A stretch of 64,000 bases of DNA. It comes from Promethearchaeota archaeon. GTDB lineage: Archaea > Asgardarchaeota > Lokiarchaeia > Sigyniarchaeales > SOKP01. The notes below the pieces were generated by a model. The model was given only the letters and a program-made list of their open reading frames with translations. It was not told the origin of the DNA and did not search any database. The position numbers and the translations under genes were made by a program. This document shows positions 1 through 64,000 of the stretch, in pieces. Where the stretch lies: positions 40,260 through 104,259 of the forward strand of contig JAHLWS010000021.1 of the NCBI GenBank assembly GCA_019057795.1. The letters are read 5' to 3'. The stretch's first letter is position 1. Each line of letters opens with the position of its first letter.

Positions 1-1350
1 CATGGCTAAAGCGATTTCTGCAATCAATTCTGGTGCTTCAGTTCCAATACAAGATGCTCCAATAATTTTATGTGTTTGCTTATCCGCCAAAATTAAAATA
101 AAGCCTTCTTCTTCACCCATACACTTCGCTTTTCCTAGCGACATATACGAGAATCGTCCCATCATTAATTCGTATCCCAAATCTTTAGCTTGTTTTCTAC
201 GTATACCGACTGAACCAATATTTGGGCTTGTAAAAATGGTTGCTGGAACAACCTTATAATCTGTGGTTCTTTCTTCAACAGGAAATCCACCTAAGCTAGC
301 TAAAGTGTTTGCAACGGCAACATCCCCTTCGTGACTAGCAACATGGGCAAGCATAAGTCCGCCTGTCACGTCACCAATGGCATAGATCCCTTTTACGGAA
401 GTTTCTAAAGTCTTGAGATCTACTTTTATTGATCCTCTAGCAGTTTCGATTCCAAGTTCTTCTAATCCTAAGTTACCCGATTCTTTTGCTCGGCCAATAG
501 ATACTAAGCAATAATCAGCTTCAAAGTAGGACTTTTCGGCAGATTCTACTTGGGCTCTAGGAACAGCTGCTGAACAAGTTGTTGCTTTCACGCCCGTTCC
601 AGTATTTTCAACTGATAAGACGTTTTGAGAGACATGAATTTCGATTCCTAAAGAATTTAATTTCTTTTGTAGCTCTTTCACGATCATCGGCTCTTCGGTT
701 GCGATCGGAGAGGGAAGATATTCTAATATGATAACCTTACTTCCAAAAGCAGAAAATATGTTTGCAAATTCGCATCCTATCACTCCAGCTCCAATAATGA
801 GCAATCGTTTTGGAACAATTCTGAAATCGGGCAAGAGAATATCGTCGCTAGTTAAAATTCTATCGTGATCAATATTGAACGCGGGAATCAGTGCAGGAGA
901 GGAGCCTGTAGCAATTATGACTCTTTTTGCTTTAATAGTTTTCTTTTCTTCTCCTTCTATTGAGATTTCAAAGCCATCGTTAGCATTTCCACCTAAGATT
1001 TTTCCATGTCCCATAAAAACATCGTTCTTCCACGCCTTTTCTAATGCAGCAATTCCGCCAGTTAATTCTGAAACAATTTTATTTTTACGCTCTACAGCTT
1101 TGCTAAAATCTAACTTTATATCACAAGTTACTCCAAGTTCTTCTCCATTTTCTCTTATACGTTGTATAAGTTCTGCAGACGCATATAAAGCTTTAGTAGG
1201 GATACAACCCACATTTAAACAAGTCCCTCCAAGACTCTTTTTCTCTATTAAGGCGACCTTAGCACCATATTGAGCTGCTCTAATGGCTGAGTGATAGCCA
1301 CCGGGTCCACTTCCAATAACCGCTATATCATATAATTCAGTATCCGACAT
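1..1350 (-). CDS. lpdA: Dihydrolipoamide dehydrogenase (E3), 3' end runs off the window
   Basis: Not in the ORF track because it has no stop in the window. Manual translation from ATG 1350 gives MSDTELYDIAVIGSGPGGYHSAIRAAQYGAKVALIEKKSLGGTCLNVGCIPTK, which has the FAD-binding GxGxxG motif and the redox-active CLNVGC motif. Confidence 0.93.
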   Translation of the reverse strand, partial: MSDTELYDIAVIGSGPGGYHSAIRAAQYGAKVALIEKKSLGGTCLNVGCIPTKALYASAELIQRIRENGEELGVTCDIKLDFSKAVERKNKIVSELTGGIAALEKAWKNDVFMGHGKILGGNANDGFEISIEGEEKKTIKAKRVIIATGSSPALIPAFNIDHDRILTSDDILLPDFRIVPKRLLIIGAGVIGCEFANIFSAFGSKVIILEYLPSPIATEEPMIVKELQKKLNSLGIEIHVSQNVLSVENTGTGVKATTCSAAVPRAQVESAEKSYFEADYCLVSIGRAKESGNLGLEELGIETARGSIKVDLKTLETSVKGIYAIGDVTGGLMLAHVASHEGDVAVANTLASLGGFPVEERTTDYKVVPATIFTSPNIGSVGIRRKQAKDLGYELMMGRFSYMSLGKAKCMGEEEGFILILADKQTHKIIGASCIGTEAPELIAEIALAM

Positions 1351-1480
1351 AATTTAGTTTCCGACATCCTTTTTATCAACTTCTTTAATATAAAGTAATA
1401 AATACTATATTTTAATTGATATAAATTATACAAACAATATTAAATTTAATAAATAATAATTCAAATAGCAGTGTTCAAAT

Positions 1481-2908
1481 TTGTTCGTTAAAAATTTATC
1501 GCAATTATCTCCTAAAAGCTTAGACAAACTTACGTTAGAGTTAAGAAAAGTAGGACTTGAAGCTTTGGAAATTGCGATTAAATCAGTTGAGCCGAGCAAT
1601 CTAATCCAGAATAATGTTAAAGTTTTTGATGGTAAATTAAATATTCAAAAGGATAAATTCGATCTCAATAAATATAACAATATTTTTATAATTGGAGGTG
1701 GAAAAGCTTCTGCTCAAATGAGTTTAGCACTCGAAAAAATTTTGAAAAAACAACCTAAGATAAAATACGAAGGATTTATCAACATTCCAGAAGGTCAAAA
1801 AATAAGAGACTACAGTCCTTCGAGCAAAATAAGGATGAATCGTGCTTCCCATCCTATTCCAAACGAAAAGGGTTTAACTGGCACGAAGGAAATGGTGAAA
1901 ATTGTTGAAAATGCCACAAAAAACGATTTAATTATTTGCGTAATTTCAGGTGGAGGTTCCGCCTTATTGCCTTTGCCTAAACAAGGTATAACTCTCGAGG
2001 ATTTACAAAAAGTCAATTCGTTATTATTAGCCTCGGGAGCGTCAATTCACGAAATAAATATTATCCGAAAACATCTATCGGACTTTAAAGGCGGAAATTT
2101 AGCAAAAAAAGTACATAATACTAGTAAAGCAACTTTAATAACGCTAATTATCTCGGATGTAGTAGGAAATAATTTGGATTCTATTGCCTCTGGGCCTACA
2201 GTTCCAGACTTGACAACTTTTAACCAAGCTTATGATGTGTTAAAAAAGTATAATTTAAGCGATAAGATTCCTTCTTCGATAAAAAAAATAATTGAAAAAG
2301 GTTTGAGCGACCTGAGATTAGAAAACCCTAAGGAACACGATGTTTGCTTTAATAATATATTCAATTATTTAATCGGAAGCGTCGATTTAGCTGTTGAAGA
2401 AGTATCAGCAAATCTGAAAGCTTTTAATTATATCATCGACTATTTTACAAATGAAATTGTAGGTGAGGCTGTAGATTTTGGAAAGGATTTACACGAATTA
2501 ATTTCAAAAAAATTAAAACCATATACCAAAAAACCTGGTAAACATAAACTAGCTCTAATTGGCACCGGTGAATTGACAGTTACGATAAAAGGAAAAGGAG
2601 TTGGTGGAAGAAACCAAGAAATGTTATTGAGTTTTCTTGACAATGTAAAAAATAAGGAAATTGATTACAATTTCTTAATTATCGGAGCCAATTTAGATGG
2701 GATTGAGGGGAATAGTAAGGCAATGGGAGCACTTATCGATAATGTTTCACTTAATCAAATAAATAACGAAAAAATTAAGACTAAGAGCTATTTAGAAAAC
2801 AACGACTCCAATAGTTTTTTTAAGCTATTAAAAAGCGAGATAATTACAGGCCCTACCGGTATCAATGTTAACGATTTACTTCTTATTTTGATAGAACTTT
2901 ATGTTTAA
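1481..2908 (+). CDS. Glycerate 2-kinase (MOFRL / DUF4147 family)
   Basis: Motifs IGGGKAS, ASHPIP, ISGGGSALL, RKHLS..KGG, SDVVG...IASGPT, GGRNQE and C-terminal TGPTGINVNDL. Confidence 0.9.
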   Translation: MFVKNLSQLSPKSLDKLTLELRKVGLEALEIAIKSVEPSNLIQNNVKVFDGKLNIQKDKFDLNKYNNIFIIGGGKASAQMSLALEKILKKQPKIKYEGFINIPEGQKIRDYSPSSKIRMNRASHPIPNEKGLTGTKEMVKIVENATKNDLIICVISGGGSALLPLPKQGITLEDLQKVNSLLLASGASIHEINIIRKHLSDFKGGNLAKKVHNTSKATLITLIISDVVGNNLDSIASGPTVPDLTTFNQAYDVLKKYNLSDKIPSSIKKIIEKGLSDLRLENPKEHDVCFNNIFNYLIGSVDLAVEEVSANLKAFNYIIDYFTNEIVGEAVDFGKDLHELISKKLKPYTKKPGKHKLALIGTGELTVTIKGKGVGGRNQEMLLSFLDNVKNKEIDYNFLIIGANLDGIEGNSKAMGALIDNVSLNQINNEKIKTKSYLENNDSNSFFKLLKSEIITGPTGINVNDLLLILIELYV

Positions 2909-3328
2909 CGTTTCGTTTAATATGGTTGCTTCTGGACCTACGATGATTCCCTTCTCTACTTTCTTAATTTCATATTTCTCCAAAGTTCTCCAAACCTATT
3001 GGGGTAAATACTCCGGCAAGAACTCAAAAAGCTCCAGCCCAGATCGCTCGAAAAGAAAGCGGTTCTAAAGCGGTGCTATCCTCCGTAAAAAAAGTTAAGC
3101 GAGTTAAACAGGAAGGTTCGGGTTCGATACCACCAATAGAAAACTTTCGAGAGTTTAAGCTGTGGACTTTAAAAAAATTATTCTATGGAATAAGTACAAG
3201 TAAGAAAAAGCGTAAAAATTGTGGGTTATATGATGGAAATGCTTATAATTGCTTCCATGTGCATGATATTTATATAATAAAATTATTACTTTATTAATAG
3301 AAGTATTAAATTATAATCCTTTAATTTC

Positions 3329-4638
3329 ATGAAGGAATTTCAAATTAATAGATTTTTAAAGTTACGGTTAGAGAACGGTAAAACAAGTATTTACATAAAA
3401 GATCAATTATTTAGACAGTGTAAATTTTTACTAATTAATATTGACCCTAATAATGCTTCTAATTTTGAAGGAGTAACTTCTATAGACGAAGCAGAAGAAA
3501 TATTAGATGCAACTTCTATAGACAAAGCAGAAAAAATATTAGATCAATCATTAGAAGAAAAAGGATTAGAAGAATATGAAATACGGCCAGAAGAGGAGTT
3601 TTGGGCACATTGTTCTAACTTGGATGCGTGGGCAAAGCATAAATACGATACGCGATTGCTACATAGAACTCTGGCGTTTCCTCTTTTAAAGGTATTAACT
3701 GAAGCAGGAGATCAAATAGCAAAAGCAGTATTTAAAGAAGAAATTATAAAGAGATTCGAAGGCGGTCATCCAAAGGTTGTTCGCTATCTAATTAGAGAAG
3801 GTTACATAAATGAATATGCCAAAAATGAACTAATAGAAGCTTTCTTGGAAAGTGAGGATGTATCTAATCTAAAAAACTGCAAACTCTTTGTAAAACGGAT
3901 ATGAAAATCGCGGAAGAGTTTGACCTTTTTATGCAACCCGACATTCCACAATATTCACTTGAATTTGATAAAAAAAAGCTTTCTGGATTGAATTTAAGAT
4001 TAAATAACTTAAAGCAGTTTCCGCAAGAAACAACACAATTCGTCTCTCTTAAAAAACTTTTCTTAGATGATAACATGTTACGATCCATTCCAAATGAGAT
4101 TTGGCAATTAAAGAATCTACGAGAATTGAGTTTATCAGGTAATTTACTAGAAGTGCTTCCTTCTGAGATTAGTTCCCTAAAATCTCTTGAATCTCTCTCT
4201 TTGGACGTTAATAAATTTAAAATATTTCCAGAGGCCATAATGGAATTAAATAATCTTAAATATTTAGGTTTAGGAATGAATCAAATCCGTGATATTCCTG
4301 AATCAATCGAAAACTTAAGAAATTTAAAAATTTTAGCATTAAATCGTAATCGTATCTCTAGATTGCCTGAGACTTTTGGGAAATTAAAATCTCTTGAGTT
4401 TTTAAGCTTGGATAACAATAAAATAGGTTATATCCCCGAATCACTTGGTAAATTAAATTCCTTAAAAGAACTTGAGGTTCGATCTAACAATTTGGCTTCT
4501 CTTCCAGAATTTTTATTTAAACTCAAGTACTTTAAAAAGTTAGATATATCAGACAATAATATTTATCATATCCCAAACCTAAAAAAAAAGATTAATTCTT
4601 TAGAAGTGTTTAATTATGATAAAAAAAAATTAAGTTGA
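3329..4638 (+). pseudogene. Leucine-rich-repeat protein split into two ORFs (3329-3904 and 3901-4638) by an apparent frameshift at the A6 run 3871-3876
   Basis: The second ORF is a run of LxxLxLxxNxLxxLP repeats. Its frame is open from 3868, so one extra A in the run joins the two (..SNLKKLQTLCKTDMKIAEEF..). This could be a sequencing error, a real frameshift or two coupled genes. Confidence 0.65.
3475..3544 (+). repeat. 36-nt in-frame tandem duplication inside the N-terminal part of the LRR gene
   Basis: aacttctatagacgaagcagaagaaatattagat is followed by aacttctatagacaaagcagaaaaaatattagat (TSIDEAEEILD / TSIDKAEKILD). Confidence 0.85.
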
Positions 4639-4644
4639 ATTACC

Positions 4645-4809
4645 ATACCTAAAATTGAAGACTCAGTAATAACATGCCCAGTTTGCGGATTTACTTTTAG
4701 AAACCGCGATCCCTTCGCAAAAAATAGGGATATAATTTGCCCAATGTGTGGATTTAAGTTTAAGGAACCAAGTTTTTTCCCTAAAAGAATAAACGGGTTT
4801 TCAGTTTAA
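4645..4809 (+). CDS. Small zinc-ribbon protein (two CPxCG motifs); no ATG/GTG/TTG start upstream of the first motif
   Basis: Manual translation: IPKIEDSVITCPVCGFTFRNRDPFAKNRDIICPMCGFKFKEPSFFPKRINGFSV*. The start is uncertain (ATA 4645 or ATT 4639). Confidence 0.6.
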   Translation: MPKIEDSVITCPVCGFTFRNRDPFAKNRDIICPMCGFKFKEPSFFPKRINGFSV

Positions 4810-4967
4810 CGCATTAAATGACTTTTTATTAAATTCATGTTTTAGTTAAAAAATCTTTTTTAACTATCGTGAGAATATTTATTCTATAAAAATATATTAA
4901 TTATTATTCCATAGATATTTATGGAACTATAATATTAACAGAAATGTAAAAATTGTGGTAATCTAAC

Positions 4968-7133
<2,166 letters not shown>

Positions 7134-7291
7134 TCATTAAAACTAAAATTATTTTTTTTTATATTTATATTTTTAAATTATCATAATCATTTAATAAACT
7201 AGAAAAAACTTCTATATTTAAGACTAATAGATTATGTATTGATTTTGTACAGAATAAAATTTATAAATTTTAAAATTTAGAGATAAAACAC

Positions 7292-8962
7292 ATGTCGGTC
7301 AATAAACAATTTAACTTAGATTGGATGTTTGAATGTCCTGATGCTGTTTTAACTTGTTCGACCCTTGAATGTGGAGACGACACGTATTTAGTATTTGGAG
7401 GCCATGATAAGACTCTATACTTAATGAACGAAGAATTAAACATCCTCGATAGTATTATGTTTGATGGGTGGGTAAGAACTACTTTCCCTATAGATATTAC
7501 TAAAGACGGATGCCAAGAAGTATTAGTAGGAGCAGGAGACGGTAATTTTTTAGTAGTAAAATTCGTAAAGGGGATAAATAAGCTAGCAGGGATTATGAAT
7601 TATAAATCTAAGGGTAAAGTATTATGTGTCACGGCGGGTGATTTCACTAGAGATGGAAATATTGAATTGATTCACGGTAGCGAAGATAAAACTTTAAAGA
7701 TATTCGAAAACATTGATTCCACTGAACCTAAGTATGTATTTTATTACGACTCGTGGGTAACTGCTTGCGTATTAGGATATTTAAAACTGTTAAATGTGAA
7801 TAAACCTATTTACGGATTATTAATTGGTACTAAAAACGGTATGCTTCAATTAATCCAGTTTAAAGAAGGCAAACCAGATATTATTTGGCAAAAAGACTTA
7901 GGCTCTCAAATTAATACAATTGAAGTGGGCGATGTAAAAAATGACGGTTTCAACGAAATAGTAGTAGGTACAGACGCATCTCAATTAATAATATTTAATA
8001 GCGAAGGCGATGAGTTAAAGTCTATAACTCTTGAAGAAGGGCGACCTATATCTTTAAAATTAGTTGATATTGACGGTGATAACGCAAAAGAAATTATTGT
8101 AGGATGTGCAGATGGCACTCTTCGAATATATCACAACACAAATCTAAATTCAATAGATCTAGAGCTGAAATGGAAAGCTTCAGCAGAAAACTCAATAAAA
8201 ATCGTATCTACTATGAAGGATCCTAAAGAAGATTTAACGCGCATTATAGTTGGAGGATACGATCGAAGTATTAGGTGCATCTGCGATCTCGAATGGGGCA
8301 AAAAACCACCACTTGAAATTCCAAACAACATTGTAGAAACTCAACCGACAGAAGCGGAAGCAAAAGTGGAAAAAACTATCAAATTTGAGACAATTCCGAC
8401 AAACATCAGAGAATACATTTTCAAATATTTAATAGATAATAAGATTATATTAAGTATTGCAAATGAATTAGAGAAAAAAGGATATCTCACTGATAGCGTT
8501 GTCGAAGAATTCCAACGTATGATCTCAGAAAAATCTGATTCTTACGAAAAAATTACATATTCAGTTTGGACACTACCAGAGGATAAGATAGGTTTAGGCG
8601 TTGCGGTCGGAACTCCCGCCAAAAAAGGTAAGAAATTAAAACCTGTAGTGATAGAGCAAGAGATACCCTCACAAAAAGGAGGAGCGCTAATCGACGCGTT
8701 AAAAAAAGAGCCTCAAAAAACAAAGGGAAAAGGAAAGAAGGTTCCAAAAGAGACTATAACGGAAGTGAATATAAGAACAATAATTATTACACATTTAGAA
8801 AAACAGAAATTAATTCGGTCAAAAACAAAACTGGTCGACGATTTGGTCATTTTAGGATACGAGAGAGCAGTAGTGGAAAAACAAATCGATAAATTAAGGA
8901 TGGAAGGCGTTCTTGTGTACTCGCGTTCAGAACCTAAAGGTTGGAGTTTAGGTGCCGTTTAA
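7292..8962 (+). CDS. FG-GAP/VCBS-type beta-propeller protein with probable C-terminal winged-helix-like domain(s)
   Basis: Repeats DITKDGCQEVLVG, DFTRDGNIELIHG, DVKNDGFNEIVVG, DIDGDNAKEIIVG. No signal peptide is evident. The C-terminus IDKLRMEGVLVYSRSEPKGWSL looks wHTH-like. Confidence 0.7.
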   Translation: MSVNKQFNLDWMFECPDAVLTCSTLECGDDTYLVFGGHDKTLYLMNEELNILDSIMFDGWVRTTFPIDITKDGCQEVLVGAGDGNFLVVKFVKGINKLAGIMNYKSKGKVLCVTAGDFTRDGNIELIHGSEDKTLKIFENIDSTEPKYVFYYDSWVTACVLGYLKLLNVNKPIYGLLIGTKNGMLQLIQFKEGKPDIIWQKDLGSQINTIEVGDVKNDGFNEIVVGTDASQLIIFNSEGDELKSITLEEGRPISLKLVDIDGDNAKEIIVGCADGTLRIYHNTNLNSIDLELKWKASAENSIKIVSTMKDPKEDLTRIIVGGYDRSIRCICDLEWGKKPPLEIPNNIVETQPTEAEAKVEKTIKFETIPTNIREYIFKYLIDNKIILSIANELEKKGYLTDSVVEEFQRMISEKSDSYEKITYSVWTLPEDKIGLGVAVGTPAKKGKKLKPVVIEQEIPSQKGGALIDALKKEPQKTKGKGKKVPKETITEVNIRTIIITHLEKQKLIRSKTKLVDDLVILGYERAVVEKQIDKLRMEGVLVYSRSEPKGWSLGAV

Positions 8963-8969
8963 ATTCGTA

Positions 8970-9407
8970 TTATGTATATGGAAACTCTTTGATTTCGTTT
9001 TGGAAAGGTGCAAATTGATTCAATTCTGAAAAGTCTTTATTGTTATATCTAGAAACAAAGAGTAGTGAAATAGGTTCGATTTTTTGTAGAAATTTCTTAA
9101 CAAACTTATCCGTATCTTTTTTCTTTTTATCTATTAAACAATACAAAATGATAGGCTCTTTCTCATCAGAATCTGAAGGTAATATGTCAAATGCTTTGAA
9201 GATAAATAAAATATTATTAGACTCTAAATATTCTAAACTTAAGTTGTTAAACGCATTCTTAACAAATATATTAATCGCCGATATAAAAGCTCCCCTTAAA
9301 TCTTTATTAGGATTCTTAAGATTATCTTTTTTTTCAATGTTTTTAAACACATGGCTAACTAAAACAAAACCTCGGAATACAATTCCGATTTCATACAGTT
9401 CTTTCAT
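8970..9407 (-). CDS. Longin-like domain protein
   Basis: Pattern of a beta-hairpin (YEIGIVFRGFVLVSHVF), a helix (DLRGAFISAINIFVKNAF), further strands and a C-terminal helix, typical of Asgard longin-like proteins. Confidence 0.6.
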   Translation of the reverse strand: MKELYEIGIVFRGFVLVSHVFKNIEKKDNLKNPNKDLRGAFISAINIFVKNAFNNLSLEYLESNNILFIFKAFDILPSDSDEKEPIILYCLIDKKKKDTDKFVKKFLQKIEPISLLFVSRYNNKDFSELNQFAPFQNEIKEFPYT

Positions 9408-9516
9408 ATTATAACTTATTTATTTGAAGTTAAAACTCTATAAACTATAAACTTAATAATAATATTCATATTTATTATTACACAAAAAAATCACTTAAAT
9501 CACTTAGGTTACGCAA

Positions 9517-9714
9517 TTGAAAAAAGCATGTAAATGGTATCAATGTTGCCCGATTAAATATTTTGTAGATCACGGAATGCTTGAAAAAGAATGGGTTGAA
9601 GATTACTGTTTAATAGGAAATAAGAAGTGTATTAGATATCAGAAAGAAGAGAGTGGGGAATTCCACCCCGATAATTTACTTCCTAATGGAGAGATTCGAC
9701 AAGAATTAAAATAA
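9517..9714 (+). CDS. Small Cys-rich conserved hypothetical protein
   Basis: CKWYQCCP...YC...C.RY...HPDNLLPNG pattern, probably metal binding. Confidence 0.6.
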   Translation: MKKACKWYQCCPIKYFVDHGMLEKEWVEDYCLIGNKKCIRYQKEESGEFHPDNLLPNGEIRQELK

Positions 9715-10395
9715 ATAACTATTACCAACACATATATCATTAAATTGGTCAGAAAATCTTTGCTTTATTTCCCTAATTCTTTGCGTACAGTGGCAAGCTC
9801 CTATGAATTCAACTCCTTCTAGAAAAGAAAAATTCCGAAATCCATGGAATCCCCCTATAACGGCTTTAATTTTATTCGATATCGTTTGACCCTTTAAAAT
9901 AAATGCTTCTAAACCCGGATGAGCGCAACCTGAGATTATTATTAAATCGTTTTTTTCTGTTTTTAAAAATAAAGATTGCTCCGTTAATCTACCTCCAAAT
10001 TGACCAGATGAAAAAATATTCTTGTCAACCTCAATCATCTCAGAGATACCTTGAACTTGAGCTTCGGGGTAAGTCCTTATAAAAGATTTTATATCGTGGA
10101 GTGGCACATAAATTTCAATATCATGATTTATTTGATAAATTTCTTTTAGACTCCCTGTGTGGTCGAAATGGTTATGTGAAATTATAACTTTTTTTATTTC
10201 TGAAACTTTAACATTAAACTTGTTTATGTTGTGAATTAGAATATCCCCCTTGCTTCCTGTATCAAACAATAAGTGGGTTTTTGAGAGGTTATTATAAATT
10301 AAGGTTGAGAAACCAAAATCTGTTAAAAAACCCGGTTGTGCAGCACAGATGTCGTCATAAACAATTTTAATTTCAAAGGAAAAGTCAGATTTCAT
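9706..10395 (-). CDS. MBL-fold metallo-hydrolase
   Basis: Motifs LLFDTG, SHNHFDHTG, SGCAHPG, GGFH and CHCT. Confidence 0.85.
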   Translation of the reverse strand: MKSDFSFEIKIVYDDICAAQPGFLTDFGFSTLIYNNLSKTHLLFDTGSKGDILIHNINKFNVKVSEIKKVIISHNHFDHTGSLKEIYQINHDIEIYVPLHDIKSFIRTYPEAQVQGISEMIEVDKNIFSSGQFGGRLTEQSLFLKTEKNDLIIISGCAHPGLEAFILKGQTISNKIKAVIGGFHGFRNFSFLEGVEFIGACHCTQRIREIKQRFSDQFNDICVGNSYLF

Positions 10396-10645
10396 ACTTT
10401 TAAAAAGACTTTACCCATTATTAACTATTAGTTTTTGGATAAATATCTTATTGTGATTTTTTCCTTAAAATAATAGCTTCTTCAGGATATAGTTATTGAA
10501 CTATATCTAATCCTTTCATCGGTTTTCGAGATCGCAGAGGAACTCGTTTGAAAATTATGGTTAAATCAAGTTTAAAAAGAAGCAAACAATATTATAAAAC
10601 ATTACTTTAACTATTGAAAAAAAAATGTAAAATTGCTCGAAGCGA

Positions 10646-11080
10646 GTGAAAATGACGCCATTTTGTCCAAATCCGGAGTGTGAAGCTGAAATTGAAGAAA
10701 ATTGGAATAGATGTCCGGAGTGTGAATGTGATTTAAATCTTAATGGTCAACAGTTAGATGAAAAATCTCAACAATCAGATGAAAATACTCAATATACTCT
10801 ATTACCCCCGAAAACCTCTCAACTTCCAACATACACATACAAACCGCCACCTAAAAGTTCTAATGGATTTGGCACTCTTTCATTGATATTAGCGATAATA
10901 GGATGCTTCTGTTTTGCGTATGTCTTTGGCCCTATTGCTATGATTCTAGGAGGTATTGGGATAAGTAAGGATGACAGCCCAAGCAGGGCTAAAGCGGGGT
11001 TAGTATTCGGGATTTTTGTTTTATGCTTTGGTATTATTTCTTTGATTTTCTCTATTCCGTTTTTAATATTTTCTTTTTAA
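10646..11080 (+). CDS. Zinc-ribbon plus DUF4190-like membrane protein
   Basis: N-terminal CPNPEC...CPEC, a Pro/Gln linker, then hydrophobic helices (FGTLSLILAIIG.., GPIAMILGGIG, AKAGLVFG). Confidence 0.7.
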   Translation: MKMTPFCPNPECEAEIEENWNRCPECECDLNLNGQQLDEKSQQSDENTQYTLLPPKTSQLPTYTYKPPPKSSNGFGTLSLILAIIGCFCFAYVFGPIAMILGGIGISKDDSPSRAKAGLVFGIFVLCFGIISLIFSIPFLIFSF

Positions 11081-11116
11081 TTAAGTGTGATATTCTTTTT
11101 GGGAATATTCCTTTTG

Positions 11117-11139
11117 AGAAAATCTCAGCGAGATTTTCT
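11117..11139. terminator. Inverted repeat between convergent genes (possible terminator)
   Basis: agaaaatctc-agc-gagattttct forms a 10-bp perfect stem. Confidence 0.4.
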
Positions 11140-11151
11140 GGAGATATCCTC

Positions 11152-11958
11152 TTAGATACGATGTTTCCTTAAAGTAATTGCTTCTTCAGGACATTTAGAA
11201 ACGCAAACTCCACAACCAAAGCATAAATCGGGGGAAAATGTTAATTTTTCGTTAAGGAGTTTTCGTGCGCCAAAGTAACACCATTGTTCGCATGATCCAC
11301 AATTATTGCACTTGTTTGGGTCGCTATAGGCTATAAAATCGCTTTTAATCATTTGAGGTGAGCCACTTTTTAAGAACTTATTCATAACTACACAGCAACA
11401 CGGACAACAATTGCATACCACATAATAAAATTCGGGATTAGGGAAATATATAATTTGGTGGACAAGTCCTCTCTGATCGCATTCTTCTAGAAGCTGTTTG
11501 ATTTCTTCCTTTGTAACTTTTTCCAAATTTTCGGATTTATAGGGAATCTCGTGTAAAGAATTTCCAAACCCGATATGGATACAAGTTTTAATAGGATGGT
11601 CGCAATTAGGCAAATCTGAATGTTTTCGTTGCGTTTCTCTACAGTAACAATTTCCTATTCCAACAACATTAGATCTACTTAAAAGCTCTAAAATTTCTTG
11701 AGAAGGAAGAAACTTAGTGCCAACCTCAAAGTTTACATTCAATGGAACGACCTTTCCGCCCCATCTTTTCTTAAAGACATACCTATTTACTATATTGATG
11801 GTGCTAACGTTAAACTTATTATCGAGAAATCTGAAAATTTCTAATATTAACAACTCAAAAAGTCCAAAAATTGACGATAGAATTTTGCCTATTAATGGTA
11901 CCCTCTTTAAGAGCCTATCAAATTTCGCATGAAATAACCGATAAGGAAAGACTGTCAT
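11152..11958 (-). CDS. 4Fe-4S ferredoxin-domain protein
   Basis: CYCR, CNCCPCCC and two C-terminal CxxCxxCxxxC motifs. Confidence 0.85.
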   Translation of the reverse strand: MTVFPYRLFHAKFDRLLKRVPLIGKILSSIFGLFELLILEIFRFLDNKFNVSTINIVNRYVFKKRWGGKVVPLNVNFEVGTKFLPSQEILELLSRSNVVGIGNCYCRETQRKHSDLPNCDHPIKTCIHIGFGNSLHEIPYKSENLEKVTKEEIKQLLEECDQRGLVHQIIYFPNPEFYYVVCNCCPCCCVVMNKFLKSGSPQMIKSDFIAYSDPNKCNNCGSCEQWCYFGARKLLNEKLTFSPDLCFGCGVCVSKCPEEAITLRKHRI

Positions 11959-12060
11959 GAAAGCAAATAAAAACTATTTTTAATCAATTCAATTATTATT
12001 CATTAAAGATTTATATTTATCATTATTTAAATGATATTATCAATAATTGAGTGATACATT

Positions 12061-12576
12061 ATGAAAGATAAAGATAAGAAAGATGAGATTTTAAATAAAG
12101 CATTTGAGTTGGGGAAAAAGTACGAGCAAGAATGTACTGGGTGCGCTCAAACGGCTGTTGCGGCGATTTTTGAATCGTTAGGTATCTGGAACGAAGATGT
12201 TTTTAGAGCTGCTAGCGGTTTAGCCGATGGTTTGGGGTTAACAGGCAATGGTTCTTGTGGAGCGCTTGTTGGATCTTCTATGGTAATAGGGTATCTCTTC
12301 GGAAGGAGTCGGGAAGATTTTAAAGATATGTATAAACCCATGAAATCTTACACGCTTGTTAAAAAGTTACACGATAAATATGTTAAGCAATACGGTTCTT
12401 GTCGTTGTTTCGATGTTCAAGAAAAAACGATGGGTAGGACATTCAATTTATGGAATGCTGACGAAATGAAAGAAGCGTTTAAGGCGGGTATGATGGATAA
12501 TTGCTCTACTATCGTTGGAAATGTAGCTAAGCTTGCTACAAAAATCATATTAAATGGTGGATTTAAACCTAAATAA
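12061..12576 (+). CDS. C_GCAxxG_C_C family putative redox protein
   Basis: GCAQ, SCGALVG, GSCRC and a terminal Cys. Confidence 0.85.
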   Translation: MKDKDKKDEILNKAFELGKKYEQECTGCAQTAVAAIFESLGIWNEDVFRAASGLADGLGLTGNGSCGALVGSSMVIGYLFGRSREDFKDMYKPMKSYTLVKKLHDKYVKQYGSCRCFDVQEKTMGRTFNLWNADEMKEAFKAGMMDNCSTIVGNVAKLATKIILNGGFKPK

Positions 12577-12592
12577 TAAATTGGAGTGTTTT

Positions 12593-13111
12593 ATGTTGAC
12601 TGAGAAAGATTATAAACTTTTGTTTGATGAAAAAATTAAAGAATTAGAACAATCACTACCTAAAATGAAAGAAGGCGTGAATTGTGCTGAATTAACTTTA
12701 ACAAATATTTTGGACATTTTGGGTCTCCACAATGGCGTATATAATAACATGATGATTCCTTTAGCGGGTGGACTTGGCGGTTACAAGTCTCAGAAAGGAT
12801 GGATGGGCGCTTGTGGGGCTGTGGCTGGGGGTTGTGCGGCGATTGGAGTGATTTTAGGCGGTAAGGAAAGGATGGATAACGCTCTAATTCCTATAGCATA
12901 CCTCAAAGCGGCAAAATTCGCGTCGGAATTTGAAAACGAGTTTGGTTCTGTTGTTTGTTCAGATTTATGCGGCGTAAGTTTCAGCGATCCCAATGGATAC
13001 ATCGAGTACAGACAAAACAATATCTGGTCAAAAACTTGCTGTAGATTTATATATTGGGCGATTGATGAAGTGAGAAAGCTAACGCGCAAACAATTGAAAA
13101 AGAATTGGTGA
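12593..13111 (+). CDS. C_GCAxxG_C_C family putative redox protein (paralog)
   Basis: NCAE, ACGAVAG, GSVVC, TCC. Start moved to ATG 12593, which follows a ggagtg SD-like motif (the track gives 12554). Confidence 0.8.
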   Translation: MLTEKDYKLLFDEKIKELEQSLPKMKEGVNCAELTLTNILDILGLHNGVYNNMMIPLAGGLGGYKSQKGWMGACGAVAGGCAAIGVILGGKERMDNALIPIAYLKAAKFASEFENEFGSVVCSDLCGVSFSDPNGYIEYRQNNIWSKTCCRFIYWAIDEVRKLTRKQLKKNW

Positions 13112-13112
13112 A

Positions 13113-14330
13113 ATGAAAGGAATTAAGTTTGTTTTTAATAATCGCTCAAGAGAGCCATCAATTGAGAAAGAATCTACCGATTTTATGTCTATAGATACTA
13201 TCCAAAAAGTCAGAAATTTCCACAAAAAGTTCTCTCAATATCAACCAACGCCACTTCGTTCGTTAGATGGTTTAGCCAATAAATTTCATATAGATAAAAT
13301 TTGGGTAAAAGACGAATCCTATAGGTTTGGATTGAATGCGTTCAAAGTTTTAGGAGGATCGTACGCAATTGGATTCTATCTTAGTCTTAAATTGGGTATT
13401 GATATTAGCGAACTGTCATTTGACGACTTAAAATCGCCCGAATATAAAAAAAAAATTGGAGAATTAACTTTTGTAACGGCCACAGATGGAAACCACGGGC
13501 GAGGTGTTGCGTGGGCTGCTAGAGAACTTGACCAAAAAGCCATCGTATTTATGCCTAAAGGCTCATCCAAGTTCCGCGTTAATAATATTAAAAAAGAAAA
13601 CGCTGAAGTTATCGTTACGGACGAATATTACGATGAAACAGTAAAAATAGCTGCGAATTTTGCAATTGAAAATAATGGCGTTTTAATTCAAGATACTGCT
13701 TGGGAAGGATACACCAAAATTCCAACCTGGATAATGCAGGGTTATGCAACTCTAATTGACGAGGTTTTTGAACAGTTAAAAATTGAGGGAAGATCCACGC
13801 CTACTCACGTATTCCTACAAGCAGGGGTTGGATCTTTAGCTGCAGGTGTTCAAGGATATCTTATGACTAAAGTAGGCAAAGAAAGACCCATAACTATTGT
13901 AATCGAACCGCATAACGCTGCGTGTCTATATAAATCAGCAAAGATTGGTGATAATAATCCGCATTCGGTTAAAGGGAAATTATCAACGATCATGGCAGGA
14001 CTTGCTTGTGGCAAACCTAGCATAATTGCCTGGGATGTTTTAAGAGATTACTCCGACGTCTTTATTTCTTGCTCAGATGATATTGCTGCTAAAGGTATGA
14101 GAATTTATGGTAATCCGCTACCAAACGACCCTCAAATAATTTCAGGAGAATCTGGAGCAGTTAGTTTAGGTTTAATGGCAGAAATACTTCAAAATAACAG
14201 TTACGGCGATCTTAAATCGAAAATGAATTTATCTAGCGAATCTAGAATTCTACTTATTAGTACAGAAGGAGATACAGACCCAGATCATTATAGAAAAGTT
14301 GTGTGGGATGGAAAATATCCTTTATTATAG
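13113..14330 (+). CDS. dpaL: Diaminopropionate ammonia-lyase (PLP-dependent)
   Basis: KDESYRFGLNAFKVLGGSYA, TATDGNHGRGVAW, QDTAWEGY, QAGVGS, STEGDTDP. Confidence 0.9.
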   Translation: MKGIKFVFNNRSREPSIEKESTDFMSIDTIQKVRNFHKKFSQYQPTPLRSLDGLANKFHIDKIWVKDESYRFGLNAFKVLGGSYAIGFYLSLKLGIDISELSFDDLKSPEYKKKIGELTFVTATDGNHGRGVAWAARELDQKAIVFMPKGSSKFRVNNIKKENAEVIVTDEYYDETVKIAANFAIENNGVLIQDTAWEGYTKIPTWIMQGYATLIDEVFEQLKIEGRSTPTHVFLQAGVGSLAAGVQGYLMTKVGKERPITIVIEPHNAACLYKSAKIGDNNPHSVKGKLSTIMAGLACGKPSIIAWDVLRDYSDVFISCSDDIAAKGMRIYGNPLPNDPQIISGESGAVSLGLMAEILQNNSYGDLKSKMNLSSESRILLISTEGDTDPDHYRKVVWDGKYPLL

Positions 14331-14516
14331 GATTATAGTAAAAGTTCCAGAACTTGCACCTAAATCAAATACCAAAACGGTAAAAACTTTATTATCCATA
14401 ATCACAATAAAATAATATTTTGAAAATTGATAATTTTTTAAGCAAATAGTATTTTATTAAAATTATTCAAAAGAAATTTTATTTCATTATACGATTATAC
14501 GATAGTGATTAGAGTT

Positions 14517-14759
14517 ATGACTGAAAATGAAACACGCTTCTGTCCTTACTGCGGCGTTAAGCTACAACGTCCTTATTGGGCCCACATCCAAAAAGAACAT
14601 CCAGAAAAGTATACTCAAAAAGAAACATGGGTAAAATTGTTTGAAGATTATACAAAATTAGGAATGGACGAAGATATATCCTTAACAGTAATTTCTGAAC
14701 TGTTTAACGCTACAAAAGAAGAAATAAAGTCTTTCTTAAAGAGTAGAAAAGTGCTTTAG
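14517..14759 (+). CDS. Small C2H2-type zinc-finger protein
   Basis: CPYCG...HIQKEHP motif. ATG 14517 is preferred over GTG 14505. Confidence 0.7.
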   Translation: MTENETRFCPYCGVKLQRPYWAHIQKEHPEKYTQKETWVKLFEDYTKLGMDEDISLTVISELFNATKEEIKSFLKSRKVL

Positions 14760-14860
14760 TCTTATTTTTTAGTTGTGAGCTTTTGTTTTCTAATTAATAT
14801 TTGAAAATAAAAATAAATAGAAAAATAGTAGTAAATATGTTAATTATACAACATTTTTAG

Positions 14861-15160
14861 TTAGAAATCTTCTTCGTCTTCTTCTAGTAGTCCCGATTGT
14901 TTTAATAGATCCTCAACACTATCTCTCATTTTCATTACTTGCTCGTTTTCTGAGAGTTTAAGGTTATCAATAACTGTGTCTGAGAATTCCATAAATTGCT
15001 TAATTGAGGCACTCGAAAATTCTTTAATTTTCTCTGAAGTTTCTTCAATAAAATCTTTACCACTTTCTCCAAAAGCCCCGCCAACGAAATCTACAAATGC
15101 TGTATTCAATTTATCTAAGATATTTTCCTTCTTCTCTTCTCCTTCTTCACTCATTGCCAA
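14861..15160 (-). CDS. Acidic helical hypothetical protein
   Basis: Intact 99-aa ORF with host-like composition and no recognised motif. Confidence 0.65.
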   Translation of the reverse strand: MAMSEEGEEKKENILDKLNTAFVDFVGGAFGESGKDFIEETSEKIKEFSSASIKQFMEFSDTVIDNLKLSENEQVMKMRDSVEDLLKQSGLLEEDEEDF

Positions 15161-15345
15161 TTTACCTTTTTTAATTTAATTAACTTTTATTTCACTTTTA
15201 TTTCATAAAATAAATTTACTTGCATTAAATAATTTTTTCAAATTCTTATGTATATTTGTTATATGATTTTAATGACAACCATACCATTTTATGCGTTCTT
15301 ATAAAAAATTTTGAAAGGTTAAAAATAAAAATTTTAAATAATGCT

Positions 15346-16335
15346 TTAAAAATCAATATCTTGCCCAATTCCTTCTTTTAAGGCTCGATCATAAACTAGT
15401 TTTCCAACTGCTACATCTTGCGCGCTTATTCCTACAGATTTAAACACAGTTATCTCCGATTCAGAAGTTCGACTAGAAACCTTTCCGGTTATAATATTTC
15501 CTATCGAAATTATATCCTTTTCAGAAATAAGCCCTTCACTAATAGGAATTATATAATCACCTGCTTCAGCTAAACAAGCTTCTTTTAATCCAGCTACAAG
15601 TAAAGAAGCTCTTTTTATTGTTGTAGAGTCTAATTCCCGAACATCGGCGGCATGAGCACCAATAGAAGCGATATGCGTACCCTCAGCCACTTTATCTCCT
15701 GAAAATAAGGGAGTTGTGCTCGTAGTTGCTGCGACTATGATGTCAGTATTAGACAGTAGGTCGTCTCCAGACTCGGCGATCTCAACTTCAATTCCTAATT
15801 CTTTTTCGATTTCGGTTTTAAAAGCTTCAGCAATATCTTTTTTAAAATCAAAAACTTTACATTTCTCTAATTTTTGGTTTAATCCGTAATAAACACCCTC
15901 TACTTGCTTTCTTGCTTGAACGCCTGCGCTATAAATACCCATTGTAGTACTATTTTTTCGCGCTAAGTATTTTACAGAGACACCAGTTGCTGCCCCGGTT
16001 CGTATTGCCGTAATAAGACCTCCATCCATAATTCCAACGATATCTCCCGTATTTATGTCTTGAATCATAATCTTTGCTAAAACAGTCGGCATGTTATACT
16101 TTTCTGGGTTTTGTTTATACACCGAAACAATTTTAGTTGCTAGAGCGCTCATATCGCCTCCAATGATGCCCGGCATTATCAATGTTAATCCTGGAGCTGG
16201 ATCTGTAATAGCAATTCGTTGAGGAACAAAGGCATTTCCTAAAGTTAATTGTTTATAAGCTTCTTCGACGTATTTTAACGCGTCTGACATGTTTAGCAAC
16301 TGAGCTACATTTTCCTTGGTTAATATCCTTACCAT
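15346..16335 (-). CDS. Ornithine cyclodeaminase / archaeal alanine dehydrogenase (mu-crystallin) family
   Basis: ITAIRTGAA, AGVQA, ATTSTTP, FKSVGISAQD. Confidence 0.9.
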   Translation of the reverse strand: MVRILTKENVAQLLNMSDALKYVEEAYKQLTLGNAFVPQRIAITDPAPGLTLIMPGIIGGDMSALATKIVSVYKQNPEKYNMPTVLAKIMIQDINTGDIVGIMDGGLITAIRTGAATGVSVKYLARKNSTTMGIYSAGVQARKQVEGVYYGLNQKLEKCKVFDFKKDIAEAFKTEIEKELGIEVEIAESGDDLLSNTDIIVAATTSTTPLFSGDKVAEGTHIASIGAHAADVRELDSTTIKRASLLVAGLKEACLAEAGDYIIPISEGLISEKDIISIGNIITGKVSSRTSESEITVFKSVGISAQDVAVGKLVYDRALKEGIGQDIDF

Positions 16336-16453
16336 TTTTAAAAATTCAACTCTTTTTGATTGATATATTAATGAAAATATTATTCGGGAACTATTAAATT
16401 AATATATTTAAATTTTAAAAGCATCAAATATTTTTTGTTATAAGTGAAGATTT

Positions 16454-17935
16454 ATGAGCAGAGATCATTTCCTACAAGGATTTTTAAATCCTAAAAGCGT
16501 CGCTTTTTATGGCGCTAATAATAAAGGTGGTTCTTTAGCAGCAATTCAAATCATGAACCTAATAAAAGCCGAGTACAGCGGGAACGTATATCCAATCCAT
16601 CTTAAACTAGATACCGTTATGGGGTTTAAAGCTTATAAAACGCTTTCCGAAGTTCCTAAAGTTCCTGATCTTGTTGTTATTGTACTTAATTCCAAAATGG
16701 TCCCTCAAATTTTTAGAGAGTGTGGAGAAAAGGGTGTGAATAAAATAATTCTGATATCTGGGGGCTTTCGTGAATTAATTGACGACCGTAAAAACACGCT
16801 TACAGAAGAAATTAACGAAATTGCTAAAAATTATGGGATACGGTTTATTGGTCCAAATTGCTTAGGTTTGTTCAACAATTGGTTCGAACCTAGTAATAAA
16901 AGGAGTTCCTTTAATATTGCCATATGGGAACGTTTAAAGAAAGGAAATTTTTCAATAGCTTCCCAAAGTGGAACCTTGTCTTCTCACATTTGGTTTGACC
17001 CCGAAAGCTTAGATTTAGGACTAAGTAAATCCTTATCGGTTGGAAACGAAGCTAATATTGATCTCGTAGATTGCTTACAATATTATAAAGATGATAAAGA
17101 AACTGAAGTAATCGGACTATACATCGAAGAATTAAAGCGTGGAAAAGAATTCTTAGAATTAGCAAGGGAAACAACCCCTAACAAACCGATTATCGCGATT
17201 TATGTAGGGGGATCTCAGGGAGGGAATCGCGCTTTACAAAGCCATACAGGATCAATAGCGGGTGATTCTAAAATATATAACGCCGTTTTTAAAGAAACTG
17301 GTATTATTAGTACTGATTACGTTCAAGAATTTTTAGATATTGCTTTAATACTATCAAACGGGATTATACCAAAGGGTAATCGAATAGGTATTATAACTAA
17401 TTCTGGAGGTCCAGGGGCTATGATTGCAAATAACGCCGAAAAGCACGGTTTAATCGTTCCAGAACTTTCAGAACCGCTCCAAAAGGAATTAAAAGCTAAG
17501 TTGCCTTCAACAGCTAGTTTTAAAAATCCTGTGGATTGCACGTTCGATATGAATCTTCCCTACTTTTATATAACTCTTCCAGAAATGTTAATGAAATCCG
17601 GCGAAATAGATGCTATTTTCCAGTATGGCGTAGTTGGATTTCAAGATGTAATGGACGATTATCTTAAAAACGAAAAAATTGCAAAATACGCGGAATTCCA
17701 ACATCAATCGGAAGAATTTATGGACAATTTAGCTGAAAAATTGCTCCAGCCAACCATGAAGAACTGTCAAAAGTATTCTGTTCCGATATTATACATTAAT
17801 CCAATGAGTTTTACTAGTCCGTGGTCAAAGAGACTAAGGAAGAACGGAGCTTTACTTTTTAAGTTATGGGATCGTCCTGTTAACGCCTTGGCAAAAGTAT
17901 GCGAATACGTTAATTACAAGCAAAAAATTAAATGA
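16454..17935 (+). CDS. ADP-forming acyl/acetate-CoA ligase alpha-subunit family (CoA-binding)
   Basis: LNPKSVA, IGPNCLG, SQSG, SVGNEA, SHTGSIAG (phospho-His), NSGGPG, NPVD. Confidence 0.88.
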   Translation: MSRDHFLQGFLNPKSVAFYGANNKGGSLAAIQIMNLIKAEYSGNVYPIHLKLDTVMGFKAYKTLSEVPKVPDLVVIVLNSKMVPQIFRECGEKGVNKIILISGGFRELIDDRKNTLTEEINEIAKNYGIRFIGPNCLGLFNNWFEPSNKRSSFNIAIWERLKKGNFSIASQSGTLSSHIWFDPESLDLGLSKSLSVGNEANIDLVDCLQYYKDDKETEVIGLYIEELKRGKEFLELARETTPNKPIIAIYVGGSQGGNRALQSHTGSIAGDSKIYNAVFKETGIISTDYVQEFLDIALILSNGIIPKGNRIGIITNSGGPGAMIANNAEKHGLIVPELSEPLQKELKAKLPSTASFKNPVDCTFDMNLPYFYITLPEMLMKSGEIDAIFQYGVVGFQDVMDDYLKNEKIAKYAEFQHQSEEFMDNLAEKLLQPTMKNCQKYSVPILYINPMSFTSPWSKRLRKNGALLFKLWDRPVNALAKVCEYVNYKQKIK

Positions 17936-17936
17936 C

Positions 17937-19184
17937 TTACAATATATCTTTTGATATAGATAAAGCACAATGATTCCCGCACATAGTGCAAATCTCTTCA
18001 TTATCTAAATGTCTTTTTTTTGGTTCGTCAGGGTCTATACAATATTCAAATTGTTTTTTTCAGTTCTTTAAGAATCGATTCTTTGAGAGCTCTAAATCGT
18101 TGTTAAATAGATCGTTCAACCCAAATTTCATAGAGTCACCGACATGGGCAGCAATTTTACAAGCAATTAATCCATTTTTAATATCATCAAGAGAAGGTAG
18201 ACAAAGGTGTTCCGCTGGTGTGATTGCACATATGTAATCTGCACCAAAACCAGAGGCAAATGCTCCCCCGATCGCCGCAGCAATATGATCGTGACCTGTG
18301 GCGATATCAATGGGAAGTGGACCTGAAACAAATAACGGCCGATTATTGGTTAATTTTTTATGTAGTTTTACCCATTTAATTATGTCTTTTGCGTTTATAT
18401 GACCTCCCAAACTTTCTAATATTACTTGAAGACCGGCTTTGTTTGCTATTTTGGCTAACTTATTATTTGTTTTTATTTCTGAGAGTTGAAATTCATCCAC
18501 TTTATCGTGAATGCATCCACTTCTCAATGCATTTCCTAGGTTTATTACAATGTCGTATTCTTTAATTAGTTCGAGAATGTGTCCAAAATTTTGTAGAAAC
18601 GGGTTTTCAATATTGTTAGATTTCATTACAGAGGCCGTTAAACTACCTCCTTTTGAAACTATTTTCATTATTCTTTTTCCTTTCATTTTATTCAGAGTTT
18701 CAAGGCTAAAACCAGTATGTATAACGATGGAACTAATTCCGTCTTTTATTTGCTTTTCGATTACTTTGAAAATCATATCTTCTGAAACATTTGAAACAGA
18801 ATCTGCTTCAATAATAGCTTGATAAATTGGAACGGTGGTTATAGGAATGCTTGAAATCTCTAAAACTCTCTTTCTAATCGCGTCAATATCACCTCCCATC
18901 GAGAGATCAGACAAAGTATCAGCTCCATATTTCTGAGCAATTTCTACTTTTTTAAATTCTTCACTTAAGTTTATAGCCGAAGAGGATGTACCAAAATTAA
19001 CGTTAATCTTTGTTCGCAAAGGGAAACCTATACCCACAGGTTTAAAACTCTCCCTCTTCATTATAACCACCTCTCCTTTTGAGATCTTTTTCATAAGTTT
19101 CCTAACATCAACTCTTTCGATCTCGGCTATGTGGAGCATTTCTTTAGTAATATTGCCTTTTAAGGCTTCCTCGAAAATTGTCAT
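17937..19184 (-). pseudogene. thiC: ThiC-family phosphomethylpyrimidine synthase-like gene interrupted by an in-frame TGA at 18060-18062
   Basis: TKINVNFGTS, GADTLSDLS, TVPIYQA, GHDHI, TPAEHL. After the TGA the frame continues KKQFEYCIDPDEPKKRHLDNEEICTMCGNHCALSISKDIL* (TAA 17937-17939), which holds the ThiC Fe-S motif CxxCxxxC. Confidence 0.85.
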
Positions 19185-19440
19185 TATCTCGAAATTATTT
19201 CCGTTTAGATTATATAAGGTAGTAATGAAAAAAATTCAATTAAAATTTACTATTAAAATAAAACGAGTATATTTCAAATTGCTACATCCAATATTAAGTC
19301 ATTTATAGAACTTAATTTGTCAAATGTTTATGTATTTGCATTTCCATTTACTTAAATGTAAATATTTAAATACAAATGAAATATAGAGCTAATTTACATT
19401 TAAGTAAAAATCATATTTCTTAGATGAAAAAAAAATAAAG

Positions 19441-19776
19441 GTGAAAAATATGCCGTATGTGTTTACATATAGTTTAATACCAGCTCATAAAACAATTAAA
19501 TCAGCGGAAATATTTTTAAAAGAGAGGAAAGACGAGCGAGCTGCTGTGAGACCATTAGCTAAAGAAATTATACCAAATGCTGTAAAGGCTACTATGGATG
19601 GTATTGAAGTCATTAGCGTTCACGATGTAAAAGAAGGAAAATTAGAGGAATTTCTAAATTTACAACAAAAATTAATGGTTGCGTACCATGACATAGAAGG
19701 GTTTAAATATAACATCGAAGTTCGGTTCAAAATAACAGAAGCACTAGAAATGGTCGGAATGAAGATGCCTGAGTAG
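19441..19776 (+). CDS. Hypothetical protein
   Basis: Intact 111-aa ORF followed by a T-rich tract; no recognised motif. Confidence 0.65.
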   Translation: MKNMPYVFTYSLIPAHKTIKSAEIFLKERKDERAAVRPLAKEIIPNAVKATMDGIEVISVHDVKEGKLEEFLNLQQKLMVAYHDIEGFKYNIEVRFKITEALEMVGMKMPE

Positions 19777-20009
19777 TACTTTAATAATTAATATTATTTA
19801 ATTTTACTTTTTTTTTATAGAATATTTTTGTTGAAAATCCCTTAAATACAAAAGTGAAAACAACAATTTTTTTCTATTTTAATTGGAAGAAGCACTTATA
19901 TATTGCAATTCAGAAAGATTTAATAGAAAATCTGTAGTTATAGAAATATTCAATTTTTAAAAAAAATAATTTAAATAAAATCCAAATAAAAAAGAAGAGT
20001 CGTTAAATT

Positions 20010-21995
20010 ATGAGCGATGATAGAAAAAAACTCTGGGAACCTTCAGATGAGTGGATTAAGAATGCAGAAATCACTCGTTTTATTGAATTTGTCAATAAAG
20101 AATACGGTCAAGATATTAAAGGCGGGAAAGACCTTTATAAATGGTCGGTAACTAAAATTCCCGACTTTTGGGAGGCTGTGTGGAAATTTACGGATATTAT
20201 TTCTTCTAAACCTTATGATAAAGTTGTTGAGGACTTAAAAGTTTTCCCTGGGACCAATTGGTTTCCTGGATGCCTTCTTAACTTTGCAGAGAACCTTTTA
20301 AAGTATAAAGATGATCAATTGGCTTTTGTATTTCAAGGAGAAACTAAAGTTACTAAACAAATGACATATGCCGAGCTAAACAAAACTGTAGCTCGTTTGG
20401 CAAAATCTCTTAAAGAAATGGGAGTTAAAGTAGGTGATAGAGTAGTTTCATATATCCCAAATCTTATTGAAACACCAATAGCTATGCTTGCGGCTACTGC
20501 AATAGGGGCCACATGGGCTTCTTGTGGAGCAGAATTACAACCAAGCGCAGTCATCGATAGATTCGGGCAAATTGAACCCAAAGCCCTCTTTACAGTTGAT
20601 GGATATTATTACAGGGATAAAAAATTCAATATTAGTGAGAATGCCAAAGTTGTTGTAGATGCCATTCCTTCTATAGAAAAAGTAGTGGTGGTATCCTATA
20701 TATCTGATAAAGCAGATGTTAGTGGAATTCCTAAAGCGGTAAATTGGGAGGAATTTATTTCAAAAGACGACGATCATGCTCTCGAATTTGAGCAATTACC
20801 TTTTGATCACCCATTATATGTGATGTTTTCATCCGGAACAACGGGAAAACCTAAATGTATGGTTCAAGGCGCTGGTGGCGTATTGATCAATCATTTAAAA
20901 GAATTAATCTTATCTACTGATGTAAAAAGAAGCGATGTCATTAATTATATTACGGCACCCTCTTGGATGATGTGGAACTGGCTTATCAGTGCCTTAGCCA
21001 CGGGTGCAACAATATTCTTGTATGATGGTAATCCGCTATTTCCAGAACCATTAAGGTTTTTTGAATTAATAGAAAAACATAAGGTAACTATATTTGGTAC
21101 TAGTGCTGCGTATATTCATTACCTAATGGGGCTTGGGGTAAAACCTGCTGAGAAATACGACCTAAGTGCATTAAGAGAGATCTCGCAAACCGCATCTACA
21201 TTATCTCCTGAAGGTTTTGAATATGTCTATCGAGAGATTAAAAAAGATCTCTTTTTCAATTCAATTAGTGGCGGAACAGATATTAACGGTTGTTTTGCTG
21301 GAGCGATACCTATTTTACCGGTATATTCTGGAGAATTGCAAGGGCGTGCATTAGGTATGAAAGTAGAATCGTATTCTGGGAAAGCTGAACCTATCGAAGA
21401 TGAACAAGCTGAACTAGTATGTGAAGCTCCCACACCTTCGATGCCAACCTATTTCTGGGGCGATGACGATAACATGACAAAATATAAAGCTGCCTATTTT
21501 GACTATTATAAAGACATAGGAAAAATGGTTTGGAGACATGGCGATTATATAGTCATTCATAGCGATACAGGCGGTATTACCTTCTGGGGTCGATCGGACG
21601 CAGTTTTAAAACCTTCTGGAGTGCGAATTGGTACTGCAGAAATCTATAATGTTGTAGAACAATTACCTGAGATCGCTGATAGTCTTGTTATAGGTCAAAA
21701 ATGGGAAGGAGATGTACGCATTATAATGTTTGTTCTCTTGAATGAGGGTTACGGATTAACTGACGCTTTACAAGCCAAGATTAGGACAACATTGCGTGAA
21801 AAGACATCCCCAAGGCATGTGCCAAAATTAATCTTTAAAGCACCCGAAGATGGCATTCCTTATACTTTCAGCAACAAGAAAGTCGAAATTGCCGTGACAA
21901 AGATCATTCACGGTATGGAAGTGGCCAACCGAAGCGCATTAAGGAATCCCACATCTTTAGATTACTATATGGAAATGAAAGACAAGTTAAATTAA
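20010..21995 (+). CDS. Acetoacetate--CoA ligase (AMP-forming)
   Basis: LNFAENLL, FSSGTTGKPK, WMMWNW, SISGGTD, WRHGD, GRSDAVLKPSGVRIGTAEIY, SPRHVP. Confidence 0.92.
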   Translation: MSDDRKKLWEPSDEWIKNAEITRFIEFVNKEYGQDIKGGKDLYKWSVTKIPDFWEAVWKFTDIISSKPYDKVVEDLKVFPGTNWFPGCLLNFAENLLKYKDDQLAFVFQGETKVTKQMTYAELNKTVARLAKSLKEMGVKVGDRVVSYIPNLIETPIAMLAATAIGATWASCGAELQPSAVIDRFGQIEPKALFTVDGYYYRDKKFNISENAKVVVDAIPSIEKVVVVSYISDKADVSGIPKAVNWEEFISKDDDHALEFEQLPFDHPLYVMFSSGTTGKPKCMVQGAGGVLINHLKELILSTDVKRSDVINYITAPSWMMWNWLISALATGATIFLYDGNPLFPEPLRFFELIEKHKVTIFGTSAAYIHYLMGLGVKPAEKYDLSALREISQTASTLSPEGFEYVYREIKKDLFFNSISGGTDINGCFAGAIPILPVYSGELQGRALGMKVESYSGKAEPIEDEQAELVCEAPTPSMPTYFWGDDDNMTKYKAAYFDYYKDIGKMVWRHGDYIVIHSDTGGITFWGRSDAVLKPSGVRIGTAEIYNVVEQLPEIADSLVIGQKWEGDVRIIMFVLLNEGYGLTDALQAKIRTTLREKTSPRHVPKLIFKAPEDGIPYTFSNKKVEIAVTKIIHGMEVANRSALRNPTSLDYYMEMKDKLN

Positions 21996-22076
21996 AACAA
22001 TAAATTTTATTATTATTATTATTCTTTATAATTTTGATTATAGAAAATCCATCATCTTCTTTCGTACAATTAATCT

Positions 22077-23738
22077 TTAATTATTATAGATCTCTTTAAA
22101 TTGTATTCTAATTACTTTCTTATTTAACTTACCTACGCTGGTCCTAGGGATAGAGTCCACAAATATGATCTTGTTTGGTATTTGCCATTTAGCAAAATTC
22201 TTGGTGAGATATTGGCGAAGTTCTTTTTCAGCAATTGATTTAAAGCCTTCCCGTAGAACAACTAAAGCTAAAGGTCTTTCCTCCCATTTTGGATGTGGTA
22301 ATCCTACTACGGCAGCTTCAAGTACGCCTTTATGAGACATTAACGTATTTTCCATATCAATTGAACTAATCCATTCTCCACCGCTTTTAATAACATCTTT
22401 AATCCTATCTGTTATCTTTAGATATCCTTCAGAATCAATACAACCAGCATCACCAGTTCTAAAAAATCCATCTGGTGTAAAACTATCCTTAGTTCGATCC
22501 GAGTTATAATAGCACCTGGTAATCCAAGGACCACGTATAAGCACTTCTCCAGAAGACTTCCCATCGCTAGGAAGCTCATTACCCATCTCATCTAATACTT
22601 TAATGTCTATACCTGAATTAATGGTACCTTGCTTTTTCTTAAGTTCCCAAAGATCCTCTTCAGAAAGTTCTTTTTTAAGCCAGGGTTTGAAATAATTTAG
22701 GGTGACAATTGCTAACCCTTCTGTAGAACCATAAGTATGTACAATTTCTCCACCAGTATCGTCCCAGAAACCTCGCATTAGAGTTATTGGGGGTTCAGAT
22801 CCTCCGCAGAGGAAACGAGCACCGGTTAAATCTGGTTTTTCGTCCATTTTTCTGATTATTTCATGCATTGCCATCAAAACGGTCGGTACTGCAGCTGATA
22901 TAGTTACTTTTTCTTTAACCATCAGATTGGTAAGTTCTTTTAGATCTTGTAAGCCCCACTTGCCCGAGAAAATTAATTTAGCCCCTGCATATGCTGAAGC
23001 TTGAGGTATCGACCAACCAAGGACATGGAACATGGGAACCATTTGAAAAACAACATCATTCACTGATATAGAGAATTTAGCAGTAAACATTAAGGCATGA
23101 ATATATACTTCTCGGTGAGAGTAATATACACCTTTTGGTTTTCCAGTAGTACCTGTTGTATAACACGCTGCATACGAAGAATTTTCATCTAAGTAAGGCC
23201 ATTCATATTTCGGTGAGGCATTATTCACAAGTTCTTCATAGCTATAAATTGGGTTAAGATCAGTTCTTATATCACTTAAATCCTTTTCAGTAATAATTAT
23301 GTACCCTTTTATTTCCTTGCATAAAGCAGCTACAGATTCAGCTACACTAATCAGATCTTCATCAACAATGATATATTTTGCACCAGAATGATTTATTACG
23401 TAAGATAATTCCTCAGGAATAAGGTTTAGATTCAAAGAAACCATAACAGCCCCCATTCCAGGGAGGCCATAATAAATCTCAAAATGCTGATGGTGATTCC
23501 AAGCAATAACTCCAACTCTATCACCAACTTTTATACCAATAGAGTCTAACGCATTTGCTAATCTTTGCATTCTTTCATATGAATCCTTATAGGTATACTG
23601 AAATAAGTTCCCATCACTTTTTCTTGTAATGATTTCTTGTTTCGCGAAATTTCTTATACCCTGCCGCATATGGTTTATAACATTAAGCTGGTAATTTTTT
23701 TCTTGCTCAACCATAAAACCTTTAACAATCTTCCTCAT
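22077..23738 (-). CDS. Fatty-acid--CoA ligase (ANL family)
   Basis: YTTGTTGKPKGV, PMFHV, YGSTE, FRTGD, DRIKDVIKSGGEWISS, HPKWEERP. Confidence 0.92.
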   Translation of the reverse strand: MRKIVKGFMVEQEKNYQLNVINHMRQGIRNFAKQEIITRKSDGNLFQYTYKDSYERMQRLANALDSIGIKVGDRVGVIAWNHHQHFEIYYGLPGMGAVMVSLNLNLIPEELSYVINHSGAKYIIVDEDLISVAESVAALCKEIKGYIIITEKDLSDIRTDLNPIYSYEELVNNASPKYEWPYLDENSSYAACYTTGTTGKPKGVYYSHREVYIHALMFTAKFSISVNDVVFQMVPMFHVLGWSIPQASAYAGAKLIFSGKWGLQDLKELTNLMVKEKVTISAAVPTVLMAMHEIIRKMDEKPDLTGARFLCGGSEPPITLMRGFWDDTGGEIVHTYGSTEGLAIVTLNYFKPWLKKELSEEDLWELKKKQGTINSGIDIKVLDEMGNELPSDGKSSGEVLIRGPWITRCYYNSDRTKDSFTPDGFFRTGDAGCIDSEGYLKITDRIKDVIKSGGEWISSIDMENTLMSHKGVLEAAVVGLPHPKWEERPLALVVLREGFKSIAEKELRQYLTKNFAKWQIPNKIIFVDSIPRTSVGKLNKKVIRIQFKEIYNN

Positions 23739-23921
23739 TCAATCTCTCTCCTTTTTATTTATTATTAATTTTCTCCAGGCGTATTTTTCGTTTGACAGAT
23801 ATTTTTTTTAATTTCATACTGTTACAAAAAAAAAAGAAATATACATCAAAAAGTAAAAAATATAAGACTCTTTAACCATAAGTATATTGAATTACTTAAA
23901 AATTTAAAAATGTAGTGAATT

Positions 23922-24116
23922 ATGACTTTAAAACCTATCAAAGAAGAAATAATTAATCTTATACAAGGGTTACCTGATGATGCAACATTGGAGGATATTC
24001 AATATCATCTATTTGTAAAACAAAAGCTCTTAAGAGCTGAGGAACAAATAAAAGAAGGAAAAACTATTCCCCATGAAGAAGTCATGGAAAAGGCTAAGAC
24101 GAAATGGTTCAAATAG
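23922..24116 (+). CDS. Antitoxin of a RelE/ParE-type TA pair
   Basis: LPDDATLEDIQYHL...EGKTIPHEEV pattern; overlaps the downstream toxin gene. Confidence 0.75.
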   Translation: MTLKPIKEEIINLIQGLPDDATLEDIQYHLFVKQKLLRAEEQIKEGKTIPHEEVMEKAKTKWFK

Positions 24117-24394
24117 AATGGTCTGAAGAATCTGAAGAAGATTTAGACGATATACTTTCGTATCTTTCAAAAACCTCATTTCAATATGCCAACTCTTTTT
24201 TTGAACGCGTTCATGAAGCTGTAGAATATATTAAACAATTTCCTAAAATAGGTCGTAAAGTTCCGGAATCTAAGAATCCAAGCGATAGGGAATTAATTAT
24301 TCAAAAATATAGACTAATTTATAGGTTTTTAGAGGAAGAGAAAAGAATACTAATTATGATGATAATTCACGGAAGTAGAATATTGAAATTATAA
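24104..24394 (+). CDS. Type II TA RelE/ParE family toxin
   Basis: IEWSEESEEDLDDI, FPKIGRKVPE, RELIIQKYRLIYR, IIHGSR. Confidence 0.9.
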   Translation: MVQIEWSEESEEDLDDILSYLSKTSFQYANSFFERVHEAVEYIKQFPKIGRKVPESKNPSDRELIIQKYRLIYRFLEEEKRILIMMIIHGSRILKL

Positions 24395-24400
24395 AGATAT

Positions 24401-24460
24401 CAAACACCAGAGAACGACATTCCCTATACATTCTCTTACATCAAAGAGGAACTTATATAA
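24401..24460 (+). pseudogene. Short remnant resembling the 3' region of the acetoacetate--CoA ligase gene
   Basis: Translates QTPENDIPYTFSYIKEEL, against KAPEDGIPYTFSNKKVEI at 21837-21890 (10 of 18 identical). Confidence 0.55.
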
Positions 24461-24566
24461 TTTTAAAACTTATTTTTTTACAATTTTTAAATTCTATTTT
24501 GTCTAATAATTCAATTATTTAAAGCTTATTAGAAAAAGAATTAATAAATTAGTTATTTAATATGCT

Positions 24567-25415
24567 ATGGAAAATAAAAACAAAATAATCTCTGAAGGCG
24601 ATGTTGTTAAATTAACAAAACAACCTAACACTATAACTTCCTTAAAACGCGATTTTAAAAGGCTTGGTGTTAAAAAAGGTTCAATTATTATAATGCATAG
24701 TTCGCTGAGTAAAATTGGTTGGACTGTTGGAGGGCCAATATCCGTAATTAAAGCGCTAACACAAGTTTTAACTTCAGAAGGTACATTGGTAATGCCGACA
24801 TTTACCAGTGGCAATTCCGAACCATCTCAATGGGAAAACCCTCCAGTACCTAAAAGTTGGTGGGGTATAATAAGAAAAGAGATGCCCGCCTTCGAAGCTA
24901 AAATATCGCCTACTAGAGCAATGGGACGTATTGTAGAAACTTTTAGGAATTGGCCTAATGTCTTTCGGAGTAATCATCCTAATGTATCGTTCACTGCTTG
25001 GGGTAAGCAAGCAAAATTTATTACCGAAAATCACGAATTAGAGGCAGAATTGGGCAAGAATTCTCCAACTTCCCGCCTTTACGATCTTAACGGACAAATA
25101 CTATTAGTGGGAGTAAACCACGAGAATAACTCTTCGTTGCATCTTGCTGAATATCGATGCGGTTTCCCTGGAAAAAAGTATATTCGAAATGGATGTGCGA
25201 TGATGGTGAATAATCAGAGACAGTGGGTAGAATGGAAAGGTCTAGATTATGATAGCGATGATTTTGAGCAACTTGGAAAGAATTTTGAATCTAAAATCAA
25301 TTATAAACCAGGTAATATTGGTCTGGCTGAAGCTCGATTGATTTCACTTCGAGATATAGTAAGTTTTGGAGTAGATTGGTTAATGGAAAAAACAATGAAA
25401 AAGATATTAAAATAA
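24567..25415 (+). CDS. AAC(3)/YokD-family N-acetyltransferase
   Basis: MHSSLSKIGW, GTLVMPTF, WENPPVP, RSNHP..SF.AWG, NSSLHLAEY. Confidence 0.9.
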   Translation: MENKNKIISEGDVVKLTKQPNTITSLKRDFKRLGVKKGSIIIMHSSLSKIGWTVGGPISVIKALTQVLTSEGTLVMPTFTSGNSEPSQWENPPVPKSWWGIIRKEMPAFEAKISPTRAMGRIVETFRNWPNVFRSNHPNVSFTAWGKQAKFITENHELEAELGKNSPTSRLYDLNGQILLVGVNHENNSSLHLAEYRCGFPGKKYIRNGCAMMVNNQRQWVEWKGLDYDSDDFEQLGKNFESKINYKPGNIGLAEARLISLRDIVSFGVDWLMEKTMKKILK

Positions 25416-25483
25416 ATATATTTTACCTTACATTATTAATTCTATAATTCTATAAAAAAAGAAAAAATAGATGTAGTGTAAAA

Positions 25484-26041
25484 ATGAAAAAAGTTCTAAT
25501 CGTTTATGGAACAAGATACGGAAGTACTGAAGAAGTTTCAAATAAGATAGTGAATACTTTAAAAGAAAAAGGGATTGATACTTCTGCTATAAATTCTAAA
25601 GATTTAATAACTGAAAACCAACCTAATTTAGAGGAATACGATGGAATAATAATCGGTTCAGGTATTAAAGTAGGTCAATGGACAAAAGAAACAAAAAAAT
25701 TCATAGAAAATAATTTAGAATTTTTCAAAAATTCTAATGTAGTTTTAGGTGTTTTTGTAAGCTCCGGTCTGGCAAGCAGTCCTGAGAAAATAGCTGAATT
25801 AAAAAAAGAATACATAGAGAATGTATTAAATCAATATGGAATAACAGCTGACTTATACGATCTGTTTGGAGGAGTTCTAGATTTATCTAAAGATTCAAAT
25901 ATTGGATTTTTGGGAAAAAAAATGGTAAAGATGGTTAGTAAAGAAGATCCTAGAATTAAACCTAATCAAAGAAATGATTTGAGGGATTGGAACCAAATAA
26001 AGAAATTTACTGAAAACTATGCAAATTTATTGAAGAATTAA
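25484..26041 (+). CDS. Flavodoxin-domain protein (HemG-like)
   Basis: LIVYGTRYGSTEEV, YDGIIIGSGI, FGG, DLRDWNQI. Confidence 0.85.
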   Translation: MKKVLIVYGTRYGSTEEVSNKIVNTLKEKGIDTSAINSKDLITENQPNLEEYDGIIIGSGIKVGQWTKETKKFIENNLEFFKNSNVVLGVFVSSGLASSPEKIAELKKEYIENVLNQYGITADLYDLFGGVLDLSKDSNIGFLGKKMVKMVSKEDPRIKPNQRNDLRDWNQIKKFTENYANLLKN

Positions 26042-26256
26042 ATCAATCTTTTTTTACTTTTTATTTTTTTAACTTAAAACTATGGATGAAAGTGATAATC
26101 TCAAAATCAACAGTTTTACATTAAAATTATTTAAAAAAAAAGATAAGGTTAGATAACAATCGCAAAATCGCAAAAACTTTTACTAATTATTATTTAATAC
26201 TTATGTTAAATTATTACTTTGTTATTACTTTATTAGATTTATACTACTTCGTTAAA

Positions 26257-26541
26257 TTAATAGCGATTTCGCCTACCGCCGCCACCGCCCCTATTGTATG
26301 AACCAAATTGAGGGGGAGCTTTCTCGGTTACCACAACATTTGAAGCTTGTGGTCCTTTCTGACCTTCTGTTACTTCAAACTCAACCTTATCGTTTTCGTT
26401 TAGCGTCAAATATTCGTCTTCTCCACCAGATAGTGCGGTGTAATGAACGAATACGTCGTTTCCTTCTTCAGAGTTTATAAATCCAAAGCCTTTTCGGCTA
26501 TTAAACCATTTTACTGTTCCTTTTACCACTTTTAAAACCAT
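26257..26541 (-). CDS. Cold-shock domain protein with a Gly/Arg-rich C-terminal tail
   Basis: [30 protein letters not shown], then [12 protein letters not shown]. Start set at ATG 26541. Confidence 0.92.
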
Positions 26542-26670
26542 TTTTTTTGAAAACAATTCTTTAATCTTTTCTTAAAGAATTAATTAAGAAAAGAATCCAT
26601 ATCTAATTAATTTTTCCGTTTTTCTCATTTCTTATTCGTTTGATTTTTCAATTTCCTATTGTGATATTAA

Positions 26671-27231
26671 TTAGGATCTCACAGAAAATGCTTGTTTTTC
26701 AAGCGGTTCTTTAACTAAGCCATAATAATTACGCGCAATGTATACAATTTGGTCCTGCTTTAACGGATCTAGTTTTTTACCGGTTAATTTTTCCTCATCG
26801 ACATGAACTGCCAAAACTTCACCTAAGTAAATTACGTGACTGCCATGCTTTATTTTTTTGATGACTTTACATTCGATATTAATCGGGAATTCTTTAATGA
26901 GTGGTACTTCTACTTCAGAACCTTTTTGCTTCGTTAAGTTAAGTTCTTTCCATTTATCTACTTTCTTCCCCGTTCTCGTTCCACAGAAATCCATCTCTCT
27001 AATTTGGTCTGCGTTCGGAACGTTAACCACAAATTCCTCCAATTTTTCAATTAGGGAATACGAGTGTCTTGATGGTCGAATAGAAACGGAGATTACCGGC
27101 GGTTCAGATACCACTCGAGCAACCCACGCAAGTGTTATGAGATTTGCTTCGTCCCATTCACCTACCGAAACAACAACGGCAGGAGATACGATAGGAGTCG
27201 TTGTTTTATTAATTTGTATCTTCATAAGCAT
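26671..27231 (-). CDS. Flavin reductase family protein
   Basis: NLITLAW, EPP..SVSIRPSRHS, EFVVN, CGTRTG, IECKV, GSH..YLGEV. Confidence 0.88.
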   Translation of the reverse strand: MLMKIQINKTTTPIVSPAVVVSVGEWDEANLITLAWVARVVSEPPVISVSIRPSRHSYSLIEKLEEFVVNVPNADQIREMDFCGTRTGKKVDKWKELNLTKQKGSEVEVPLIKEFPINIECKVIKKIKHGSHVIYLGEVLAVHVDEEKLTGKKLDPLKQDQIVYIARNYYGLVKEPLEKQAFSVRS

Positions 27232-27253
27232 TAATCAACCCAGAAATTTTTTG

Positions 27254-27691
27254 CTAACCGTCTTCTTGTTCCTTTAGGAGATATTCATCTATTTCTTTTT
27301 TAAACTCAGAATAAATTTCAGAAATATTATTCATAAGTGGTTCTAATTTCTCCTCATCAATAAAAAATCCATAAGCATGGGTAAAAAAGTGCCGAAAAAC
27401 TAAATACTTACCAATTTTATCAAGAATTTCTTTCGATATTATTTTATTGTCAAAAGCAAAATTCAATAAATCTTTATGCCATGTGGGTGACTCAGGGATT
27501 GGTAAGTTTTGGTGTAAAAGTATTTGTTTTAAAATATTTTCCATACCCGTATAGATATTTTGAAGAAAGGCTCCAATTCCTACAAGAATTACGAGTTCTT
27601 TACTCGGTTTTTTTTTCACTTTTTCCAATTCAATTAAAATTTTTTCAATATTTTCATTCTCCGCAAGAATTTTGTCCTTAACATTAGCCAT
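27254..27691 (-). CDS. HEPN-domain ribonuclease toxin (HepT-like)
   Basis: YTGMENIL, WHKDLL and FRHFFTHAY (RxxxxH motif); coupled to an MNT gene. Confidence 0.85.
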   Translation of the reverse strand: MANVKDKILAENENIEKILIELEKVKKKPSKELVILVGIGAFLQNIYTGMENILKQILLHQNLPIPESPTWHKDLLNFAFDNKIISKEILDKIGKYLVFRHFFTHAYGFFIDEEKLEPLMNNISEIYSEFKKEIDEYLLKEQEDG

Positions 27692-27953
27692 ATAATACTA
27701 ACCCATCTTCCTCTATTAGTTTATTAAATAAACAATCTATACTTATATCAATTACATCTACTGGTTTCGATAAATCCCTGTACAATTCCCAGCAAAAATC
27801 AAAAAATAATTTAGGTTCTATACCTCTTACACCAATATCTATATCTCGCGCATCCTCCCTCTCTTTAGAGGAACCGAAGAGAATAACTTTTTCTAAGTTG
27901 TATTTTCTTGCGTATAATAATATTATTTTTTTATCTTCTTCAGATATCATCAT
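27684..27953 (-). CDS. Minimal nucleotidyltransferase (MNT) antitoxin
   Basis: LFGSS, DIDIGV, PVDVID. Confidence 0.88.
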   Translation of the reverse strand: MMISEEDKKIILLYARKYNLEKVILFGSSKEREDARDIDIGVRGIEPKLFFDFCWELYRDLSKPVDVIDISIDCLFNKLIEEDGLVLYG

Positions 27954-28075
27954 ATATTATATCTCTTTTAATATTTATTTAGATTTTGGTGTGTATTGAA
28001 AATAGATTTCTGTTTTATATATTTTTTGAGAAATAATATATTTTTACCTTTACCTTTAAAACAATATAGGAAGAG

Positions 28076-28909
28076 TTAATCAACCCAAAAATCTTTTGCC
28101 AATCGTCTTCTTGTTTGCCACAGACCACCCTTTTCAGTGAATCCAAGTACACCTTTACCTTGATCAGCGTCTTTTATTTTCCACATCCCGCTAAAAGCCC
28201 CAGTTAAAGCGCCGGATAAAACTTCAAAGCCTTGGGCGGTATATAAGTCACACTCTACTCCGCGATTAATAATAAATTTTAGTTGACGCATACCTTGCTG
28301 GTTTTTGGATTTAAGCACATCCAACAACAGTTCTACTTCGGTATCAAGTTGGTCGTTGGGCACAACCCGGTTCCATAGGTTCCATTCTACTGCTTTTTCT
28401 CCAGAGTGGAGCGCGCCGATAAGATTAATCTCTTTAGCTCTCCGTCGACCTATAAGTCGAGATAATCGCGTAGTACCGCCCCATCCGGGAGTTATTCCGA
28501 CGTCTACTTCGGGCATGCCCCACTTCGAGCGCTCAGTGGCAATTACAAAATCACACACCATCGTAATTTCCAAACCGCCACCTACTGCATAACCGTCTAC
28601 TGCTGCAATTGTGATTTTATCGAGTTCCTCGATTTGATTCGCCATATTTTGATAGTATCGACATCTTCGAGTTATATCGTTAGCGTTTCCCCATTTAATC
28701 ATTTCTTTAATATCATCGCCCACGCAGAAGTTATCCCCCGCGCCCTTGATAACTAAGAATTTGAGTTTTGTAGACTGCCTTACGATTTCTATAGCGGCAA
28801 CTATCTCTTCAGAAAGTTTCATGCTTAACGCGTTCATGACATCAGGTCGATTGAGCGTTATCCAAGCCACTTGGTCCGTCTCTTTATATATTAAATTTTC
28901 GAATTTCAT
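28076..28909 (-). CDS. Enoyl-CoA hydratase/isomerase family protein
   Basis: ITLNRPDVMNAL, FCVGDDI, AAVDGYAVGGGLE, GMPEV..GITPGWGGT. Confidence 0.9.
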   Translation of the reverse strand: MKFENLIYKETDQVAWITLNRPDVMNALSMKLSEEIVAAIEIVRQSTKLKFLVIKGAGDNFCVGDDIKEMIKWGNANDITRRCRYYQNMANQIEELDKITIAAVDGYAVGGGLEITMVCDFVIATERSKWGMPEVDVGITPGWGGTTRLSRLIGRRRAKEINLIGALHSGEKAVEWNLWNRVVPNDQLDTEVELLLDVLKSKNQQGMRQLKFIINRGVECDLYTAQGFEVLSGALTGAFSGMWKIKDADQGKGVLGFTEKGGLWQTRRRLAKDFWVD

Positions 28910-29084
28910 AATTTATTTTTGATTAAGTTTTATATAAATGTATAGAACATTTTTATCATTAATTATTTTTTAAAGGTTATTGGAAGAGTTGTACGCCATA
29001 CGGCTAGTTATTTTGTGGTTAGGTCATTTATGATTATTTAGTTATATTAAATTTATATTTTTTTCAATTTGAGATTAAATATGA

Positions 29085-29099
29085 GATAAAATTTATAAA
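29085..29099 (+). promoter_or_regulatory. Putative BRE/TATA promoter for the leuS leader transcript
   Basis: tttataaa at 29092-29099 preceded by purine-rich gataaaa. It ends 26 nt before ATG 29126, consistent with a near-leaderless start. The AT-rich background lowers confidence. Confidence 0.45.
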
Positions 29100-29125
29100 A
29101 TACAATTACTATATTTTCTATAATA

Positions 29126-29212
29126 ATGATCTCTAATAATATTGCTTCAAGAAAATCAATACGAGCTTTTGTACTTCTAGGATATTTGCTTTTAGCATTA
29201 TTATTATTGTGA
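29126..29212 (+). CDS. Putative Leu-rich leader peptide of leuS (28 aa)
   Basis: MISNNIASRKSIRAFVLLGYLLLALLLL*: 9 Leu in the last 12 codons and none in the first 16; lies directly upstream of leucyl-tRNA synthetase. Confidence 0.7.
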   Translation: MISNNIASRKSIRAFVLLGYLLLALLLL

Positions 29213-29268
29213 GTGAAACAAATCCACTCGATCTTTTTCTTTTTAAATTTCCACGGATTTGTTCTCTC
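29210..29268 (+). promoter_or_regulatory. Candidate attenuator: mutually exclusive hairpins and a U-tract
   Basis: gagtg (29211-15) pairs with cactc (29225-29) and is followed by tctttttcttttt. Alternatively aacaaatcc (29217-25) pairs with ggatttgtt (29255-63). Confidence 0.5.
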
Positions 29269-29365
29269 TGTGTATACAATTTAATTGAAGGAGGTCATAG
29301 GTGGGTTGGTTGCTCTATGGAGATAAAAAGTTAACTTGAAAATAAAAAAAATAGTGGTAAAATTC

Positions 29366-32254
29366 ATGTATAAACCCCAAGAAATCGAAAAGAAATGGCA
29401 GGAAAAATGGGAACAAGCTAAAATTTTCGAAGCAAACCCAAATCCGGAGAAAAAGAAGCTTTTTATAACGTCTCCTTACCCATATGCTTCTGGACCTTCA
29501 CATATAGGCCATGGAAGGAGTTTTGTAAATGGAGATATATTTGCCAGGTATTATCGAGCTAAAGGCTATAATGTACTATATCCTATGGCTTTTCACATTA
29601 CAGGTACTCCTGTTTTAGCAATCTCTTCTTCTATTGAAAGAAAGGATAAAGAGACTATAGAAAGAATGAAGGACTATGTATCTTTACACACTAAAAGTCA
29701 AGAAAAGGTAGAGAAGATTGTAGAAAGTTTTGTAGATCCTTGGAATATTGTTAACTATTTTTCTAAAACAATAAAAACCGATTTTAAATCGATAGGAATG
29801 AGTTTAGATTGGAGAAGGGAATTTACTACGGGTGACAAGTTATATAACAAGCTGATTGAGTGGCAATATTACAAATTATCTGAGTTAGGGTACTTGGAAA
29901 AAGGCGAATATCCCATTCTTTATTGTATGCGATGCGAAAATGCTGTAGGAGAGGACGATATAGCAAGTGGAGACGAACTTGATTTGAACATAAACGAATA
30001 CATTTGTATAAAATTTCCGTTTGAAGACGCTTATTTAGTACCTTCTACCTTAAGACCAGAAACGATATATGGTGCGACTAATCTATGGATAAACCCAAAT
30101 GGGGCGTATGTTTACGCTAAAGTCAACGGAGAGAAGTGGATTATTTCTGAAGATGCAACCAATCTTTTAAAAAATCAAAATAAAAACGTTACCATACTTG
30201 AAAAAATTAGGGGAATGGAACTTATTGGTAAAAAGGTTAAGGATGTAGATGGAATCAGAGAGCTTTTAATATTACCAGGATATTTCGTAGATACTTCAGT
30301 AGCTACGGGCGTGGTCTACTCTGTGCCAGCTCATGCTCCCTATGACTACATCGCTTTAATTGATTTACAGAATAATCGTGAAATAATTAAAAAATTTAAA
30401 TTAAACAAAGAAGAAATTAGTCAAATTAAGCCAATTCAAATTATAGATTTAGAAGGCTTCGATGAGATTCCAGCAAAAATTTACTGTGAAAAATTTGGAG
30501 TTCAATCTCAAGAAGATGTAGAGAAATTAGATAACGCAACTTCCGAAAATTATAAAACTGAATATTATAACGGCACTTTAAATGAGAAATGTGGAAAATA
30601 CGAAGGAAAACAGGTAAAAGAAGCAGTAGAGAATGTTATTGTGGATTTAATTGAGAGAAATAAGGCAGACAAATTCTACCTTCCAATTACTAATAATCTT
30701 AAATGCAAGTGTGGAGAGCAGGTGATCGTCTCAATTATGAAAGATCAATGGTTTCTAAATTTCAATGCGGGAAATTGGAAGCAGAAAGCATTTGAGTGCC
30801 TAAATAAAATGGAAATTGCCCCTAAAAAATATAGAATGAATTTTGAACATATATTTAATTGGTTGGAAAAGAGACCTTGTGCTAGAAAAAGAGGTTTAGG
30901 CACGAAACTTCCATTTGATAAAGATTGGATTATTGAATCTTTAAGCGACTCTACAATATACATGAGCTTCTATACTATATTACATTTAATAAAAAAGAAT
31001 AACATCAAACCAGAACAGCTTACACCAGAATTTTTTGACTATGTTTACTTAGATAAAGGTGATATCGAAGACTTGTCAAAAAAGACTAGCGTTGATTCGA
31101 AAGTATTGAAGCAAATGCAAGACGAATTTTCCTATTGGTATCCCGTTGATCATCGACACACAGCTATAATGCACATATCTAATCATTTGAGTTTCTATAT
31201 TTTCCATCATGTGGCTATATTTCCAGAAAAACAGTGGCCAAGAATTATTTCCCTTATTGAACCCGTAATTATAGAAGGTCAGAAAATGGGTAAGTCAAAA
31301 GGAAACGTTATTTCATTGGCAGATATTCAAATGAATTACTCCGCGGATTTATTTAGGTTTTATATATCCCATAGCGCAGATTTTGGAATAATCGTAGATT
31401 GGAGGGAAAAACAGATACATACCGTAAAAAATCATATTAATCGATTTTACTCCTTTATCACAAAAAATATCAACAGAATAAGTGATTTTGACGGTAAAAT
31501 TGAAGATTTAAGCACAAAATATTCAAAAATTATCTTATCAAAGTGTATAAGAAAAATAATCGAAGCAGAAAGTGGATTGAAGGAACTCAATTTAAGGAAA
31601 TACCTTCAATTATCATTTTACGAGGTTTTTAACTTATTACAAGAACTTAATAAGTACTCTAAAGATGAAAACGATCAAACGGAAGTATATAAGATTGTAT
31701 TTCCTGAATGGATCCAAATTCTTTCTTTAGCCATGCCTCACTTATGTGAAGAACTATGGGAATTAATGGGAAATACAGAGTTTTTATCAAAGACAGTTTG
31801 GGGTGATTTTAGCAGAAAGCATATAAATAACGAGCTCGAAAAAGAGTTTGAATATATTTCTAGCATTGTGGACGATATTTTAAACATAAAAAAAATAGTG
31901 AAATCTGGCGATTCAAGTAATATTTATTTATACACGGCTCCTAAATGGAAATATGAGGTTTATGATGTAATTATTTTAAAGAAGGGAAATTTCAATGACA
32001 TTATTGATGAGTGTAAGCTCGATAGTGGCTTAATGAAAAACAAAAATTTGATTTCATTTGTTAAAAACCAAATAAAAGATAGAATCTGGGAAAAAGAATT
32101 AATAAGATTAGATGAGAAGGAGTTAATAAAAGAATATAAAGGCTACATTGAAAAAAGGATAAACAATGTAATAATTATTAATTCAGAGTACGATCCGAAA
32201 AACCGCTTAATAAAAACTATTCCATATAGGCCAGCAATTTATGTAGAAATCTAA
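29366..32254 (+). CDS. leuS: Leucine--tRNA ligase (archaeal/eukaryotic type)
   Basis: PYPYASGPSHIGH (HIGH motif), STLRPET editing domain, GVVYSVPAHAPYD, IESLSDSTIY, KMGKS. ATG 29366 (MYKPQEIEKKWQ). Confidence 0.96.
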   Translation: MYKPQEIEKKWQEKWEQAKIFEANPNPEKKKLFITSPYPYASGPSHIGHGRSFVNGDIFARYYRAKGYNVLYPMAFHITGTPVLAISSSIERKDKETIERMKDYVSLHTKSQEKVEKIVESFVDPWNIVNYFSKTIKTDFKSIGMSLDWRREFTTGDKLYNKLIEWQYYKLSELGYLEKGEYPILYCMRCENAVGEDDIASGDELDLNINEYICIKFPFEDAYLVPSTLRPETIYGATNLWINPNGAYVYAKVNGEKWIISEDATNLLKNQNKNVTILEKIRGMELIGKKVKDVDGIRELLILPGYFVDTSVATGVVYSVPAHAPYDYIALIDLQNNREIIKKFKLNKEEISQIKPIQIIDLEGFDEIPAKIYCEKFGVQSQEDVEKLDNATSENYKTEYYNGTLNEKCGKYEGKQVKEAVENVIVDLIERNKADKFYLPITNNLKCKCGEQVIVSIMKDQWFLNFNAGNWKQKAFECLNKMEIAPKKYRMNFEHIFNWLEKRPCARKRGLGTKLPFDKDWIIESLSDSTIYMSFYTILHLIKKNNIKPEQLTPEFFDYVYLDKGDIEDLSKKTSVDSKVLKQMQDEFSYWYPVDHRHTAIMHISNHLSFYIFHHVAIFPEKQWPRIISLIEPVIIEGQKMGKSKGNVISLADIQMNYSADLFRFYISHSADFGIIVDWREKQIHTVKNHINRFYSFITKNINRISDFDGKIEDLSTKYSKIILSKCIRKIIEAESGLKELNLRKYLQLSFYEVFNLLQELNKYSKDENDQTEVYKIVFPEWIQILSLAMPHLCEELWELMGNTEFLSKTVWGDFSRKHINNELEKEFEYISSIVDDILNIKKIVKSGDSSNIYLYTAPKWKYEVYDVIILKKGNFNDIIDECKLDSGLMKNKNLISFVKNQIKDRIWEKELIRLDEKELIKEYKGYIEKRINNVIIINSEYDPKNRLIKTIPYRPAIYVEI

Positions 32255-32269
32255 TATTGAGTTATTATT

Positions 32270-33178
32270 TTATTTTTCTTCCAAGCCATATACTTGCCTT
32301 GGAGTAAGATATTTAGGAAATTTATCTATTAAGGCTAAGCGTGTGAGAAAGCATAGATGACATTCATCTACATAAGTATCTTTATGCTTAACTTCATATT
32401 CTTTTACTAACTGAGCAGGACCTCCTCGAATTAAAGGACTACATATTGGATGAGATTCTGCATGATAATTTTTTATCAATTCTGAAAGAGGGTTTTCCCA
32501 AAAATTACCTATACTTAAACCTTGACAAATTTGGGCGTTACCAAATGGATCAACATGTATTCTTCCAAGACCCTCTAAATCTTCATAAGGGCATTCAACC
32601 ATTTCATTCCACGATCTTTGAGGTAAATTTTCAGTCAAAGTTTCAACAGCTCTTCCTCTGAACATAGCACCACCCCCTATTATTTGTTTTCCTTTTTCGT
32701 GCTCTTTTTCATTTCCTATCTCAACTGTAGGTTCATTGATACTGATTGAAGATGTTGGAATGTTTAATTTATCTGCTGTGCTTCTTGCTACTTTGGATAA
32801 GTTATCATCTTTATTTTCAAAATGAAATTCATCGTCACTTACAGTAAAATCCTTTACGCCTAAATCAGTAAGGGATTTAAGCCACACTTCTGCATCCTCA
32901 GTACAAGTTGCCCAATAAGAATTAGTTACAATTCCAATTTTAAATCCTTTTTTATTAGCGAGTTTAATCCCTTCAAGCATTATAGGATAAAACAAAAAAG
33001 GCTCTCCACCTTCAAAATAAATCCATTCTATTGTTCCAATTTTAACAGCTTCATCAAGAACTGCTCTAATTTGCTCTAAAATGAAAGTTCCTTTCGAATG
33101 AGGGCTACAATACAAAAAACAATGATCACATTCATAATTACATGTATAAGTTAGGAGAAAGTGAATACCATTTAGCAT
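32270..33178 (-). CDS. Radical SAM protein
   Basis: CNYECDHC, FEGGEPF, VTN; additional C-terminal cysteines. Confidence 0.88.
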   Translation of the reverse strand: MLNGIHFLLTYTCNYECDHCFLYCSPHSKGTFILEQIRAVLDEAVKIGTIEWIYFEGGEPFLFYPIMLEGIKLANKKGFKIGIVTNSYWATCTEDAEVWLKSLTDLGVKDFTVSDDEFHFENKDDNLSKVARSTADKLNIPTSSISINEPTVEIGNEKEHEKGKQIIGGGAMFRGRAVETLTENLPQRSWNEMVECPYEDLEGLGRIHVDPFGNAQICQGLSIGNFWENPLSELIKNYHAESHPICSPLIRGGPAQLVKEYEVKHKDTYVDECHLCFLTRLALIDKFPKYLTPRQVYGLEEK

Positions 33179-33298
33179 GCTAGTTTCCCTTTGATTAAGA
33201 TTTTGAGTATATATCCAATTTAACTTAGTATTAAAATAAAGTTAATTAATAAAAATACATTTGATTCTATAAAATTTTATAAAGTAAAGTGAAGATTA

Positions 33299-34645
33299 AT
33301 GGCAGATCTAGTAAGTATGTATGAAAAATATTTTAAAGACCCAAAACGGGAACCCGTCTTAGTTGATTACGTGCGAACGCCAATAGGGCGGAGAAAAGGT
33401 ACTGTAGGCCGTCATAGAGGCGATGATTTAGTTGTACATTGTTATCATACCATTCTAAATCGTAATGATTTTGACGTAAATATAATTGGGGATTCTATTA
33501 TATCTTGCAATAGTCAAATTGGAGATTGCGCCCTGGATATTGGAAGAACTGCTGCTTTAGCAGCTCATTTACCCGTAAAAGTACCTGGAATGACAATCAA
33601 TCGTCAATGTGCTAGCGGTGCTCAATCAGTTATGTCTGCTTGGCAGGCAATTGCTTCAGGGATACACGATTGCGTTATTTGTGGAGGTGTTGAGGTGCAA
33701 AACCGATATCCAATTATGTCTGACGCTATTATTTTTGATAAGGAACAAAATAAAACAGTAATGATAGCGCCAAATAAGAAGATTTTAACTAACCCCGAAG
33801 TAGCAGAGAAGTTAAAAGAATATAGAACTTCATTTGCGGGTCAGATTAATTCTGCCCACGATTTAGGATTCCATTGGATGAAAAAATCTGGAAAAACTTT
33901 GGAAGAATTTAGACTTGAATTAGACGCTCTATCTTTTGCCTCACATCAAAAAGCTCTTACTACTTGGGATGAAAGAGGAAAAGAAATTGAACCGATTTGG
34001 TGTCCCAAGCTTGATGAAAATGGAAAACCCATATTAGACGAAAAAAACGAAGTTGCTAAAGATCCAAGTTTATCTGTATTGACCGAGAAAGACGAAGCGC
34101 CACGCCCAAATTCCACCATGGAAAAATTAGCAACTCTAAGAACGATAATCGGAAGAAAAAGCAAAGCCTTTTTAACCGCAGGTAATAGTTGCCCAACTAG
34201 CGATGGTGCGGCAGTACAACTGTGGATGACGCGTGAATTAGCCGAAGAATTTGGATTAAATATTAGGGCTACAATCGTAAATTATTTTGTGCTTGGAACC
34301 GATCCTATTTTACAACTAACAGGACCAATAGATGCCATGCCTGAAGTTTTGAAAAGAGCAAACCTGACCTTTGGCGATATGAGTTTTATAGAAATCAACG
34401 AAGCCTTTAGTCCTGTAATTTATGCAAGTTGTTACGAACTAGGGCTAGATTGGAAAGACTCTCGATTTAATCCCTGGGGTGGCGCGATTGCGTTAGGACA
34501 TCCTACAGGAGCAACGGGTACAAGATTAATTGGTACAAATATTCATCAATTAGAGCAGTCTGGAAAAGAATTTGCCATAAGTTCAATGTGTGTTGGTCTC
34601 GGAATGGGTGCCGCAACCATCGTAAGAAATGAGCATCCTAAATAA
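33299..34645 (+). CDS. Thiolase (acetyl-CoA C-acyltransferase)
   Basis: TINRQCASG, EINEAF, GGAIALGHPTGATG, SMCVGLGMG. Confidence 0.93.
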   Translation: MADLVSMYEKYFKDPKREPVLVDYVRTPIGRRKGTVGRHRGDDLVVHCYHTILNRNDFDVNIIGDSIISCNSQIGDCALDIGRTAALAAHLPVKVPGMTINRQCASGAQSVMSAWQAIASGIHDCVICGGVEVQNRYPIMSDAIIFDKEQNKTVMIAPNKKILTNPEVAEKLKEYRTSFAGQINSAHDLGFHWMKKSGKTLEEFRLELDALSFASHQKALTTWDERGKEIEPIWCPKLDENGKPILDEKNEVAKDPSLSVLTEKDEAPRPNSTMEKLATLRTIIGRKSKAFLTAGNSCPTSDGAAVQLWMTRELAEEFGLNIRATIVNYFVLGTDPILQLTGPIDAMPEVLKRANLTFGDMSFIEINEAFSPVIYASCYELGLDWKDSRFNPWGGAIALGHPTGATGTRLIGTNIHQLEQSGKEFAISSMCVGLGMGAATIVRNEHPK

Positions 34646-34731
34646 AAATTCCTATTGCTCTTTTTTTTTATTTTTTATATTTTATAAATAAATTTCACTA
34701 GTATTAAGAAAAACAAAAAAAATAATCGGCC

Positions 34732-37028
34732 TTAATCTTGGGTTATTGGTAGAGTAAAGTAGAATGTCGAACCTTGGTTTCTCCCTTCCGATTCTACCCA
34801 GATCTCTCCCCCGTGGAGTTCTACGATCTTTTTTGAGATAAATAAGCCTAATCCCGTTCCGTCAGGAATAACTTGCAAGTTTTGACCGAATCGTTTAATT
34901 TTACCAAACTGTTTAAAAACCATCTGTATTTCTTCTCTTGCGAAACCAATTCCGTTATCTTTTATCGAAGTTAATATTAAATTGTTTTTAATATTAGAAT
35001 TGATTTCAATTTTCCCATTCGGTGGAGTATATTTAATAGCGTTGTTTAAAAGGTTACTCACAACTTTATGAATTTGCTCTCGTTCAAAATTTGTTATAAG
35101 GTTTGGTTCTACATCTAATTCAATTTGGTGTTTTCTTAAATCAGCAAAACCTTGAACTTCTTTTACACAAACATTAATTAGGTTGGAAAGGTTGTCATTT
35201 TTTGATTTTATCTTTGTGTATCCTGATTCTAATTCTGCAGCTTTTAAAATATCTCCTATAAGTTTTTGCAATCTATCTGCGCCATTCTTGATTGCCGTTA
35301 TCTTTGATATTGAGTAGTCATCTAATTTGCTTCTATGATAAGTCAGCAATAGATCAGAAAATCCTTTAATAGATTGTAAAGGTGTCTTTAATTCATGAGA
35401 TGTTCTTACAAACAATTCAGATTTTAATTTGTTAAGTTTTATTAGTTCTTCTTCAGATTCTTTCAAATTTTTCTCTGCTTGTTTAATATCTGTTATTTCC
35501 CTTGCTACAACCAAGAGCTTTTTCTTTTCTAAATCGACGCTAAAGAACTTTGCCGTGATCTGAAACCACAGATAGTGGCCTTTTTGATGTTTGAACCTAA
35601 TTTGATATCTATAATTCCCCTCTTCAATCCCCTTCTTAACGATGTTATTAAAAGGAATTATATCATCCTTATGTGTAATAATCATTTTAAACGTCAATTT
35701 TAAGAACTTCTTCGCAGGATATCCCAAAACTCTAGAATGGCTTTCAGCATTTATATATATCATTCTAAATTTCTCGTCATAGAGAGAAATTAAATCATCA
35801 GAATTTTCCGAAAGTATTCTATATGTTTCCTCCGATTCTTTTAATTTTATCTCTTTATTCTTACGTTCGGTAATGTCTATGAGGATCCCTCTGATCCCAA
35901 TAGGTTTTTCATCATATATCATAGGTAGAGAATAAACTAAAACAGGAAATATATCTCCGTTTTTTTTTGTGCCAGATATTCTACTCCACCTAAATTTTCC
36001 CCTTTTAAATTTCTTGAAATATTTATTAATGCTCTCCTTCTATCTGCAGGAATAAGTAACTGGAGAGAATTAATACCCTTTTCAATGTCTTCTGGACTAT
36101 ATCCAAAAAGTTCAAAACCTTTCTCGTTCACAAAGCTAAGATTTCCGAGCGCGTCTGTTTCAAATACAACTAAAGGTAACATCTTGACGAACTCTTGGAA
36201 TATTTTCTCCCTATTGATTAATTCTTTTTCTATTGTTTTTATTTTCGTGATATCTAAAGCTGTAAATGTGGTCCCTAATGAGGGAATCTTAGGATCAACT
36301 AAGGCAGAACTAAGTAAAACTTGTATGATCTTCCCATCTTTTCTCCGAAACCGCGTTTCAACGGTTCCAATCCCGTATTTACTAATTTGGTCGTATTTTT
36401 CTTTTCCTACATACTCGTATTCTTCATCTGTAGGATATACAATTCTAGCACTTTTGTTTATTAATTCCTCCCTATTGTAACCTACAAGATCGCAGAAAAA
36501 ATCGTTTACATTAACAAAGTTACGATTAACAACCATTCCAATTCCAATTGGTGCCGTTTTACATAAATTCTCTAATAAGGCTAGTTGTATCAACAAGTTT
36601 TGTTCTTCGTTCTTTTTAAAAGTATCATTTTTAAGATTACTTTTGTTAACCGAAGAGTTAGCTGTAAAATATTGAACAATCGTGTCAGGAGCTACAAGTT
36701 TAAAAGAAATATTATAAGAAATTCCATTATTTACAATTGGTTTACTCTCGTTTGCGGTTAAATTAAATTTATGGTTATTTAAAGCACACTCCTGCATCGC
36801 CTTTAAAATCTGAGAATTATTTTTATATATTTCTGAGGCTTTCCTTCCAAGATATTCTTTAATTTTTCCTCCACTAATTCTAGAACTCTCTTCGTTACTA
36901 TTTACAAGCGTGAAAGAATTATTCATTTTTTTCCAAAGTAAAGCGGGTATCGGGATGCTCTTCAATAACATCGAAAATCTCTTTTCAATATCATCAATCT
37001 TTGATTTAAATTCCATGTTTAACCCCAA
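34732..37028 (-). pseudogene. Multi-PAS sensor histidine kinase split by an apparent frameshift at an A9 run (35960-35968)
   Basis: ORF 35937-37028 (PAS domains) and ORF 34732-35922 (PAS, SHELKTPL, NLLNNAIKY, DNGIG, GTGLGL) join with one extra A: ..LAQKKNGDIFPVLVYSLPMIYDEKPIGIRG.., which restores a PAC motif. Confidence 0.8.
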
Positions 37029-37206
37029 TAATTAAAAAAAAAATGAATTATTTATAATAATATAATAAATTTTTAATTTAACTATTTGTTAATTGTATAT
37101 AGTACGAGTCGCCCTCAAATATAAGATTCACTCTTCCTCATTTAAATATTATCGTATTTTCGGAGGATAACTAATTAATAAACAAAATAATACATAATAT
37201 AGGGGT

Positions 37207-38436
37207 TTGATTATGGAAAAAGTAGCTATAATTGGAGTCGGTCATACCAAATTTGGAAAGTTGGAAAATAAAGGGTTATTAGATTTACTCTCTGAAGCTT
37301 CTTTAGAAGCGATTTCTGATTCAAAGACCAATGATAATGATTTTGGTGCGGTTTATGTGGGAACAATGAGTCCTGCTGCATTTAATAATCTATCAGGAGT
37401 TGCAAGTGCTTTAGTAGATAAAATTAGCCTAATTCCTGCTGCAGCCGACCATATAAAGAACGGTCCTGCGAGTGGAGGTTCTGCTGTAAAAGCTGGTTTT
37501 CAAACAATTGCTTCTGGTATGAGCGATTTAGTTTTAGTCGTTGGGGGTGAGAAGATGACGCACATTACTACTCCAGGAGCAATAACTTCTAATGTAGCAA
37601 CTATAACTCATCACGAAGCAGAAAGACCTCATGGCGTATCTTTACCATCTTTTGCTGGTTTATTAACGCGAGCATATTTAGAAAAATATAACGCTAAATT
37701 GGAATGGCTTTCAGATATCGCAATTAAGAACCATAAAAATGGTGCTTTAAACCCTGTAGCACATTTTCAAAAAACTATAGACGAGTTCATGGAGAGTGCT
37801 ATTCGAAAAGGAAAGGGAAATTGGGATAATATTTATGATTATCTTAAGGACGATAAGACAAATCCAATTATCGCTGATCCGTTAAGACTTTTTCATATTT
37901 GCCCTATTTCCGATGGAGCAGCTGCCTTAGTATTATGTAAAGCAGAAATTGCAAAACAATATTGCGACACACCTATTTTGATTACTGGTATAGGTCAAGC
38001 AACTGATACTCACATAGTTCACGAAAGAGAAGACCTTACCGTATTGAAAGCGTTGAGAATTTGCTCTGATCAAGCATATAAAATGGCTAAAAAATCTCCA
38101 GAAGATATTGATGTTGCTGAACTTCACGACGCTTTTGAAATACTAGAGGCTGTAGAAAGCGAAGACATTGGTTTTTTTAAGAAAGGTGAAGGCGCTAAAG
38201 CAGCTCACGAAGGCTTGACTGAGATTGGAGGAAAAATCCCTATAAATCCTTCTGGTGGCTTAAAAGCAAGAGGGCACCCACTTGGTGCTACTGGGGTTGC
38301 ACAAGTGGTCGAATTGGTTTGGCAACTGCGGGGTGAAGCGGGAAAAAGACAAGTCGCAGGTGCGGAAACTGGGATTACGTGTAATTTCGGGGGATTTGGA
38401 AATAACATAATCTCTATTTTGGTTGAAAGAATGTAA
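37207..38436 (+). CDS. Archaeal/SCP-x type thiolase-domain protein
   Basis: VAIIGVGHTKFG, CPISDGAAA, AELHDAF, INPSGGLKARGHPLGATG. Confidence 0.9.
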   Translation: MIMEKVAIIGVGHTKFGKLENKGLLDLLSEASLEAISDSKTNDNDFGAVYVGTMSPAAFNNLSGVASALVDKISLIPAAADHIKNGPASGGSAVKAGFQTIASGMSDLVLVVGGEKMTHITTPGAITSNVATITHHEAERPHGVSLPSFAGLLTRAYLEKYNAKLEWLSDIAIKNHKNGALNPVAHFQKTIDEFMESAIRKGKGNWDNIYDYLKDDKTNPIIADPLRLFHICPISDGAAALVLCKAEIAKQYCDTPILITGIGQATDTHIVHEREDLTVLKALRICSDQAYKMAKKSPEDIDVAELHDAFEILEAVESEDIGFFKKGEGAKAAHEGLTEIGGKIPINPSGGLKARGHPLGATGVAQVVELVWQLRGEAGKRQVAGAETGITCNFGGFGNNIISILVERM

Positions 38437-38544
38437 TCAAAAGGAATATTTATAGTGATATTTAATTTTGTATTCATAGAGCCTAAAATTTTAAATTAAA
38501 ATAAATCTAATCTTAATTAATAATTTGAAAACCTACTCGAAAAA

Positions 38545-39102
38545 TTGATGACAGATTCTGAAAAATTCACATTTAAGGTTATTGTTATAGGGGATGGTAC
38601 CGTAGGAAAAACTTCCTTGATTAAGAAATTCACGAAGGGTTCATTTCGAAAAGAATATATTAAAACTATAGGTGCTCAATTTTCTAAGTTCGATACAGAA
38701 ATTAGTGGAGATTTTATTAAATTAGTATTTTGGGATATAGCTGGCCAAGATGATTTCATTTTTTTACATCCTTCTTTTTATAGAGAAAGTAGAGCAGCTA
38801 TTATTGTGTATAGTCTCGAAGAAAATAATTTTGGTAAACGAAGCTTTGATCATATTACAGATTGGCATGAAGGTATAAAAAAATACTGCGGAGATATTCC
38901 TATTGTTGCGTTTGCGAATAAGGTTGATTTAATTGAGGAAAACAATTTGGATAAAATGAACATTCAAGAGGTTGTAAAAGAAAGAGATTTTCTCGGATAT
39001 TTCTTAACATCAGCAAAAACAGGGCAGGGAGTTCACGAGGCTTTCAATGTTATCATTAATGAACTATATTATAAATTCAAGGCTTTACCTTCAGAATTAT
39101 AA
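38545..39102 (+). CDS. Rab/Ras-like small GTPase
   Basis: G1 GDGTVGKTS, G2 YIKTIG, G3 WDIAGQ, G4 NKVD, G5 TSAKTG. Confidence 0.93.
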   Translation: MMTDSEKFTFKVIVIGDGTVGKTSLIKKFTKGSFRKEYIKTIGAQFSKFDTEISGDFIKLVFWDIAGQDDFIFLHPSFYRESRAAIIVYSLEENNFGKRSFDHITDWHEGIKKYCGDIPIVAFANKVDLIEENNLDKMNIQEVVKERDFLGYFLTSAKTGQGVHEAFNVIINELYYKFKALPSEL

Positions 39103-39132
39103 TTTTTTTATTAATTATTAAATAAAGTGAGT

Positions 39133-41040
39133 TTATTTAATCTCAGCAAGAAAGAGATCTGCGATTATAAGCCATTTCTGTTTTGTATCGGGATCAATTG
39201 AGCTTTTATTTATAATATCTTTACCTTTTTTAAGATTTTTAACTGCTAAATCGTGGTTTCCAAGCGCTTTATAACAAATTCCCATTTTAATATAAGTTTG
39301 GTAAATATACCACTCGTCGCTGCCCATTACAAGCGCTTTTAAGAATCTTTTTACAGCTTTTTCATATTCTTCAAAATGCATTAAAATTTCTCCGTAGTTG
39401 TCATAATAAATTCCTATATCTGGTTCACCCTCTATAAGTTTTTGAATAATTTCTAAGGATTCATCTTTTTTATCCAAGTATTGGAACCAATAAGCCTTAT
39501 AGCTAAGAAGTTCCTTACTTTTTGGATACTTTTTAAGCAAATCTTCGATAATAACTAACCCTGCTCTTAGATTCCTCTTTCTTTTAAGAATAGATGCCTT
39601 TTTCATCATAATATCTATTTCTTCTTCAGGAAACATTTTTAACATATTATCTAATACCCTTGAGACATCATTGTATTTGTTAAAGTAAATTAAAATTTTA
39701 ATTTTTAATTTATATAAATCGATATTCATAGGATTTAACTCAATTTCCCTATCAACTTCTTTAACTTCTTCTTCGTATTGACTTTTTAAATCTTCAGAAA
39801 TTTGGGAATCAAAAATTTCTGCCAAATCCTGCCAAATTATTCCTTCTAATTTATCATAAGTATCTTTTAACTCTCTTGTAATTTCAAACTTATATGCTAA
39901 ATATTTAATAAATCCCGGTAAAAACTCTATTAATGATGCATTCAAATCTTTATTAAATAAGAATTCACAACTCTTATCTACAATATCATTTATGATGGAT
40001 TTCATATCAATTGTAGGCAATTCTGGCGTTAGTTTTGAAAAAAGCTTATTCAAATAAGAAACTTTTGTGATTTGATTCTCTGTGATTACTCGAAGTATTC
40101 TTTCTAATTTTCCATCTGATTGAAAGTAATATTGCTCACCTGATGGTTGCGTTAACTCGAAAAATCTTAATGGATATATTTTGCCTTCAGAAATTTCGTC
40201 AATATAATAGTCAAGTGTAATTTTTTTAATTTTATAGATTTTTGAGAAATCTTCAGAGGAAATAAAGTTTGGATATTGATCCGGATGATTAATTGAAAGA
40301 AAAAGTAAGATTTTGTAGAAAACTTCCTCATCTTTTAATAATGGTTTTACTTTTTCATAATCTAATTTTAGAATATTAGTAAGAAATCTAAATTGTATAT
40401 CTTCATCTTTAATATTGTAATTCTCAAAAAATTGGATGGTTTTATTAGTAATCTCTTCAATTCGTTTACCCTCCTCCTCTAAAATAGTTTGTCTATCTAA
40501 ATCATAATTTTGAAGCATCCTTGAATACTCTGATTTACCTGCTCGGGTAATTACATATTTTCCATCCTCTTTTATTACAAAACCCCTTTCGATTAATAAA
40601 CTCAAATTCTTTGACAATGAAGATTGATTTATGGATAATGGATCTTCAAGGAAATCAGACCTTTTGCAATAATAATTATTGTAAACCATCCAAAGAATCC
40701 AGTGAGAGTAATTTCTTCCACTTTTTAAGATTATTTTAGGAGGATAATTTAGTTTACGTGCCTTTTTCTTAGCACTTGATAGCTCATGAAATTTCTTTTT
40801 TCCCTCTGAGGTAATTCTGTAATATCCTCTAGCATAATTTTCTACAAAACCTTTACGTTTTAACTTATCTAGATGTCTAGATAATGTACCTGTAGGAATT
40901 TCAATTGGTTCTTGATGGAAATCCGCCCATTTACATATATCATTATTACTCAACATCCAGAGAATAATATGGTCATAGTCCGGCTTTTTCAACTTGGAAG
41001 GGCTATAGATCTTTTCTGGAGGATAATTTATGATTCCCAT
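39133..41040 (-). CDS. Tandem winged-helix plus C-terminal TPR protein
   Basis: Two similar N-terminal units (ILWML..TLSRHLDKLKRKGFV..YRITSEG / ILWMV..SLSKNLSLLIERGFV..YVITRAG) and C-terminal TPR-like repeats. Confidence 0.8.
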   Translation of the reverse strand: MGIINYPPEKIYSPSKLKKPDYDHIILWMLSNNDICKWADFHQEPIEIPTGTLSRHLDKLKRKGFVENYARGYYRITSEGKKKFHELSSAKKKARKLNYPPKIILKSGRNYSHWILWMVYNNYYCKRSDFLEDPLSINQSSLSKNLSLLIERGFVIKEDGKYVITRAGKSEYSRMLQNYDLDRQTILEEEGKRIEEITNKTIQFFENYNIKDEDIQFRFLTNILKLDYEKVKPLLKDEEVFYKILLFLSINHPDQYPNFISSEDFSKIYKIKKITLDYYIDEISEGKIYPLRFFELTQPSGEQYYFQSDGKLERILRVITENQITKVSYLNKLFSKLTPELPTIDMKSIINDIVDKSCEFLFNKDLNASLIEFLPGFIKYLAYKFEITRELKDTYDKLEGIIWQDLAEIFDSQISEDLKSQYEEEVKEVDREIELNPMNIDLYKLKIKILIYFNKYNDVSRVLDNMLKMFPEEEIDIMMKKASILKRKRNLRAGLVIIEDLLKKYPKSKELLSYKAYWFQYLDKKDESLEIIQKLIEGEPDIGIYYDNYGEILMHFEEYEKAVKRFLKALVMGSDEWYIYQTYIKMGICYKALGNHDLAVKNLKKGKDIINKSSIDPDTKQKWLIIADLFLAEIK

Positions 41041-41246
41041 AATTTGAGAAAACTAAATTTTATTTTCTAAATTATAGATCGGTTTCTTTTCTATTTATAT
41101 CTATTTCATAGAACTTCCATAAAAAATCGAAACTATCGTGGAACTATCGGAAGCTCAATTATAAATGCAATAATGTCTCAAAATCTAATAAGTCATCGTA
41201 AAGATGATAAAACCTAAATTTAAAGAAAAGAGTTGTTCAAAAAAAA

Positions 41247-41642
41247 ATGACCGAAATTAAAAAACTTACAAAAATCGTACTTATAGTGTATGCTATAATT
41301 TTTTTCATATTTGGGGTCATGCTTACATTTCTATATGATATGGCATTGAATCCTGAGGGTTGGACAAATCCCTATTTCCCAAGAATGTTTGGGGGAGTTA
41401 ATTTCTTATCTGCCATTTTCGCAATTTTATTGCTTCGCAAAAAGGAATGGGAAGAAATTAAATTGACATTTGCGTATTTGTTAGGATTACTTATATCGAC
41501 GTTAATCATAGAAGCTGCTGTACTAGCTACATTAGGCTCCACTTTTGGAGCTTCGATGATTCAAACAGGTTCAGGCACTATAATCTTAGAGTCTGTACTT
41601 TTAACGCTTGGAATTGTCTCTTATATCAAACAGAGAAGCTAA
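41247..41642 (+). CDS. Four-TM membrane protein
   Basis: Four hydrophobic segments in 131 aa. Confidence 0.75.
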   Translation: MTEIKKLTKIVLIVYAIIFFIFGVMLTFLYDMALNPEGWTNPYFPRMFGGVNFLSAIFAILLLRKKEWEEIKLTFAYLLGLLISTLIIEAAVLATLGSTFGASMIQTGSGTIILESVLLTLGIVSYIKQRS

Positions 41643-41776
41643 ACGCAAAAAATGAATAAATTTCAAATAAAATTTTTTTTCTTTTTTTTTATATGTATTC
41701 AGAGAATCTTTACAATAGATTTAAAACAATAATTAGCTTAGATATTCATAAGAGTATAATCCAAACAAATGAGTAT

Positions 41777-43738
41777 ATGTCTCATCCAGAACTAAAGGAA
41801 TTAACAAGAGCGGAACAACTATTTGATGCTGGTGAGCTTGATGAGGCTCTTGAGATATTAAACGATAGGGTCCAATTTGAAGGACTTAATTCTCAGCAAA
41901 AAAGTTATTTTCAGTTTCTTAAGGGATTAATTCTCTTTTATCTTAATCAAGGCGAAGATCTCATTAGTTTAGGCGAGACAATTTATAAAGAAGGTCAAAA
42001 ATGTAATGATAATCTCCAATCTTTTGATGGATTATTTTTTATTATTACTGGATTAGCTATAGCTGGTAAATTTGAGGAAGCGTTCAATTTTTTTAAAGAA
42101 ATTGAATCAGTAATAAAGTCTATTTCAAATGTGTCTAAAGAAATTATAACTCAAAGAAAAGCTCGTTTAAGTGTAGCAAAAGCCTTTGTTGGATTGCATG
42201 GTGGTAAAGTAGATTTGGTTGAGAAGTCTTTAGAGTGGATCTTAGATTCACAAGAAAAATTCGATAAATCATTCGAAATCGTCTGGGCTAATCTTTTAAT
42301 GGCGAGTTATTTAGCGCGAGTAAAAAGCAAGTTTGATCTTTGTAGGGAGCACATCAAAAAAGCATTATGCCTTGCAAAGGAAATTAAATTTAATCACTAC
42401 TGGATTGCTCTGTGTCAACTCTATTTTGGAGTATATTATATATCTATTGGCGAAATGGATAAGAGCTTGAAATATAACATAAAGGGTTTAGAATTATTTA
42501 AAAAGATAAAGAGTAGTTTTAATATTGCAATTCTATTAAATAATATGGGGGATTTATATGGTGAAATGGGTGAATATGAACTTGCTGTGGAACATTTAGA
42601 GGAGAGTATAAATCTTTTAGAGCAGATTCCTCAAGGTTTTGTTTCTATTGAAGGCATTATTGAAAGTTTAATAACCTTAGCCGTTGAACATGGAGATAAC
42701 GAACGTGTTCAAAAATATTTTCCTCGTTTGGAAGATATTTATAACCAGAAAAGAAACGATAGAATTGAATTTGGTTACAAATTCACTAAAGCCCTAATTT
42801 TAAAAACAAGTTCTCGAATCCGAGATAAAGCAAAAGCTGAAGAATTATTCAAAGAACTTATAGAAACTGAAACTATATTTTTTGATGTTATTATAAAAGC
42901 TCATATCCATCTTTGTGACATACTTCTCATGGAATATCGTATAGATAATGATAGCGAAATTTTTACCGAATTAAATTATTACATCGCCAAATTATTAACT
43001 ATCGCAGAAAAACAACATTCATATTTAGTTTTTTGTGAAGCATTCATACTTAAAGCTAAATTAGCTTTACTAAATTTTGAAATAAAAACAGCCCGACTGT
43101 TTTTGACTCAGGCACAAAAGATAGCAGAATCCTATGGTATAAAACGCTTAGCAATGAAAATCTCACATGAACATGATGAATTACTTAAACAATTAAACTT
43201 ATGGGAGAAGTTAAAAGAATCAGAGACCCCATTATCGGAACGTTGGAAGCTCGCAGGTTTGAACAAGCAAATGGAGAATATGGTAAGAAAACGAATGATT
43301 GCAGTACCAGAGGCATCAGAAGAAAATCCTGTAACAATTTTAGTAATAACCGAAGGCGGTACTCCATTATTTTCTCACTCATTTATTGAGGAAAAAGAAT
43401 TTGAATCCTATCTTTTTAGTGGTTTTTTAACAACTATAGATTATTTTATGAAGGAAACTTTTTCTGAAGGTCTTGATCGATTTATTTTTGGGCAATATAC
43501 TCTTCTTCTGAAATCTGTGGCACCTTTTTTTATCTGTTATGTATTTAAAGGTGAATCTTATTATGCCCTTCAGAGGATTAAATATTTCATTGAAAATGTA
43601 CAAAAAGAAGGAATATGGCAAAATTTGATTAAACTTTTTCAAACGAACCGATCTATTCACTTAAAAGATATCCCCTTACTTGATTCGTTAATAACCAAAA
43701 CGTTTATCACTAAAAATGTTGCATTAAATGAATTTTAA
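41777..43738 (+). CDS. TPR-repeat protein with a C-terminal longin-like domain
   Basis: TPR-like helices (LLNNMGDLYGEMGEYELAVEHLEES), then ILVITEGGTPLFSHSF..LFSGFLTTIDYFMKETFSEGLD (longin pattern). Start set at ATG 41777 (the track gives 41693). Confidence 0.8.
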   Translation: MSHPELKELTRAEQLFDAGELDEALEILNDRVQFEGLNSQQKSYFQFLKGLILFYLNQGEDLISLGETIYKEGQKCNDNLQSFDGLFFIITGLAIAGKFEEAFNFFKEIESVIKSISNVSKEIITQRKARLSVAKAFVGLHGGKVDLVEKSLEWILDSQEKFDKSFEIVWANLLMASYLARVKSKFDLCREHIKKALCLAKEIKFNHYWIALCQLYFGVYYISIGEMDKSLKYNIKGLELFKKIKSSFNIAILLNNMGDLYGEMGEYELAVEHLEESINLLEQIPQGFVSIEGIIESLITLAVEHGDNERVQKYFPRLEDIYNQKRNDRIEFGYKFTKALILKTSSRIRDKAKAEELFKELIETETIFFDVIIKAHIHLCDILLMEYRIDNDSEIFTELNYYIAKLLTIAEKQHSYLVFCEAFILKAKLALLNFEIKTARLFLTQAQKIAESYGIKRLAMKISHEHDELLKQLNLWEKLKESETPLSERWKLAGLNKQMENMVRKRMIAVPEASEENPVTILVITEGGTPLFSHSFIEEKEFESYLFSGFLTTIDYFMKETFSEGLDRFIFGQYTLLLKSVAPFFICYVFKGESYYALQRIKYFIENVQKEGIWQNLIKLFQTNRSIHLKDIPLLDSLITKTFITKNVALNEF

Positions 43739-43856
43739 TTTCTAAATTAAGGAAATTATATTTTTTACGCTATTCAATTAGTTAAAATTTTATATTAGAT
43801 AATGTCTAATTTTAAATTATAAAGATAATATAATTTGAAACATACTTAAGAAATTA

Positions 43857-44408
43857 ATGACTAATTTTGAAGAATTTGGATTTAAGATTACCGTTATTGG
43901 GGACGGAGCGGTTGGTAAAACATCCTTAATTAAGAAATTTACGAAAGGAACTTTTGAGAAGGATTATATCAAAACTATTGGCGCCCAATTTTCAAGATTT
44001 GATAAACAAATTGATGAAGCTATAATTAATTTAATATTCTGGGATATTGCTGGTCAAGATGATTTCAATTTTTTACGCCCTTTATTTTACAGAGAAAGCA
44101 GGGCGTGTATTATTGTATGTAGTCTTGAAGAAAATGAACTAGGTGAAGATAGTTTTATCCATATCAAGGACTGGTATAATGAACTAAAAAAGTATTGTGG
44201 GGTTATTCCTGTAGTTCTATTTGCTAACAAAGTTGATTTAGTGGATAAAAATGAATTAGATATCGATAAAATTCAAAATATTGTAAATAAACACAATTTT
44301 CTTGGCTATTATATAACATCTGCAAAAACAGGACAAGGTGTTATTGATGCATTTAATGCTATTATTAATGAATTATATTATAAATTCAAGGCTTTTTCTT
44401 CAGTATGA
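43857..44408 (+). CDS. Rab/Ras-like small GTPase (close paralog of 38545-39102)
   Basis: GDGAVGKTS, YIKTIG, WDIAGQ, NKVD, TSAKTG. Confidence 0.93.
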   Translation: MTNFEEFGFKITVIGDGAVGKTSLIKKFTKGTFEKDYIKTIGAQFSRFDKQIDEAIINLIFWDIAGQDDFNFLRPLFYRESRACIIVCSLEENELGEDSFIHIKDWYNELKKYCGVIPVVLFANKVDLVDKNELDIDKIQNIVNKHNFLGYYITSAKTGQGVIDAFNAIINELYYKFKAFSSV

Positions 44409-44535
44409 TATTTTTAAGTAGTCATATCTTTTTTTATATCAATCTTTGCTTCTAGTTTCTTTTGAACAAAGGTAGATGAATGAATAGTGTTTCTTTAAAT
44501 ATCTTTAAAAGGTAAAATCAGTGATTTTTATAGTT

Positions 44536-46488
44536 TTACAATAATTTATCTTTCTTTTTTTGCCTTTCTTGGAGGGGGTCTTTAATTGGTAATTCAACTG
44601 TAAATTTTGCTCCCATATTCCTTCCAGCTGATTCGACTCTAATATTTCCACCATGTAATTCGATAATTTCTTTTGAGATGTATAATCCAAGACCGGACCC
44701 TTGAATATCGAGATATTCTAATCCTTTACCATGTCTTTCTATTTTACCGAATTTAGTAAATAAATTATTAATTTCGTCTTCAATTAAGCCTACTCCTGTG
44801 TCAATTATTGATATTTCAATGCTTTTTCCTTCATGCTTGACCAAAATTTTAATATTACTATTAGCAGGAGAATTTTTAATAGCATTTAAAAGCAAATTTA
44901 TAATTACTTGTTCAAATCTTATTTTATCTACTTTTAACATTAAATTTGTGGGAAGCTCTAATGTTAAATTGATTTTCCGTTTTTTTAAAAAATAGTTCAG
45001 TTCATCTGATATATTTCTAATTATTTCACAAATATTATAAGATTGTCTATTTAATATGAGTTTGGCAAAATCTATATGAGTTATCTCAAGTAGGTTATTA
45101 ATAAGATATTGTAATCGCTGCTTATTTCTTTGTATTATTTCAAGTAGTTCCAAACCATTCCTATCCAATTTATCATTATAAACCTTAATAAGAAGTTCAC
45201 TTGCCCCACTTATTGACATTAGTGGGGTTCTTAATTCGTGGGATGCATTTGTAATAAATTCCTTTTGTGTTTGATTTAATTCTTTTAATCTTCTAATCTG
45301 TTCTTTTATAAGAAGATCTGCTTTTTTTCGTTTTGTAATATTGTGTATTATAACTTGAAAGAATGTTTCACCATTTAATTTGACTTGAGAAGCACGTAAA
45401 TTTATCCAAACCAAATCTCCCTTTTTTCTATACATTTGAATGTCTGTAGTATAAGTTTTTTCTCCTTTTAAAAATAGATTAAAGAGTTTTGTAAGTAATG
45501 ATAGATATTTTGGATGAATAAATATAAGATCTTTAAAATTTTTACCAATCAATTCATTTTTTTCATATCCGCTGTATTTACTTGTTGCTGGATTGCAATC
45601 AACAATTTTTCCTTCTAAATTAAATAAAACTATAGAAAATGGTGAATCTTCAAATATTCTCCGATATTTTTTTTCGGATTCTTTTAATTTTATTTCTATT
45701 TTTTTACGCTCTGTAATATCTAATATTTGAGCAATAGTCGTCATTCCTCCCTTTAACTCGGGAGTTACTGTAGATATTATTTCTACACGCCTTTTTTCAC
45801 CATCTTTCCTTACAATATTAAATTCGTATCTGGGAGGTACTTTTTCTCCTTTTTGTCTTCGAACATATCGGTCTCCTACAAGTTTTTTACCTTCATCGTC
45901 TAAGAAATTTCGAAAATCTTGACCGATAATCTCATCATAAGAGTAATTTAACATTTTACATAATTCATTATTTACATATATGAATTGATATTTCTCATTT
46001 ACAATAAGAATTCCATCATGAGAATTTTCTACAATGGAACGATAGCGTATTTCATTTTCTCGTAATTTTTCTTCTGATCTTTTTTGTTGAGTAATATCTC
46101 TTGTATTTACTAATACTAAATTAGGGGGAATAAAATCATAAATTACAAAGAGTATTTTTTCTTTTCCCGTAGATTGATAAAGATATCTCATTTCCCTAGA
46201 AATATATTTTTGTTCATTAATACACTGATATAGTTCCTCTAAAATTTGAGGTTTTTTTTGATATAATTCTGATGCTTTAATGCCCAAAAAGTTAGTGATT
46301 TTATTGTCAGTAATTTCTTTAGCAGCTTTATTAAAATCAATTAGTATCAAATCGTTATCTACTTTTTGCCAAAGATAAATGGGAGAAGGAATTTTCTTAA
46401 AAATAGATTTATAATCTTTATTTGTTATCATTAAATCAAGCCTCTTTTCATTTTTCATATTTATTAATAAAAAAATTAGTATACACAA
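44536..46488 (-). CDS. Multi-PAS sensor histidine kinase (start uncertain, possibly an internal ATG)
   Basis: PAS/PAC repeats, SHELRTPL, NLLLNAIK, DTGVG, GSGLGL. Confidence 0.9.
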   Translation of the reverse strand: MCILIFLLINMKNEKRLDLMITNKDYKSIFKKIPSPIYLWQKVDNDLILIDFNKAAKEITDNKITNFLGIKASELYQKKPQILEELYQCINEQKYISREMRYLYQSTGKEKILFVIYDFIPPNLVLVNTRDITQQKRSEEKLRENEIRYRSIVENSHDGILIVNEKYQFIYVNNELCKMLNYSYDEIIGQDFRNFLDDEGKKLVGDRYVRRQKGEKVPPRYEFNIVRKDGEKRRVEIISTVTPELKGGMTTIAQILDITERKKIEIKLKESEKKYRRIFEDSPFSIVLFNLEGKIVDCNPATSKYSGYEKNELIGKNFKDLIFIHPKYLSLLTKLFNLFLKGEKTYTTDIQMYRKKGDLVWINLRASQVKLNGETFFQVIIHNITKRKKADLLIKEQIRRLKELNQTQKEFITNASHELRTPLMSISGASELLIKVYNDKLDRNGLELLEIIQRNKQRLQYLINNLLEITHIDFAKLILNRQSYNICEIIRNISDELNYFLKKRKINLTLELPTNLMLKVDKIRFEQVIINLLLNAIKNSPANSNIKILVKHEGKSIEISIIDTGVGLIEDEINNLFTKFGKIERHGKGLEYLDIQGSGLGLYISKEIIELHGGNIRVESAGRNMGAKFTVELPIKDPLQERQKKKDKLL

Positions 46489-46744
46489 TAAATTTTTTTT
46501 GATGAGACCTATTCTTTAGAATCATAGATAGAATATACTCTTTTCTTTTTTTAAATAAATAAGCTTGATAATGCAAATTCAAACTTTATAGTCTTTATCA
46601 ATCCGAAAAGGATTATTTTATTTCTTATCTTATATTTCTCTATGATGATATATTACGAGAAAAATGAATATTTAAAATCATAATCATAAATTTCATTTTT
46701 TTACAATTTGTTTTAGATGTTTTAGATGAAAAAGTGAGAAATTA

Positions 46745-47098
46745 ATGAATAATGAAGAAAAATTAGAATGGAAAAAATGTAATAATTGTGGATTTTTACA
46801 GCATCCATCCCATCTTAGATGTTTAAAATGTAAACACGACAAATTTGAAAAGATCGTTGCTTTCGGAAACGCTAAATTATTAACCTACACAATCTTAAAA
46901 GCGCCTCCTGCTGAATTTCGCAATAAATCTTCTTATGCTCTTGGAGTTGTTGAGTTTGAGAACGGAATTAAAGCTCTGGGACAAATTACGCCCCAAGATC
47001 GTTTAAAAGTTGGGATGAAATTAAAACCCATTTATAGAAAAATTTGTGATAATTTAGATGGTAAGGAAGTATATGATTACGCTTTCGAACCAATTTAG
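46745..47098 (+). CDS. Zn-ribbon/OB-fold protein (DUF35), the usual partner of archaeal thiolases
   Basis: CNNCG...P...CLKC, LLTYT, YALGVVEFENG...GQI. Confidence 0.88.
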   Translation: MNNEEKLEWKKCNNCGFLQHPSHLRCLKCKHDKFEKIVAFGNAKLLTYTILKAPPAEFRNKSSYALGVVEFENGIKALGQITPQDRLKVGMKLKPIYRKICDNLDGKEVYDYAFEPI

Positions 47099-47125
47099 TA
47101 GCCAAATAAAGAGGTAGTAGAAAAT

Positions 47126-48802
47126 ATGTTCTCTAATGAAGAACTGGAAAAAATTGAACAAGAACGAAAAGAATGGGAAGAAAATGTTTTAAATAAATAT
47201 ATCGAACGAGGAGAAAGAAGAGAAACTTTCGAAACTCCTTCAAACCTACCCTTAAAACACGTCTATGGACCCGGTGATCTTAAGAATATTAATTATTTAG
47301 AAGACCTTGGATTTCCGGGAAACCCACCATTTACGAGAGGTGTATATCCAAACATGTATCGTGGAAGAATTTGGACGATGAGACAATATGGCGGTTTTGC
47401 AGATGCTTCTAAAACAAACGAAAGGTTCAAATATTTAATATCACAAGGGCAAAAAGGACTTTCAATTGCGTTTGATTTGCCAACACAGATGGGCTATAAT
47501 AGTGACAATAAAATCTGTTTAGGAGAAGTAGGAAGGGTGGGTGTAACGGTTAACTCCTTGAGAGATTTTGAACAAGTGTTCGAAGGTATTCCTCTAGATA
47601 AGGTATCAACAAGTATGACTATTAATGCTCCTACTTCAGTGCTTTTAGCAATGTATATCGTTGTAGGCGAGAACCAAGGAATAAAACCTGAACAATTAAT
47701 TGGTACGGTTCAAAACGATATCTTAAAAGAATATATCGCAAGAGGGACATATATTTATCCTCCTAAACCATCTTTAAGATTAGTAGCAGATGTGATCGAA
47801 TATTGCTCCAAAAATTTGCCCCGTTTTAATACCATCAGCATTAGTGGGTACCACATGCGAGAAGCGGGATGTAACGCTATTCAAGAAATTGCCTTTACGA
47901 TAGCAGATGGTATTGCGTATGTTGAAGAAGTTCTTAGTCGGGGAGTTAATATTGACGAATTTGCCCCAAGATTATCTTTCTTCTTTACAACTCATAATAA
48001 TTTTTTTGAAGAAATAGCAAAACTGCGTGCAGTTAGAAAGTTGTGGGCAAAAATAATGAAAGATAGGTTCCACGCTAAGGATCCAAATTCAATGAGATTA
48101 CGCTTCCATACCCAAACTGCGGGAGTCACGCTAACGGCCCAACAACCTAATGTAAATATTATTAGAGTAACCCTTCAAGCGTTAGCAGCAATTCTAGGGG
48201 GAACACAATCGCTTCACACCTGTGGTGCAGACGAGGCTTTAGCAATTCCAACAGAAGACTCTGTGAGATTATCCTTAAGAACTCAACAAGTTCTTGCGTA
48301 TGAATCGGGAGTTACCGATGTTGTGGACCCATTAGGGGGTTCTTATTATATCGAGTACTTAACTTCAAAATTAGAAGAAAAAGCTTTAGAATATATTGAA
48401 AAAATTGACACATTGGGAGGTATATCTACTGCCATTGAGAGTGGATTCATTCAACGGGAAATTCAAAATAATGCATACCACGAACAGAAGAAAATAGAAG
48501 CGGGAATTAATCAAGTAATTGGTGTAAATACTTATTGTACTGAAGAAGAGTGTAAAATAAAAACCTTTAAACACGATATTGACGAGGAACAAAAAATAAT
48601 ATCATCTCTCGGCGAATTAAAAAAAAGTCGAGATGAGACCTTAGTTGAAACAAAACTAGCTGAATTAAAAAAGGTGGCTGAATCTTCTAAGAATATTATG
48701 CCAATCATGATTGAAGTAGTTAAAACCTATGCTACAATAGAAGAAATTTGTAGCGTCTTAAGAGAAGTTTTTGGCGAATATAAAAGTCCCCAAACATTTT
48801 AG
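47126..48802 (+). CDS. Methylmalonyl-CoA mutase, large (substrate-binding) subunit
   Basis: PFTRG, WTMRQY, GLSIAFDLPTQ, QNDILKEYIARG, SISGYH, GGTQSLH. The Tyr and Arg specificity residues favour methylmalonyl-CoA. Confidence 0.93.
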   Translation: MFSNEELEKIEQERKEWEENVLNKYIERGERRETFETPSNLPLKHVYGPGDLKNINYLEDLGFPGNPPFTRGVYPNMYRGRIWTMRQYGGFADASKTNERFKYLISQGQKGLSIAFDLPTQMGYNSDNKICLGEVGRVGVTVNSLRDFEQVFEGIPLDKVSTSMTINAPTSVLLAMYIVVGENQGIKPEQLIGTVQNDILKEYIARGTYIYPPKPSLRLVADVIEYCSKNLPRFNTISISGYHMREAGCNAIQEIAFTIADGIAYVEEVLSRGVNIDEFAPRLSFFFTTHNNFFEEIAKLRAVRKLWAKIMKDRFHAKDPNSMRLRFHTQTAGVTLTAQQPNVNIIRVTLQALAAILGGTQSLHTCGADEALAIPTEDSVRLSLRTQQVLAYESGVTDVVDPLGGSYYIEYLTSKLEEKALEYIEKIDTLGGISTAIESGFIQREIQNNAYHEQKKIEAGINQVIGVNTYCTEEECKIKTFKHDIDEEQKIISSLGELKKSRDETLVETKLAELKKVAESSKNIMPIMIEVVKTYATIEEICSVLREVFGEYKSPQTF

Positions 48803-48840
48803 GAAATTTATCAAAATACTTTAAAATCTTAAAGATATTC

Positions 48841-50271
48841 TTAACTTTTTAGTTTTCTCTTATAGTTAGTAATTTTAGGTAATAATGGAATGAATTCAAG
48901 AGGATCTCCAAATACGGGTACTCTTTTTTTTGCTAATAACCTAGAAATACGATAACTTTCTTCGGGACGGTGGGCTCTCTCTAAAATTGGAATTAATGGT
49001 TTGTTATGTTTATGTCCTAAATTTAAAGCCTCAAGCATATCAAATTCAAAGTTCTCAGCTTGTGTTATGGAATACTCGGGATCAAAATACCAACTTGGAA
49101 GGTCCATAATTAGGGCATCGATTTTTTCGTCGGATAAAGCAAGATCAATTATTTCCTTAATGCTCTGACTGTAAAATAGTTGTGCTGCTACATCTAAAGG
49201 GTTTTTAGAACTTGTACCACGAATAATGAATTTTTTATCCAATTGTTCTTGAATTTTAGGGCTAAATTGTGGTACATTCATTCTGAATTTTTCAATTAGA
49301 TCAACTAAGATAACCCCATAACCGCCACTTAAACTGAAAACAGCAATATTTTGCAATTCATTAATTCCGTAGAAGTCTATTAACCGCGCAGTATGCATCA
49401 ATTGTTCTAATGTTTCAACTTCAATAAGATTATGTTGTTTGAAAATAGAATTCCAAATTTGAGTATTACCCGAGAGAGACGCTGTATGAGTTTTAGCTGC
49501 TAGCGCCCCACTTTCGGATTTTCCACCTTTTAAAATTACAATCGGTTTTTTGTTTTCAGCAAGAACTTGTCTTAAATCATCTCCTCGATTTCCTTTAATA
49601 CCTTCTAAATAACACAAAATCAAGTCAGTTTCATCGTCGTTGCTTAAAAAATGCAAAATGTCTATGAAGTCTAAATCTGCTCCGTTCCCAAATGAGAATA
49701 CTTTGGAAAAATGAATACCCATTTCTTTCGCAGTATAGATAGCAATATTACATACACCTCCTGATTGGCCTATAAACCCGATATTTCCAGGAGTCGTTGG
49801 GAATTTTGAACGCCAAGCTATGCCTAATTTTGGGTAAAATATTCCCATACCATTAGGTCCAAGAATTCTAATTTTATTTTGACCGCATTTTATTATTTCT
49901 TTCTCTAAACGACGACCCTCTTCAGTTCCTGCATCGGAAAACTCTGCTGTAAAGATGTTGACTAATTTGACACCTTTCCCCACGCAATCGTCGATAACAT
50001 CTAATACTTGTAACGCGGGCACTGTAATAAAAGCAAAATCAACTTTTCCAGGAATGTCTTTAATAGAAGAATAAATGTTTTCTGTAGGAAAATTAGGAAT
50101 TTCTTTAACTTTGGGGTGGACAGCATATAGTTCTCCCTTAAAATTTTCTTGGTGATTCCTAAGGAAAAAGAAGTTTCGTTTCTTTGAAGGACCTACAACT
50201 GCCATTGATTGAATATTATTAATAAACGAAATATCTTTAACATTTAAGTTAAAAGTTTTAGATGGCGTCAT
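48841..50271 (-). CDS. ADP-forming acyl-CoA ligase alpha-subunit family (CoA-binding)
   Basis: LGPNGMG, GQSGG, SFGNGAD, THTASLSG, SGGYG, NPLD. Confidence 0.85.
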   Translation of the reverse strand: MTPSKTFNLNVKDISFINNIQSMAVVGPSKKRNFFFLRNHQENFKGELYAVHPKVKEIPNFPTENIYSSIKDIPGKVDFAFITVPALQVLDVIDDCVGKGVKLVNIFTAEFSDAGTEEGRRLEKEIIKCGQNKIRILGPNGMGIFYPKLGIAWRSKFPTTPGNIGFIGQSGGVCNIAIYTAKEMGIHFSKVFSFGNGADLDFIDILHFLSNDDETDLILCYLEGIKGNRGDDLRQVLAENKKPIVILKGGKSESGALAAKTHTASLSGNTQIWNSIFKQHNLIEVETLEQLMHTARLIDFYGINELQNIAVFSLSGGYGVILVDLIEKFRMNVPQFSPKIQEQLDKKFIIRGTSSKNPLDVAAQLFYSQSIKEIIDLALSDEKIDALIMDLPSWYFDPEYSITQAENFEFDMLEALNLGHKHNKPLIPILERAHRPEESYRISRLLAKKRVPVFGDPLEFIPLLPKITNYKRKLKS

Positions 50272-50491
50272 TAATGGTATAAAATTAAGTATGAATTTAA
50301 TAGTTTATAAAATCTAAAAATGAAAAATTTAAAAAAATTATGTTAAAATAGCGGATAGTCTCTCTAAAAACAAATAATTAAAACTTAAACAGTTTGTGGA
50401 AAAATTTTTACTCTGAAATTATATATTTATGTTCTTACTATTTCTATTTTAACAACAAATTTTTTTTTAAATCATAAAGTGAAAACCCATT

Positions 50492-51412
50492 ATGATTAAC
50501 AAAACCATTTTACATATGATCCACGACTTAAAAACAGATAAAACTTCAGGAGCGAGTGAATTAATAGAAATCGCACTTGAAATTTTAGAAGCCTATCTTC
50601 ATACGATAAAAGATCCTAATATGGATGTAAAAGAGGATATATTTGATTTATCTAAAGAACTATTTAACGTTCGCCCAAGTATGGCTCCTATAATCAATAC
50701 AATTGGATATTTTATTCATGATTTGGAACTTTTCAGCAAACAAACACTTTTAGAAAAATTAAAGACATTTCTTGCAGAAAGATTAAGGATAGATAAAGCT
50801 TTAACTTCCTCGTTTCATTCGTTTTTAGATAGATTCGAAGGGAAAAAACTAAATGTAATGTTAATCTCTTACAGTACTACAATTATTAAGCATTTGAAAG
50901 AAAATACAAAAAACGATTTTACCTTTTACGTTTTAGAATCTCGTCCTTTGCTTGAAGGGCGTCGTACCGCCGAAATATTGGCTTCTAATTTTGAAACACA
51001 TTTAATAACAGATTCAGCGATGGGGAAGTTCATCAAAAAAGTTGATATCGTTCTTCTCGGAATTGATAGCGTACTGCGAGATGGGTCAATAGTAAATAAG
51101 ATAGGGAGTTATCCTTTAGCATGTATTGCCTCTGCGAATAATAAAGATGTTTACGCAGTTGGGGATTCTTTTAAATATAATTTAAAGAGTCATTATAACC
51201 AGAAAATAATTATCGAGACCAAGCCTATCTACGAAGTATATTCTAAAAAAATTAAAAAAGAATTGTTTAAAGTCCATAATCTTTATTTTGATATAACCCC
51301 ATCTAACTATTTTAAAGAAATAATCTCCGATTTAGGAATATTGACGATGCCAGAGTTTTTGGAGAAAGTCAAAAGTACGCTTCCATTAGAATGGTTCAAA
51401 TCATTTCTTTAA
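50492..51412 (+). CDS. eIF-2B alpha/beta/delta-like family protein
   Basis: SGAS, RPSMA, ESRPLLEG, GIDSV..DGSIVNKIGSY, YFDITP. Confidence 0.85.
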   Translation: MINKTILHMIHDLKTDKTSGASELIEIALEILEAYLHTIKDPNMDVKEDIFDLSKELFNVRPSMAPIINTIGYFIHDLELFSKQTLLEKLKTFLAERLRIDKALTSSFHSFLDRFEGKKLNVMLISYSTTIIKHLKENTKNDFTFYVLESRPLLEGRRTAEILASNFETHLITDSAMGKFIKKVDIVLLGIDSVLRDGSIVNKIGSYPLACIASANNKDVYAVGDSFKYNLKSHYNQKIIIETKPIYEVYSKKIKKELFKVHNLYFDITPSNYFKEIISDLGILTMPEFLEKVKSTLPLEWFKSFL

Positions 51413-51494
51413 AATCCAAGTTCTATTTTTTATTTTTAACATTTTTGGCGGATAACTATAAATATCTTGTATAAAGAATTTAATTTAGGCTACC

Positions 51495-52673
51495 ATGTCA
51501 ATTGATGAAAATTTAGCGTATGAAATTACAAAAAGATTATCATTTCCTCGATTAGTTGGCTCAGAAGGAGAAAAAAAGGCAATCAAAGTAGTTGTAGACG
51601 AGTTTGAAAAGGTGGGTTATAATACTGTCAATCGCGAGAAGTTTAAAACTTCGCTATACAATTGGAAGAAGACCGAGCTTTTGTTTTTGACTACGGGAAT
51701 ATTATTTATCCTTTTAGCGATATCGTATTATTATATGCCAATTTTATCGTTGGTAATCATTACTCTAATTGTAATAAGTATATTGAAGTTACTTAAGATT
51801 TCTGATTCAAATAAGATAAAATTAATGAAGAATGATAGGTATAATTTCGAAACTGAAAACATTTATGTAAATTTAAAAAGCAAGAATTCTTTGGCCAATC
51901 TTATCTTTATTGCTCATTATGACTCGAAATCTCAACTATACCCTTCAATTTTTAGGGCTTATTTAATAATTGGCTTATTTTTTGGCGGAGTAATTCTATT
52001 AGTTGTATTTTTCGTCTTAAGCGTTTTAAAGATTATTTTTACATTTAATAATCTCATCTTGAATAATATCCTTTTGGGCGTCAGCATAGTAATGGGGATA
52101 TTGGCAATATTAAATTTTTTCAATAAAGTCGGTAATAAATCTCCAGGAGCGACAGATAATGCCACGAGCGTTGGTACAGTTATTGCCCTCTCGAAATATT
52201 TTAAGAACAATCCTTTAGAAAATATTGATTTTACGTTTTTAATTCCGGGTTCTGAAGAACTTAACTTAGGTGGAGCGATTGATTTCATGCAAAAACACAA
52301 AAATGAAATAGATAAAGACACAACATATTGTATAAACTATGATATTATAGGTACACATGGCGTGCTAAGAAATGTAACGTCTTACGGAATTCCTAAGAAA
52401 GCAACCAGTACAAAATTGAACGAGCTATTTCTGAGCAGTAGTAAAATCTTAGGGGTTGAAATGAAGGAGATATACATTCCTACAGGAGCTTGGGGCGATC
52501 ATCAACCATTCATTTATGCGGGTTATAATGCTTGTATGCTTGGTTCCACTGGAAGTATGAAATACGTCCATTCTAAAAAAGATACGATGAGTTTAGTTTC
52601 TAAAGAGGGTTTAAATAACATTTTTAGTTTATCAATTGAGGTTGCTAATAGGTTAAACAAAGAATTAACTTAA
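51495..52673 (+). CDS. Membrane-bound M28 family metallopeptidase
   Basis: AHYDS, PGATDNATS, SEE, GDH and HS..DT, with inserted TM helices. Confidence 0.85.
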   Translation: MSIDENLAYEITKRLSFPRLVGSEGEKKAIKVVVDEFEKVGYNTVNREKFKTSLYNWKKTELLFLTTGILFILLAISYYYMPILSLVIITLIVISILKLLKISDSNKIKLMKNDRYNFETENIYVNLKSKNSLANLIFIAHYDSKSQLYPSIFRAYLIIGLFFGGVILLVVFFVLSVLKIIFTFNNLILNNILLGVSIVMGILAILNFFNKVGNKSPGATDNATSVGTVIALSKYFKNNPLENIDFTFLIPGSEELNLGGAIDFMQKHKNEIDKDTTYCINYDIIGTHGVLRNVTSYGIPKKATSTKLNELFLSSSKILGVEMKEIYIPTGAWGDHQPFIYAGYNACMLGSTGSMKYVHSKKDTMSLVSKEGLNNIFSLSIEVANRLNKELT

Positions 52674-52698
52674 ATTGCTTCTTTAAGAAATAATTTTT

Positions 52699-54054
52699 CT
52701 AATCTGCTTTTTCCGCCATATAAGGTTTCAAAGATATAATCGCTATTACATACAAAGGAATTACGGATAGTTCGATAAATATTGAGATAATGAAAGGAGC
52801 GCTTGGACCTAAACTATCCCAAGCCAATCCTCCTAAAATTGGGCCTAGAACTGCACCTAATAAGCTCAACCATTGTGCTGCTCCAAAAACTTTTCCACGG
52901 TGGATTTTTGATATTCGACTGAGGACATTTTGTAAAATTAAGTTACCTCCCCAAGCAAAAGTCGCGTCAAAAAGTAAGATAAAACCAAACATGAATCCCG
53001 ATGTAGAATTAATTATAAACCAGGTTGCTAACGCCCCAAACCCACTTACAACTGCAACCCCTAATACGGGATTTACTTTATCAGCAATCTTACCTAATTT
53101 AGGAGCAAATAACATAGATAAAACCTGAGCGGGAAAATAAATTAACATTACTAGAATAGGCATCTCAACTTTCAATTCTTCAATCAAATAAACTTGAAAG
53201 AAGGGATACGCTAAAGATTGATTCATACTACTCACCATAAAGGCAATGGTCAACACGCTGAAACCGAAAAAAAATCCTTTCGCTAAGTTGTTCTTGGGTT
53301 TTACAGAAGTATCTTGTATCACTGGTTCTTTAGAAACCATGATTGGTTCGACTGAGGATGGAAATAAATTGAAAATATGCTTTTCGTATGTGAGTTCTTC
53401 GTTGACTTTACGATGAAAAATTATACCTCCAAGAACATTAGATGCAGCAAACAATATTAATGGGCTGTAAACCAAAAAATGATTTTCAGGAGTAAATGTA
53501 ATTGCTAAACCAAAAACAATTACACTAATAATTGATCCAACTAGATTTCCTTTTCCTATCATTCCAGTTCGTTTTCCGAACGCAAAAGAACGATTTGATT
53601 TATTTGACTTCTCAGAAATTAACGTATCTAATGGTGTCCAAAAAAATCCTACAAAAAGCCCTAAAACAAACATCCCAATAGCGAATAATAATAAAGAAGA
53701 TAATAAAATGCCCAGATACATTAAAATATAGCTTGCTCCACGCCCAAAACTCCCTATTAGGATTAATAGCTTTTTTGAAACTCTGTCAGTTAAATAACCA
53801 ACAAATGGAGCACTGATTAACCCCCCTATAGTTTGTATTGAAAACATAAGCCCTAACACCGTTCCCGTAGCCCCTAATAATTGGACTGTGACATACGGGA
53901 TTAAAAATGAGAAAAAAAAGAATCCCATGCTGTTCCAAAAGATGATTCTGATCATAGGAACGAAATCTGGAGTAATCTTCATTCTGTTTGCGTTTGTTTC
54001 TTCTGGCCTACTTTCAGAATCAAATGGATTACCGTTATCAATATTGTGCGACAA
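52699..54054 (-). CDS. MFS transporter
   Basis: About 12 hydrophobic segments; MFS motif-A-like loops GYLTDRVSKK and GKIADK. Confidence 0.88.
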   Translation of the reverse strand: MSHNIDNGNPFDSESRPEETNANRMKITPDFVPMIRIIFWNSMGFFFFSFLIPYVTVQLLGATGTVLGLMFSIQTIGGLISAPFVGYLTDRVSKKLLILIGSFGRGASYILMYLGILLSSLLLFAIGMFVLGLFVGFFWTPLDTLISEKSNKSNRSFAFGKRTGMIGKGNLVGSIISVIVFGLAITFTPENHFLVYSPLILFAASNVLGGIIFHRKVNEELTYEKHIFNLFPSSVEPIMVSKEPVIQDTSVKPKNNLAKGFFFGFSVLTIAFMVSSMNQSLAYPFFQVYLIEELKVEMPILVMLIYFPAQVLSMLFAPKLGKIADKVNPVLGVAVVSGFGALATWFIINSTSGFMFGFILLFDATFAWGGNLILQNVLSRISKIHRGKVFGAAQWLSLLGAVLGPILGGLAWDSLGPSAPFIISIFIELSVIPLYVIAIISLKPYMAEKAD

Positions 54055-54229
54055 TTAAAAAAGCTCCCATAAAACTATTACATTTAATAAAAATCCATTT
54101 CCTAAAAAGTTCGTTATTTTAAGTTTTAACATAAATTTATGGAATAAATGAATAAAACTTAATTTTTTAAGAAGATTTTTCTTAATACAAATTATCAATT
54201 AGAAAACAAAAATAAATTTTTAGAGAAAA

Positions 54230-55219
54230 ATGTTAACTTCAGAACACATTAAAGAAATTTTAAAGGATTACACTATTAATCTTCGATTCCACGCACGCGG
54301 GGGGCAAGGAGGCGTTACTGCTTCTAACTTATGCGTCGAAGCTTTTTATGGCTATGGCGTCTGTCAACCGAGATTTGGAGCAGAACGAATGGGAAGTCCG
54401 ACTGAAAGCTATGTTAGACTTTCTGCGAACGCAGATTTAGTAAGGTCAAATGAACAAGTGTATGACCCCCATTTCGTAGCTGTGTTAGATGAATCGTTGC
54501 TCTCAGAAGTAGATGTAACTGCTGGTGTACCCAAAGGAGGCTGGTTGATAGTAAATACCGTAGCGGACCAACTAACCATTCAAGAAGCTGTAAAGAGAAA
54601 AGACATAAACATTGCTACAATCGATGCGACACGAATTGCTTTAGATGTTTTAGGTCGAAACATTACAAATACTATTATATTAGGTGCTTTAATAAGAATC
54701 TCTCACCTCTTTACTCTCGAAGAATTATCTAATGCCATCATGAAGCGATTCAAAGGAGCTATAGCTGGAAAAAATATCGAAGCAATAAAGCAAGCAATTG
54801 AAGAAACTTGCATATTTGACATCGGAGTCGAGCCAGATTTTACGGTTGACACTAAAGTACCGTGGCAACAAATAGATTTAGGCTTACCTGGATATAAGGA
54901 ATTAGATAAAGCGGGTGTTTGGTATTGCGACGAAAAAGTAATCCCTGTTGGAAGCGACCAAGTGAATACTGGTTCGTGGGGCGAATGGGATATGATTTGG
55001 GATGCGGAAACATGTACAAATTGCGCTCAGTGTTGGTTTATTTGCCCTGATTTTGCCATTATTAGAGAAAAAAGGGAAGACGGCAAATATCATATGATTG
55101 GAATTGATCTACTTCATTGTAAATCATGTTTAAATTGTCTAAATATCTGCCCTGTTCAAGCAATAAGTAAAAAATTGAAACAAGGACCGGCTGCTTGTGC
55201 AGTACCGGAAGAAAATTAA
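54230..55219 (+). CDS. 2-oxoacid (pyruvate):ferredoxin oxidoreductase, fused gamma and delta subunits
   Basis: RFHARGGQGGVT, FGAERMGSP, NTIILGA (gamma); NTGSW and two CxxCxxCxxxCP motifs (delta). Confidence 0.9.
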   Translation: MLTSEHIKEILKDYTINLRFHARGGQGGVTASNLCVEAFYGYGVCQPRFGAERMGSPTESYVRLSANADLVRSNEQVYDPHFVAVLDESLLSEVDVTAGVPKGGWLIVNTVADQLTIQEAVKRKDINIATIDATRIALDVLGRNITNTIILGALIRISHLFTLEELSNAIMKRFKGAIAGKNIEAIKQAIEETCIFDIGVEPDFTVDTKVPWQQIDLGLPGYKELDKAGVWYCDEKVIPVGSDQVNTGSWGEWDMIWDAETCTNCAQCWFICPDFAIIREKREDGKYHMIGIDLLHCKSCLNCLNICPVQAISKKLKQGPAACAVPEEN

Positions 55220-55387
55220 ATCATTTTTTTAAATCTTTTTTATTACCTAAACGGAGTATTTTCAAAGAGAAATTGATTATTATTGTGGTAATCTGTTTTT
55301 AATCCAGATAAAAATTTAAAAATTAACACTCTCTTCTTTTTTCTTTTAAATACTTTTATATTATATTTATAATAAGATAAGGAAAAT

Positions 55388-57421
55388 TTGGTTTTTTCTA
55401 AAATAGAGTCTGAATTTTATTTGAAGAAGAAAAAAGATATGTTTTGTCGTAAGCCAGGTAAACCTAAGTGTGATAGAAACATAAATAATTTTAAGAACAC
55501 TTATCACGATTTGGAAAATGAAGTTAAAATTAATCAAAAGAAAGGAAATAAAAAAATAATATCAAATATTGTACCAGAGCGTATACAAACGCAAAAAATT
55601 AATGCAAATGGAGAAATAGACCTTAAAACTTATGCTATAGGAGTTGTTGATAAGTATAAAAAAGAAATCTAAGAGGCTAGGAGAAAATTAGGTTATGGTT
55701 CAAAACAACTTATTTTTGATGATAAACCGATAAGTGCTGCTGATATTGACAATATAGACCAATTAGCTACTAAAAAAGGAAGATCTAAATTATTTTGGTA
55801 TGGTATTATATATCAAATTACTGAAATTGATGAATTTCAAATAAAAGGTGAATCTTATGGTGGAATGACTACACTAACTTTATTTGATAGGTGGCATTTT
55901 GCTGTTAGGGATGCTACAACAAAACCAAAAACCTGGCATTTTCCATTAATTTGGGCGATAAGAAATTATTTATTTAAGGAATTAGGTTTAGATATAGAGG
56001 ATTTAAAGATTAATGGCAAATTTGATTGGAAAAAAATTCATGCTATTCTAGATAAAAGATTTCAAAGAAAAGTGAAAAGGATATGTTTTAACGATAATTC
56101 TTTGAGAATTGAAGAGAGAAAATTTATCAGAGATAATAACTTAATTGAGGATGGGCTAAATATCTCAGGAGGAGGTGAAGGTGGACCTGCAATTGATCTC
56201 CCAATGTTAAGTGTTGCTAAATTAATCGCTTTAGGATTTACAATAACAGATATTCATGATTCAATTGTAAATAAACAACAAATTCAATGTAGTTTACAGA
56301 CAGTAAGACAGCGAATAATCGATTACTGGGAAAGTTTTAAAAATTCTCAAATAATGTTCCTTCGACCAGTATTAGAGAAACTTATTAAAGCTCGTTTTGA
56401 ACTTTATGAAATTAATCAGGTTTTTGGCAGGTTCATGCTTGACCGGATAAAACTTTTTTTTGGAGGTCTCTCTTATCGTCAATTATTAAAAACTATCGAT
56501 CATGATTGGTCTTGTCTTTCAATTTCGGATAGATTCCCATCATGGACAAATCAAGGTAGGATAACGGCAATTATACCAATTGAAACCCTAAAATATTTAG
56601 TTCGATGTTACCTTTATGCTAATGAAGCTATTAGGGATAAAAAAGTTCAAATTATTTTATCTGAGTACAGTAGTTCAGATGTTAAAAGGCAAAATTTAGT
56701 CTATCAGGTACAACAACAATTAGATTACGGTAATTGGGAGGAGGCAAGAGAAGCAATAACAATCCCCCTTGTATTGAAAAAGTTAAGAGAAGGTAAAAAT
56801 TCACCTAAACAAATTTACAGATCTATTGGTTATAATGAAAGTTCGGCTCACACTCATAACACGCTTAGTAGAGAATTATTTTTAGGCTTAAATACCAATG
56901 AATTGAGAGATTTCTTGAGAAGATATTCTAATGTTCAAACTTATGATGATTTCAAAAAAATTTATTTGCTTGAAAAGGAGAAAATTATTAAATGCATTAA
57001 TAAAGATTTTGTGGATAAATTACTCTTCAAATATATAAGATCTGATAAAGCAGCAAAGGAATTAGAGGGTTTTTATTCAGGCGATTTTCTTAAAGAGCTT
57101 AACAAATATTATCCAAGTTATAAAAAAGCAAAATGGATTGTAAAAGCTCCATTTATTATTAAAAATCTAAGAAAGTTACCAAAAAATTACAATAGCAGAG
57201 ATGTTGAGCAAATTTTTAGAAATATAGGATATAGTAAAAAAAGTGCTGAAAATTATGGTAGAATAATTCAAGATATGTTTTTTGGTATGGGAATAAAAGA
57301 AAGTATTATTTTTTTTACAAACCATCCTAATATAAATACTTATGAAGAAGCTTTAAATGCTTACAAGAGCGAACATAGAATTGATATATTAAAACCTCAT
57401 AGAAGTAAATATTATAAATAG
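55388..57421 (+). pseudogene. GIY-YIG endonuclease-like gene with an in-frame TAA at 55670-55672, located inside the por operon
   Basis: ORFs 55388-55672 and 55865-57421 are in the same frame. The stretch between them is open and encodes YGIIYQITE...ESYGGMTT..LFDRW; later comes EERKFI...GLNISGGGEG. Confidence 0.65.
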
Positions 57422-57619
57422 CTTCAAAAAGAAGATTGAAACTTAAAGATAGGATATAATTCTATTTCAATAATTTCATCATGTTTTTTGATTTTCAAAA
57501 AATTAAATTAAAATGAAAAATTTTAAAATTTTTATGATAAAACTAATACAATATAATTTCTTATATTTAAATTATTATTTTTAAAATAATTGAGGTAGAT
57601 TATTATTAGTGTTGAACCA

Positions 57620-58831
57620 ATGAAACTTTTTTTTAAAGAGATTAAAGAGCCCATCGAGACGGCAATGATTGGAAATTACGCTGTGGCCGGGGGAGTTACT
57701 CAAACGGACCCTGATGTAATTTGTGCTTTTCCTATTACCCCTCAAACTCAATCCGTTGAAGGATTATCTGATGTCGTTCACCAAGGAAGATTAAAAGCGG
57801 CTTTCGTTAATGTCGAATCCGAATTAGCCGCTATGAGTTATTCAACGGCAGCTTGCGCTGCTGGTGCCAGAACTTTTACTGCTACAGCATCACAAGGCTA
57901 TTTATTAATGACTGAAGCCTTGCCTATGGCAGTTGGTTGGCGCGTCCCGTTAACGATGATGATCTCAGCGAGAGCTTTTAATGCTCCCAATCTTTCTATA
58001 TGGAACAGTTGGAGTGATTTCGTTTTGTTTGATGTTGGGTGGAACTGTGTAGTATCGGAGAATGTGCAAGAAACCTACGATGCAGCAATTTTGTCAGTTA
58101 TGATGTCTGACAATTCTTTGTTTCCAACTATGTTTGTACACGACGGTTTTATTATTTCTCATTCCGTTCAGAAATTATGGTTAATTCCAGACGAGATTGT
58201 ACGGAAATTAACGCCAAAAAAGCCTCGCCACACAATTTCAACAAAGCGTCCTGGTGTATGGGGTGGGATTGTAACTCCCAGCTTTTTTATGGAGGGACGA
58301 AAAAATCTTGACGAAGCGAAGAAACCCGTGTTAGATATAATGAAAAAGGCGTTCGAAGAATTCGGAAAAGCAACTGGGCGCCACTATAACTTAATTGAAA
58401 CCTACAACTTAGATAACTCTTCAAAAACAGCTTTTATTACTATGGGAAGCATGTGTGGAAACATCATTAGTTGGATGACTAAAAACAAGGACATAGGACT
58501 AATTAAAATCAGAGCTTATAGACCTTTCCCTTACGAGGAATTACAAAAGATTGTCCAAAAACATAACATCGAAAAACTAATAATTCTAGAAAAATCAGAT
58601 TCGCTGAACAATCTTTTACCTCCATTTGCCACTTCAATAGCAACAGCGTTATATCCGCTTAAAACTCTATTTAGATGCTATATTGTTGGACTAGGTGGAC
58701 GGGACGTTACTCGAGATGAGTTTACTGTCGCAAAAAAGAAAATGGAATCTGTAAACGATATGAAAGGACCGCTCTATAGTTACCTTGGCGTACGGGAGAC
58801 TAAGGATAAAATCTATGAGGTGAACATGTAA
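57620..58831 (+). CDS. porA: 2-oxoacid (pyruvate):ferredoxin oxidoreductase alpha subunit
   Basis: GNYAVA, FPITPQT, VESE.AAMS, GARTFTATASQG, DGFIISH, GLGGRD. Confidence 0.9.
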   Translation: MKLFFKEIKEPIETAMIGNYAVAGGVTQTDPDVICAFPITPQTQSVEGLSDVVHQGRLKAAFVNVESELAAMSYSTAACAAGARTFTATASQGYLLMTEALPMAVGWRVPLTMMISARAFNAPNLSIWNSWSDFVLFDVGWNCVVSENVQETYDAAILSVMMSDNSLFPTMFVHDGFIISHSVQKLWLIPDEIVRKLTPKKPRHTISTKRPGVWGGIVTPSFFMEGRKNLDEAKKPVLDIMKKAFEEFGKATGRHYNLIETYNLDNSSKTAFITMGSMCGNIISWMTKNKDIGLIKIRAYRPFPYEELQKIVQKHNIEKLIILEKSDSLNNLLPPFATSIATALYPLKTLFRCYIVGLGGRDVTRDEFTVAKKKMESVNDMKGPLYSYLGVRETKDKIYEVNM

Positions 58832-58832
58832 G

Positions 58833-59921
58833 ATGTCAAAACCAGAAAAAAATATAATTAAATTCGAAGATATCTTAGCAAGAGATGGCAAATGTAACGT
58901 TTTATTTTTAAACTACGATAACGAAGCTTTTATGAACACTGGAATTCAAGAATCAGGCGCTACACCACCTCACGCTTCGACAACCACCGGACCCGGTGGA
59001 GAAAAGATTCCCGGTAAAGTTGGTGTAAAACAAGATTTAGTTACTCCTTTTGCTTTTTATGGGACAAAATCGTTATTTTTAGCAACGGCAAACCCCGCTT
59101 ATCCAGCAGATTTTATGGGAAAAGTTGCTGATGCGTTAAAGTCAAATGGGTCTGCTTTCATTCAATCAATAGCTGATTGCATGAGAGGATGGCGACATCC
59201 CGCCGAAGACGCCGTGAAAATCTCAAAATTAGCTACAGATTGCGGTTATTGGCCTCTTTACACTATTAGAGTAAAAGATGGCATTCCAACATTTTCTTAT
59301 TATCGCGGATTAGATATAGATAAGGAGAAATTTGTAGAATACTTAAAATCTATGGGTCGGTTTAGACATCTCTTTAAGCCACAGTTTTTAGAAAAAGAAA
59401 TTGACGAAATAATTTACTATACTGAACAACGTAACCTTAAACTAAAAGGGCTTATTGAACAGTTTGGAGCCGAAAAACCAATAGACTTTTATCAGGTAAA
59501 TCGAAGAACTTTAGAACCTCAACAGCATCTCCATCCTGGACACGGACTTTGCCCCGGGTGTGGCGCTGGAATGGTCTTGAATCAGATGGCTACAGCAGCT
59601 ACAGCAGTCGCGGGTAACAACATTATTTACGTGAATAATACGAGTTGCAGTGAAGTATCGACAGCAAAAGATTTTGTGACATCTTGGAAAGTTCCTTGGG
59701 TTCACCACTTATTTGAAAGCGGAGCTACTATAGCTGAAGGAATAAGCACAACTTACAAAATCCTTAAATCTAAAGGTTTGTTCAAAGGAGAGGTGCCGTA
59801 TGTTATACACATTGCCGGCGACGGGTCAACCTACGACATAGGGTTCCAATTCCTTAAAGCAGCCCTTATCCGAACAAGCTCTTTCGTTGAAATGAACGAA
59901 TACTTGACGAACCCAAAATAA
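58833..59921 (+). CDS. porB: 2-oxoacid (pyruvate):ferredoxin oxidoreductase beta subunit, circularly permuted
   Basis: YDNEAFMNTGIQ near residue 28, GHGLCPGCG near 236-244 and GDGSTYDIG at 329. The order of the two halves is reversed relative to canonical PorB. Confidence 0.85.
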   Translation: MSKPEKNIIKFEDILARDGKCNVLFLNYDNEAFMNTGIQESGATPPHASTTTGPGGEKIPGKVGVKQDLVTPFAFYGTKSLFLATANPAYPADFMGKVADALKSNGSAFIQSIADCMRGWRHPAEDAVKISKLATDCGYWPLYTIRVKDGIPTFSYYRGLDIDKEKFVEYLKSMGRFRHLFKPQFLEKEIDEIIYYTEQRNLKLKGLIEQFGAEKPIDFYQVNRRTLEPQQHLHPGHGLCPGCGAGMVLNQMATAATAVAGNNIIYVNNTSCSEVSTAKDFVTSWKVPWVHHLFESGATIAEGISTTYKILKSKGLFKGEVPYVIHIAGDGSTYDIGFQFLKAALIRTSSFVEMNEYLTNPK

Positions 59922-60053
59922 TCATCAATTTTAATTATTCTTTTATTTATTATCTTTTGATTGCCGAACAATCAAATTTATACTGGATTTTGTGTGAAAG
60001 TGTAAATTATCTATCCTGTTATCTTTAGGGTGCTCTCTTAAGCAATACTAACT

Positions 60054-60103
60054 ACGGGTCAATCTACGATATAGGGTTTCAATTCCTTAAAACAATCCTT
60101 ATT
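60054..60103 (+). repeat. Degenerate direct repeat of the porB 3' segment 59821-59870
   Basis: acgggtcaatctacgatatagggtttcaattccttaaaacaatccttatt versus acgggtcaacctacgacatagggttccaattccttaaagcagcccttatc (7 differences in 50 nt). Confidence 0.85.
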
Positions 60104-60183
60104 GGGCAGCAACCCAATAATATGGGTATGTTAAACATAGTTTGTTTTGCAGTTAATTTAGGAAGTGGTTGTAGTTTTTTCAT
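60079..60183 (-). CDS. Possible 34-aa small peptide or truncated gene start
   Basis: MKKLQPLPKLTAKQTMFNIPILLGCCPIRIVLRN*, preceded by an aggtga SD-like motif. Confidence 0.35.
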   Translation of the reverse strand: MKKLQPLPKLTAKQTMFNIPILLGCCPIRIVLRN

Positions 60184-60382
60184 TGCATTCACCTAATAAT
60201 GAATAGTGTTTTTCCCAATATATAAATGTTAATAGGTATAGTAGCTATAGATAGTAGCCTTGTAGCATCTTACTATTAAAGATTTTAAGTGTCATTCGAA
60301 GGTTAAATAAGATTGCAATGATTTTATTCGTAAAAACACTCATCATAAATTTAATTTGAAATAAAAATCTAATTACAGTTAA

Positions 60383-61687
60383 ATGAATAAAAAAAATGAC
60401 ATCGAAATGAGTCTACAAAGATGTTTAGCAAGTCGTAAGGACTGTTCAGGGGATGGTAGAACTTTATCAATGACTGAGATATTGGATATCTGTAAATCGA
60501 CCAACCAAGCAGCACCTTCAAAGTCTTTATTTGTAGTACTCCCCGATGGAGAGCACTATTCTGGTGGAATATATTCGTATAAAGAAGAACAGTTAGCGTT
60601 AATTTCTGATAAAGAAAAAACAAAATTTACTATGGAACTTTATCCCGAATTGTTTTGGAAGGAATCTATTGAATTCGAGGATTTAATTCGGGTAGGGATT
60701 ACATGGCAATATCTCTCATTAAAAGTGGATAGTATAGGGCTTGGTGTATCACAAAGGGCAAGAGCGCCTAAAAAATACAATAAACTCGTTAACAATTTAA
60801 CGAACCAAAAATATGCCTTTTTATATTCGGTAGCAGTTCGAGAGAGAGATAGGGCAGCCTTAGTAGAAGATACTGTAGAACCTCTTCAAAAAAAAGTAGA
60901 AGATGGCACGATCTTACTCGACACTCCAGCTTGCTACAAGGACCGCGCAATCTATAAGAATAAGTATAAAGGAATTCCAATAGATGACGTTATTTTTAAT
61001 CGGGTTGATGAAAAGGCACTAAATAATATGAATTTGCACCAAATCTCTCAACTACTTTGGGCTTGCCAAGGAGAAAACGATCATACGACGCATGGAAATC
61101 GTGATGCTTTAGAGAAAAATGGTTACGGTCGTGTTCATGCATCAGGATGTGCGGGATATGCAGTATATCCAATAGTTTATATAGAAGATCTTGCTAATGT
61201 CCCTAATGGATCATACCATTATAATCCAGTAGGATATTCTGCGTTAAATAGATGGATTAAGGTTAATGGAACCGTAACATATGATCATTTTATGCAAAAA
61301 TTTAGCTCTGAGACTTTTAGAGCTGAGATTGAAAAGGAGTTTGATACTAATTTCTCTAATTATGCCATATTATTATGTATTGATCGAAAAAAACCTTGCG
61401 CGGGATTAATGCACAGAGTTATGAATCTTAAATATTGGGCCGAAGTTGAGGCTGGAATGGCGGTAGCAGGGTTACAATTACAGGCAAATGCTCTAGGTTT
61501 GAAATGGAAAAAGAAAATATTATCAAATCCCGATAATCCCACATATAGAAAATTGTTCAATCTCAATTCTGCTGAACAGTCGATAAATAGTACGGCAAAA
61601 TTTTTAGTAAATCGGGCAAAAAATGAACGGATATCCCTTGAAGGAAATTTAATACCAATTGTATTATTTCATTTATTAGAGGGATAA
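60383..61687 (+). CDS. Nitroreductase-superfamily (SagB/ThcOx-like) protein, apparently with a degenerate N-terminal copy of the domain
   Basis: ISQLLWACQG, RVHASGCAGY, GSYHYNP and EAGMAV..LQLQANALGL resemble the SagB-family pattern LSQLLW.AQG / R..PS.G..YP / G.YHY.P / EAG.....L.A.ALGL. Confidence 0.65.
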   Translation: MNKKNDIEMSLQRCLASRKDCSGDGRTLSMTEILDICKSTNQAAPSKSLFVVLPDGEHYSGGIYSYKEEQLALISDKEKTKFTMELYPELFWKESIEFEDLIRVGITWQYLSLKVDSIGLGVSQRARAPKKYNKLVNNLTNQKYAFLYSVAVRERDRAALVEDTVEPLQKKVEDGTILLDTPACYKDRAIYKNKYKGIPIDDVIFNRVDEKALNNMNLHQISQLLWACQGENDHTTHGNRDALEKNGYGRVHASGCAGYAVYPIVYIEDLANVPNGSYHYNPVGYSALNRWIKVNGTVTYDHFMQKFSSETFRAEIEKEFDTNFSNYAILLCIDRKKPCAGLMHRVMNLKYWAEVEAGMAVAGLQLQANALGLKWKKKILSNPDNPTYRKLFNLNSAEQSINSTAKFLVNRAKNERISLEGNLIPIVLFHLLEG

Positions 61688-61689
61688 AA

Positions 61690-62337
61690 TTGGATATTGT
61701 ACTTATCGGTGCATTATTATTTTTAGTTAATATGTTTTTATCTATATCAATAGCTTTACTTATAGTTAATAAGCTTTACATTTCCAAGAAAATCTCTAAA
61801 GAAAAAGACTTTCACTTATATAACGACTTATTTTCATGGGAAATCTTCTTTTTTATAATAACTTTTGAAAATCTTATGAAAATTTTCTCAGTCTCTTTAT
61901 CAATAGATCATGTTACTTACGATTTTCTACTTAGAATCAGAATTTTACTGTTGTTCTTTCCCTTTTGGAACAAAATCATACATTTGGAGAAAGTAATGAA
62001 TAAGATTACTTATGAAAGACATTATTTTGCGGGAATAATCCCATTAATTATAATACTTATTTTAAGTTTCACAGGTCTGCCAAATATAATATTAATATGT
62101 ATTTTGACTATCACATCATTCGTTCCTTATTTATTATTCCTTATACTTTTAAAAAATACAGGAACACCAAAACAGAAATCTTTGAAAGTGATTTCAGGTG
62201 TAATTCTTATTGGATTGGGAATCATTTTTAGATCAGATATATTTTTAATAAATCTAATGAATATCACTTCACCTATAATATTAATAATAGGAACGATGCT
62301 TATTTTCGATAGTTTCCGCAAAGAAATATTTGTTTGA
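61690..62337 (+). CDS. Multi-pass membrane protein
   Basis: Several hydrophobic helices; starts 2 nt after the upstream stop. Confidence 0.7.
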   Translation: MDIVLIGALLFLVNMFLSISIALLIVNKLYISKKISKEKDFHLYNDLFSWEIFFFIITFENLMKIFSVSLSIDHVTYDFLLRIRILLLFFPFWNKIIHLEKVMNKITYERHYFAGIIPLIIILILSFTGLPNIILICILTITSFVPYLLFLILLKNTGTPKQKSLKVISGVILIGLGIIFRSDIFLINLMNITSPIILIIGTMLIFDSFRKEIFV

Positions 62338-62383
62338 TAATACAGAAGATCGAAGAAATTAAGGTAATTAACTATTAAAAATC

Positions 62384-62611
62384 TTAAATCTCAATATAAT
62401 TTCTATTGATGATCTCATCCTTTAATTGGGGATTTAAATCGTTAAAATATGCACTATATCCAGATACTCGCACTATAAGATTTGGATGGAGATTAGGATT
62501 ATCTATAGCTTCAATTATATTTAATAGAGCTGTGGGGCCATTGCTATCCATACCATTAACGGGGGCGACTCCAGACGCAAAATTTTAACCCTTTCGTCTT
62601 CCATGGGGTAA
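62384..62611 (-). pseudogene. C-terminal remnant of a glycyl-radical enzyme (PFL family)
   Basis: Manual translation LPHGRRKG*NFASGVAPVNGMDSNGPTALLNIIEAIDNPNLHPNLIVRVSGYSAYFNDLNPQLKDEIINRNYIEI*; contains the RVSGY glycyl-radical motif. Confidence 0.85.
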
Positions 62612-62882
62612 TATATTAGAACTAATATGTAGTTTTTTTTATTATCTTCCTAAGGTTTCATTACAATTCTAAGAGATTTCTCAAGATTTTCATCACATAA
62701 AACTTCATTCTTATATAGATTAAAAAAACCGAAATGTGATTTAAAAAAATATTTTAAATAAATGGAAAATATAGATTAATTCCTATACTTTGTGTATGGA
62801 TGAGTAAAAAAAAAAGTTTTCGTTTAATGGTATCACGTAGATATTACAGCTTATTATAACAAAGTTTGCTGCTTTTGAATTC

Positions 62883-64000
62883 ATGGACTTTAGTAGATGC
62901 GTCAAAAAAGAAATCGTGAAGATCTCTGCCGATCAATATGCACCAAAAGCGTGCCCATCTTGCGGAAGTTGTGAAATTACAATAAGAACAAGCCATAAAA
63001 GGATAATATCCGAGCTTGGAAATATCAGTACCGAATTATATATAGAACTTCATGTAGCTACCTTTGAATGTGAGAATTGCGGGGCTAAATACACGCCAGA
63101 ACATAAAGATTACCCCAAAGGATACCTATATTCAAGAAGCGTAATTCAAACTGCCCTGTCTCTCCATTTTCAGGATAACGTCTCGGGAAACAAAATTGCT
63201 GCTCAGCTTGCGAAATATTTTAACGTTCAGATACCCCCTAAGACGATTTATTCGTGGATTAATGCTTTAACTGAAGATTTCATGAAAAGCGAATTTAAAA
63301 ACGATCCTGAGAAGGCATTAGAAGCGTATAAAGCACTTACAATCGATGGAACTGGTTTTAGTTTAGGAAATAAACTGTTAGGAAAAAAAAAAAAATGTGC
63401 CCTTAGCATCGGCAGTCAAGTTGTCAAACGGAATATTCTTGTTGACCTGGTGGGAATAGAAGACTTTGAGAATGGCTGTCGTTCTTTAATCGCTGTAAGA
63501 AAAAAAGCACCCATTAACCCTTATATTATCACGTGCGATTTTAGTCCCGCGTTAATCGCCGCAATCAAAGCGATTTTTCCGGAATCTGCCGTTCAAATCG
63601 ACGGCTTTCACGTAATGCAAGAACTCAATAACGGAATAAGACGAGATTTCAAATATTACAGGGCTAAGCGTTATCGCGATGAAATAAAGGAATTATTAGG
63701 GCTTCGTTCCTACCTTAACGATCTCCAAGAGAAGCGTAAACACGCCGACCTCCTCGCCCCTGAAAGCATTCCTCCTTTAAAAAAGATTACCCCTTCCCAT
63801 TCAGGAGCAAAGAAGTGTAGCGAAGTCATAAAACAGCTCCTTTTTCTTTTAACCACGCGGGATCCTCGCTCTTTTTTTATTGCTTTTGACGTGGAGCTTA
63901 AAAAGCTTTTAAAAGAATACGGCGAAATATTAAAGGAATTTTGCGATACGTTACGCTCTAAGTTTCCAAAACGGAAGTTTACAATCAAAGGACGCAATCG
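62883..64000 (+). mobile_element. ISL3-family-like transposase, runs off the right edge
   Basis: Open frame from ATG 62883 to the window end: CPSCG...CENCG zinc finger, an HTH-like segment, LTIDG, and TCDFSPALIAAIKAIFPESAVQIDGFHVMQ. Confidence 0.8.

Follow-up and report, generated by a model that had tools for sequence, protein, structure and literature searches.

The leuS leader and its transcript

The window, i.e. the whole stretch of 64,000 nucleotides that was analysed, encodes an archaeal-type leucyl-tRNA synthetase of 962 amino acids with tRNA-synt_1 and Anticodon_1 domains (leuS, 29366..32254, plus strand, as for all features described here). Ahead of this gene lies a TATA-like box (29092..29099) with an A-rich BRE-like stretch directly upstream, which would constitute the promoter of a leader whose transcription is predicted to start ∼25 nt from the box, at A29120, right after T29119. 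Only a 6-nt untranslated stretch (29120..29125) would then precede a mini-gene, or uORF, of 28 codons (29126..29212, stop codon at 29210-29212). The last 12 of these codons (29174..29209) comprise nine Leu codons (four TTA, two TTG, two CTT and one CTA), and none of the earlier codons is for Leu. The ATG of leuS, at 29366, is found 153 nt past the mini-gene stop.

The leader can be folded into three helices, designated P0, P1 and P2. The first lies inside the mini-gene: codons 4-7 (29134..29146) pair at 12 of 13 positions with the Ala-Leu-Leu-Leu codons of the tail (29194..29206). The 5' arm of P1 begins one base past the stop codon (29213..29225) and forms 12 pairs with a 3' arm at 29255..29266, enclosing in its loop a pyrimidine/U-tract (29230..29244) that contains T-runs at 29234-29238 and 29240-29244. 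The first 10 bases of this tract are also the 5' strand of P2, the 3' strand of which is a purine run (29287..29296) located 55 nt downstream of the U-tract, so that P1 and P2 together make up a pseudoknot. From the predicted transcription start at 29120 to the end of P2 at 29296, the element measures ∼180 nt. A purine-rich, Shine-Dalgarno-like motif that is conserved in alignments follows on the 3' side of P2 (29297..29305), and a small 5-bp hairpin that overlaps P1 spans the stop codon just 5' of the U-tract (29211..29229, pairing 29211-29215 with 29225-29229). An earlier, sequence-only reading of this DNA had listed the TATA-like box, the Leu-rich ORF, a stem overlapping its stop codon, the T-runs, a 9-bp helix and the spacing to leuS. 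All of these are present, and the 9-bp helix (29217-29225 with 29255-29263) corresponds to P1, conserved in the family; the hairpin P0 inside the uORF and the pseudoknot helix P2 had not been part of that reading.

The uORF and leuS share one transcript, as a contig from an RNA library runs unbroken from 29200, inside the ORF, through P1, the U-tract and P2 into leuS. Another contig ends exactly at 29120, which is a weak hint at the predicted start, since contigs cannot show starts. These libraries consist of contigs only, and the depths of the leader piece (19) and of the leuS piece (52) are therefore not comparable; data of this kind can neither reveal nor exclude 3' ends at the U-tract, and the lack of cover over 28600-29119 carries no evidential weight. 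The two runs labelled 'RNA?' are probably DNA. A pattern scan for sigma-70 promoters and terminators, which is ill-suited to archaea, gave nothing useful and found no intrinsic terminator between the leader and leuS. The motif around the predicted start is conserved, the TATA/BRE block stands at equal distance from the ATG in all four classes of the element described below, and this promoter geometry places the start ∼6 nt before the ATG in all of them. Based on the TATA spacing and the conserved start motif, the mini-gene is thus predicted to be near-leaderless.

Conservation of the reading frame and of the RNA helices

Using a covariance model search, we found matches to the leader in 111 out of 135 genomes of one Asgard family, amounting to 128 distinct copies that fall into four classes. 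Of 129 distinct copies, 128 keep a frame that runs from ATG to stop and closes at the base of P1. Over the 128 distinct copies, the mini-gene frame does not contain a single stop, versus 498 and 253 stops in the other two frames. Among the leuS copies, the mini-gene comes in nine lengths between 24 and 32 codons, every one of them in frame, and its stop codon, at the first base of P1, holds a fixed position in nearly all copies, even as its identity varies (TGA, TAA or TAG). Because the frame is kept almost throughout, the other frames are closed and all lengths are in frame, the alignments indicate that the reading frame of the mini-gene is under selection, far beyond what chance would produce. 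Ahead of leuS, relatives with a LeuRS 63-96% identical conserve the ORF with its Leu-rich tail, as well as the helix and the U-tract. The search for a conserved uORF in relatives, by which the sequence-only reading proposed to judge itself, thus turned out in its favor within the family, and the alternative that it had kept in reserve, a chance AT-rich ORF, is ruled out. In the sister family, no Leu-rich leader ORF was found before leuS, three single-contig genomes included.

The same comparison indicates that P0, P1 and P2 are conserved and covarying. Taken together, they are paired in 89.5% of cells and include 14 pairs with double changes; none of 500 shuffles was as good, and controls obtained by sliding reached 40-55% paired. 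P0 is found in all classes of the element, its two arms covary, and its register differs between groups by exactly one codon. P1 is paired in 93-94% of cells, with compensatory changes between its arms, and P2 in 88-91%, with 6 of its 10 pairs changed on both sides. The uORF region is also more structured than synonymous recodings of it (z between -1.9 and -2.9). Folded as a single sequence, the whole leader does not reach significant stability (z -1.7), and the case for the helices rests on the comparative data. That fold is dominated, in the window, by a long-range helix between the 5' arm of P1 and the purine motif (29300-29305), which we rejected, as it is paired in 66% of cells, no better than in shuffles. 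An inner extension of P2, between A/U bases of the P1 loop and A/U bases before P2, was discarded as well: judged by eye, it is compensated in few copies and broken in most of those from the largest genus.

The 5-bp hairpin just before the U-tract, which had been taken for a terminator stem, does not hold up at the scale of the family. It is found in the window and in close kin, where one pair covaries (T:A to C:G), but its pairing falls to 73% of cells in the family as a whole and is lost in most of the largest genus, while the U-tract itself is nearly invariant. Archaeal termination may need no stem. A T-box or other known leader was not recognised: hits to Rfam in this region stayed at chance level, well short of the gathering scores, and a tRNA scan returned nothing. 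Nor was there a sign that the leader sequesters the start region of leuS, the duplex energy being no better than that of shuffles (mean z +0.31, with 3% of copies below -2).

Leucine codons and the genes downstream

Across 58 distinct leuS leaders, the last 12 codons (∼700 in total) comprise 403 Leu versus 6 Ile (58% versus 1%), with a median of 7 Leu per leader and a range of 5-9. All six Leu codons are used, and the commonest, TTA, is a common codon rather than a rare one; the residues in between vary freely. In one genus, for which no archaeal-type LeuRS was found, the leader is Leu-rich as well, and the gene behind it encodes a bacterial-type LeuRS of only 28% identity. Sister copies located before unrelated genes are rich in Ile or Val instead, as illustrated by those before a FrhB/TrmB gene, with 53 Ile versus 28 Leu on the same scaffold, and one class of leaders shows no enrichment in any single amino acid. 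Based on these counts, we consider the link of the Leu codons to LeuRS genes to be real.

The targets other than leuS are a monocistronic FrhB/TrmB fusion and ORFs of 45-65 amino acids without Pfam matches, and the neighbours of the Ile/Val-rich copies are unrelated (AAA ATPase, DsrE, PIN, MFS transporter, and an aminotransferase on the opposite strand). A tie of these copies to branched-chain amino-acid genes was considered and dropped, as neither the downstream genes nor the neighbours show one. In the genome under study, no cognate-rich ORF was found upstream of the genes for IleRS, ValRS, MetRS, a CysRS-like protein or the second LeuRS, so that the search for similar uORFs at other synthetases suggested by the sequence-only reading came back empty for these genes.

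The pattern of the peptide is in part a constraint on the RNA, since the conserved head (Asn-x-Thr-Ala) and the core of the tail (Ala-Val-Leu) form the two arms of P0. The tails run for 10-13 hydrophobic residues up to the stop codon, with Asp, Gln or Lys often intervening. No hydrophobic span of ∼18-20 residues is present, and a small membrane protein, the other fallback of the sequence-only reading, was therefore rejected, the tails being too short for a membrane span.

A putative ribosome-read switch and its alternatives

We propose, tentatively and at somewhat less than even confidence, that the leader acts in cis by gauging the speed of the ribosome through the Leu codons and thereby sets the output of leuS. 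Translation of the mini-gene, the ending of transcripts at the U-tract and the direction of the switch are inferred. With a transcription start ∼6 nt 5' of the ATG, the first ribosome would load onto the 5' end of the nascent RNA. The stop codon adjoins P1, and a ribosome standing there would cover the entire 5' arm of this helix. With ample charged tRNA-Leu, P1 and the P1/P2 pseudoknot would thus be blocked and the U-tract exposed, and the transcript would be ended or cut at this site, by oligo-U termination or through the aCPSF1/FttA route. When tRNA-Leu is scarce, the ribosome would stall 30-36 nt short of the stop, where the first Leu codons lie, leaving P1 able to fold and P2 able to bury the U-tract, and the transcript would continue into leuS.

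This proposal retains only part of the attenuation mechanism suggested from the sequence alone. The leuS transcript does open with a conserved Leu-rich uORF, directly followed by RNA structure that is likewise conserved and by a U-tract, and the helix that had been described as competing with the terminator is, as P1, truly conserved. Its role as a classical antiterminator does not stand: the 3' arm of P1 (29255-29266) is downstream of the U-tract (29234-29244), and therefore P1 cannot form first and pre-empt a terminator in the classical manner. Oligo-T termination by the archaeal RNA polymerase occurs during transcription of the T-tract, which precedes the 3' arm of P1, so that, for the proposed direction to work, the ending of the transcript would have to be slow or to depend on a factor. 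The proposal is further weakened by the hold of P0 on part of the peptide pattern, by downstream genes that show no tie to Ile, Val or Leu, by the class of leaders not enriched in one amino acid, by the lack of such ORFs at the other synthetases examined in this genome, and by the preference for the common codon TTA.

No such timing problem arises for a switch of the opposite sign, for which everything required is transcribed before the T-tract is reached. A prompt ribosome would then cover the stop-codon hairpin and back the polymerase over the T-tract, 20-34 nt ahead, resulting in read-through, and a ribosome stalled at the Leu codons would leave the polymerase alone, resulting in termination; leuS would rise with the supply of Leu-tRNA, as a feed-forward control of growth. 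The short and fixed distance from the stop to the U-tract fits a ribosome touching the polymerase on the T-tract, going by what is known of bacterial coupled complexes, and in this window the small hairpin adjoins the U-tract. Yet this hairpin is poorly conserved, the strongly conserved P1 and P2 would be left without a role, and less synthetase would be made at low charged tRNA-Leu, the reverse of known synthetase control; to our knowledge, every such control (pheST attenuator, T-boxes) is opposite in sign. We find both this read-through with a prompt ribosome and this termination with a stalled one unlikely. The mini-gene could also be translated without gauging leucine: translation of any short 5' ORF through P0 and P1 would remodel the leader, and would thereby sense translation capacity in general or stabilise the mRNA. 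In that case, the A-rich/U-rich arms of P0 and the history of the lineage would have produced the U-rich hydrophobic codons as a side effect, in line with a head and tail core that P0 fixes, with a uORF region more structured than its recodings, and with a leader serving unrelated genes, one class of them without amino-acid bias. With so few independent gene classes, chance alone could pair Leu and leuS one time in three. This role and this origin of the codons both appear unlikely once the copies are compared: outside the P0 core, the leuS copies are almost all Leu, written in many synonymous codons (6 Ile in ∼700 codons), the FrhB/TrmB copies use Ile in its place, the number of Leu remains steady at 5-9 as interspersed residues vary, and the Leu-rich version also accompanies the second, 28%-identical LeuRS.

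It is less probable still that the leader is a structured non-coding RNA, i.e. a pseudoknot riboswitch or a site binding a protein or a tRNA, in which the open frame is incidental or secondary. In its favor are three helices that covary, among them an H-type pseudoknot whose loops are conserved, a position before several gene classes, as expected of a ligand-sensing RNA, and a peptide pattern partly explained by P0. Nevertheless, the near-universal open frame among diverged copies, length changes by whole codons, a P0 register shift of exactly one codon, an ATG that lies 6 nt past the predicted start within a conserved motif, and a stop codon fixed at the foot of P1 all argue against this reading, and no known family in Rfam matches. 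A function of the peptide itself, as a hydrophobic micropeptide or as a nascent chain that holds the ribosome making it at the stop codon, similar to TnaC or the fungal arginine attenuator peptide, seems very improbable. The retention of Leu through synonymous codon changes and the conserved N-terminal residues would suit it, and a chain of 24-32 residues fits within the exit tunnel of the ribosome and would still occupy it at termination. However, the hydrophobic stretch is short and often broken, the non-Leu positions differ widely between lineages, and P0 explains why the head is conserved.

Extending the ribosome-gauging proposal from leuS to the whole family, we suggest, again at less than even confidence, that these genomes carry a set of near-leaderless sensory mini-genes followed by a pseudoknot that buries a U-tract. 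The codon run would tune each of them (Leu for the two kinds of LeuRS, Ile or Val for other genes), and the pioneer ribosome would decide whether the transcript ends at the U-tract.

Attenuation by leader peptides, a textbook mechanism of bacteria, relies on the coupling of transcription to translation and is exemplified in Escherichia coli by pheM-pheST and leuL-leuABCD, the pheST target being an aminoacyl-tRNA synthetase. The leader described here looks like such a ribosome-read gauge of an amino acid, with the switching itself predicted: a short cognate-rich ORF stands upstream of its target on the same transcript, with translation predicted, overlapping helices and a U-tract come next, and the gene concerned is, as in pheM-pheST, an aminoacyl-tRNA synthetase. 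It differs by its archaeal host, by an ORF that is near-leaderless, devoid of a Shine-Dalgarno sequence and itself a hairpin, and by Leu codons that reach the stop, which adjoins the main helix. In contrast to the bacterial attenuators, no GC-rich terminator stem is conserved, no antiterminator helix forms first, the conserved helix encloses the U-tract rather than preceding it, and the pseudoknot pairs the U-tract itself. Attenuators of this bacterial type have been predicted for leuS and trpS in Streptomyces (PMC1262725). Our literature search found no report of leader-peptide attenuation in archaea. If the proposal is true, it would add a first archaeal case to ribosome-mediated attenuation, from the lineage that is closest to eukaryotes, and would imply that the position of a ribosome can steer the fate of an archaeal transcript. 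It would provide a natural test bed in which archaeal termination (oligo-U, aCPSF1/FttA) meets a trailing ribosome, and the compactness of the element and its several natural codon flavours on one scaffold make the question directly testable.

Some features are shared with other systems. The pyrBI attenuator of E. coli senses UTP via polymerase pausing and has a canonical hairpin terminator. The outcome would be set in both cases by the distance between ribosome and polymerase at a U-rich site, but the putative signal here is an amino acid and not UTP, and no canonical hairpin terminator is conserved. H-type pseudoknot riboswitches and recoding pseudoknots likewise place a two-stem pseudoknot directly 3' of a stop codon or regulatory site; in contrast to these, no ligand or recoding signal is evident for the Asgard leader, which matches no Rfam family, and the identity of its stop codon varies. 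The leaderless polycysteine short ORFs of mycobacteria, collectively named the 'Cys ribulon' (Canestrari et al., bioRxiv 10.1101/834739), belong to a bacterial host, and a stalled ribosome frees a downstream ribosome-binding site there, whereas the Asgard leader displays no complementarity to the leuS start region. The likeness resides in the leaderless and, here putatively, sensory short ORF placed as first cistron with a run of codons for a single amino acid, in a design common to several loci and, putatively for the Asgard leader, in ribosome stalling that is read through RNA structure.

The leader of leuS and its distribution

The features described in the sequence-only reading are all present in the window, on the plus strand: a TATA-like box (29092-29099), a mini-gene of 28 codons (29126-29212) with nine Leu among its last 12 codons (four TTA, two TTG, two CTT and one CTA) and none earlier, a stop codon (29210-29212) overlapping a small 5-bp stem (29211-29215 with 29225-29229), a U-tract with T-runs at 29234-29238 and 29240-29244, a 9-bp helix (29217-29225 with 29255-29263), and the leuS ATG (29366), 153 nt beyond the mini-gene stop. 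The product of leuS is a class I synthetase of 962 aa. An enoyl-CoA hydratase gene lies upstream in divergent orientation, such that the intervening 456-nt spacer is a promoter region common to both genes. Rfam and tRNA scans of the leader region gave no match, and a single-sequence fold of the leader was not significant (z -1.7). The Shine-Dalgarno is weak at best in the start regions of leuS (29336-29365 in the window, and relatives), whereas it is perfect in small ORFs found behind sister leaders. At least half of the sampled words from 28600-30600 are present in cold-seep and marine-sediment metagenomes from about eight further studies, so the organism or close kin is widespread in such settings.

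LeuRS loci at 63-76% identity (labelled Promethearchaeia, Promethearchaeota or 'Thorarchaeota', one label looking wrong) all carry, at the same position, an ORF 27-30 codons long that is Leu-rich in its tail and has the same helix and U-tract behind it. When the order was searched at the DNA level, the majority of genomes in one family matched strongly, and a covariance model built on the stretch from the stop codon onward matched 111 of the 135 genomes of this family, many of them with two or three matches each. The 160 loci retrieved correspond to 128 distinct copies of the element, which is certainly real and conserved. In the sister family, leuS is present with no such ORF upstream, and in three genera of the family that do not have the element, the archaeal-type LeuRS query gave no match either. 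By this distribution, the element is an invention of the family, tied to particular genes; the idea of a conserved Leu-rich uORF before the leuS of relatives holds within the family, but not in its sister. In one single-contig genome (G059:C1, ~1335400 onward, loci L095/L115), the leuS frame behind the leader runs into a stop after 288 codons; a frameshift, misassembly or splitting of the gene could account for this.

A mini-gene and three helices

Of 129 distinct copies, 128 have a frame of 20-32 codons that starts with ATG and closes on the first base of helix P1 or within a few bases of it; across these stretches the two alternative frames contain 498 and 253 stops, and only 8 copies are open in a second frame. 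The leuS copies show nine ORF lengths, every one in frame, and the register of an inner hairpin, P0, shifts between groups by exactly 3 nt. The mini-gene ATG lies inside a conserved motif, ~6 nt past the transcription start that a conserved BRE/TATA block predicts. Several lines of comparative evidence thus indicate that the mini-gene frame is under selection.

P1 (29213-29225 with 29255-29266) is the competing 9-bp helix of the sequence-only reading, here extended to 12 pairs with one bulge; 93-94% of its base-pair cells in the alignment are paired, with compensatory changes. The small stem before the U-tract, which had been taken for a terminator stem, is not conserved, as only 73% of its cells are paired and over half of the sequences have its two central pairs disrupted. 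P2 pairs 29230-29239, a nearly invariant pyrimidine tract inside the 29-nt loop of P1, with a downstream purine run (29287-29296), thereby forming an H-type pseudoknot (88-91% of cells paired, double-sided changes at 6 of 10 pairs). P0, which is new, makes a hairpin of the mini-gene itself by pairing 29134-29146 (codons 4-7) with the tail codons 29194-29206; it occurs in all leader classes, with covariation between its arms. The native ORF region is more stably folded than versions with permuted codons (mean z about -3) or with synonymous ones (-1.9 to -2.9). Taken together on a single 41-sequence alignment, P0, P1 and P2 reach 89.5% paired cells, with 14 pairs showing double changes; none of 500 shuffles scored as well, and slid controls were 40-55% paired. 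We consider it quite probable that the element is a translated cis-regulatory leader.

Contigs ~97% identical to the window, from two metatranscriptome libraries of one study, cover the leader. One of them spans 29120-29229, and the contig end at 29120 agrees with the predicted transcription start, though contigs cannot prove a start. Another, extending from 29200 to beyond 30600, takes in P1, the U-tract and P2, and shows that the leader continues unbroken into leuS in that library. In one RNA-library contig, position 29120 is fused to 29208-29229 in reverse complement, which resembles an artefact of template switching or snap-back at the 5' end of an RNA.

A candidate switch at the U-tract

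The geometry is firm in that the ORF begins at the predicted transcript 5' end, and that the U-tract stays unpaired as long as P1 and P2 have not formed. As the stop codon adjoins P1, a terminating ribosome must cover the entire P1 5' arm, whereas one stalled at the first Leu codons, which precede the stop by 30-36 nt, does not obstruct P1. The region around the leuS start is A-rich and unstructured, with no complementarity to the leader. Together with this geometry, this favours a control that acts by ending or cutting the transcript at the U-tract. With a fast ribosome, P1 and P2 would stay open and the U-tract exposed, turning leuS off; with a stalled one, both would form and bury it, turning leuS on, as one would expect of synthetase control. 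Timing is the weak point of this scheme: intrinsic oligo-T termination takes place while the P1 3' arm does not yet exist, and the scheme would therefore need a slow or factor-dependent step, for instance through aCPSF1/FttA. The position of the ribosome relative to the polymerase at the T-tract could instead set read-through, a prompt ribosome at the stop backing the polymerase across the tract and a stalled one leading to termination. Such coupling has no timing problem, yet its sign is opposite to that expected for a synthetase, and P1 and P2 would have no part in it. Folding only the window's leader with parts of it masked did not separate the two, because the folding program cannot draw a pseudoknot. 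We thus hold the burying of the U-tract behind a stalled ribosome as a tentative scheme, its chances slightly short of even. Of the earlier proposal that stalling switches termination, the Leu-rich ORF with the helix and U-tract behind it stands; the competing helix, its 3' arm lying past the U-tract, cannot serve as a classical antiterminator.

Functionally, the closest systems are the bacterial leader-peptide attenuators, among them pheM-pheST, leuL and one predicted for Streptomyces leuS (PMC1262725), and, in mycobacteria, leaderless ORFs that act as sensors through a polycysteine run (bioRxiv 10.1101/834739). Unlike the former, the Asgard element has no antiterminator able to form ahead of a terminator, and unlike the mycobacterial ORFs no sequestered ribosome-binding site, and we therefore count it as a member of neither. 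Literature searches gave no archaeal case of such leader control.

Leader classes and their downstream genes

The conserved peptide head (Asn-x-Thr-Ala) and tail core (Ala-Val-Leu) are the two arms of P0. The polar-head/hydrophobic-tail shape is thus partly an RNA constraint, and alone cannot be read as a Leu sensor. Outside the P0 core, leader classes differ sharply in composition. The last 12 codons of the 58 distinct leaders before leuS hold 403 Leu and 6 Ile (median 7 Leu, range 5-9), using all six Leu codons, with widely varying residues in between. The 11 distinct leaders before an FrhB/TrmB fusion gene, built on the same scaffold including the Ala-Val-Leu core, hold 28 Leu and 53 Ile. 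Leaders before ORFs of 58-65 aa with a YYKDW motif (36 distinct copies) have no single-amino-acid bias, and Val-rich tails precede ORFs of 45-65 aa within a mixed remainder of 21 copies that also includes several mis-sorted leuS-type and FrhB/TrmB-type leaders. In three genomes of one genus, where archaeal-type LeuRS was not found, a Leu-rich leader precedes a bacterial-type LeuRS only 28% identical to the window's enzyme, so that Leu codons go together with LeuRS function a second time. Two findings speak against a cognate rule of general reach: no link with Ile or Val was seen for the FrhB/TrmB fusion and the small ORFs, and the cognate-rich uORFs envisaged before other synthetases are absent from the other class I synthetase genes of the window's genome. 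That the element gauges Leu-tRNA specifically is, in our estimate, slightly better than an even bet.

The window's genome carries a second leader copy of the unbiased class (C10:14860-15139, minus strand, locus L112), comprising a TATA box, a 26-codon ORF without single-amino-acid bias whose stop codon lies within the P0 3' arm, P0, a 13-bp P1, U-tract and P2, followed by a 58-aa ORF with a strong Shine-Dalgarno and no Pfam match. It also encodes a second, bacterial-type LeuRS (931 aa, C73:17852-20647, 28% identical to the window's LeuRS) without a leader, the orthologue of which in another genus has a Leu-rich one. The gene behind the Ile/Val-rich leaders (L097:1434-3120 and ~12 other loci, e.g. 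L163, L173, L238) is monocistronic, encodes ~480 aa, and combines a 4Fe-4S motif, FrhB/FdhB N- and C-terminal domains and a TrmB-type helix-turn-helix; it is possibly a redox-sensing regulator under uORF control. By appearance, tRNA-like sequences lie on the same strand ~60-140 nt before the ATG of the ValRS gene on contig C53, and directly upstream of a 480-aa synthetase gene on C62.

Follow-up and report, generated by a model that had tools for sequence, protein, structure and literature searches.

A circularly permuted beta subunit of a 2-oxoacid:ferredoxin oxidoreductase in the archaeal class Lokiarchaeia

The open reading frame at 58833..59921 on the + strand of the 64,000-nucleotide window, by which we mean the whole stretch of DNA that was analysed, is a true circular permutant of the beta subunit of the 2-oxoacid:ferredoxin oxidoreductases (OFOR). 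The protein begins with the C-terminal half of a canonical PorB and ends with the N-terminal half, and the gene is here called porB(cp). Our overall reading, in which we place high confidence, is that it encodes a working Por/Vor-type beta subunit, which would pair with PorA and have a single origin, probably by tandem duplication.

Rotated order of the two PorB halves

A phmmer search against the sequences in PDB aligned residues 229-347 of the protein to positions 13-127, and residues 22-188 to positions 130-291, of the beta subunit of oxalate oxidoreductase (OOR; 5c4i_C). The same rotated order was obtained with the PorB of M. acetivorans (9bt4_C). In a canonical profile built from 51 canonical PorBs, residues 22-193 matched positions 126-292 (145.9 bits), while residues 226-352 matched positions 7-128 (115.2 bits). 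Chance matching is excluded, since the E-values range from 1e-18 to 1e-45 per half. These alignments confirm the first-pass annotation, which had described a circularly permuted PorB with its ThDP motif split between the two ends of the chain, and all the features named in it were recovered at the coordinates given there.

The gene is a single intact frame of 362 codons plus stop, as had been noted from the sequence, with an ATG at 58833 and a stop codon at 59919-59921. The stop codon of porA is located at 58829-58831, which leaves the gap of one nucleotide that was also recorded earlier. A Shine-Dalgarno-like site, GAGGTGA (58817..58823, + strand), is placed within the end of porA, 9 nt ahead of the ATG of porB(cp).

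The protein can be divided into five segments, all encoded on the + strand. A new N-terminal extension, residues 1-21 (58833..58895), falls outside the canonical profile, and residues 1-20 are modelled by AF2 with a short strand at 6-10 and a helix at 11-15 (pLDDT 75-93). The canonical C-terminal half covers residues 22-193 (58896..59411; 130-291 in 5c4i_C) and contains the YDNE motif (58914-58925), NTG, the cluster ligand C116 (59178-59180) and GRFRHL. It is followed by a linker, residues 194-225 (59412..59507), which according to the fit to the canonical alignment and the AF2 model consists of the old C-terminal helix and the old N-terminal head. The region is modelled as a helix at 187-211 and a strand at 212-221 (pLDDT 81-91), and the top-ranking, albeit weak, fit of residues 186-212 is to the final 27 columns of the canonical alignment (rank 1, z 3.4). 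The canonical N-terminal half, residues 226-352 (59508..59888; 13-127 in 5c4i_C), contains the CPGC motif with C240 (59550-59552) and C243 (59559-59561), C272 (59646-59648) and GDG (59817-59825). The last ten residues, 353-362 (59889..59918), form a new C-terminal tail outside the canonical profile, in which the family consensus MNEYL is moderately conserved.

The YDNE motif is thereby located at residues 28-31 from the N-terminus and the GDG motif at residues 329-331, which is 32-34 residues from the C-terminus. In a set of 22 diverse orthologs, with identities down to 55% and a mean column identity of 73%, Y28-D29-N30-E31, N35-T36-G37 and G329-D330-G331 are invariant. The cysteines C116, C240, C243 and C272 show no variation in these orthologs either, in agreement with the earlier observation that all four Fe-S cysteines have been kept.

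Distribution and phylogenetic placement

The first-pass annotation had proposed a search for the permuted order in Asgard genomes, and the search revealed a gene that is widespread within a single class. It is present in 131 of the 161 genomes of Lokiarchaeia (Promethearchaeia at NCBI), including all 7 families and 35 of the 40 high-quality genomes, and in only 1 of the approximately 223 other Asgard genomes sampled. This sole match outside the class is located on a 2.8-kb contig, shows 86% identity and comes from a bin with 8% contamination; it is probably a misbinned contig. The permuted operon was also observed, at 82-89% identity, on contigs labelled “Nanopelagicaceae bacterium” (L034 = DATKTW010000155.1), “Odinarchaeota” (L101), “Thorarchaeota” (L049) and “Hodarchaeota” (L061). 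These contigs are likely to be misbinned or mislabelled, since in the grouping by genomes the gene is restricted to a single class.

Exact-sequence look-ups identified the gene in three closed genomes, two of which come from cultures: Promethearchaeum syntrophicum MK-D1 (DSAG12_00808, QEE14985.1), Candidatus Lokiarchaeum ossiferum (NEF87_002873, UYP46588.1) and Candidatus Harpocratesius repetitus. It is named “hypothetical protein” by NCBI in all three. The source genome consists of 87 contigs with 7.5% contamination, as might be expected if the rotated order were produced by a collapsed or mis-joined porB tandem repeat in a metagenome bin. The chance of such an assembly artefact is vanishingly small. 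Independent projects have yielded over 100 clusters of proteins that are 355-370 amino acids long and collinear with the query, identity declines smoothly from 98% to 52%, and the presence of the permuted gene in independent closed genomes refutes the artefact. The misassembly that the first-pass annotation had been concerned about is therefore excluded. A single internal stop (TGA, TAG or TAA) was seen in a few orthologs (genomes G321, G377, G376, G301 and G019), which could represent pseudogenes, sequencing errors or recoding. What looked like a fusion of alpha and beta in genome G153 (715 aa) was discarded, as the frame runs through the Ns of a scaffold gap.

Of the 271 proteins that were fetched, 123 show the C-N order and 126 the N-C order, and none is arranged as N-C-N or C-N-C. 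Longer relatives in the order N-C-N', which the first-pass annotation had contemplated, were found neither in these proteins, nor in a search for longer relatives, nor among the best 150 matches listed by HMMER, which was run exhaustively on 1.84 billion representatives. The same 150 listed matches included one further full-length collinear representative (P0122, 55%) as well as fragments, and in the remaining full-length proteins the two stretches follow the canonical order.

For the phylogeny, the permuted sequences were rearranged to canonical order for alignment only. The permuted proteins formed one clade with an SH-aLRT support of 100 on a stem of 1.42 substitutions per site, which emerges from a basal polytomy. 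The two canonical PorBs of the source genome, located on contigs C31 and C70, were placed elsewhere in the tree. The topology suggests a single permutation event on the stem lineage of Lokiarchaeia.

The scores of porB(cp) against the NCBIfam models for Por, Vor and OOR are similar: 217.7 bits for PorB (NF008819), where the cut-off is 405, 195 bits for OOR-beta and 181 bits for Vor-beta. The NF008819 match is broken into two stretches in swapped order, and no collinear match above the cut-off was obtained. The source genome also contains two canonical Por/Vor alpha-beta pairs, which score 370-415 bits, and judging from the sequences the enzyme encoded by porGD-porA-porB(cp) would be a third, divergent enzyme of the Por/Vor type. 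Pyruvate is assigned as its putative substrate by annotation only. The low Por scores, together with the presence of the two better-scoring canonical Por/Vor pairs, suggest that the substrate could differ from pyruvate. DSAG12_00808 is listed as PFOR beta (K00170) in Imachi et al. 2020, where the rearrangement is not mentioned (PMC7015854).

Gene neighbourhood, structural models and predicted function

The genes for the alpha and the gamma/delta subunits are located upstream of porB(cp) on the same strand. The first gene, porGD (54230..55219, + strand), encodes a protein of 329 amino acids in which a gamma domain (Pfam POR, 4.6e-27) is fused to a delta domain of the 2x[4Fe-4S] ferredoxin type (Fer4 domains), with NCBIfam scores of 155 bits for PorC_KorC and 55 bits for PorD_KorD. 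The alpha subunit of 403 amino acids is encoded by porA (57620..58831, + strand) and contains a Pyr domain (POR_N, 6.5e-54) and domain II (PFOR_II, 8.2e-13); it scores 300 bits against PorA_Arch, the cut-off of which is 550. Neighbouring alpha and gamma/delta genes accompany this member of the OFOR beta family in the window as well as in about 100 related loci, and the order porGD-porA-porB(cp) is kept in nearly all of these loci.

The open reading frame list and the related loci delimit an insert of about 2.4 kb between porGD and porA, with ORFs of 94 and 518 amino acids (55388..57421, + strand), the longer of which has no Pfam match. The insert is missing at the same position in nearly all relatives, where porGD and porA are spaced by about 30 nt, and it does not belong to the enzyme. 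One related locus (L048) has a similarly sized gap at the same position but gave no tblastn match to the 518-aa ORF. Downstream of porB(cp), an ORF of 434 amino acids (60383-61687) has only weak, sub-threshold Pfam matches; it directly follows porB(cp) in several close relatives (L009-L011, L025, L031-L034) and not in most others. In several MAGs, the last third of porB(cp) occurs a second time, as a partial copy 0.5-2.5 kb downstream of the intact gene (L095:3596-3946, L042:2079-2231, L067:6114-6266 and L090:3752-3961). The partial copies start at residue ~247 or ~308, end at ~360 and show 49-78% identity. The copy in L095 is an ORF of 116 amino acids, and two unrelated genes are placed between this copy and the intact gene.

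The AF2 model of PorB(cp), made from the alignment of 22 rows, has a pTM of 0.83 and a mean pLDDT of 74. The pLDDT drops below 50 in the loops that contain the cofactor ligands (31-62, 117-120, 235-242 and 274-282), as expected since the partner and the cofactors are absent from the model. The best structural match is domain VI of the PFOR from D. africanus (1b0p_A; Z 11.7 and rmsd 3.5 for 180 aligned residues). A Z of 9.4 was obtained with OOR beta and a Z of 9.2 with the PorB of M. acetivorans (9bt4_C; rmsd 3.1, 163 residues), with residues 18-205 of the model placed on 89-294 of the chain. The other half of the model matches the Sulfolobus OFOR beta separately (Z 4.7). Foldseek and VIA cover only about half of the model because both align sequentially, which is expected for a permutant.

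A complex of PorA and PorB(cp), the modelling of which had been suggested in the first-pass annotation, was predicted with a score of 0.78, while the best control scored 0.00; this mark was reached by 58 of 80 solved complexes and by 2 of 110 mismatched pairs. The contacts agreed by at least 98% between runs, and the pLDDT of the partner was at least 85. The modelled interface brings residues 59-83 of PorA, including the region of the invariant E66/E68, together with residues 262-347 of PorB(cp) and residues 354 and 358 of its tail. The model supports the binding of PorA by PorB(cp), but because OFOR complexes have already been solved, the result may reflect a likeness to these structures rather than constitute proof.

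The porB(cp) product is predicted to form the ThDP diphosphate-binding PP domain and to carry the proximal [4Fe-4S] cluster of a 2-oxoacid:ferredoxin oxidoreductase. A structured linker of about 35-40 residues (approximately 189-228) would join the old C- and N-termini, while the new termini would fall in the short turn that connects the helix following GDG to the beta-strand leading to YDNE. In a doubly wound alpha/beta domain, such a turn lies at the sheet edge opposite to the ligand-binding ends of the strands. Since the turn is opposite to the cofactor, the fold topology suggests that D330 of GDG and N30 of YDNE can still meet at the Mg-ThDP despite a separation of 300 residues along the chain, in which case the ThDP motif would be broken in sequence and not in space. 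We propose that the porGD-porA-porB(cp) operon is expressed, with the translation of porB(cp) coupled to that of porA, and that PorB(cp) and PorA together form the ThDP site. A 2-oxoacid would be oxidised to acyl-CoA, and electrons would pass from the cluster of PorB(cp) itself to the two clusters of the delta part and reduce ferredoxin.

An alternative is that porB(cp) encodes an inactive relic or a non-catalytic paralog that does not bind ThDP and serves as a scaffold or remains idle, while the two canonical pairs catalyse the reaction. The much better fit of these pairs to the Por/Vor models and the long stem of the permuted clade would be compatible with this, but we regard it as very unlikely. 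All ligands for Mg/ThDP and the cluster are invariant across the class, the operon has been conserved with its own alpha and gamma-delta genes, and across the 131 genomes, internal stops interrupt only about 6 of the listed matches. Furthermore, the gene is transcribed in MK-D1 at levels like those of its neighbours, with RPKM values of 286 for beta, 372 for alpha and 314 for gamma/delta (Imachi et al. 2020, Supplementary Table 3, PMC7015854). The invariant ligands, the operon, the model of the complex and the transcription in MK-D1 also support the first-pass suggestion of a natural and possibly functional permutant.

Origin, comparison with known systems and significance

The most likely route to the permuted gene would be a tandem duplication in which the copies were fused in frame and the two outer halves were lost. 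In the canonical profile, the C-terminal half starts at a median position of 124 and the N-terminal half ends at a median position of 128 (102 sequences), which corresponds to an overlap of about 5 positions. A process of duplication, fusion and trimming fits this overlap and the retention of the intact old termini in the linker. The first-pass suggestion of tandem duplication and trimming thus gains plausibility from the overlap and from the whole old C-terminal helix in the linker, while no intermediate in the order N-C-N-C or N-C-N was found among the 271 proteins, in the search for longer proteins or among the best 150 HMMER matches listed; on these grounds it is a plausible, weakly supported origin. 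The terminal extensions were also considered as relics of the trimmed halves, and residues 1-21 and 348-362 were slid along the canonical alignment. This was rejected, as the expected positions reached only ranks 3-4 (z 2.3-3.0).

The same functional permutant could instead have been produced by fission at the turn between GDG and YDNE and re-fusion in reverse order, maybe promoted by an intein or a homing endonuclease. Some canonical relatives contain inteins within the same motif, between GDG and S, between YV and CYDNE and between YMN and TG, and a mobile-looking insert is present within the same operon. However, the nearest intein site does not coincide with the break, which is located 6-10 residues further upstream, for which reason we do not claim a link between inteins and the break. 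The only Pfam match of the porB(cp) protein (P0001) is TPP_enzyme_C and it has no intein domain, whereas the intein-bearing relatives, with Intein_splicing and LAGLIDADG_3 domains (P0125, P0314-P0319, P0135 and P0143), are all in canonical order. Three apparent C-half-only proteins (P0209, P0225 and P0226) were dismissed as split-gene ancestors because they are fragments, and their clusters hold full-length proteins of 301-310 amino acids. Moreover, a split at a single point would not give the overlap of about 5 profile positions. We consider fission and re-fusion to be a rather unlikely route, and prefer tandem duplication and trimming. As a separate observation, P0143 contains two inteins, and one of the intein-bearing clusters is labelled Altiarchaeales.

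The closest functional comparison is with PorB of the archaeal four-subunit PFOR (M. acetivorans, 9bt4 chain C; NF008819). The two share the fold of the PP domain, the GDG...YDNE...NTG motif, the four cysteines for the proximal [4Fe-4S] cluster and the porA and gamma/delta gene neighbours, and each half is about 30-40% identical. Unlike the archaeal PorB, the chain of PorB(cp) is rotated, its motif is split between the termini, and it contains about 60 extra residues in the extension, the linker and the tail. The gamma and delta parts next to porB(cp) are encoded by one fused gene, which also differs from the M. acetivorans-type PFOR. The best sequence match among solved structures is the OOR beta of Moorella thermoacetica (5c4i/5exd chain C; E 4.7e-46 in two stretches). 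OOR also has a subunit of the fused gamma-delta type, which porGD matches at 72 bits. However, OOR beta has the canonical order and OOR does not use CoA, and there is no indication that oxalate is the substrate of the porB(cp) enzyme.

Natural circular permutants are known from the swaposins and the DNA methyltransferases, where they are explained by a model of duplication, fusion and trimming. PorB(cp) resembles these in keeping the same fold with relocated termini, in connecting the old termini through terminal segments that were retained, and in the monophyly of the permuted proteins. It differs from them in that the cut is placed, in sequence, inside the signature ThDP motif, and in that no tandem intermediate was found in our searches. 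Domain rearrangements in ThDP enzymes, such as PP-Pyr versus Pyr-PP orders and the split transketolase (PMC7661550, PMC2831816), similarly preserve the ThDP site. These cases move or split whole domains, whereas in PorB(cp) a single PP domain is permuted internally.

No description of a permuted PorB was found in the literature, and the terms “permut”, “Asgard” and “Loki” are absent from a November 2026 review of PFOR diversity. It is fairly likely that porB(cp) represents the first natural circular permutation within the PP domain of a ThDP enzyme, in which the GDG-X(n)-N motif is built from the two termini of the chain in an active enzyme, and at the same time a rare genomic change that marks Lokiarchaeia. 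If so, the signature motif of ThDP enzymes can withstand being severed and relocated to the two ends of the chain, and the protein would provide a natural template for the engineering of split or permuted OFORs. The gene would also be a clean phylogenetic and binning marker for Lokiarchaeia, including both cultured Asgard archaea. As a rare genomic change of one class, it would help to check the taxonomy and binning of contigs labelled Nanopelagicaceae, Thor-, Odin- and Hodarchaeota.

The label “hypothetical” at NCBI is due to the failure of the curated PorB model on the swapped order, and reconstructions of Asgard metabolism that are based on models of this kind can thus overlook an entire oxoacid oxidoreductase. 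Such oxidoreductases are central to the fermentation of amino acids and pyruvate, and to the syntrophic transfer of hydrogen and formate in scenarios for eukaryogenesis.
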